Of a stretch of DNA of 6,255 nt, positions 1 through 6,255 are shown piece after piece. Origin of the DNA: a virus (Duplodnaviria > Heunggongvirae > Uroviricota > Caudoviricetes); IMG/VR virus record IMGVR_UViG_2728369593_000012, positions 1-6,255 of that record; one strand, given 5' to 3'. Positions within the stretch are counted from its first letter, which is position 1. The number at the start of each line of letters is the position of its first letter. The notes beneath the pieces are model-generated. The model searched no databases. It worked only from the letters and a program-made list of their open reading frames with translations, and was not told the DNA's origin. The translations under genes were made by a program, and so were the position numbers.

Positions 1-8
1 GAATAGTC

Positions 9-200
9 ATGACCAAAGAAGAAAAAATTCTTTATTTATTCCAACTATCGGTTAAGACTCACACTGCATATCAGACTGCTGCCATGACATCAGATAAAAA
101 TTACAGTACGTCAGAAAACCCGATAGACGACATAAGCAAGCTTTACGATAAGTTCGAAGCACTACTCGATAAAAAGTTTGCTGAGGCTGGGCTTGAGTGA
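9..200 (+). CDS. Hypothetical small protein (63 aa as given). The reading frame is open back to the window edge, so the gene may be 5'-truncated here.
   Basis: ORF in the track; no obvious Shine-Dalgarno before the ATG at 9; no in-frame stop between position 1 and 9. Lies in an AT-rich segment (18 G+C in the first 60 nt by direct count). No recognisable motif. Confidence 0.3.
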   Translation: MTKEEKILYLFQLSVKTHTAYQTAAMTSDKNYSTSENPIDDISKLYDKFEALLDKKFAEAGLE

Positions 201-426
201 TTGTTGAATAATCGACAAAACCCAACTTAAATTTTCGTCAGTGGGCTCGATGCCATGTGCGGTGAGCTCACTTTTCAAAACTCCAAGCAATTCAGAGCTG
301 ATTTTCAATATATCTGCTTGATTTCTAACTATTCCCACTTTTCCTCTCTTGGTCTACGCGCGGTCATGTTTTACGCCCAAACGACTTCACAGTTATTGTT
401 TAAAATCTGGACTTTCATTTTGTTCT

Positions 427-648
427 TTAACCTCCAGATTTCCGCGCATCTAAAGGCGCATTCTCATTTGGTGTGAACTGAATAGTTGTGCTGATATTGA
501 TTAATGCCCCGACACACAAGACTACGCACTCAGAGCAGATAGCAACTTCATCTTTTCCGCCTTTGGCGATGATTTTTTTTGCCTGCAGCTCGTTTGCGCC
601 ACAAAACGAGCATGTGAAATAACGGTTCATTTGCGCTCTCTTACACAT
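427..648 (-). CDS. ClpX-type C4 zinc-finger (ClpX N-terminal zinc-binding domain-like) small protein
   Basis: Translation contains FTCSFCG...KKIIAKG...VAICSECVVLC, which aligns by eye with the E. coli ClpX N-terminus (LLYCSFCGK...KLIAG...VYICDECVDLC): two CxxC pairs with conserved spacing. An alternative start at the second Met (ATG ending at 630, MNRYFTCSFCG) is preceded by a weak GAGAG SD-like motif; the ATG at 648 has none. First gene downstream of the putative leftward promoter. Confidence 0.6.
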   Translation of the reverse strand: MCKRAQMNRYFTCSFCGANELQAKKIIAKGGKDEVAICSECVVLCVGALINISTTIQFTPNENAPLDARKSGG

Positions 649-801
649 AGTATTTAACGAATCATCCGGTCATTCATACGCCACCGGCGGCTACTTCGTG
701 GGCGTCCTGCCTGTTCGTTTTTGACATTTACTGACTGCTTACGACACATGCACCGTGTTGCAACCAGATTTTGTTGTAATCCTGTAGTTGGTCTGGAACA
801 A

Positions 802-859
802 AAGATAAAATTAAATTGCGAGATATGCAAGTGATATTTGCGGGATATGCAAATTGATA
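802..859 (-). promoter_or_regulatory. OL-like operator pair with putative leftward pL-type promoter
   Basis: Two tandem 15-bp sites, TTGCGAGATATGCAA (816-830) and TTGCGGGATATGCAA (838-852), inside a ~21-bp direct repeat; same TTGC-N7-GCAA dyad as the cI/cro intergenic site at 1619-1633. On the minus strand a -35 TTGCAT (830-825), 17-bp spacer and -10 TATCTT (807-802) can be drawn; the promoter assignment is tentative. Confidence 0.4.
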
Positions 860-862
860 GGT

Positions 863-886
863 AATAAAAAGCCACCTTTCGGTGGC
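863..886 (-). terminator. Rho-independent terminator downstream of cI
   Basis: Plus strand aaaaaGCCACCtttcGGTGGC (866-886); on the minus strand this reads GCCACC-GAAA-GGTGGC followed by TTTTT, 20 nt after the cI stop codon (906-908). Confidence 0.55.
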
Positions 887-905
887 CGATGGAAGGATAT
901 TGAGG

Positions 906-1598
906 TTAATTATGTCTCTTAAGGGTTTGCGACTGACTGATTAAGACCTTTCCAAAGACCATGAATCGGTGTTCGTTTTCGCTAGTAATTCCCCATTCAC
1001 GGTAAATCTGGTTATCAGAAATCACCAGCAGTTTGTCAGGAATCATTTGAAGTCTTTTAACGTATATTTTGTCATCAAAACCAAAGACATATATACCATC
1101 ACCATCAAACTGATTGATGCTGACATCAACGAAGATGAGATCTCCTGGCTCAATGGTTGGACACATACTGTCCCCACGAACGTTGATAACTTTGATGTGA
1201 TTGGCTGGTCGTCCGCCGAACATTGATACAGCATTATCAGTTCTGTATTCGATGGCATGAATCACATCAATGACATCACCGCCCTGGATAAGGCCATTTC
1301 CCGCACTGGCACTGATATCCAGCATTTCAATACGGAACACATCCTTCACCTGCGCAACATCCTCATCATTACTGTTTTTATATACAGTATTACTTTTGTG
1401 GGCAGAGGTAAAGAGATCAGCAATATCAACACCTAAGCTCTTGGCAATATTACTCAGTGTTTGTTCGGTAAATTGTTTTTGCTTACCCGTTTCTAAGCGC
1501 GAGATGTTCGCCGCATCTACTCCTATTGCTTCAGCGAGATCGGCGATTTTCATGTTCTTCGCTTGGCGAAGTTGTCTGACTCGGTTTCCTATGTTCAT
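906..1598 (-). CDS. cI: CI-type phage repressor (N-terminal XRE-family HTH, C-terminal S24 LexA-like autopeptidase domain)
   Basis: 230 aa. N-terminus has an HTH pattern (KIADLAEAIGVDAANISRLETG). C-terminus has the S24 signature GDSM (Ser144) and KRL (Lys181), and a candidate Ala-Gly cleavage site at SASA-GNG (A99-G100). Divergent from a cro-like gene, typical of lambdoid immunity regions. Confidence 0.9.
   Translation of the reverse strand: MNIGNRVRQLRQAKNMKIADLAEAIGVDAANISRLETGKQKQFTEQTLSNIAKSLGVDIADLFTSAHKSNTVYKNSNDEDVAQVKDVFRIEMLDISASAGNGLIQGGDVIDVIHAIEYRTDNAVSMFGGRPANHIKVINVRGDSMCPTIEPGDLIFVDVSINQFDGDGIYVFGFDDKIYVKRLQMIPDKLLVISDNQIYREWGITSENEHRFMVFGKVLISQSQTLKRHN
1370..1389. promoter_or_regulatory. 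Near-consensus SOS (LexA) box inside the cI coding sequence
   Basis: TACTGTTTTTATATACAGTA: perfect CTGT-N8-ACAG core with TA flanks and an AT-only spacer, matching the E. coli LexA box consensus TACTG(TA)5CAGTA at all conserved positions. Lies in codons 70-77 (linker) of cI. Only such site in the window. Confidence 0.5.
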
Positions 1599-1695
1599 GC
1601 GTTTATTACATTTCTTTATTGCGTGATAAGCAAATCAACTTGCGCAAAATAATTGCGTGAAATAACATGCATAACGCGCAATATTTGGAGGGCGT
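1599..1695. promoter_or_regulatory. Divergent cI/cro operator-promoter region (OR-like, with pRM-like and pR-like promoters)
   Basis: 97-bp intergenic region between divergent cI and cro. Operator-like dyads: TTGCGTGATAAGCAA (1619-1633) and, in reverse orientation, ATGCATAACGCGCAA (1667-1681); further TTGCG/CGCAA half-sites at 1640-1647 and 1653-1660. Candidate leftward promoter: -35 TTGCTT (1633-1628) and -10 TGTAAT (1610-1605) on the minus strand. Candidate rightward promoter: -35 TTGCGC (1640-1645) and -10 TAACAT (1663-1668). Confidence 0.6.
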
Positions 1696-1956
1696 ATGCA
1701 ATCACCATTACGAAATGTGCGTAAGGCGCATGGTTTCACTTTGCAGCATGTTGCTGCGGGTGTTCAAGTCAATCCAGCGACGTTGAGTCGTATTGAGAGG
1801 CTGGAGCAGATTCCATCTATCGAGCTTGCAGAACGTTTAGCCAATTTTTTTAAGGGTGAAGTCAGCGAAATGCAGATTCTTTATCCGGCACGTTTTCAAT
1901 CTAGCCAAAACCAGAATGGGTTTAAACCACAGGAACAGGAGGTGAACCGTGGGTAA
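1696..1956 (+). CDS. cro: Cro-like XRE-family HTH transcriptional regulator
   Basis: 86 aa; ATG preceded by GGAGG (1687-1691). HTH pattern FTLQHVAAGVQVNPATLSRIE. Divergent from cI. 3' end overlaps the next gene by 8 nt. Confidence 0.75.
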   Translation: MQSPLRNVRKAHGFTLQHVAAGVQVNPATLSRIERLEQIPSIELAERLANFFKGEVSEMQILYPARFQSSQNQNGFKPQEQEVNRG

Positions 1957-2500
1957 GCATCACTGGAAAGTAGAAAAACAGCCTGAGTGGTACGTGAAAG
2001 CTGTCAGAAAAACTATCGCAGCGTTGCCGGGGGGGTACGCTGAAGCTGCTGACTGGCTGGATGTAACAGAGCACGCATTATTTAACCGCCTTCGTGCCGA
2101 TGGCGATCAGATTTTCCCGCTGGGATGGGCAATGATTTTGCAACGTGCTGGTGGAACTCACTTCATTGCTGACGCTGTGGCGCAGTCTGCAAATGGCGTC
2201 TTTGTGTCTCTTCCTGATGTCGAGGATGTGGACAACGCCGATATCAACCAACGCCTGCTGGAAGTCATTGAACAGATCGGCAGTTATTCAAAACAGATTC
2301 GTTCAGCAATCGAAGACGGTGTAGTGGAACCGCATGAGAAGACAGCAATTAACGATGAGCTGTACCTCTCAATTTCGAAGCTGCAGGAGCATGCAGCTCT
2401 GGTCTACAAAATCTTTTGCGTTTCAGAAAGTAGTGACGCCCGCGAGTGTGCAGCTCCGGGCGCCGTGGCGTGTCGTGACTGTGGAGAAACTAACGCATGA
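1949..2500 (+). CDS. CII-like / YdaT-like phage regulatory protein (lysis-lysogeny regulator analogue)
   Basis: 183 aa; GTG start at 1949 preceded by AGGAGG (1937-1942); an in-frame TGA at 1943-1945 prevents upstream extension. Positioned immediately after cro, as in cI-cro-cII (lambda) and racR-ydaS-ydaT (Rac/CP-933P) modules. Family assignment is from recollection of YdaT/CII-like proteins, not a search. Confidence 0.55.
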
Positions 2501-2658
2501 ACAGTTTAACAACACACTACCGTCGCTCGCAACTGATTGCGCTTCCTGTACCGGGTGGAAAAGCGAAGGTGGAGTATTGCTATGCAGTAAATGTACCAGG
2601 TGACAGGGAAATTGTAACCCACAGCTTTGTCAGAGTGGGCGTGTGGGTGGATTTCTAA
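2497..2658 (+). CDS. Hypothetical small protein (53 aa), not in the supplied ORF track
   Basis: ATG at 2497 overlaps the upstream TGA stop (ATGA, 2497-2500), suggesting translational coupling; GGAG at 2483-2486. Translation [53 protein letters not shown]; stop TAA at 2656-2658. Confidence 0.35.
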
Positions 2659-2679
2659 CCGGCAGAAGGAGACAGTCCT

Positions 2680-2859
2680 TTGCGACAAGTTAACCGCTGG
2701 TTCAAAGATCACTACGGAGTGCCCGTCAGAGTCATTCGTTGGGAGCCGGAAACACAACGTGTTATCTACCTCCGCGAAGGCTATGAGCATGAGTGCTTCA
2801 GCCCGCTCGAACAGTTTCGTCGTAAATTCAGGGAAATAGAGGTCGGTCATGAGCACTAA
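2680..2859 (+). CDS. Hypothetical small protein (59 aa), TTG start, not in the supplied ORF track
   Basis: Strong SD AAGGAG (2666-2671) 8 nt upstream of TTG at 2680. Translation (M)[58 protein letters not shown]; stop TAA at 2857-2859, overlapping the start of the replication gene by 11 nt. Same frame as 2497..2658, separated by a single TAA. Confidence 0.35.
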
Positions 2860-3790
2860 ATTAACCGGCTATGTATGGGATGGTTGCGCTGCATCAGGCA
2901 TGAAATTATCCAGCGTGGCAATTATGGCCCGCCTGGCTGATTTCAGTAATGACGAAGGTGTGTGCTGGCCATCAATTGAAACCATTGCCCGCCAGATTGG
3001 CGCGGGAATGAGTACCGTCAGAACGGCTATCGCACGGCTGGAAGCAGAAGGCTGGTTAACGCGTAAGGCGCGTCGCCAGGGTAACCGCAATGCGTCGAAT
3101 GTTTATCAGCTTAACGTTGCGAAGCTTCAGGCAGCGGCATTTTCTCAACTGTCAGATTCTGACCCGTCAAAATCTGACGCATCAAAATCTGACCCGTCAA
3201 AATTTGATGCGTCGAAATCTGGCAAAAAAGCGGGTTTTCACCCGTCAGAATCTGGCGGGGATCCGTCAGTAAAATCAAAACATGATCCGTCAGATAAAAA
3301 AACTTCTCGTCCGGACGCTTCGCAACCGGACACGCAGACGGCTGAACAGGAGTTTTTAACTCGCGATCCTGATGCGGTTGTATTCAGCCCTAAAAAGCGC
3401 CAGTGGGGAACGCAGGATGATTTGACCTGCGCACAGTGGCTCTGGAAAAAAATCATCGCCCTGTACGAGCAGGCCGCCGAATGTGACGGCGAGGTGGTTC
3501 GTCCCAAAGAACCGAACTGGACAGCCTGGGCAAACGAAATTCGCCTGATGTGTGTGCAGGATGGTCGTACTCATAAACAAATCTGCGAGATGTACAGCCG
3601 CGTCAGTCGCGATCCGTTCTGGTGCCGTAACGTGCTCAGCCCGTCGAAGCTGCGGGAAAAATGGGATGAGCTTTCCCTGCGCTTATCGCCGTCCGTCAGC
3701 ACGTACACCGAAAAACGCGAAGACCCGTACTTCAAAGCCAGTTACGACAACGTGGACTACAGCCAGATCCCGGCAGGATTCAGGGGGTGA
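2849..3790 (+). CDS. Phage replication initiation protein (N-terminal winged-helix DNA-binding domain; O-like / DnaT-like C-terminal region)
   Basis: 313 aa; ATG with GAGG 5 nt upstream. N-terminal pattern ARLADFSNDEGVCWPSIETIARQIGAGMSTVRTAIARLEAEGWL is typical of phage replication-initiator HTH domains. Low-complexity linker encoded by the iteron array. Occupies the O-gene position after cII. The C-terminal homology is recalled, not searched. Confidence 0.65.
   Translation: MSTKLTGYVWDGCAASGMKLSSVAIMARLADFSNDEGVCWPSIETIARQIGAGMSTVRTAIARLEAEGWLTRKARRQGNRNASNVYQLNVAKLQAAAFSQLSDSDPSKSDASKSDPSKFDASKSGKKAGFHPSESGGDPSVKSKHDPSDKKTSRPDASQPDTQTAEQEFLTRDPDAVVFSPKKRQWGTQDDLTCAQWLWKKIIALYEQAAECDGEVVRPKEPNWTAWANEIRLMCVQDGRTHKQICEMYSRVSRDPFWCRNVLSPSKLREKWDELSLRLSPSVSTYTEKREDPYFKASYDNVDYSQIPAGFRG
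3151..3300. repeat. Iteron array (putative phage replication origin) inside the replication initiator gene
   Basis: Four tandem 15-bp units at 3158-3217 (TCTGACCCGTCAAAA / TCTGACGCATCAAAA / TCTGACCCGTCAAAA / TTTGATGCGTCGAAA), plus further CCGTCAG copies at 3241-3249, 3262-3269 and 3286-3293 in both orientations. Internal dyads GTCAGAtTCTGAC (3151-3163) and CGTCAaaatcTGACG. Followed by an A-rich stretch (3271-3303). Mirrors the lambda ori-within-O arrangement. Confidence 0.5.
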
Positions 3791-3792
3791 GC

Positions 3793-4281
3793 ATGAGTCT
3801 TTTGAATGACGTTCAGAAATTCATTGAAGCCCATCCGGGCTGTACTTCCGGAGATATTGCGGATGCTTTTGCCGGTTACTCACGGCAGCGCGTTCTGCAG
3901 TCAGCAAGCAAGTTACGTCAGAGTGGGCGTGTGGCTCACCGTTGTGAAGGAGATACACGCAGACATTTCCCGCGCCTGACTGAGAGAGCGCAGGAACCGG
4001 AACCACAACCAGTTCGTGAAACCAGACCTGTGCGCAATTTCTATGTCGGCACTAACGATCCCCGTGTGATTTTGTGCCTGACCCGCCAGGCGGAAGAACT
4101 GGAGTCCAGAGGCTTATACCGTCGTGCTGCAACCGTGTGGATGGCGGCATTCCGTGAAAGCCACTCCCAGCCAGAACGAAACAATTTTCTGGCGCGTCGT
4201 GAGCGGTGCTTACGGAAAAGCAGCAAGCGCGCTGCATCGGGTGAAGAGTGGTATCTGTCAGGGAATTACGTGGGGGCTTAA
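3793..4281 (+). CDS. PerC-family transcriptional regulator-like protein with N-terminal extension
   Basis: C-terminal segment AEELESRGLYRRAATVWMAAF...RRERCLRKS matches the PerC/Pch signature (GLWRRAA..RW...RR..CL) from memory. The ATG at 3793 has GGGGG 5 nt upstream (the ORF track uses GTG at 3787). Stop TAA (4279-4281) overlaps the next ATG. Confidence 0.55.
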   Translation: MSLLNDVQKFIEAHPGCTSGDIADAFAGYSRQRVLQSASKLRQSGRVAHRCEGDTRRHFPRLTERAQEPEPQPVRETRPVRNFYVGTNDPRVILCLTRQAEELESRGLYRRAATVWMAAFRESHSQPERNNFLARRERCLRKSSKRAASGEEWYLSGNYVGA

Positions 4282-4934
4282 TGAGTAATAAATATTGCCA
4301 GGCGCTGGTGGAACTGCGGAACAAACCAGCCCATGAACTGAAGGAAGTGGGCGATCAGTGGCGCACGCCGGACAACATTTTCTGGGGAATTAACACCCTG
4401 TTTGGCCCGTTTGTTCTGGATCTGTTCACTGACGGTGATAACGCCAAATGTGCCGCGTATTACACGGCGGAAGACAACGCGCTGGCGCATGACTGGTCAG
4501 AACGTCTTGCGGAGCTTAAAGGTGCTGCCTTTGGTAATCCCCCATACAGCCGCGCCAGTCAGCATGAGGGGCAATACATCACCGGCATGCGTTACATCAT
4601 GAAACATGCCAGTGCCATGCGTGATAAGGGCGGGCGCTATGTTTTCCTGATCAAAGCTGCCACCAGCGAAGTGTGGTGGCCGGAAGATGCAGATCATATT
4701 GCTTTTATTCGCGGGCGTATTGGTTTTGAACTGCCTGTCTGGTTTATCCCGAAAGACGAGAAGCAGGTACCGACAGGAGCTTTTTTCGCTGGTGCTATTG
4801 CTGTTTTTGACAAGACCTGGAAGGGACCGGCAATCAGCTACATCGGGCGCGATGAACTTGAGGCATGTGGTGAGGCGTTTCTGGCGCAGGTTCGCCAGCA
4901 GGCGGAAAAACTGGTCAGGGAGATGGCGGCATGA
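4281..4934 (+). CDS. Phage-type DNA N6-adenine methyltransferase (Dam-like, orphan)
   Basis: NPPY motif (GNPPYS), the catalytic (D/N)PPY signature of N6-adenine methyltransferases; size and gene context fit the phage Dam family. Start at ATG 4281 (TAATG overlap with the upstream gene); the ORF track's longer form begins at GTG 4248. No restriction endonuclease gene adjacent. Confidence 0.75.
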   Translation: MSNKYCQALVELRNKPAHELKEVGDQWRTPDNIFWGINTLFGPFVLDLFTDGDNAKCAAYYTAEDNALAHDWSERLAELKGAAFGNPPYSRASQHEGQYITGMRYIMKHASAMRDKGGRYVFLIKAATSEVWWPEDADHIAFIRGRIGFELPVWFIPKDEKQVPTGAFFAGAIAVFDKTWKGPAISYIGRDELEACGEAFLAQVRQQAEKLVREMAA

Positions 4935-5257
4935 CGACGTTAACTCAATGCCAGCAGCAGGTGCTGGATATGCTGATTTCTTATCAGAAAGAACGTGGCT
5001 TCCCGCCAACCAATCAGGAGGTGGCAACCATGCTGGGATACCGTTCGGTGAATGCAGCGGTGGAGCATCTTCGCGCACTGGAGAAAAAAGGCGTCATCAC
5101 GATAAAGCGTGGCGTGGCCCGGGGGATCACGCTTCATACCGCAGTGAAGGACGACGACAGCGAAGCGGTCGGGATCATCCGCGCACTGCTTGCCGGTGAG
5201 GAAAACGCAAGGCTGCGTGCAACCCACTGGTTACATGAGAGAGGCCTGAAAGTATGA
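4931..5257 (+). CDS. LexA N-terminal DNA-binding-domain-only protein (LexA-like winged HTH; no S24 peptidase domain)
   Basis: 108 aa. LTQCQQQVLDMLISYQKERGFPPTNQEVATMLGYRSVNAAVEHLRALEKKGVITIKRGVARGITL aligns by eye along its length with E. coli LexA residues ~4-70 ([65 protein letters not shown]), including the recognition helix. ATGA overlaps at both ends (4931-4934 and 5254-5257). Confidence 0.75.
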   Translation: MTTLTQCQQQVLDMLISYQKERGFPPTNQEVATMLGYRSVNAAVEHLRALEKKGVITIKRGVARGITLHTAVKDDDSEAVGIIRALLAGEENARLRATHWLHERGLKV

Positions 5258-5643
5258 AGCTGATCCTGCCTTTCCCGCCCAGCGTGAACACCTACTGGCG
5301 ACACCCCAACAAAGGGGCATTTGCTGGTAAGAGCCTGATAAGCGAGGCGGGGCGAAAATTTCAGAGCGCGGCGTGCGCAGCAATAGTTGAGCAGTTACGT
5401 CGTCTGCCAAAACCAACGTCGGCACCTGCTTCAGTGGAGATCGTGTTGTTTCCGCCGGATAACCGGATCCGCGATCTGGACAACTATAACAAGGCGCTGT
5501 TTGACGCCCTGACCCACGCGGGTGTGTGGGAAGACGACAGACAGGTGAAAAGAATGCTGGTGGAGTGGGGACCGGTTATCCCGAAAGGGAAGGTCGAGAT
5601 CACTATCAGTAAGTATGAGAAAACGGCGGGTGCAGCCGCCTGA
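5254..5643 (+). CDS. rusA: Crossover junction endodeoxyribonuclease RusA (Holliday junction resolvase)
   Basis: 129 aa; LPFPPSVNTYWRH...DLDNYNKALFDALTHAGVWEDDRQV resembles E. coli RusA (LPWPPSNNRYYRH...[25 protein letters not shown]). Typical nin-region gene of lambdoid phages. Confidence 0.85.
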   Translation: MKLILPFPPSVNTYWRHPNKGAFAGKSLISEAGRKFQSAACAAIVEQLRRLPKPTSAPASVEIVLFPPDNRIRDLDNYNKALFDALTHAGVWEDDRQVKRMLVEWGPVIPKGKVEITISKYEKTAGAAA

Positions 5644-5662
5644 TTAAGAGGAGAAACGAAGT

Positions 5663-6255
5663 ATGAATAATCTGATGGTTATTGATGGTATTGAAGTTCG
5701 TCGTGATGCTTATGGGCGTTACAGCCTGAACGATCTGCACAGGGCAGCCGGGGGAGAACAAAAAAACCGCCCGAAATACTGGCTCTCCAATAAGCAAACC
5801 TGTGAATTGATTGAACAACTTTTCACCGAGGGTGGAATTCCGCCTCTGGAACAAAATCAACCAGTTAGCGTCATTAATGGCGGAAATAACCAGGGGACGT
5901 ATGTCTGCAAAGAACTGGTGTATGCCTATGCAATGTGGATCAGCCCGTCATTCCATCTGAAGGTGATCCGTACTTTCGATATGGTAACCAGCGCACCGGA
6001 AAAATTATCCGGGCAGGCTGCTGACAAGATGCAGGCTGGAGTGATTCTGCTGGACTTTATGCGCAGGGAGTTAAACCTGTCTAACTCTTCAGTGCTTGGT
6101 GCCTGTCAGAAACTCCAGGAGGCTGTTGGCTTACCGAATCTGGCACCGCGCTATGCCATTGATGCTCCTGCTGATGCACTCGATGGCTCAAGCCGCCCTA
6201 CGCTATCATTGAGTGCACTGCTGAAGCAGTATGGTATCCGCCTTACGGCTAATCA
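5663..6255 (+). CDS. KilA-N domain-containing protein (3'-truncated at window end)
   Basis: ATG at 5663 with AAGAGGAG (5646-5653) upstream; the frame stays open to the window end, so it is absent from the ORF track. MVIDGIEVRRDAYGRYSLNDLHRAAGG...YWLSNKQTCELIEQL...GTYVCKELVYAYAMWISPSFHLKVI matches the KilA-N/APSES-type pattern. Confidence 0.7.
   Translation, partial: MNNLMVIDGIEVRRDAYGRYSLNDLHRAAGGEQKNRPKYWLSNKQTCELIEQLFTEGGIPPLEQNQPVSVINGGNNQGTYVCKELVYAYAMWISPSFHLKVIRTFDMVTSAPEKLSGQAADKMQAGVILLDFMRRELNLSNSSVLGACQKLQEAVGLPNLAPRYAIDAPADALDGSSRPTLSLSALLKQYGIRLTAN

Follow-up and report, generated by a model that had tools for sequence, protein, structure and literature searches.

The 6,255-nt stretch of DNA analysed here, referred to throughout as the window, shares 97% identity with Shigella phage SfII over 96% of its length and comprises the early and immunity functions of a lambdoid prophage. 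The features on which the analysis draws are listed below by their positions in the window.

427-630, minus strand: coding sequence, read from the conserved start, of a zinc-binding domain (ZBD) protein (67 aa, 7.1 kDa, pI 7.6), from Pfam, family alignment, AF2/Foldseek and pN/pS
573-580, minus strand: A8 homopolymer in the ZBD gene (codons AKKI), a +1/−1 frameshift hot-spot
631-648, minus strand: six extra in-frame codons (MCKRAQ), probably 5′ UTR; not conserved, included in the 73-aa PGAP form
651-720, minus strand: structured leader RNA of 70 nt directly upstream of the ZBD gene, from covariation and a covariance model
719-714 with 661-656, minus strand: helix P1 of the leader RNA
687-683 with 670-666, minus strand: helix P2 of the leader RNA
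802-830, minus strand: inferred PL promoter (−35 TTGCAT at 830-825, 17-nt spacer, −10 TATCTT at 807-802), read from the sequence
816-830: proximal OL operator, TTGCGAGATATGCAA, from a pattern search
838-852: OL operator, TTGCGGGATATGCAA, from a pattern search
887-870, minus strand: intrinsic terminator after cI, from a terminator scan; also an annotated terminator in SfII
906-1598, minus strand: cI-type repressor with HTH and S24 peptidase domains (Pfam HTH_3 and Peptidase_S24; cI in the SfII annotation), with its stop at 906
1696-1956: cro-like gene
1949-2500: CP76-type cII
2849-3790: O-like replication gene

Read leftward from cI, these features succeed one another in the order terminator, two operators, inferred weak promoter, leader and ZBD gene, and the cI terminator (870-887) keeps the repressor transcript apart from the early-left transcript. 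A pattern search with TTGCGNGATANGCAA returned three exact matches; the 15-bp operator TTGCGnGATAnGCAA is exact in both OL copies, and the same site occurs at OR (1619-1633). The −35 element of the inferred PL overlaps the proximal operator, and a consensus promoter scan found no PL, the inferred −35/−10 pair being under its threshold. This layout supports the ZBD gene as the first of the leftward operon, consistently with the first-pass annotation, which had placed a phage gene directly downstream of OL-like operators: those at 838-852 and 816-830 are followed by the leader and then by the gene. The order of repressor, ~170-330 nt and ZBD gene was the same in every related locus examined, and the gene holds the same position in Salmonella phages 118970_sal3 and F1055, in Salmonella prophages and in one metagenome contig. 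Another minus-strand ORF (654-875) overlaps the operators and the leader; we do not regard it as coding, because its frame is closed by a stop codon in the relatives from Salmonella and neither Pfam nor PHROG gave a match.

On the far side of the ZBD gene lies a minus-strand ORF (162-338) of PHROG 15476, a family with no function assigned. Its SfII counterpart starts at ATG 367, which is out of frame in the window, where an A/T run is one base shorter; the only start left is a GTG at 338, yielding 58 aa vs 68 in SfII (the site of the difference being 339-367). A plus-strand gene (9-200, 63 aa, PHROG 2605, the equivalent of SfII_36) converges on the leftward operon and overlaps this ORF by 39 nt; the relatives, too, have a small convergent ORF, which there runs into the 3′ end of the ZBD gene. 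At the opposite end, genes for PerC-like, Dam, LexA-like, RusA and KilA-N proteins lie 3′ of the O-like replication gene. The latter contains tandem iteron-like repeats (GACCCGTCAAAATCTGAC / GCATCAAAATCTGAC, at 3150-3224), which probably mark the replication origin, as in lambda. A match of these repeats to an Rfam miRNA was spurious and sub-threshold; the two Rfam matches in the window were set aside as chance, being far under the gathering scores.

The minus-strand ORF at 427-648 translates as MCKRAQMNRYFTCSFCGANELQAKKIIAKGGKDEVAICSECVVLCVGALINISTTIQFTPNENAPLDARKSGG. As the first-pass annotation had read it, the protein is a ClpX-type zinc finger and nothing more of ClpX. It matches the Pfam family zf-C4_ClpX (PF06689) at 41.3 bits, where the gathering cut-off is 27 (E=1.4e-10), over protein residues 12-46 and profile positions 2-34 of 39. 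An AAA+ module is absent, so that the protein is not a ClpX: the NCBIfam ClpX equivalogs TIGR00382 and PRK05342 scored only 23.2 and 25.7 bits vs cut-offs of 370.75 and 359, and the equivalog match was confined to profile positions 5-48. The C4 finger proposed earlier, CSFCG...CSEC, in which 18 residues separate the two halves, has the arrangement CxxC, ~18-21 residues, CxxC, and its four ligands (C7, C10, C32 and C35 in the numbering of the 67-aa form) are invariant across the family and align with C14, C17, C36 and C39 of ClpX. A fifth cysteine, equivalent to ClpX C43, is also conserved with E. coli ClpX. F9, the counterpart of F16 in the ClpX docking pocket, is invariant in the phage family; the position equivalent to I46 (A42) is occupied by A, T, V, S or I across the family, and the adjacent L43 position stays hydrophobic. 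Between the two knuckles, the loop has 3 residues more than its ClpX counterpart, and identity to the E. coli ClpX ZBD is ~37-43%.

The coordinates of the gene need a correction at one end. The minus-strand ORF at 427-648 stands as first described, and its start is likely to be at 630 rather than 648. All homologues start at the equivalent of the second ATG (base 630, MNRYFTCSFCG...; family pattern MN..Y[YF]TCSFCG), which is preceded by an SD-like AAGAGAG (636-642) in the window and by AGGAG in the Salmonella and metagenomic relatives. PGAP annotates 73 aa from the first ATG (648), a reading that we rejected. Since the homologues begin at the second ATG and the six upstream codons are not conserved, the true start is probably M7 (base 630) and the protein 67 aa long. 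In this form the ZBD spans residues 1 to ~48, and the tail (49-67) is predicted to be disordered.

Structure prediction assigns the protein to the same fold. An AF2 model obtained with nine family sequences as input (pLDDT 71.9, with residues 57-67 below 50) shows two short strands (residues 20-23 and 30-32) followed by a helix (33-51). When compared with the PDB by Foldseek, its top six matches were all ClpX, namely five ZBD crystal chains and one integrative full-length CLPX model, and all others had E>1. The best of them, 2DS5, 2DS6 and 2DS8, were recovered with a probability of 1.00, TM of 0.79-0.83 (target-normalised) and rmsd of 1.4-1.7 Å, which upholds the suggested resemblance to the ClpX ZBD fold; 2DS8 is a ZBD-XB complex. 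Sequence relatives in the PDB were likewise ClpX chains only. The protein also matched two PHROG families, both without an assigned function, and none of the PADLOC defence and counter-defence families at E<=0.1. By profile, ligands and fold, we consider it practically certain that this is a free ClpX-type ZBD of the zf-C4_ClpX family.

We then considered whether the gene is maintained by selection. pN/pS was computed over the first 45 codons for family pairs, and the near-identical pair L109/L119 was excluded from the ranges of site differences. Between family members, 42-95% of synonymous sites differ vs 8-23% of non-synonymous sites, with pN/pS of 0.13-0.33 in all pairs and pS up to 0.95. 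Such ratios at near-saturated synonymous sites indicate a real protein under purifying selection. The gene, which already bears the RefSeq name 'ClpX C4-type zinc finger protein', occurs in 98 of the 5426 complete E. coli genomes, with >=99% identity in 95 of 100 records; relatives with 57-76% identity are carried by Salmonella phages 118970_sal3 and F1055 and by a Salmonella prophage that is very common. All members share the conserved ZBD of ~48 aa, followed by unrelated C-terminal tails of 10-75 aa. In two 121-aa members (L109/L119), the C-terminal ~70 aa (…KKLFKELLQLVLNLPDFGSKLAAVDID…) are also found without the ZBD, as the first gene after the leader RNA, in contig L060, which indicates that the ZBD has been joined, as a module, to a second small protein.

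A profile of the family searched against 1.8 billion representatives matched 442 clusters at E<=1e-3, of which only 14 were close (E<=1e-10); the best 150 of the 442 were mostly short stand-alone or tandem ZBD proteins of diverse origin. The top match in this representative database is a protein of 2505 aa with 36 ZBD-like repeats (P0017), and many other matches are proteins of 100-300 aa in which 2-4 ZBDs follow one another in tandem. ZBD-only proteins occur in other phages as well, for example Pseudomonas phage PP9W2, and a profile search of genome contigs for the ZBD family returned only two distant matches, from Clostridia.

The gene behaves as an accessory cassette. SfII, 97% identical around it, has the same flanks yet lacks the gene, the segment equivalent to window positions ~421-655 being swapped for ~45 unrelated bases. 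The identical E. coli gene lies downstream of at least four unrelated cI-type repressors. Furthermore, alleles of 221 and 223 nt, left unannotated, are present in several complete E. coli genomes, and one IMG/VR contig carries a truncated allele (MNRYFTCSFCGANELQAKKSSPK...); these A8 variants could represent slippage-prone inactivation, phase variation or sequencing error. The variety of repressors, the absence from SfII and the frameshifted alleles together show that the gene is accessory and not tied to one type of immunity or replication. Since SfII has the same cI, cro, cII and O without it, and frameshifted alleles are frequent, the gene is dispensable and any benefit it brings is conditional.

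The ~62 nt preceding the gene are virtually identical between phages whose ZBD genes differ at most synonymous sites, and SfII retains the leader RNA without the ZBD gene. Covariation analysis of 43 distinct sequences revealed two helices, P1 and P2, in which 88% of cells are paired and both sides change in 11 of 12 pairs. The covariation score was 0.688 vs 0.18 in shuffles (0 of 500 reached 0.688), and slid partners scored <=0.14. Compensatory variants were found in P2 (CCGGU/ACCGG, CCUGG/CCAGG, CCGAC/GUCGG, CCACC/GGUGG and CUACC/GGUAG) as well as in P1 (CGAA/UUCG, CCACC/GGUGG, UCAUC/GAUGA and CAAA/UUUG), and the G-U pairs agree with the leftward orientation of the transcript. The junction, AGGCAGGACGCCCACGAAGUAGC, is near-invariant, including in Aeromonas and Providencia phages outside the 17-mer selection. 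A covariance model matched 651-720 with 91 bits. The leader does not qualify as a generic stable fold, with unremarkable MFE z-scores, and its structure is visible through covariation only.

None of the 4227 models of Rfam 15 covers 651-720 at E<=1, and the literature searched held no match to the leader sequence. The nearest known parallel are the put RNAs of HK022, which are likewise cis-encoded structured RNAs near the start of the early transcript, in phages apparently devoid of an N gene. They differ in that the leader RNA is present in one copy per phage, vs putL plus putR, and in that its P1 encloses the junction and P2. We rejected the leader as a put RNA, the covariance model having no match in the HK022 immunity region. 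The logic of put also predicts an intrinsic terminator right after the leader, and no perfect-stem terminator was found within 150 nt downstream in 84 distinct contexts. The leader RNA may serve as an RNAP-directed antiterminator, stabilise the 5′ end or control translation, and the extreme conservation of its sequence from host to host suggests a target in the host that is itself conserved. It may prove more novel than the ZBD gene itself.

BLASTN located the leader in 53 phage records, including ST64B, SfV, SfIV, ZF40, mEp237, SPN3UB, Yersinia, Klebsiella and Aeromonas phages and a T5-like Providencia phage, and a 17-mer taken from it occurs in more than 120 IMG/VR contigs. The host range of its carriers covers Escherichia, Salmonella, Shigella, Klebsiella, Pectobacterium, Yersinia, Aeromonas and Providencia, and lambdoid phages have it in the interval that separates the repressor gene from the early-left genes. 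Among the 80 IMG/VR loci of the ZBD family, 79 have the leader RNA 20-30 nt upstream of the gene; the 80th has the gene at its very start. The reverse is not true. In a survey of the slot equivalent to window positions 427-650 (loci L009-L128), the ZBD gene comes next in only ~12% of the leader-bearing loci (~16/129). The commonest first ORF is a 40-aa peptide of the MRMIDFARKP/MIDFARKP type (~25/129 loci), the rest being many unrelated small ORFs. The leader RNA therefore marks a hypervariable first-gene slot, in which the ZBD gene is one cassette, and its presence before unrelated genes and in phages lacking the ZBD means that it does not need the ZBD protein.

What such a protein might do can be approached from its host counterpart. 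The ZBD of ClpX is required for degradation of lambda O, and its F16/I46 pocket docks lambda O, trigger factor, SspB and RssB (PMC7804408). Deletion of the ZBD abolishes RssB-mediated sigmaS turnover and spares that of ssrA substrates (PMC7226468). The free ClpX ZBD, supplied in trans at 5-20 uM, inhibits RssB-mediated sigmaS turnover by 0.6 uM ClpXP in vitro, an effect that needed roughly 10-30-fold molar excess (PMC7226468).

On these grounds, we propose the following scheme. The ZBD gene is an optional cassette occupying the first early-left (PL) slot of temperate phages of the SfII/mEp460/ST64B type. Synthesis of its product would begin within minutes of infection or induction, the gene staying silent in the lysogen, a timing expected from the location of the gene in the first PL slot, 20-30 nt behind the leader RNA. 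It would mimic the host ClpX ZBD and titrate partners that dock there, whether the adaptors RssB and SspB or substrates such as O-type and MuA-type proteins or antitoxins; alternatively, it would form mixed dimers with the ZBDs of ClpX. The predicted outcome is a selective damping of ZBD-dependent ClpXP degradation early in lytic growth, with the ZBD-independent, ssrA-type degradation left intact. The analysis shows the identity, fold, selection, position and cassette behaviour of the gene, and published work shows inhibition in trans by the free host domain; we infer that the phage copy binds the partners of the host domain, and infer which substrate counts for the phage. A decoy of this kind is plausible because the free ClpX ZBD inhibits RssB-mediated sigmaS degradation in vitro, and the equivalent of F16, the four ligands and the fifth cysteine, all conserved in the alignment, count in its favour. 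Against it count the variable I46 equivalent, the ~37-43% identity and the loop longer by 3 residues, as well as the excess of free ZBD required in vitro, the absence of the gene from SfII, its frequent frameshifted alleles and the wholly different tails among members, which a pure decoy does not need. On balance, we tentatively favour the view that competition for ZBD-docking partners, or mixed dimers with ClpX, damps ZBD-dependent ClpXP activity, and put its chances a little under even. The specific suggestion in the first-pass annotation that the phage replication initiator is thereby stabilised found no support, since SfII, which lacks the ZBD gene, has the same O-like gene.

The strongest competitor to the decoy is a zinc ribbon whose role has nothing to do with ClpX, acting on another host protein or on nucleic acid as a small early regulator, so that the likeness to ClpX would reflect ancestry only. 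Such a protein could be likened to the Ogr/Delta-, Com- and DksA-like zinc-finger proteins of phages, and the fold is indeed widely reused outside ClpX, as the predominance of stand-alone and tandem ZBDs among the best 150 of the 442 clusters (E<=1e-3) attests; one docking-pocket position is not conserved, and a conserved RNA always adjoins the gene. That RNA, however, also precedes unrelated genes and is present in phages that lack the ZBD; the protein, at pI 7.6, is close to neutral and has no basic patch typical of nucleic-acid binders, and its nearest relatives in both sequence and structure are ClpX ZBDs and nothing else. We regard a ClpX-unrelated role as unlikely. Less probable still is a tether or adaptor, in which the ZBD would dock on ClpX, through ZBD-ZBD contacts or on the AAA+ ring, and the variable tail would bring a specific host or phage protein to ClpXP as cargo, so that degradation would be promoted and not prevented. 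The shared N-terminal domain of ~48 aa with unrelated tails of 10-75 aa would suit this design, as would the modular assembly suggested by the C-terminal module of the 121-aa members standing alone behind the leader RNA (L060 vs L109), but the version in the window has a tail of only ~19 residues, predicted to be disordered (pLDDT <50 over residues 57-67), and none of the tails contains a recognisable domain. Finally, a decaying, functionless remnant of a captured clpX 5′ end, for which the absence of the gene from the otherwise 97%-identical SfII and the frameshifted alleles at the A8 tract in several genomes might speak, is highly improbable given the purifying selection across diverged members (pN/pS 0.13-0.33, pS up to 0.95), the start, SD and position conserved in Escherichia and Salmonella phages, and the >=99% identity in 95 of 100 E. 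coli records.

Returning to the decoy, the phage protein can be set against what is known of its model. It shares with the host ClpX ZBD the C4 motif, the fifth cysteine, the pocket phenylalanine, a beta-hairpin with a C-terminal helix (TM ~0.8) and a domain size of ~45 aa. It differs in lacking linker and AAA+ module, in its longer loop (+3 residues), in its modest identity (~37-43%) and in the unconserved I46 equivalent; moreover, the phage gene is repressor-controlled, whereas ClpX is a housekeeping protein. Like the phage protein, the purified free ClpX ZBD is an isolated domain, and it blocks RssB-dependent sigmaS degradation by adaptor competition, but it is a laboratory fragment of the host protein used at high excess, whereas the phage version is a diverged natural gene (PMC7226468).

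In the candidate role proposed here, the phage ZBD would join other small proteins, several of them from early or immunity regions, that alter degradation by host AAA+ proteases. Known modulators of host proteases include CIII of lambda (acting on FtsH), PinA of T4 and Gp4.5 of T7 (both acting on Lon). RexB of lambda was reported to block the ClpP-dependent degradation of lambda O and of antitoxins, and IraD, IraM and IraP are anti-adaptors of RssB. CIII and RexB are encoded in the early-left and immunity regions of lambda. To our knowledge, none of CIII, RexB, PinA, Gp4.5 and the Ira proteins is related in sequence or fold to the phage ZBD, and we know of none among them that copies a domain of the protease itself. 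Our literature searches found no functional study of a phage ZBD-only protein or ClpX mimic. The domain family is known and the gene already carries a domain name in RefSeq; the phage variant itself is real and uncharacterised.

Replication initiators of the lambda type, MuA, RpoS, SOS products and several antitoxins are under the control of ClpXP, whose ZBD is the hub for the docking of adaptors and many substrates. The most far-reaching reading of the locus is a viral docking-domain mimic that, as the first early-left product, would shut the ZBD-dependent branch of ClpXP (RssB/sigmaS, SspB delivery, O-type initiators and ClpXP-labile antitoxins), encoded behind an undescribed, highly conserved structured leader RNA, the marker of a hypervariable first-gene slot shared by many temperate phages of enterobacteria and present even in T5-like phages; taken as a whole, we consider this possible yet somewhat doubtful. 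Testing the decoy hypothesis would cost little, with a protein of only 7 kDa and established ClpXP assays. If true, it would disclose a new viral route to reprogram host proteolysis, by domain mimicry of the protease itself right after derepression, and would provide a ready-made genetic means of telling apart, in vivo, the ClpXP functions that depend on the ZBD and those that do not. The leader RNA, for its part, may govern how the early-left region is transcribed or translated across a large set of temperate phages.

Follow-up and report, generated by a model that had tools for sequence, protein, structure and literature searches.

Candidate left operators and a predicted leftward promoter beside cI in the immunity region of an SfII-related prophage

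In phage lambda, dyads of the OR type recur beyond cI, where they overlap the leftward promoter PL, and a terminator shortly before OL halts the co-directional cI transcript. The lambda OL comprises three sites of 17 bp, rexA and rexB stand between it and cI, and the early-left operon starts with N and nutL. In P22 and 434, OL/PL directly adjoins the repressor gene, and no exclusion genes are known to intervene. A further variant is phage 933W, the OL of which holds two repressor sites only and no OL3 (PMC5977221).

The DNA analysed here (6255 bp, hereafter the window) is the early-regulatory, or immunity, region of a lambdoid prophage. Shigella phage SfII matches 96% of the window at 97% identity, and the SfII record gives a matching gene order of cI, cro, a cII-like regulator, an O-family replication protein, dam, RusA and a KilA-N protein. 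The genes that frame the region of interest in the window are the following.

427..630, minus strand: first ORF of the predicted PL operon in the variant present in the window (listed as ORF 427-648), with a ClpX-type zinc finger
906..1598, minus strand: cI repressor, 230 aa, with HTH_3 and Peptidase_S24 domains
1696..1956, plus strand: cro-like HTH gene with an HTH_3 fold, annotated as Cro in SfII
1949-2500: CP76-type cII-like gene, assigned from a domain match

The far side of cI resembles lambda OL/PL in that OR-type dyads overlap a leftward promoter, predicted here, adjacent sites are 22-24 bp apart, and the co-directional cI transcript runs into a terminator just upstream of the sites. 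Unlike lambda, the window has two such sites instead of three, each of them a 15-bp TTGCR-N5-CGCAA dyad and not a 17-bp site, no rexA or rexB between cI and OL, neither an N gene nor nutL, and an OL-OR distance of about 0.8 kb as compared to 2.3-2.4 kb in lambda (textbook value and PMC2685085). An early-left operon headed by N and nutL is not found in the window, no boxA is present on the predicted transcript, and no N-like ORF emerged from the ORF list or from domain and phrog matches in the window; SfII-type phages have been reported to lack both N and cIII (PMC3851460). The lack of N and nutL does not exclude an OL/PL identity, because some lambdoid phages, e.g. HK022, are also without them. 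The absence of any gene between cI and OL is shared with P22 and 434, whereas the operators differ from theirs and both of these phages encode an antiterminator of the N type (gene 24 in P22). In the P22-like phage BTP1, bstA sits between the repressor gene and the left operon, and both layouts thus occur among relatives. The earlier note had pointed to a compact immunity region without rex-like genes; the description is correct, but such compactness is not unusual among lambdoid phages.

With 933W the window shares exactly two repressor-type sites at OL as well as an immunity type that is common in E. coli prophages, including those of Stx phages (Stx2a_WGPS2 and Stx2a_1447 carry the module of the window). 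Conversely, repressor and operator sequences are unrelated between the two, and binding and non-cooperativity were measured in 933W whereas the window is known from its sequence.

Candidate left operator sites and predicted PL

The elements between the cI stop codon and the predicted leftward start are listed in the order in which the cI transcript would meet them.

860..887, minus strand: intrinsic terminator of the cI transcript, stem-loop 887..870 followed by a T-run, TTTTTATTACC
838..852: candidate distal OL operator (OL2-equivalent), TTGCGGGATATGCAA, 22 bp from the proximal site, 16.4 bits
816..830: candidate promoter-proximal OL operator (OL1-equivalent), TTGCGAGATATGCAA, covering the predicted -35 hexamer and 9 bp of the PL spacer, 19.4 bits
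825..830, minus strand: predicted PL -35 hexamer TTGCAT, inside the proximal operator
802..807, minus strand: predicted PL -10 hexamer TATCTT, after a 17-bp spacer

The earlier note had proposed that 816-830 and 838-852 form an OL pair sharing a dyad with 1619-1633, and the letters read exactly as it claimed. Its distances agree equally well with the measured ones: the left sites, said to be about two helical turns apart, are spaced 22 bp from start to start; the foot of the terminator hairpin lies 17 bp (estimated as about 20) from the end of site 838-852; and the cI stop codon (906-908) is 53 bp (estimated as about 50) from the same site, so that no gene fits between cI and OL. The terminator hairpin has a predicted stability of -13.2 kcal/mol with z = -3.3 relative to shuffled sequences. 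A hairpin with T-run of unrelated sequence occupies the same place in 11 further loci, including two without an intact OL.

Both left sites are of the form TTGCG-N5-YGCAA and match two sites in the cI/cro gap, 1619-1633 and 1667-1681. The pattern TTGC-N7-GCAA is found three times in the window against an expectation of 0.26, a count reached in one of 200 dinucleotide shuffles, and the fourth site at 1667-1681 surfaces once up to two mismatches are allowed. For the matrix scan that the earlier note had suggested, the weight matrix was trained on 23 sites taken exclusively from other phages and prophages in order to avoid circularity. Scanning the 6.2-kb window returned exactly four sites of 16.3-19.4 bits (816, 1619, 838 and 1667), followed by a next best score of 8.4, while dinucleotide-shuffled windows contained a mean of 0.037 sites at or above 16.3 bits. 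The four sites are distributed two per flank of cI, with none elsewhere in the window. A third OL site was not detected within 650-905, neither by the matrix scan nor by a search allowing up to three mismatches. The operator consensus for the candidate CI sites is TTGCR-N5-CGCAA, and full-text literature searches yielded no description of SfII or ST64B operators.

Based on the hexamers TTGCAT and TATCTT with their 17-bp spacing, leftward transcription is predicted to start near 794-795, in agreement with the position near 795 that the earlier note had anticipated. As a match to the sigma-70 consensus, the promoter is weak (7/12) and its -35 element no better than the operator half-site itself, albeit the geometry is kept in all relatives with an intact OL. 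A consensus promoter scan of window positions 1-2100 reported no promoter at a threshold of 9/12, and for this reason PL and its rightward counterpart PR were assigned from conserved geometry. In the ten tabulated loci the -35 position reads TTGCAT, TTGCAC or TTGCGC. The -10 hexamer reads TATCTT, TATCAT, TATGGT or TAATTT in every relative with an intact OL and begins exactly 8 bp past the proximal site; its T, A and final T (T-A-x-x-x-T) are invariant, and its distance from the TTGCRN of the proximal site is exactly 17 bp even though the spacer sequence changes. Moreover, the predicted PL is the best promoter on the minus strand within 150 nt upstream of a structured leader RNA (see below), from which it is 82 nt away. 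The context of this RNA in other phages lends the predicted PL independent support, and the assignment hence draws on the 17-bp geometry, the analogous cro promoter and the leader-RNA evidence.

It should be noted that the first ~50 nt of the predicted PL transcript (747-800, minus strand) are conserved with mEp460-type phages, with a 7-nt indel in this stretch. Homology of the left arm breaks at about 747 in this lineage, where PL and the RNA motif are separated by an additional ~70 nt of leader.

Comparative footprint and alternative readings

Thirteen relatives were compared: SfII, one Shigella prophage with 100% CI identity, three phages of the mEp460 group (mEp460, Stx2a_WGPS2 and PhiR63_1), and eight loci with CI identities of 66-92%. 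Following the cI stop codon, the order in these relatives is hairpin and T-run, distal site, 7-9 bp, proximal site and -10-like hexamer. The arrangement is found in Shigella, E. coli, Citrobacter, Trabulsiella, Buttiauxella, Salmonella ST64B, Citrobacter phiNP and Klebsiella Kp4873-4. Screening one genome from each species provided eight loci with CI identities of 66-100% (Shigella, three from Citrobacter, Pseudescherichia, Klebsiella, Trabulsiella and Buttiauxella), to which a protein search of phage records added ST64B (CI 83%), Klebsiella Kp4873-4 (71%) and Citrobacter phiNP (69%). Nine of these 11 loci keep a distal TTGCR-N5-CGCAW, 7-9 bp, a proximal TTGCR-N5-CGCAA, 8 bp and the -10 hexamer. 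In the two exceptions (L009 and L010), which look like decayed prophages, one or both left sites are gone.

The variation is unevenly distributed over the sites. In the proximal site of the ten tabulated loci, positions 1-4 and 11-15 are invariant (10/10) while positions 5-10 vary, and the start-to-start spacing of the two sites in relatives is 22-24 bp. The mEp460 group shows ~79% identity across the homologue of 747-886 as compared to ~94% over those parts of the window that align; even so, TTGCG and YGCAA are retained in both sites, with centres of AGATA, CATTA, GGATA, ATATA or AGATG and a spacer of 7, 8 or 9 bp. Every relative with an intact OL has two left sites. The predicted recognition helix of CI, ANISRLETGKQK, is nearly invariant in the relatives that carry the operator motif. 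Conversely, the motif is absent from both flanks in BTP1 and PhiR34_1, where CI is ~43% identical, its N-terminal domain 29% identical and the helix different. To judge from these alignments, the half-sites are constant wherever the CI recognition helix is conserved. The comparative data, with the same order and invariant half-sites in relatives, are the most compelling evidence and bear out the OL-pair reading of the earlier note, and we consider 816-830 and 838-852 to be very probably CI operators (OL) acting on PL. A dozen phages with different left arms share homology with the window from 747-753 onwards, shortly past the predicted PL start, and others from 655; the break at 747-753 indicates that OL/PL travels with cI and cro as one immunity module.

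Among the alternatives, the one that accounts best for the data is still improbable. Here, the sites would be auxiliary ones, bound by CI but without a promoter, that stabilise a CI oligomer or a loop to OR, the left operon being transcribed from elsewhere; the flanking FL and FR sites of phage 186 serve as the model. The poor sigma-70 match (7/12), the negative promoter scan and an OR only ~0.8 kb off, a distance at which looping is feasible, are in line with such a role. What it leaves unaccounted for is the T-A-x-x-x-T found exactly 17 bp from TTGCRN in every intact relative while the spacer sequence changes. In addition, no better promoter is present on the same strand within the 150 nt upstream of the leader RNA, and strong consensus promoters occupy the corresponding interval from terminator to leader RNA in other immunity types.

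Somewhat less probable again, and very unlikely in our view, is that the sites serve the cI transcript as a roadblock or termination aid, or are bound by Cro only, and have no part in repression of a left promoter. Such a reading could appeal to the distal site beginning just 17 bp past the terminator stem and, as regards Cro, to the HTH_3 fold that it shares. However, the terminator is a canonical hairpin with T-run that needs no help, the left sites match those on the other flank of cI, the half-sites are constant together with a conserved CI recognition helix, and a roadblock leaves the fixed -35/-10 geometry unexplained.

An origin of the repeats by chance, or as a by-product of coding in the minus-strand ORF 654-875 (73 aa, spanning the sites) or in the plus-strand ORFs annotated as hypothetical proteins over the equivalent stretch of mEp460 and PhiR63_1, is extremely improbable and, on the sequence comparison, already effectively refuted, given that four sites flank cI where 0.037 of such score are expected per window, that conservation is dyad-symmetric and not codon-like, and that inter-site indels of 1-2 bp together with the 7-bp indel at 747-760 break any frame among relatives. 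As a gene in its own right, ORF 654-875 was rejected; it has no family match and indels break its frame in relatives.

The right flank of cI and a proposed mechanism

CI of the window is 99.6% identical to SfII CI. Its translation displays the Ala-Gly, GDSM (Ser) and VKR (Lys) motifs required for autocleavage, and no close solved relative was found in the PDB (best E = 1e-4, ClgR/UmuD'). The elements in the cI/cro gap are as follows.

1619..1633: candidate OR-side operator adjoining cI, TTGCGTGATAAGCAA, 17.9 bits, overlapping the likely PRM -35 (TTGCTT, 1633..1628)
1640..1668, plus strand: predicted PR, TTGCGC (1640-1645), 17-bp spacer, TAACAT
1667..1681: candidate OR-side operator adjoining cro, ATGCATAACGCGCAA, 16.3 bits, overlapping the start site and the last bases of the predicted PR -10

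The two strong sites of OR are 48 bp apart, and only half-sites are found between them, namely TTGCGCAA and a TTGCG at 1653. The -35 element of the predicted PR lies inside TTGCGCAA, an invariant palindrome of half-sites, and TTGCGCAAGT of the PR region is conserved in all relatives. The PR -10 is TAACAT in the window and TAATAT in mEp460, and in mEp460-type phages the site at 1667-1681 retains its half-sites with an altered centre. The cI gene is devoid of a Shine-Dalgarno sequence, and all relatives have a TGTAAT 6 nt ahead of the start codon; PRM is assigned on account of this hexamer, and the arrangement suggests a leaderless PRM transcript as in lambda. As OR is not lambda-like and its best site covers the likely PRM -35, the logic of the switch is not to be copied from lambda.

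Two relatives (L012, 1368-1382; L014, 1367-1381) contain a perfect operator-like dyad, TTGCGATTTTCGCAA, within the initial codons of cro and 50 bp away from the OR site that adjoins this gene. The equivalent in the window (1717-1731) is a degenerate GTGCGTAAGGCGCAT of 8.4 bits.

Returning to the left flank and to its reading as OL/PL, the following mechanism can be proposed. In the lysogen, two CI dimers would occupy the two 15-bp dyads, the TTGCR half-sites of which have their centres one helical turn apart. The -35 hexamer TTGCAT (830..825) would lie under the proximal dimer together with the upstream half of the 17-bp spacer; as the proximal operator extends over both, a bound CI dimer would exclude RNA polymerase from PL. 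The distal site, two helical turns upstream, appears placed for pairwise cooperativity as in lambda, and binding is probably cooperative since the sites are 22-24 bp apart as they are there. Looping to the two OR sites ~0.8 kb off may add to this. The terminator at 887..870 ends the co-directional cI transcript, which would allow for repressor synthesis without read-in to the lytic left operon. Upon autocleavage of CI via its S24 domain, PL would fire leftward through the structured leader RNA (720..654) into the small early genes.

The first of these genes in the window, at 427-630, is 67-73 aa long and encodes hardly more than a ClpX-type C4 zinc finger (PF06689, 1.4e-10; phrog_5259, a family listed by PHROG as of unknown function). 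Translation probably begins at the second ATG, with AAGAGAG ahead of it, for a product of 67 aa. The ORF is borne on a 230-bp cassette (422-655) that is missing from SfII; it is also found directly 3' of the RNA motif in three further loci (L034, L054 and L057). The zinc-finger protein could be a decoy for partners of the ClpX N-domain. The O-family replication gene contains, at 3158-3221, a 15-bp unit, TCTGACCCGTCAAAA, repeated 4.3 times in tandem. The repeats are probably origin iterons, by analogy to lambda O, and give rise to a spurious Rfam match to mir-5880.

The leader RNA and the reach of the immunity type

The predicted PL leader includes one further element.

654..720, minus strand: structured RNA motif of 67 nt, at about +75 to +141 of the predicted transcript, 91.7 bits with a covariance model

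The motif consists of a closing helix, P1, around two hairpins, the P2 loop reading GGCRUAUGAA, and contains an invariant stretch, GGCAGGAYGCCCACGAAGUAGCCGCC; as copies were gathered by an exact 17-mer, the invariance of this 17-nt core is by construction. According to blastn, it is present in 53 GenBank phage records, mostly under no annotated feature, from phages of Escherichia, Salmonella, Shigella, Yersinia, Pectobacterium, Pantoea, Klebsiella and Aeromonas as well as T5-like Providencia phages, and more than 120 IMG/VR contigs contain the 17-nt core. In 39 diverse copies, the proposed structure (a closing helix of 6 bp, an invariant hairpin of 3 bp and a hairpin of 5-7 bp) is paired in 93% of cells, whereas registers slid by 1-3 columns pair in just 21-43%. 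Eight pairs show double, compensatory changes; covariation is strong in two helices, and its score was reached by none of 500 shuffles. RNAalifold recovers the same helices, and G-U pairs point to the transcribed strand. The single-sequence fold is not exceptional in stability (z = 0.05), and the case for the motif rests on covariation for this reason. From these comparisons, there is little doubt that the motif represents a real RNA structure. No relevant Rfam match was found for the whole window (E up to 1) or for positions 600-900 (E up to 10), and full-text searches returned no description of the core sequence.

The genomic context of the motif was evaluated for 94 distinct upstream contexts with many operator types. 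A promoter of at least 9/12 is found within 150 nt in 50 of the 94, as compared to 3/94 controls, and in 41 of these 50 the -10 element ends 10-29 nt before the motif. A run of at least six T precedes the motif in 65/94 contexts versus 3/94 controls. The enrichment of promoters and T-runs identifies the motif as a marker for the 5' end of early-left transcripts across many immunity types. E. coli K-12 is among the hosts: its prophage e14 has a copy of 72.4 bits (NC_000913.3, 1202110-1202177, minus strand; L140, 6111-6178) that is unannotated in RefSeq, lies between ymfK (repressor) and ymfJ, and follows the -10 of a consensus promoter, TTGACA-18-TAATGT, at a distance of ~13 nt.

The closest described elements are the putL RNAs of HK022 and HK639, which are likewise structured RNAs of ~70 nt just downstream of PL (predicted in our case) in phages without N. 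The architectures differ, as put comprises two long stem-loops side by side (PMC9378689) and not a closing helix around two hairpins. An identity with HK022-type put was rejected; blastn was negative, and so was the covariance model on HK022 and on the annotated putL-like RNA of HK639. With the covariance model, one copy is obtained per phage; no second copy in the PR operon, analogous to putR, was detected in the window or in 14 kb of SfII. The HK639 record likewise annotates a single putL-like element, and next to it an "M3-like RNA" downstream of the cII-like gene (L141, 37910-37969). An arginine-rich 31-aa peptide across the motif (MCRKQ...RMIR) was also considered as an N-like protein and discarded: ST64B has an in-frame TAG and lacks a start codon between the -10 and the motif, and the variation is compensatory in helices, not synonymous. 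In several relatives (L005 at ~2440-2500, L024, L029, L058 and others) and in a T5-like Providencia phage, a small hairpin and a boxA-like GCTCTTTAACAA follow 15-35 nt past the motif, reminiscent of the boxB-boxA order of rrn operons. No boxA is found on the motif strand in the window or in SfII.

The motif may thus be a new class of cis-acting RNA of early transcripts. Its position and the lack of N are the grounds for suspecting antitermination or an anti-Rho function; by analogy, a processive antiterminator that is protein-independent or Nus-assisted, put-like in role but unrelated, is tentatively considered the likeliest function, although the odds are somewhat against it.

The immunity type itself is widespread. 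The stretch 790-1700 is present at a coverage of at least 80% in 1040 of 5426 complete E. coli genomes (~19%), where it is annotated as XRE/HTH regulators only; E. coli strain H2 is 100% identical to the window across this interval. The type is further found in SfII, mEp460, ST64B and several Stx2a phages, with records saying only "XRE family regulator". In kind, the OL/PL layout read from this sequence is ordinary, and the operators of this immunity type are previously undescribed in the literature searched. As the kind of element is textbook, the result is a useful annotation and not a surprise. It defines an operator consensus, a position of OL/PL and module boundaries for a common immunity type; the consensus allows homo-immunity and derepression targets to be predicted and provides a starting point for work on the induction of Stx phages. 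The unannotated leader RNA has more discovery potential than the operators. If the proposed function is true, the motif would be the antiterminator of many N-less temperate phages, of some T5-like phages and of the K-12 prophage e14.

Follow-up and report, generated by a model that had tools for sequence, protein, structure and literature searches.

The cI repressor gene in the 6,255 nucleotides of phage DNA analyzed here (the window) harbours a 20-bp LexA operator, or SOS box, within the coding sequence for its linker. Judged from the comparison of homologous cI genes, this 20-mer is kept by strong selection on the DNA itself. Among the roles considered for the box, a sense transcript encoding a truncated CI appears to be the reading best backed by the comparative evidence. 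The chances are about even that the overall model is correct, in which LexA gates an internal promoter for a UmuD-like CI consisting of the C-terminal domain only.

The cI gene and its product

The cI protein is 99.6 % identical to the CI of SfII and has the Pfam domains HTH_3/HTH_26 (residues 3-64) and Peptidase_S24 (residues 104-218). Its catalytic pair, Ser144 and Lys181, aligns to Ser60 and Lys97 of UmuD. With the HTH domain, the Ala-Gly cleavage site and the Ser-Lys dyad all present, cI encodes a self-cleaving S24 repressor of the CI/LexA type. The terminator predicted behind the gene would stop full-length and nested transcripts alike. The pattern TTGCG-N8-GCAA, a guess at the CI operator, showed no enrichment. 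The features of the region are collected in Table 1.

Table 1 Observed and predicted features in and around the cI gene (positions in the window)
Feature	Position	Strand	Remarks
cI repressor gene, 230 aa	906..1598	-	ORF; HTH domain, variable linker, Ala99-Gly100, S24 self-cleaving domain
-35 hexamer TTTACC, predicted	1407..1412	-	Codons Phe63-Thr64; 17 bp upstream of -10
-10 hexamer TACTGT, predicted	1384..1389	-	Left arm of the box; umuDC-like arrangement
LexA operator (SOS box), predicted	1370..1389	. (palindromic)	Sense-strand reading of cI given in the text
SD-like GAGGA	1360..1364	-	Duplex with 16S 3' end, -6.4 kcal/mol for GTG84
In-frame GTG, codon 84	1347..1349	-	Most likely internal start in the window; SD pairing
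Second in-frame GTG, codon 87	1338..1340	-	
Nested ORF, predicted truncated CI, 147 aa	906..1349	-	Residues 84-230; putative expression
Self-cleavage site Ala99-Gly100	1299..1304	-	ASAG invariant in 128 homologues
Intrinsic terminator after cI, predicted	870..887	-	Annotated terminator in SfII

A LexA box in the cI linker

The preliminary description of this DNA reported a consensus LexA box in the cI linker, and the site was found where it had been placed. The 20-mer TACTGTTTTTATATACAGTA occupies positions 1370-1389, within codons 70-77, beginning with the third base of codon 70 and ending with the first of codon 77. It is situated after the HTH domain and ahead of Ala99-Gly100. The earlier estimate that such a site is unlikely to arise by chance was borne out as well. 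The pattern TACTG-N10-CAGTA occurs once in the window, compared to a mean of 0.01 in dinucleotide-preserving shuffles, 1 of 200 of which contained a match.

Scoring with a LexA position weight matrix had also been proposed, and such a matrix was derived from 18 operators of E. coli K-12 (Table 4 of PMC3009722). With 27.9 bits the box ranks at the upper end of these 18 operators (13.2-28.2 bits), and the rest of the window holds no other site of at least 11 bits with the same matrix. Read on the sense strand of cI the box is TACTGTATATAAAAACAGTA, identical to the umuDC operator of MG1655, and likewise to the sbmC operator. It forms a CTGT-N8-ACAG palindrome with an AT-rich centre, and its score falls within the range of validated operators. 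The box is very probably a genuine LexA-type operator under selection, at which LexA would be expected to bind. Reports of LexA binding or ChIP for the box in cI were not found in the literature searched, nor was a prior description of a selected LexA site within a repressor gene, which is the most conservative reading of the present data.

Selection on the box across cI homologues

The alignment set comprised 128 distinct cI genes from 239 loci, sharing 66-100 % protein identity and originating from Escherichia, Shigella, Salmonella, Citrobacter, Klebsiella, Trabulsiella and Buttiauxella. The box reaches at least 19.5 bits in all 128 genes, and it is also retained in a Lonsdalea copy of cI that was read apart from this set. 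The linker around the box is hypervariable. Third-base conservation reaches 98 % or more in only 13 of the 231 codon columns, and 7 of these are the consecutive codons 70-76. At codons 70, 73, 74 and 75 the amino acid varies and the third base is held: codon 70 specifies 8 amino acids across the set with a final T in 99 % of the sequences, and codon 75 specifies 7 with a final C always. Thr71, Val72 and Ser76 are encoded by a single codon apiece. Synonymous diversity drops to 0.02-0.12 at the box, compared to a gene mean of 0.48, and this is the deepest trough in cI. The preliminary description had asked whether homologous cI genes conserve the box at synonymous positions; they do so throughout the set, with third bases fixed despite amino acid change.

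For tests of box variants, promoters and starts, 49 representative genes (lineages) were chosen from the cI family. These contain 25 different 20-mers, every one scoring 20.5-29.6 bits. Since all these variants score at least 20.5 bits and synonymous sites elsewhere are near saturation, conservation is at the level of the motif and not of the sequence. Position by position, conservation follows that of the LexA motif (rho 0.63, p 0.003), and beyond the 20-mer it drops away. The box thus displays what is expected of an operator, namely conservation beyond the needs of the protein or of neighbouring sequence, and variation that follows the motif. Eight box-less relatives share 37-43 % identity with cI. 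The e14 prophage was considered and rejected, its repressor YmfK being of a different immunity type; in the e14 region analyzed, no LexA site reaches 11 bits.

Besides host LexA, the phage's own LexA-like protein has to be considered as a ligand of the box. This 108-aa LexA_DNA_bind protein (encoded at 4931..5257) is unable to self-cleave and might bind the box during lytic growth. It is 43 % identical to the N-terminal domain of LexA and retains Ser39, Asn41, Ala42 and Glu45 in its recognition helix, so that it could bind SOS boxes, the cI box included. However, only 24 of the 80 loci with a LexA_DNA_bind gene have a box-bearing cI within 6 kb upstream. ST64B has a box-bearing cI, yet no annotated LexA-domain gene within 6 kb on either side, and in the Lonsdalea prophage the box is present with no called LexA_DNA_bind gene in the 4 kb flanking cI on each side. 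The phage-private SOS circuit that had been thought plausible thus fails on co-occurrence, box and gene not being inherited together, and it is highly improbable that the box serves the phage protein.

A predicted internal promoter on the sense strand

A promoter reading along cI is predicted, with its -10 hexamer in the left arm of the box (Table 1), and transcription from it would start near position 1377. TTTAC(C/A/T/G) is located exactly 17 bp upstream of TACTGT in 46 of the 49 representatives, with scores no lower than the 95th percentile of background, but this hexamer is largely dictated by a conserved Leu-Phe-Thr, so that independent evidence comes only from the choice of TTT and the indel-free spacer. 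Indeed, the codon for Phe63 is TTT in 128/128 genes, and no indels separate the -35-like hexamer from the box. The umuDC promoter, TTGATC-N17-TACTGT, has the same spacing. A 47-bp synthetic sequence of the form TTGACA-N17-TACTGTATATAAAAACAGTATA acts as an SOS-inducible promoter (PMC9074414).

As a -10 hexamer, TACTGT is weak. A generic promoter scan of positions 700-2000 returned no sites; PR and PRM were missed as well, and the scan is therefore insensitive and uninformative. Homology to umuD over the whole promoter region was considered and rejected, as the likeness ends at the 20-mer. STnc1310 and the peroxide-induced genes of ST64B were also rejected as support for the box, being located downstream of cI at the leftward promoter.

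Both an internal and an antisense transcript had been suggested for the box. A LexA-gated antisense promoter would direct a rightward (+) transcript against the 5' half of cI, and collision with the maintenance promoter and read-through into cro would tip the switch to lysis, in a manner resembling lambda OOP. The palindrome supplies TACAGT as a -10 hexamer on the + strand, and OOP is an established antisense RNA of the lambdoid immunity region (PMC2327240). However, a -35-like hexamer at 15-19 bp is present in 0 of the 49 lineages (mean score -1.5, compared to -0.4 for background), no lineage exceeds the 90th percentile of the background -35 score, and the extended -10 TG is absent. An indel is located exactly at the would-be -35 position, and no good-quality + strand terminator was found nearby. 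The antisense transcript, lacking a -35-like element, is improbable. The sense transcript, for a truncated CI, has fared better, with its -35-like hexamer at 17 bp and the conserved SD and GTG described below.

Internal start and nested reading frame

According to the preliminary description, a leftward transcript starting in the box would first meet Met92 of cI. This has to be corrected, as GTG84, with GAGGA as SD, and GTG87 both precede Met92. The predicted nested protein is without the HTH domain and retains the Ala-Gly site, Ser144 and Lys181. It is about the size of UmuD, and among solved structures its sequence matches only those of UmuD and UmuD' (E about 1e-4).

Internal starts were scored as an SD of -5 kcal/mol or stronger together with an in-frame GTG within codons 77-98. 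Such a combination, with the GTG at codon 84, 87 or 95, is present in 48 of the 49 lineages compared to 14 % expected from synonymous resampling, a count that overstates the number of independent events because the sequences are phylogenetically related. Non-overlapping stretches of 22 codons from the same genes have an SD with an in-frame start in 0-33 %, and the box-less relatives in 1 of 8. Elsewhere in the family 18 % of the Val codons are GTG, compared to all 6 of those in column 84 and 38 of the 48 in column 87. Lineages other than that of the window have GTG87 or GTG95 as internal start. This variation by clade in start position and SD sequence looks like turnover under selection. In the cI family an internal RBS with an in-frame start, the hallmark of a nested in-frame isoform, thus occurs beyond chance.

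The Glu/Gly/Asp-rich linker favours SD-like strings, and synonymous resampling controls for this composition. Many lineages have GATGTG, which adds an overlapping out-of-frame ATG as a possible competitor of the GTG. In one lineage, that of L182 and the Lonsdalea copy, the SD is strong, but codon 87 reads GTT and the sole ATG is out of frame. The idea that the pyrimidine-rich codons 63-65 mask the internal RBS within the long mRNA was considered and rejected: RBS accessibility was 0.41 for the short RNA and 0.30 for the long one, but 0.34 with shuffled upstream sequence, and the effect is not specific. A conserved small ORF in an alternative frame downstream of the box was rejected too; frame +1 starts are present there in 41 of the 49 lineages, and the ORFs span 1-53 codons with unconserved ends. 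Supplements on Salmonella N-terminal proteoforms have no entry for this CI protein, and reports of a start site in the cI box or of a short CI protein were not found in the literature searched.

The same observations bear on a second role mentioned earlier for the box, that of a roadblock or attenuator. The box would then have no promoter, and LexA bound in the middle of the gene would hinder polymerase coming from the maintenance promoter, so that full-length cI mRNA would be lower in undamaged cells and higher after loss of LexA, buffering low-grade SOS signals. Single bound repressors are usually weak roadblocks for translated transcripts. The box is a very strong operator, 210 nt into the coding sequence, and a roadblock would account equally well for the selection on it. 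However, the SD and in-frame GTG downstream, common to nearly all lineages and rare by chance or in box-less relatives, would be left unexplained, as would the -35-like hexamer at 17 bp. During peroxide shock the cI RNA of ST64B rises modestly, from 251 to 394 TPM, and lytic genes are induced (PMC7067206 Table S5). These figures are at gene level only, and a nested promoter fits them equally well. On balance a roadblock is rather unlikely.

It has also been considered that box, SD and GTG are without a present regulatory role, as the remnant of a umuD-like LexA-regulated gene that was fused to an HTH domain, or as the crossover point of domain swaps. The umuDC operator has the same sequence as the box, and the C-terminal part of CI is UmuD-sized and matches UmuD best among solved structures. 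A fusion origin of cI from a umuD-like gene is plausible and compatible with the main model. A relic, however, would have decayed: synonymous diversity is 0.48 elsewhere, yet the box is held in every gene of the alignment. The shifts of the start among codons 84, 87 and 95, with different SDs, argue for continuing selection and against a relic, as does the confinement of the DNA likeness to the 20 bp of the operator. Also against this alternative, N-terminal and C-terminal identities correlate (rho 0.64) and no pair is more than 15 points apart. A relic or recombination linker is quite improbable.

Proposed mechanism and significance

In the LexA-gated internal-promoter model, host LexA would bind a high-affinity operator written into the flexible linker of cI, overlapping the -10 hexamer of an internal sense-strand sigma-70 promoter (TTTACC, 17 bp, TACTGT). 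In the undamaged lysogen LexA would shut this promoter, and the maintenance promoter would yield full-length CI only. Severe or lasting DNA damage would deplete LexA, and transcription would then initiate within the box and give a short transcript. This transcript would be translated via the conserved RBS and the in-frame GTG, at codon 84 or 87 here and at codon 87 or 95 in other lineages, into a product of 136-147 residues with the cleavage site and the S24 oligomerisation/protease domain and without the DNA-binding domain. Truncated CI must share the dimer interface of CI and should therefore form mixed dimers with the full-length protein; such dimers, with one DNA-binding domain, would repress more weakly. 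A LexA-gated antirepressor would in this way be added on top of RecA-stimulated self-cleavage.

The hexamer spacing and the conserved starts tip the balance slightly in favour of an active internal sense promoter and an expressed truncated isoform. A dominant-negative or antirepressor role of truncated CI is suggested more tentatively, from the shared dimerisation domain. It is speculated, with similar reserve, that cI may carry its own antirepressor, a LexA-gated, DNA-blind, UmuD-like isoform whose poisoning of full-length CI would be confined to severe SOS.

The cI immunity type is present in 1040 of 5426 complete E. coli genomes, about a fifth. Its carriers include Stx2-converting phages, the Shigella serotype-converting phages SfII, SfV and SfIV, and Salmonella ST64B. 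If the model is true, induction needs two separate readings of DNA damage, namely RecA-driven cleavage and LexA depletion. If LexA gates a product from within cI, prophage induction would depend on LexA kinetics too, including the release of Shiga toxin from Stx2 phages. The modelling of induction thresholds, of antibiotic-triggered induction and of cross-talk between co-resident prophages would change. The linker of this protein holds a regulatory site together with a predicted promoter and a second start codon, and the selection is visible at single-nucleotide resolution.

Comparison with known systems

The OOP promoter of lambda is reportedly under LexA control, a finding ascribed to Krinke, Mahoney and Wulff in 1991. 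OOP is antisense and non-coding and targets cII, whereas for the cI box the sense orientation is favoured, with a protein as the product. Both concern the immunity region, within which OOP is a small transcript biased against lysogeny (PMC2327240).

The antirepressors Tum of phage 186 and AntC of N15 are controlled by LexA. Antirepressors of the Gifsy phages are under LexA control as well (PMC3121763, PMC7067206). As with these proteins, LexA would time a repressor-inactivating protein, a putative one in cI, besides the RecA-driven cleavage. However, Tum, AntC and the Gifsy antirepressors are encoded by separate small genes, have folds of their own and target repressors that do not self-cleave. 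In cI there is no separate gene; the candidate product, a truncated copy of the repressor, would be encoded in frame by the repressor gene itself, and full-length CI keeps the Ala-Gly site, the Ser and the Lys. The nested product does not belong to the known antirepressor families, and its working may be similar.

Shortened modulators of a full-length protein, made from an internal promoter and an in-frame start, are represented by the products of the phiC31 repressor gene c and by the Tn5 inhibitor protein. Like these, the product predicted for cI is N-terminally shortened. To our knowledge, none of the known nested isoforms is gated by a consensus LexA operator in the coding sequence, and none is of the CI/S24 type.

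P1 HumD is a UmuD'-like S24 protein carried by a phage and tied to SOS; it is encoded by a free-standing gene and acts in translesion synthesis. The protein predicted from cI resembles HumD in being a UmuD-like S24 protein of a phage, but is nested and not free-standing. With umuDC itself the cI unit shares an identical 20-bp operator, a -35 hexamer followed after 17 bp by a TACTGT -10 hexamer within the box, and a short leader ahead of an S24-fold protein of roughly 140 residues, whose N-terminal tail precedes the cleavage site. It is no umuDC operon, as the nested ORF lacks umuC and ends at the cI stop, with the terminator and the leftward operator region next to it. The cI unit also differs in its -35 hexamer, TTTACC compared to TTGATC of umuDC, and in being situated within a larger reading frame whose codons it shares.

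A LexA-type operator in cI

The window, ~97 % identical to Shigella phage SfII, spans the immunity region and early-right part of a lambdoid prophage. Of 5426 complete E. coli genomes 1040 carry its cI type, which was also found in Stx2-converting phages, SfV, SfIV, mEp460, Salmonella ST64B, Citrobacter phiNP and Klebsiella phages. As the preliminary description had it, a LexA operator (SOS box) lies within cI, between the part encoding the HTH domain (residues 3-64) and Ala99-Gly100. A single match to TACTG-N10-CAGTA is present in the window; the expected number is 0.01, and 1 of 200 shuffles contained the pattern. Weight-matrix scoring, which had been proposed as a check, confirmed its strength: with a LexA matrix built from 18 K-12 operators (listed in PMC3009722) the box reaches 27.9 bits, at the upper end of the range for known operators (13.2-28.2), and no other site in the window scores 11 bits or more. 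The cI sense-strand reading of the box, TACTGTATATAAAAACAGTA, is the exact operator of umuDC (MG1655) and of sbmC.

Features of the window
Feature	Position	Strand	Remarks
73-aa ORF	427-648	minus	leftward early region
Repeated motifs	760-860		contain ATATGCAA; between cI terminator and leftward genes
cI terminator	870-887		would end the nested transcript
cI	906-1598	minus	HTH and Peptidase_S24 domains
Asp94 codon of cI	1317-1319
GTG87 start	1338-1340
GTG84 start	1347-1349		duplex -6.4 kcal/mol
SD GAGGA	1360-1364
LexA box	1370-1389		TACTGTTTTTATATACAGTA; cI codons 70-77
cro	1696-1956
CII/CP76-like gene	1949-2500
O-like replication gene	2849-3790
15-bp repeats	3137-3259	plus	inside the O-like gene
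LexA_DNA_bind-only protein	4931-5257	plus	108 aa
PerC-like, Dam, RusA, KilA-N genes

Conservation of the box

From genome and viral collections 239 loci encoding CI relatives were gathered, representing 128 distinct coding sequences (66-100 % protein identity) from Escherichia, Shigella, Salmonella, Citrobacter, Klebsiella, Trabulsiella, Buttiauxella and metagenomes. Protein and DNA sequences of the linker are hypervariable, with the box present throughout: all 128 sequences carry it at 19.5 bits or more, and a Lonsdalea cI copy, read separately, also retains it. Homologous genes also keep the box at synonymous positions, which had been proposed as a check. Codon 70 encodes eight residues in all (including Asn, Thr, Ser, Pro, Ile and Asp) and ends in T in 99 %; codon 75 encodes seven (among them Asn, His, Tyr, Ser, Asp and Thr) and has C as its third base without exception; codons 73 and 74 likewise vary in amino acid while keeping the third base. 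Thr71 is always ACT, Ser76 always AGT and Val72 is GTA in 99 %, while codons are mixed at the invariant residues Ala97, Ser98, Ala99 and Gly100. The third base is at least 98 % conserved in only 13 of 231 codon columns, seven of which are codons 70-76. A fixed third base across the 128 homologues was also seen at codons 4, 14, 17, 45, 172 and 94; Asp94 is GAT in all 128, and in many lineages the G that follows it completes an out-of-frame ATG.

Among 49 representatives (<97 % nucleotide identity to one another), synonymous diversity falls to 0.02-0.12 at the box, the deepest trough of the gene (mean 0.48). These comparisons clearly point to selection acting on DNA, not protein. Across the 49 boxes there are 25 different 20-mers, with scores from 20.5 to 29.6 bits. 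Conservation at each position correlates with LexA-motif information content (rho 0.63, p 0.003) and collapses directly outside the 20-mer. Judged from the alignments, conservation is motif-level, as in protein-binding sites. This is unlike the expectation for a recombination linker or relic, readings that are very improbable. A selected LexA site in cI is a solid reading of these data. LexA-like sites are absent from the e14 repressor gene and from the eight relatives examined at 37-43 % identity (BTP1, PhiR34_1, Klebsiella phages 6 LV-2017 and Kp4856-1, SaltyDalty, phiMhaA1, PhiR49_2 and ST-87).

Promoter-like layout and putative internal start

In 46 of the 49 representatives the cI sense strand carries a -35-like TTTAC(C/A/T/G), separated by exactly 17 bp from the downstream TACTGT that forms the left arm of the box. 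The hexamer, formed by codons Phe63-Thr64 and largely dictated by these conserved residues, has a score no lower than the 95th percentile of background; as a -10, TACTGT is weak. Phe63 is TTT in all 128 sequences, one of only six fixed-third-base columns outside the box, and the variable spacer never has indels, which do occur just downstream of the box. The TTT choice and the indel-free spacer fit a promoter. The native umuDC promoter has identical geometry (TTGATC-N17-TACTGT), and a 47-bp synthetic derivative of it, ending right after the box, is a tight SOS-inducible promoter (PMC9074414). The antisense transcript suggested earlier fared less well: neither a -35-like element nor an extended -10 is present on the antisense strand of any lineage, and an antisense promoter at the box is improbable.

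Just downstream of the box an SD (duplex energy -5 kcal/mol or stronger) with an in-frame GTG is present in 48 of the 49 representatives, a count whose independence, like that of the other lineage counts, is overstated by kinship among lineages. All other 22-codon windows not overlapping the region gave 0-33 %, mostly 0-10 %, and synonymous-codon resampling on the same protein sequences gave 14 %. Elsewhere in the genes 18 % of Val codons are GTG, versus 38/48 at column 87 and 6/6 at column 84. The start lies at codon 84, 87 or 95 depending on clade, and the SD strings also vary (GAGGA, AGGAAGGA, GAGGG, GGAG, GGAGG), which looks like turnover under continuing selection. Only one of the eight box-less relatives has such a start, so box and internal start go together. 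Met92, previously named as the first start for a leftward transcript, is preceded in this window by GTG84 and GTG87. In one lineage, locus L182 and the Lonsdalea copy, AAGGAGG is present but codon 87 is GTT. In many lineages GATGTG holds an overlapping out-of-frame ATG that could compete with GTG; its frame +1 ORFs (1-53 codons) are unconserved. Masking of the ribosome-binding site by the long mRNA was predicted to be no stronger than in a shuffled control.

The combination of the -35-like hexamer with a ribosome-binding site and start inside cI is left unexplained by an antisense promoter and by a relic or linker. It is equally unexplained by a LexA roadblock in mid-gene, which is unlikely, and by the box being a target of the phage's own LexA-domain protein, the least probable of the four.

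A putative truncated CI

The layout suggests an internal umuDC-type promoter held shut by LexA. Upon LexA depletion a short transcript would start at ~1377 and be translated into a CI consisting of the C-terminal domain only. This nested isoform is a well-supported prediction from the sequence: residues 84-230 (147 aa), without the HTH domain but retaining Ala-Gly, Ser144 and Lys181. Its only sequence matches among solved structures are UmuD and UmuD' (E about 1e-4), with Ser144/Lys181 aligned to UmuD Ser60/Lys97. It was hypothesized that the isoform is a self-encoded antirepressor, acting on top of RecA-stimulated self-cleavage: it would necessarily have the oligomerisation surface of CI, and mixed dimers with one DNA-binding domain would occupy operators more weakly. 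Derepression comes late for operators of umuDC-like strength, so truncated CI would be expected only under severe or persistent damage. In the only transcript data found, gene-level TPM of ST64B cI rises from 251 to 394 on peroxide shock, with lytic genes switching on, which is compatible with a nested promoter but not diagnostic.

Other features of these phages

The LexA_DNA_bind-only protein accompanies many different immunity types. It shares 43 % identity with the LexA N-terminal domain, retains recognition-helix Ser39, Asn41, Ala42 and Glu45, and has Ala-Gly-Glu at the position of the LexA Ala84-Gly85 cleavage site but no protease domain. It may be an uncleavable, or trans-cleavable, LexA mimic in lytic growth. 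Strong LexA boxes are also present on two related viral contigs, L250 (6765-6784) and L252 (10598-10617). One, of 21.3 bits, precedes a KilA-N gene variant by ~100 bp; the other, of 23.1 bits, occupies codons 3-10 of a DNA methyltransferase gene, where it too encodes Asn-Thr-Val...Asn-Ser. These phages may repeatedly place SOS boxes inside coding sequences.

The 73-aa ORF has a match to just the C4 zinc-finger domain of ClpX (Pfam E 1.4e-10); its product might disturb the binding of substrates or adaptors by ClpX. The 15-bp unit TCAAAATCTGACSCR, repeated six times at 15-bp spacing and encoding a repetitive Asp/Pro/Ser/Lys stretch, probably represents replication-origin iterons within the initiator gene, by analogy with lambda. 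The ATATGCAA motifs are probably left operators; the matching ST64B region yields the damage-induced STnc1310 RNA (PMC7067206).

Comparison with known systems

Literature searches turned up no account of the box, or of a truncated CI, for this cI family; papers on SfIV, on phiNP and phi1720a-02, and on ST64B mention neither. The predicted element would work like the umuDC operator-promoter, but differs from the umuDC operon in lacking umuC and in being set inside a larger reading frame. Another resemblance is to the nested isoform genes found in phiC31 and Tn5. In its working the element would also be akin to the antirepressors that LexA controls in 186, the Gifsy phages and N15, without being a member of those families: it is not a separate gene, and the CI repressor still has its cleavage apparatus.

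Follow-up and report, generated by a model that had tools for sequence, protein, structure and literature searches.

The early region of a lambdoid prophage contains a replication gene whose middle part is made of short tandem repeats that stay in the reading frame, which raises the question of whether these repeats serve as DNA, as a peptide or as both. The window, that is, the whole stretch of 6,255 nucleotides analysed here, covers the immunity and early-right region of a prophage of the SfII/SfIV/CPS-53 type. We estimate with a probability of about 80%, judging from sequence comparisons, that positions 3151-3308 of the window constitute the replication origin of this prophage, located within the linker-coding part of its own O-like initiator gene. 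As part of a lambda-style origin, the repeats very probably serve as binding sites of the initiator.

The initiator gene (2849-3790, plus strand; 313 codons) was recognised by its open reading frame and by matches to HTH_36 and PHROG 391. It is 99.9% identical to its counterpart in Escherichia phage vB_EcoS-569R4 and 98-99% identical to those of Shigella phages SfIV and SfII. As in lambda-type origins, it belongs to the early-right operon and lies downstream of cI/cro/cII-type immunity genes: a cI-like repressor gene coding for S24 peptidase and HTH domains (906-1598, minus strand), a cro-like gene (1696-1956) and a CII(CP76)-type gene (1949-2500). Small ORFs are located between the CII(CP76)-type gene and the initiator gene. 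The initiator gene is followed by a PerC-like gene of the yfdN family (3787-4281, plus strand; Pfam PerC, E=7.9e-9), the start of which overlaps the initiator stop codon, and then by genes for a Dam methyltransferase (4248-4934), a protein with a LexA DNA-binding domain (4931-5257) and RusA (5254-5643). The yfdN family follows the initiator gene in 25 homologous loci, and a Dam-like methyltransferase does so in 27. The PerC-like gene occupies the slot of lambda P, which we mention as context only.

This is a common gene, present in full length in 1,576 of 5,426 (29%) complete E. coli genomes. PGAP labels its product only as a "helix-turn-helix domain-containing protein", and the deposited annotations of SfIV, SfII and vB_EcoS-569R4 name it replication protein O or primosomal protein. 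A plasmid collection includes a few circular "plasmid" records of 37-44 kb, free of replicon typing, which are in fact phage genomes of this type; they are compatible with autonomous circles and are no evidence of origin function.

The protein consists of two domains joined by the repeat-encoded linker. The N-terminal winged-helix domain is encoded by 2849-3139 (plus strand) and was assigned from Pfam and PHROG matches: residues 23-70 match Pfam HTH_36 (PF13730) with E=4.3e-11 and 42.9 bits against a cut-off of 25, and PHROG 391, "replication initiation O-like", matches the N-terminal part with E=1e-42 and the C-terminal part with E=3e-74. We presume the HTH_36 domain to be the iteron-binding module. 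The 313-aa protein has no match to PF04492 (Phage_rep_O) at E<=0.01, and BLASTP found nothing in common between its N-domain and the N-terminus of lambda O. Aligning an 11-sequence N-domain profile to the lambda O N-terminus with hhalign also gave no match, which is a weak test with a single sequence as the template; the same profile does detect the N-domain of mEp460_4F5 (87% probability). HTH_36 was reported for lambda O as well in a published HHpred analysis (PMC5509034), and a remote relationship between the two N-domains is possible.

The C-terminal domain (3338-3787, plus strand) is homologous to that of lambda O according to both BLASTP and PHROGs. BLASTP against lambda O gave E=2e-25 with 30% identity over 216 aa, strongest at residues 180-277, and the stretch common to both proteins reads WGT..DLT..W...NF.GWAN.IRLM..DGR.H...C......D.FW..NVLSP.KLR.KW. 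The domain also matches PHROGs 391, 277 and 9773, all O-like, and the DnaD-like PHROG 2514. It is presumed to be the replisome-recruiting module. A single-sequence AlphaFold model of the 313-aa protein had a mean pLDDT of 43, was uninformative and was not used.

Directly downstream of the initiator gene a P-like helicase-loader gene is absent, with the PerC-like gene in its place. Genes for P, DnaC, a helicase or a primase were found neither beside the initiator gene nor elsewhere in the 37-kb phage genome. The 313-aa initiator is the sole recognisable replication protein of this phage type. No other replication gene and no other candidate origin were seen in that genome. Reading the neighbouring sequences throughout the close family revealed only one P-like and one DnaC-like gene (loci L045 and L049).

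The array begins with five tandem near-palindromic iterons of 13 bp with the consensus GTCARAATCTGAC (3151-3223; starts at 3151, 3166, 3181, 3196 and 3211). They follow each other with an exact period of 15 bp, separated by variable 2-bp spacers, and three positions of each 15-bp unit are poorly conserved. A sixth, isolated iteron, GTCAGAATCTGGC (3244-3256), lies inside the most conserved block of the gene (3235-3279), in which most positions, including most third codon positions, are at least 90% conserved in 67 homologs. The initial annotation had described four tandem 15-bp repeats with internal dyads, encoding an SDPSK/SDASK linker in frame. All of this was borne out: Tandem Repeats Finder reports 4.3 copies with a 15-bp period at 3158-3221 (81% matches) and also a 30-bp period (88% matches), a repeat search extends the 15-bp array to 5-6 copies from 3151, the units are 13-bp near-palindromes, and their translation (3158 is a first codon position) is SDPSK, SDASK, SDPSK, FDASK. 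Additional CCGTCAG-type copies had been noted in both orientations. The extra copies do exist, five of the nine CCGTCAR occurrences in the window being located at 3164, 3194, 3242, 3263 and 3287, but those of the array are all on the plus strand, and the minus strand is matched only by virtue of the near-palindromic 13-mers.

Such clustering is far beyond chance. Nine CCGTCAR copies compare with 1.48 +/- 1.14 expected in the window, and none of 200 shuffles reached nine. With up to two mismatches allowed, the GTCARAATCTGAC 13-mer gave 15 strand-hits against 3.65 expected, ten of them within 3151-3256, and no shuffle equalled this count. In a phage genome of 37.4 kb in which the gene is 99.9% identical, all sites with no or one mismatch are confined to one cluster of 106 bp. 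In near-identical prophages the array is longer or shorter by entire in-frame units only (+15 or +30 bp), and the few point variants in the tandem units are mostly located in the spacers.

A period of 15 bp corresponds to about 1.4 helical turns, and the centres of the half-sites are 7-8 bp apart; the lambda iterons deviate from both values. Several binding registers are possible: the 13-mer GTCAGA-N-TCTGAC, the 14-mer TCTGAC-NN-GTCAGA, a 30-bp super-unit, or overlapping 22-bp dyads, the last of which would account for the 30-bp super-period. A DnaA box (up to one mismatch) is not present between 2489 and 5661, nor is there an IHF consensus in or near the array, the only match in the window being at 5855.

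The last full iteron is followed by two 15-mers, each starting with GATC, GATCCGTCAGTAAAA at 3260 and GATCCGTCAGATAAA at 3284 (3260-3302, plus strand; 24 bp apart). Each of them is built as an iteron half-site followed by an A-run. All 65 homologs compared have the first GATC, and 56 of them also have the second. These repeats lie in and beside the 40-bp stretch of lowest stability in the gene (3268-3308), a putative DNA-unwinding element identified in a stability scan. It has 72.5% A+T and a dG of -47.5, which is about 3.4 sd above the mean of the gene (-58.6; sd 3.3). The A-rich tract that had been noticed after the repeats is real but modest: the A+T-rich stretch is short, is interrupted by the two half-sites, and is weaker and shorter than that of lambda. 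Its position is well kept, as in 60 of 65 homologs the 40-mer with the lowest stability and the highest A+T content in the gene begins 1-10 bp past the first GATC, with a mean A+T content of 70% at this minimum against 48% for the gene.

For the conservation analysis, homologs were collected in a one-genome-per-species scan that gave 79 loci; after truncated, duplicate and distant entries had been dropped, 67 distinct genes were left, including that of the window. Genomic loci were used because most hits of a protein search with the 100-aa N-domain were truncated or fused fragments. The genes come from about 35 genera of Enterobacterales (e.g., Escherichia, Yersinia, Providencia, Proteus, Rahnella, Pantoea, and Tatumella), and their N-domains are 69-92% identical to that of the window at the amino acid level. 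The initial annotation held that absence or poor conservation of the repeats in homologous replication genes would speak against an origin; the array turned out to be present and conserved in all 67 genes.

The pattern of this conservation differs sharply between the two parts of the gene. Major-allele frequencies at codon positions 1, 2 and 3 are 0.87, 0.93 and 0.56 in the N-domain, an ordinary coding pattern, and 0.90, 0.89 and 0.87 in the 63-nt linker core, which is devoid of codon periodicity (third positions, N-domain versus linker core: Mann-Whitney p=4e-8). Codon choice was examined in 194 units picked by the peptide pattern S[DE]xS[KE] only, blind to codons. The first serine is encoded by TCT in 84% of the units versus 9% elsewhere in the same genes, the second serine (Ser4) by TCA in 85% versus 16%, lysine by AAA in 99% versus 63%, and aspartate by GAC in 82% versus 49%. 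Per-position conservation across 320 units is 1.3-2.0 bits in the TCAAAATCTGA(C) block except for its last base (0.8 bits). The best-kept part of the unit is the contiguous TCAAAATCTGAC block, the last base excepted, and the three spacer positions reach 0.4-0.9 bits. In the core block TTTTSACCCGYCAGAATCTGG variation is found at first codon positions, where it alters the amino acid (D/H, S/P), and almost every third position is invariant. Since synonymous codons are near-fixed and some amino-acid-changing positions vary, the pattern points to selection on the repeats as DNA rather than as peptide.

The repeats also follow the type of N-domain, while C-domains are exchanged. Citrobacter phage phiNP has the same N-domain and a near-identical repeat region, and after the A-run it continues into an unrelated C-domain of the TIGR02220 type. 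Inspection by eye of the 67 translated linker-to-C-terminal regions showed that one and the same N-domain and repeat block is followed by C-terminal sequences of at least three types. BLAST clustering of the last 130 aa of the homologs places the whole close family in one group, owing to a common conserved tail. The reverse combination is found in mEp460_4F5, which has the C-domain of the window, a different N-domain and, at the same place, a different array, in which CATCGGGTCAAAATGAC is repeated 4-5 times at 23 bp and three A-rich repeats of 12 bp come next. Another 21-mer, GGTAGTGCAAATRATTCAC, is common to SfV orf39 and a homolog from Psychrobacter, whose N-domains show 53% identity between themselves and about 38% identity with that of the window. 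The Thorsellia, Phlomobacter, Thermomonas and L079 homologs each possess an array of their own directly past the winged-helix domain, and lambda fits the same scheme of an N-domain type with its own repeats. Trabulsiella, the most diverged of the close relatives (69%), has TTCAGAWTCYGAA, in which the outer pair G..C is replaced by T..A and the dyad is kept.

Two 14-mers rich in G+C, the direct repeats CTTCTCGTCCGGAC and CTTCGCAACCGGAC (3303-3331, plus strand), are found in the window and in the homologous locus L003, and the mosaic junctions between the N-domain/ori module and the C-domain module fall at this pair. mEp460_4F5 is 97% identical to the window from about 3294 onward. Co-inheritance of N-domain and repeats could in part result from their physical adjacency. 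However, the junctions consistently fall just past the repeats and the A-rich tract, which argues for a functional module composed of the N-domain and the origin.

Taken together, these data give computational support to the arrangement proposed in the initial annotation, an origin within an O gene. The position and domains of the gene are O-like, with a C-domain homologous to that of lambda O; the sites cluster far beyond chance in a single place of the 37-kb genome; DNA conservation is independent of codon position, with fixed synonymous choices; the repeats co-vary with the N-domain type as C-domains are exchanged; the gene-wide stability minimum adjoins the iterons in 60 of 65 homologs; and the array changes its length only by whole in-frame units.

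Three other explanations have to be weighed against the origin. The array could be a cis-acting DNA element that is bound by the initiator or by another protein and is not an origin, the true origin being elsewhere; an autoregulatory or handcuffing site, a switch controlled by SeqA and Dam, and a recombination hot spot for module exchange are roles of this kind. Conservation at the DNA level demonstrates a function and does not tell which one, the region contains two conserved GATC sites with a phage Dam gene downstream, and the mosaic junctions directly adjoin the array. We nevertheless consider this explanation unlikely, as the 37-kb genome has no second cluster of sites, nor was any other replication gene or candidate origin seen there, the conserved stability minimum next to the array fits an unwinding element, and the combination of initiator gene, dyad repeats, AT-rich tract and lambda-O-like C-domain is the layout of the experimentally defined ori-lambda. 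A non-origin element accounts less well for the AT-rich minimum and the lambda-like layout than an origin does.

The repeats could also be nothing but a slippage-generated, low-complexity flexible linker (SDxSK)n between the two domains, encoded by DNA with no function of its own. The peptide does have a high content of S, D, P and K and is probably disordered, the units keep the reading frame, and their copy number varies by whole units. Yet synonymous sites are conserved to the same degree as non-synonymous ones, codon choice is near-fixed over about 35 genera although the neighbouring N-domain is heavily diverged at third positions, and amino-acid-changing variants are tolerated where synonymous ones are not. 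Neither the dyad symmetry of the units nor the symmetric change in Trabulsiella has a rationale at the protein level. This signature of selection on the DNA rules out a mere low-complexity linker, and we regard this explanation as extremely improbable.

Finally, it is very unlikely that the dyads act as RNA or single-stranded DNA, forming an mRNA structure for translation or stability of the initiator message or belonging to an antisense transcript: the top strand does fold better than shuffled sequences (z=-4.7) and a weak terminator-like hairpin is present on the minus strand at 3244-3231, but palindrome centres of 1-2 nt leave no room for hairpin loops, near-palindromes in tandem give rise to such a fold by themselves, no Rfam family matches at gathering thresholds, the 2400-4300 region has no promoter-like site and only weak 5-6-bp stems in a terminator scan, and exact bases are kept, the one symmetric outer-pair change being the only compensatory one.

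Returning to the origin, a mechanism can be proposed from its analogy to lambda O and ori-lambda. The winged-helix domain at the N-terminus would bind the six dyad-symmetric 13-bp iterons, probably as dimers. The resulting nucleoprotein complex would destabilise the adjoining A+T-rich, GATC-containing stretch (3260-3308), and the lambda-O-like C-domain would then bring in the host replicative helicase. Binding, unwinding and helicase loading, as well as the register and stoichiometry of binding, we infer from this analogy. As genes for P, DnaC and a helicase are absent, recruitment would have to use host DnaB and DnaC directly or rely on an unrecognised adaptor.

We also put forward, as a tentative and rather doubtful extension, an "initiator-solo" module, in which an O-like protein lacking a partner gene for P, DnaC or a helicase fires an origin composed of 13-bp dyads with a 15-bp period and a GATC-headed unwinding element. 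Gating by Dam methylation and SeqA might apply here, since the phage carries its own Dam. If such a module exists, a C-domain of the lambda-O type is able to interact directly with host DnaB and DnaC or with the PerC-like YfdN. The missing helicase loader poses a concrete mechanistic question.

An origin inside an initiator gene would not surprise specialists in phage replication. Our search of the literature on SfII/SfIV, iterons and PF13730 found no paper describing this origin, and the SfIV genome paper mentions only a "replication module"; the layout is an expected arrangement that is not yet described for this phage group. Once established, the origin and the recognition sequence of its initiator would provide a minimal replicon, open to testing, for a prophage family that is very common in E. 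coli and Shigella, and an origin at this place would account for the conserved linker peptide. It would also supply a simple rule for predicting origins of phages with HTH_36-type initiators, including the poorly understood Stx-phage replication units: repeats right after the winged-helix domain, then the stability minimum of the gene.

In theta plasmids, the iterons are direct repeats with a length of about 17-22 bp and an approximately helical phasing; they are located outside the rep gene and are usually accompanied by DnaA boxes. With the theta-plasmid origins of pPS10 and pSC101 (RepA), R6K (pi) and RK2 (TrfA), the prophage region has in common a winged-helix initiator and repeats beside an A+T-rich unwinding element. 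It differs from them in that its units are 13-bp dyads which recur every 15 bp within the gene and have neither a DnaA box nor an IHF site in their vicinity.

The overall architecture and the C-terminal tail are the same as in SfV orf39, mEp460 and the PF13730 "HTH" proteins of the non-lambdoid Stx-phage replication units (Eru types; PMC8951638). These units have the same downstream genes (yfdN-like, Dam, LexA-like, RusA) and a linker repeat array of their own each. Unlike the initiator of the window, they belong to different N-domain clades and have different repeat sequences. The survey of Stx-phage replication units that lists these PF13730 proteins describes the replication mode of Eru phages as unknown and never mentions iterons (PMC8951638). 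Stx phages 933W and P27, which are lambda-type and have six iterons (PMC7466680), are similar to the prophage studied here in that iteron number varies and lengthens the linker in frame. They encode true lambda O and P and carry lambda iterons, whereas here the N-domain and the iterons are different and P is absent.

In lambda itself, ori-lambda lies in gene O and consists of four dyad iterons of 18-19 bp and an AT-rich tract, and O is composed of an N-terminal DNA-binding domain and a C-terminal P-binding domain. The predicted origin of the window is likewise situated inside the initiator gene, in the interdomain linker, with dyad iterons in frame and an A+T-rich region of low stability on their C-terminal (promoter-distal) side. 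The C-domains are homologous (E=2e-25), and both genes come after cro and cII. In contrast, the iterons are unrelated (GTCARAATCTGAC here and ATCCCTCAAAACGAGGGA in lambda), the units measure 13 bp rather than 18-19 bp and are packed at 15 bp rather than 20-24 bp, the N-domain is HTH_36 and not Phage_rep_O, and a PerC-like gene follows in place of P. A likeness between the A-rich/CGTCAGA segment and the right arm of ori-lambda is suggestive only: the local alignment scores 25 against 17.4 +/- 2.4 for shuffled sequences, and 8 of 500 shuffles reach 25.

The A-rich repeats of the putative origin are each headed by a GATC site (window 3260-3263 and 3284-3287; two in all). All 65 homologs have the first site, and 56 of them have the second. 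Since this conserved pair is accompanied by a Dam methyltransferase encoded by the phage itself (4248-4934), the arrangement, analogous to the GATC-rich 13-mers of oriC, suggests possible Dam/SeqA control over the putative origin.

The segment at 3266-3296, in which the A-rich tract runs into CGTCAGA, is similar to the stretch of the lambda origin where the AT-rich region ends and the right-arm palindrome begins (positions 841-871 of the lambda locus L163). The local alignment score was 25, compared to 17.4 +/- 2.4 for shuffled sequences, 8 out of 500 of which reached 25. The likeness could mean that the two origin cores are distant homologs, or it could be due to chance.

Directly 3' of the A-run, the window (3303-3331) and mEp460_4F5 (L003 3010-3038) have in common two G+C-rich direct repeats of 14 nt, CTTCTCGTCCGGAC and CTTCGCAACCGGAC. 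This pair lies at the mosaic junction that joins the N-domain/origin module to the C-domain module. In other initiator genes of the HTH_36 type, the iterons are followed by a second repeat class, consisting of three copies of about 12 bp (e.g., GAACCAGTCAAT, or TACAGAGAATAC in mEp460_4F5). This class was found in the loci L164 (1131-1171), L077 (2882-2920), L081 (2907-2950) and L082 (2866-2891) as well as in mEp460_4F5 (L003 2969-3007), and occupies the place where the unwinding element is presumed to lie.

The initiator is followed by genes for the PerC-like YfdN, Dam, a protein with only the LexA DNA-binding domain and RusA (3787-5643). The yfdN annotation presumably ties the prophage family of the initiator to CPS-53, a cryptic prophage of K-12. 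No helicase-loader, helicase or primase genes were found either in 3787-5643 or in the whole 37.4-kb genome of a phage of the same type (L168). In homologous loci, the next gene after the initiator codes for a Dam-like methyltransferase in 27 cases and for a PerC-like protein in 25; within the close family, reading the sequences by eye, we recognised just one P-like and one DnaC-like neighbour. Despite the absence of a helicase-loader gene, the C-domain of the initiator is homologous to that of lambda O, which is the P-binding part of the lambda protein.

The C-terminal tail EDPYFKASYDNVDYSQIPAGFRG, formed by the last ~20 codons of the initiator (3727-3787), shares 95-99% DNA identity with initiators otherwise unrelated in DNA, namely those of SfV, mEp460, cdtI, Stx2a phages and Ayreon. 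The protein of Citrobacter phage phiNP ends in a related tail, DVDYS-LPENSGFRS. The tail may serve as a conserved docking motif, or else mark a recombination boundary.

Two small ORFs that share a frame with each other lie upstream of the initiator, at 2497-2658 and 2680-2859. The second has an 11-nt overlap with the start of the initiator and probably corresponds to the "DUF4222 domain-containing protein" listed by RefSeq beside the initiator. The SfIV annotation uses a different frame (gp40) in the region equivalent to 2497-2859.

Many E. coli genomes contain either 138-aa fusions of the first ~80 initiator residues to a RusA fragment or truncated initiators (represented by proteins P0047-P0059 and loci L056 and L074); these are deletion remnants of a window-type prophage. 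Three circular E. coli "plasmid" records of 37-44 kb (CP085522.1, NZ_CP081716.1, and NZ_CP081704.1) lack replicon typing and correspond to window-type phage genomes; CP085522.1, the one record inspected, is very sparsely annotated. These records are extrachromosomal phage circles caught in assemblies.

Follow-up and report, generated by a model that had tools for sequence, protein, structure and literature searches.

A LexA-type DNA-binding protein with a helical tail in place of the autocleavage domain, encoded in the early operon of SfII/SfV-like prophages

Our analysis reports on a 108-residue LexA-type DNA-binding protein encoded on the plus strand at positions 4931-5257 of a 6255-nucleotide stretch of DNA (the window), which is the immunity and early region of an SfII/SfV-like (e14-related) lambdoid prophage of E. 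coli or Shigella. The protein has the winged helix-turn-helix of LexA and a family-specific tail, and is encoded in the rightward early operon. As the best explanation we tentatively propose a RecA-insensitive early regulator, with an operator that has diverged from the SOS box, working like gp6 of the Bacillus phage GIL01. The initial annotation had suggested that the protein could occupy SOS boxes, including one inside cI, as an uncleavable mimic or competitor of host LexA. This is a reasonable hypothesis, but the comparative data weaken it, and we now consider it rather unlikely.

The cI-cro segment of the window shares 99.5% identity with Shigella phage SfII, and in several E. coli chromosomes it is found unchanged (100% identity). 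The window encodes a cI-type repressor with an S24 domain on the minus strand (906-1598), followed by cro (1696-1956), a YmfL or CII-like protein (1949-2500), a DUF4222 protein (2680-2859), a replication initiator with iterons inside its gene (2849-3790) and a PerC-like protein (3787-4281). The upstream operon partner of the LexA-type gene encodes a phage Dam N6-adenine methyltransferase (4248-4934, plus strand; Pfam PF05869, E 1.1e-45), for which the RefSeq start of the homologous gene maps to window position 4281. The downstream partner encodes a RusA Holliday-junction resolvase (5254-5643, plus strand; Pfam PF05866, E 1e-14), and a KilA-N protein begins at 5663. Complete relatives continue with genes for a DUF968 protein and a Q-type antiterminator, followed by those for lysis, and the rightward early operon reads cro, ymfL, replication, PerC, Dam, the LexA-type gene, RusA, KilA-N, DUF968 and Q; the gene has a DNA methylase gene before it and rusA after it, and lies upstream of Q. 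PADLOC returned no meaningful defence-system match. The sequence also reveals how closely the gene is tied to its neighbours: on the plus strand, a GGGAG ribosome-binding site (4918-4922) precedes an ATGA in which the dam stop codon overlaps the start of the open reading frame (4931-4934; the whole element 4918-4934), and a second ATGA (5254-5257, plus strand) translationally couples its stop codon to the rusA start. Operon position and coupling recur in SfV, SfII, mEp460, phiSTEC1575-Stx2k, PhiR40_1 and Cronobacter prophages, the order of Dam, LexA-type gene and RusA being common to E. coli and Cronobacter.

The protein is already catalogued and annotated, and is very common in E. coli prophages. 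Residues 1-108 align with the whole of PHROG 362 ('transcriptional repressor'; profile positions 1-106 of 106, E 1.2e-59), and the protein corresponds to SfV orf42, SfII_44 and mEp460 gp46, with 97-99% identity. RefSeq names it 'LexA family transcriptional regulator'; the Rrf2 and Crp labels that RefSeq attaches to some relatives were rejected, both being below the Pfam cut-offs. Of 5426 complete E. coli genomes, 2233 contain the gene at 95% identity or more; a single genome can have as many as four copies, and the E. coli copies number roughly 2800 in all. The gene is also found in 61 phage records, among them phage cdtI and phages of the Stx2a and Stx2c types. Prophages of Salmonella, Citrobacter, Cronobacter, Klebsiella, Enterobacter, Kosakonia, Leclercia and Atlantibacter encode more distant members, which are 40-66% identical, have 105-135 residues and end in the same tail. 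In a comparison of Stx phages the family is listed as 'pham 237, pfam01726' and left unstudied (PMC8136144); our literature search found no functional study of the SfV orf42 / PHROG 362 family. Its distinguishing marks among the truncated LexA homologues of phages are the conserved helical tail and the very wide distribution.

The proposal that the protein begins with the N-terminal domain of LexA, recognition helix included, is borne out by sequence and structural comparison. The winged helix-turn-helix occupies residues 1-68 (4931-5134, plus strand), with helices at 6-22, 28-35 and 40-52 and strands at 56-58 and 66-68, as delimited by Pfam, the structural model and Foldseek. The Pfam check suggested at the outset was positive: residues 1-65 match the 65-position LexA_DNA_bind profile (PF01726) end to end with E 2.9e-19 and 69 bits, against a cut-off of 23.7 bits. 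A phmmer search matched the LexA DNA-binding domain in 1LEA (E 6e-16), and an ungapped alignment with E. coli LexA has 35 identities in 69 residues. The AlphaFold model, built on 34 relatives (pLDDT 82.5), displays the three helices and two-stranded wing of LexA with a pLDDT of about 88 in the head; Foldseek superposes it on 3JSO and 1LEA with an rmsd of 1.0-1.3 Å over 66-68 residues at 50-52% identity, the value for 3JSO being 1.0 Å.

The resemblance to LexA ends with the head. The 108-residue chain has no match to the S24 domain (Pfam PF00717) and stops with rusA directly after it; a tblastn search of the window with the LexA C-terminal domain found S24-like sequence only inside cI, and no S24 debris downstream of the gene. 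The NCBIfam lexA model (TIGR00498) gives 70.5 bits, below its equivalog cut-off of 110.95, with only profile positions 1-91 of 203 matched. The absence of the autocleavage domain, recognized in the initial annotation, is confirmed by these searches, and since this domain is missing the protein should be insensitive to RecA-stimulated self-cleavage, as had been supposed. The accompanying statement that there is no Ala-Gly cleavage site requires amendment. Codons for an Ala88-Gly89 pair are present in the tail (5192-5197, plus strand), and HMMER aligns the tail segment ...LLAGE... on ...VAAGE... of LexA, which places the pair on the Ala84-Gly85 cleavage site. What stands is that this would not be a functional site for self-cleavage, because the pair is unconserved in relatives (VG, AN, ER, TR, DD, AE and others replace it) and there is no catalytic domain; it is probably at most a vestige of the gene's origin. 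Cleavage of the pair in trans by LexA or cI was also considered, and was dropped for the same lack of conservation.

In place of the protease, an acidic linker of residues 69-77 (HTAVKDDDS; 5135-5161, plus strand), which is of low confidence (pLDDT below 50 for residues 71-76) and varies in length among relatives, leads into a family-specific helical hairpin of residues 78-103 (EAVGIIRALLAGEENARLRATHWLHE; 5162-5239, plus strand). From the model and its conservation we presume the hairpin to be a dimerisation or partner-binding element. Its helices (78-87 and 93-103) have a pLDDT of about 85. Ala97 and Leu101 are invariant, positions 82, 83, 86, 87, 93 and 100 are conserved as hydrophobic residues or alanine, and the hydrophobic pattern is kept in relatives down to 40% identity. 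The protein in the window carries the C-terminal hairpin motif of the family (h-h-R/Q-x-L/M-h ... A-R-x-R-A-x-x-F/Y/W-L). When a profile of the tail was compared with all PDB sequences, only a chance match (E 0.4) was obtained, with no relative of solved structure and no known dimerisation motif that could be assigned. The hairpin appears too small to bury its conserved hydrophobic face alone, from which we infer that it must pair with a second copy of itself, as a four-helix bundle, or with another protein; the model thus makes a dimerisation role for the tail plausible.

A LexA head joined to a foreign dimeriser has a precedent in engineered proteins. The LexA DNA-binding domain alone does not repress sulA-lacZ, while its fusions to any homodimeriser do (the Dmitrova system; PMC7160566). 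These fusions (Dmitrova et al. 1998) resemble the phage protein in combining the LexA head with an unrelated dimerising element, and they are RecA-insensitive repressors of the sulA SOS box; the architecture alone can therefore repress, which favours the idea that the phage protein acts on genuine SOS boxes. They differ in that their recognition helix is either wild-type or the defined 408 variant, whereas the phage protein is naturally changed at positions 40 and 44 and its tail dimerisation is putative.

If the protein did act in this way, it would dimerise through its tail, bind canonical LexA boxes and re-impose repression after the cleavage of host LexA, because RecA cannot remove it. Its targets would be host SOS genes, SOS-induced toxins, colicins, the antirepressors of rival prophages, the phage's own SOS-box genes and the box in cI. 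The recognition helix, residues 39-52 (SVNAAVEHLRALEK; 5045-5086, plus strand; placed by LexA alignment and column variability), bears on this from both sides. LexA is reported to contact bases through Ser39, Asn41, Ala42, Glu44 and Glu45 (PMC3091678). Four of these five residues are kept (Ser39, Asn41, Ala42 and Glu45), while Glu44 is replaced by valine, as is Pro40, which is not on the contact list. The retention of the four contacts is in favour of SOS-box binding, as are residues Lys53, Arg64, Gly65 and Ile66, which are invariant in the PHROG 362-type family and identical in E. coli LexA, and the existence of relatives whose helix departs from that of LexA by E44A alone (SPNAAAEHL). With a single change among the five listed base contacts, the allele in the window could bind real SOS boxes.

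The pattern across the family argues against such a role. Ser39 and Asn41 are invariant in the 34 members, but the domain varies most at positions 40, 44 and 45 (entropies of 2.3, 2.4 and 2.1 bits, respectively). Twenty helix variants occur family-wide, with VE, AE, FE, TD, AD, ND, LT, LA, LL, FI or AG at positions 44-45, and A42S is found even in relatives 85-88% identical to the protein. Glu44 is present in none of the 34 members, and is kept in the genuine LexAs of E. coli, Robbsia and Rubrivivax (S-x-N-A-A-E-E-H-L). The SOS boxes found in the same elements are canonical whatever the helix, be it LL or AE in Klebsiella or TITG in Citrobacter. These prophage boxes show that the host genera involved all use one and the same SOS box; an imitator of LexA should then have kept LexA's helix, and the hypervariability at positions 44 and 45, which extends to LL, FI and AG, would be hard to accommodate. 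It is the pattern that would be expected of a regulator with a co-evolving operator.

The search for that operator gave no candidate. We enumerated palindromes with perfect 5- and 6-nucleotide arms and spacers of 0-12 that recur at non-homologous places in SfV, SfII and one Stx2c phage, and the only one obtained was the SOS box itself, ACTGT-N8-ACAGT; the intergenic regions between Q and the lysis genes contain terminators only and no operator. That SOS boxes are the sole recurrent palindromes in these carrier phages counts in favour of SOS-box binding and, together with the lack of a candidate, against a diverged operator. The points for a diverged operator are the fixed Ser39 and Asn41, the variable positions 40, 44 and 45, the family-wide loss of Glu44 and the canonical boxes that accompany any helix.

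The distribution of SOS boxes was examined with regard to the protein. A canonical SOS box, TACTGTTTTTATATACAGTA, does lie within cI at 1370-1389, as had been reported, in linker codons for N-T-V-Y-K-N-S, and was assessed by a matrix scan and allele comparison. Its score of 26.9 is the top of the SOS-box matrix, and none of 200 shuffled versions of the window gave a box scoring 20 or more; the scores are rough, coming from a matrix of E. coli SOS boxes. The arms of the box are kept in alleles that are 92% identical, and also in a Citrobacter prophage whose linker is otherwise rewritten, which suggests that selection acts on the box. The LexA-like protein of that same Citrobacter prophage has the helix SVNTITGHL, however, so the box does not appear to be tracking the phage protein. 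There is no promoter-like site within 90 nucleotides of the box on either strand by a relaxed sigma-70 scan, and a stricter scan of the whole window likewise gave none at that place; this too is at odds with a role for the box as a target of the phage protein. From these comparisons the site in cI is most likely one for host LexA.

Boxes and gene also part company elsewhere. SfV, the Stx2c phages, cdtI and Kp4866-6, which have other cI alleles, carry a different box, TACTGTAAAAATAAACAGTG, spanning codons 3-9 of a late-region DNA methyltransferase; in mEp460 and PhiR40_1 the methylase region is present alongside the box-bearing cI allele, and the Stx2c phages have tandem boxes ahead of a dinI homologue as well. 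The methylase box is present in Citrobacter phage phiNP, in which the LexA-type gene is absent from the stretch examined, rep to terS. Conversely, Cronobacter prophages have the gene and no SOS box within 12 kb, and at several other loci the gene is likewise present without a box. All ten distinct phages in our collection with the box-bearing cI allele also carry the LexA-type gene, as an SOS-box-binding protein would lead one to expect, but the gene occurs in 2233 E. coli genomes against 1040 for that allele, and is twice as frequent. The simplest reading of these distributions is that the phage SOS boxes are sites for host LexA, independent of the LexA-type gene.

The position of the gene provides an indication of when the protein is made. 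A strict sigma-70 scan of the whole window found no promoter for the open reading frame itself. The SfV annotation includes a putative dam promoter, a weak one whose -35 element is further degraded in the window (TTGCGC to TGGCGC), and for this reason we do not assume expression in the lysogen. Given its place in the rightward early operon, the protein should appear only after loss of the prophage repressor, or on infection. A different arrangement is seen in a Klebsiella/Enterobacter subgroup, in which a strong SOS box precedes the gene by 530-700 nucleotides on the same strand. These boxes, TACTGTTTATTTATACAGTA and AACTGTACATTCATACAGTG, overlap or closely follow a promoter-like site, and the box is perfectly conserved between sequences with diverged flanks. 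This SOS-box promoter ties the family to the SOS circuit and supports a protein that acts on SOS boxes; it would fit autoregulation at the box. Taking the timing from gene order, the LexA-type protein is wired, in every context, for synthesis after DNA damage removes an S24-type repressor.

Comparison with characterized systems provides a guide to function. E. coli LexA (1LEA, 3JSO) shares with the phage protein the N-terminal winged helix-turn-helix fold and the recognition-helix frame S-x-N-A-A-x-E-H-L. The phage protein differs from it in lacking the S24 protease and dimerisation domain with Ser119 and Lys156, and hence is not cleavable, in the changes of Glu44 and Pro40 to valine, in its C-terminal helical hairpin and in being encoded in an early lytic operon. 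The closest characterized relative is gp6 of GIL01, a truncated LexA homologue with its own operator, GaCACAnnTGTGaC, which activates the late promoter P3 (PMC6182141). Both are phage-encoded LexA DNA-binding domains without the cleavage domain, and gp6 is expressed only after SOS-dependent derepression of the early genes (PMC6182141), as we would expect of the phage protein. The homology extends over the whole head (hhalign probability 96.6%, 33% identity over 63 columns), and the essential Lys38 of gp6 falls in the column of Asn41. BLASTP gave no pairwise alignment of the two proteins, their kinship being at profile level only, through the LexA head. In contrast to the phage protein described here, gp6 has 66 residues, stops right after the wing and has no tail; it belongs to a tectivirus of a Gram-positive host, has a Bacillus-type LexA origin, and has the recognition helix SHKTAHRYL and a known operator. 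The late genes in the window's prophage type are presumably under the Q-type antiterminator.

Other stand-alone phage LexA_DNA_bind proteins (PHROGs 24920, 3502 and 29443, and a Kp4866-6/Raoultella variant) have the same head. The variant in Klebsiella phage Kp4866-6 occupies the same place, between a methylase (C5, replacing Dam) and RusA, but has an unrelated C-terminal segment of about 90 residues, and the stand-alone proteins of Pseudescherichia have about 10 residues after the wing.

Our data suggest a model in which the phage regulator evolved from the DNA-binding half of a gammaproteobacterial LexA. The winged helix and its mode of docking on DNA would have been retained, and a short helical hairpin would have replaced the S24 protease and dimerisation domain, so that RecA cannot inactivate the protein. 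We propose that the protein is produced from the rightward operon along with the other early lytic genes, that it pairs, most likely through the hairpin, and that it then binds a palindromic operator related but not identical to the SOS box. From there it would repress or activate a promoter of the phage or the host, in the manner of gp6 in GIL01. This proposal starts from what was observed of fold, domain make-up, operon position and conservation, to which it would add dimerisation, binding to DNA, a diverged operator and the timing of expression.

The hairpin might alternatively bind another protein, and the LexA-type protein might then be an adaptor or controller tied to the methyltransferase, like the C proteins of restriction-modification systems, or to RusA. 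A methyltransferase gene is indeed directly upstream, encoding Dam in E. coli and Cronobacter and a C5 enzyme in Kp4866-6 and Enterobacter TMH.L2; rusA is directly downstream in most contexts, its start overlapping the stop codon of the gene in the window; and the hydrophobic face of the hairpin, of some 26 residues in two helices, calls for a partner. However, a Klebsiella pneumoniae context has neither methylase nor RusA, the sequence upstream of dam showed neither a controller-type operator nor any other palindrome, and the arrangement may be no more than a consequence of the fixed gene order in this region, which together make this account improbable. That the gene is a functionless, decaying remnant of a captured lexA, as its truncated appearance and the Ala-Gly pair aligned on the cleavage site might suggest, appears already contradicted by the conservation data and can be virtually dismissed: it is intact at 95% identity or more in the 2233 E. 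coli genomes, relatives from many genera, down to 40% identity, retain both its head and its tail, including invariant residues in the latter, and it is translationally coupled to both neighbours, with no debris of an S24 domain behind it.

The SOS response controls mutagenesis, persistence, colicin release and the induction of Stx and other prophages. Were the protein to bind SOS boxes, a large share of E. coli, Shigella and STEC strains would contain a hidden, uncleavable SOS brake. In the doubtful event that it is a true mimic, the prophages of about 41% of complete E. coli genomes would harbour a RecA-proof paralogue of LexA, made on prophage derepression or, in the Klebsiella/Enterobacter relatives, directly from an SOS-box promoter, and able to repress the SOS regulon anew before the destruction of host LexA has ended. 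It would silence SOS-induced toxins, colicin lysis genes, the LexA-controlled antirepressors of rivals and error-prone polymerases, and in SfII-type phages it would sit on the cI box and block re-synthesis of the repressor. If, as we tentatively prefer, the protein has an operator of its own, it would represent an unrecognized regulatory layer of SfV-, SfII- and Stx2c-type phages and, beside gp6 of GIL01, a natural case in which the LexA head has acquired a different dimeriser and a changed specificity.

A top-scoring SOS box (the LexA site, CTGT-N8-ACAG) lies at 1370-1389 of the window, inside the prophage repressor gene cI (906-1598, minus strand), where it occupies the linker codons N-T-V-Y-K-N-S. 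Its arms are retained in alleles that are 92% identical and also in a Citrobacter prophage in which the rest of the cI linker has been rewritten; the box-bearing allele is present in 1040 of the 5426 E. coli genomes. Scanning of both strands revealed no promoter-like site within 90 nt of this box, which may act as a roadblock, in looping or in some other way. A further intragenic box, TACTGTAAAAATAAACAGTG, falls in codons 3-9 of a late-region DNA methyltransferase gene, located between Q and the lysis genes, in SfV (L002 34170-34189), the Stx2c phage (L006 16752-16771), Klebsiella phage Kp4866-6 (L008 7071-7090) and locus L009 (7067-7086). It encodes N-T-V-K-I-N-S in the same reading frame as the cI box, and is kept in Klebsiella and Citrobacter phages at 83% gene identity.

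SOS boxes are also found ahead of genes. Near the right end of the Stx2c prophages (L006 49261-49308 and 48987-49247, minus strand), a dinI homologue is preceded by two tandem boxes. In prophages of Klebsiella and Enterobacter, an operon with the order (dinI), conserved small ORF, LexA-like gene, orf67, DUF968 and a Q-like gene starts from a promoter with a perfect or near-perfect SOS box (L010 5385-5404; L030 9468-9487; L031 and L026, where it precedes the LexA-like gene by ~690 nt). The box itself is invariant while its flanks have diverged, and in K. pneumoniae the promoter is adjoined by an AAA_15 and DUF4435 gene pair that resembles the PARIS defence system. Directly upstream of the LexA-like gene in these prophages, an intergenic stretch (…TCATAGGCCTGAACAACCTATACCTGCTGCG…CGGAGAGA…ATG; columns ~622-675 of alignment A7, L010 ~5950-6003, L030 ~9866-9910) is more conserved than the flanking coding sequence and contains a small inverted repeat, ATAGG-N9-CCTAT; this stretch might function as an operator or at the RNA level, as a structured or regulatory element.

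The LexA head itself occurs in other architectures. In Kp4866-6 (L008 2247-2750) and in the Raoultella locus L021, a head with the recognition helix SPNAAATHL occupies the same location, with a DNA C5-methyltransferase on one side and RusA on the other, and is joined to an unrelated C-terminal segment of ~90 aa in place of the hairpin; this replacement suggests a constant DNA-binding head with swapped C-terminal modules. Many proteins of 140-350 aa in the representative library (e.g. P0132, P0133, P0148 and P0151) carry a tandem pair of LexA_DNA_bind stretches, and are possible single-chain 'dimers' of this head.

Repeat elements lie within coding sequence of the window. Codons 7-12 of the LexA-like gene contain a 17-nt palindrome, CCAGCA-GCAGG-TGCTGG (4951-4967); SfV, SfII and the Stx2c phage all share it, which may simply follow from coding-sequence conservation. 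The replication-initiator gene contains iteron-like inverted repeats, GTCAAAATCTGAC and variants (3150-3215), which are likely to be the phage origin; the protein segment encoded there is a series of SDPSK-like repeats.

To the left of cI, past the terminator at 887-870, a 73-aa ORF (427-648, minus strand) consists of a ClpX C4 zinc finger on its own (PF06689, E = 1.4e-10; PHROG 5259, which has no functional label), and is left without annotation in the E. coli HeN100 and SfII records. The N-terminal fragment of LexA and lambda O are both substrates for degradation by ClpXP, and for this reason a free ClpX substrate-recognition domain encoded by this phage may merit attention.
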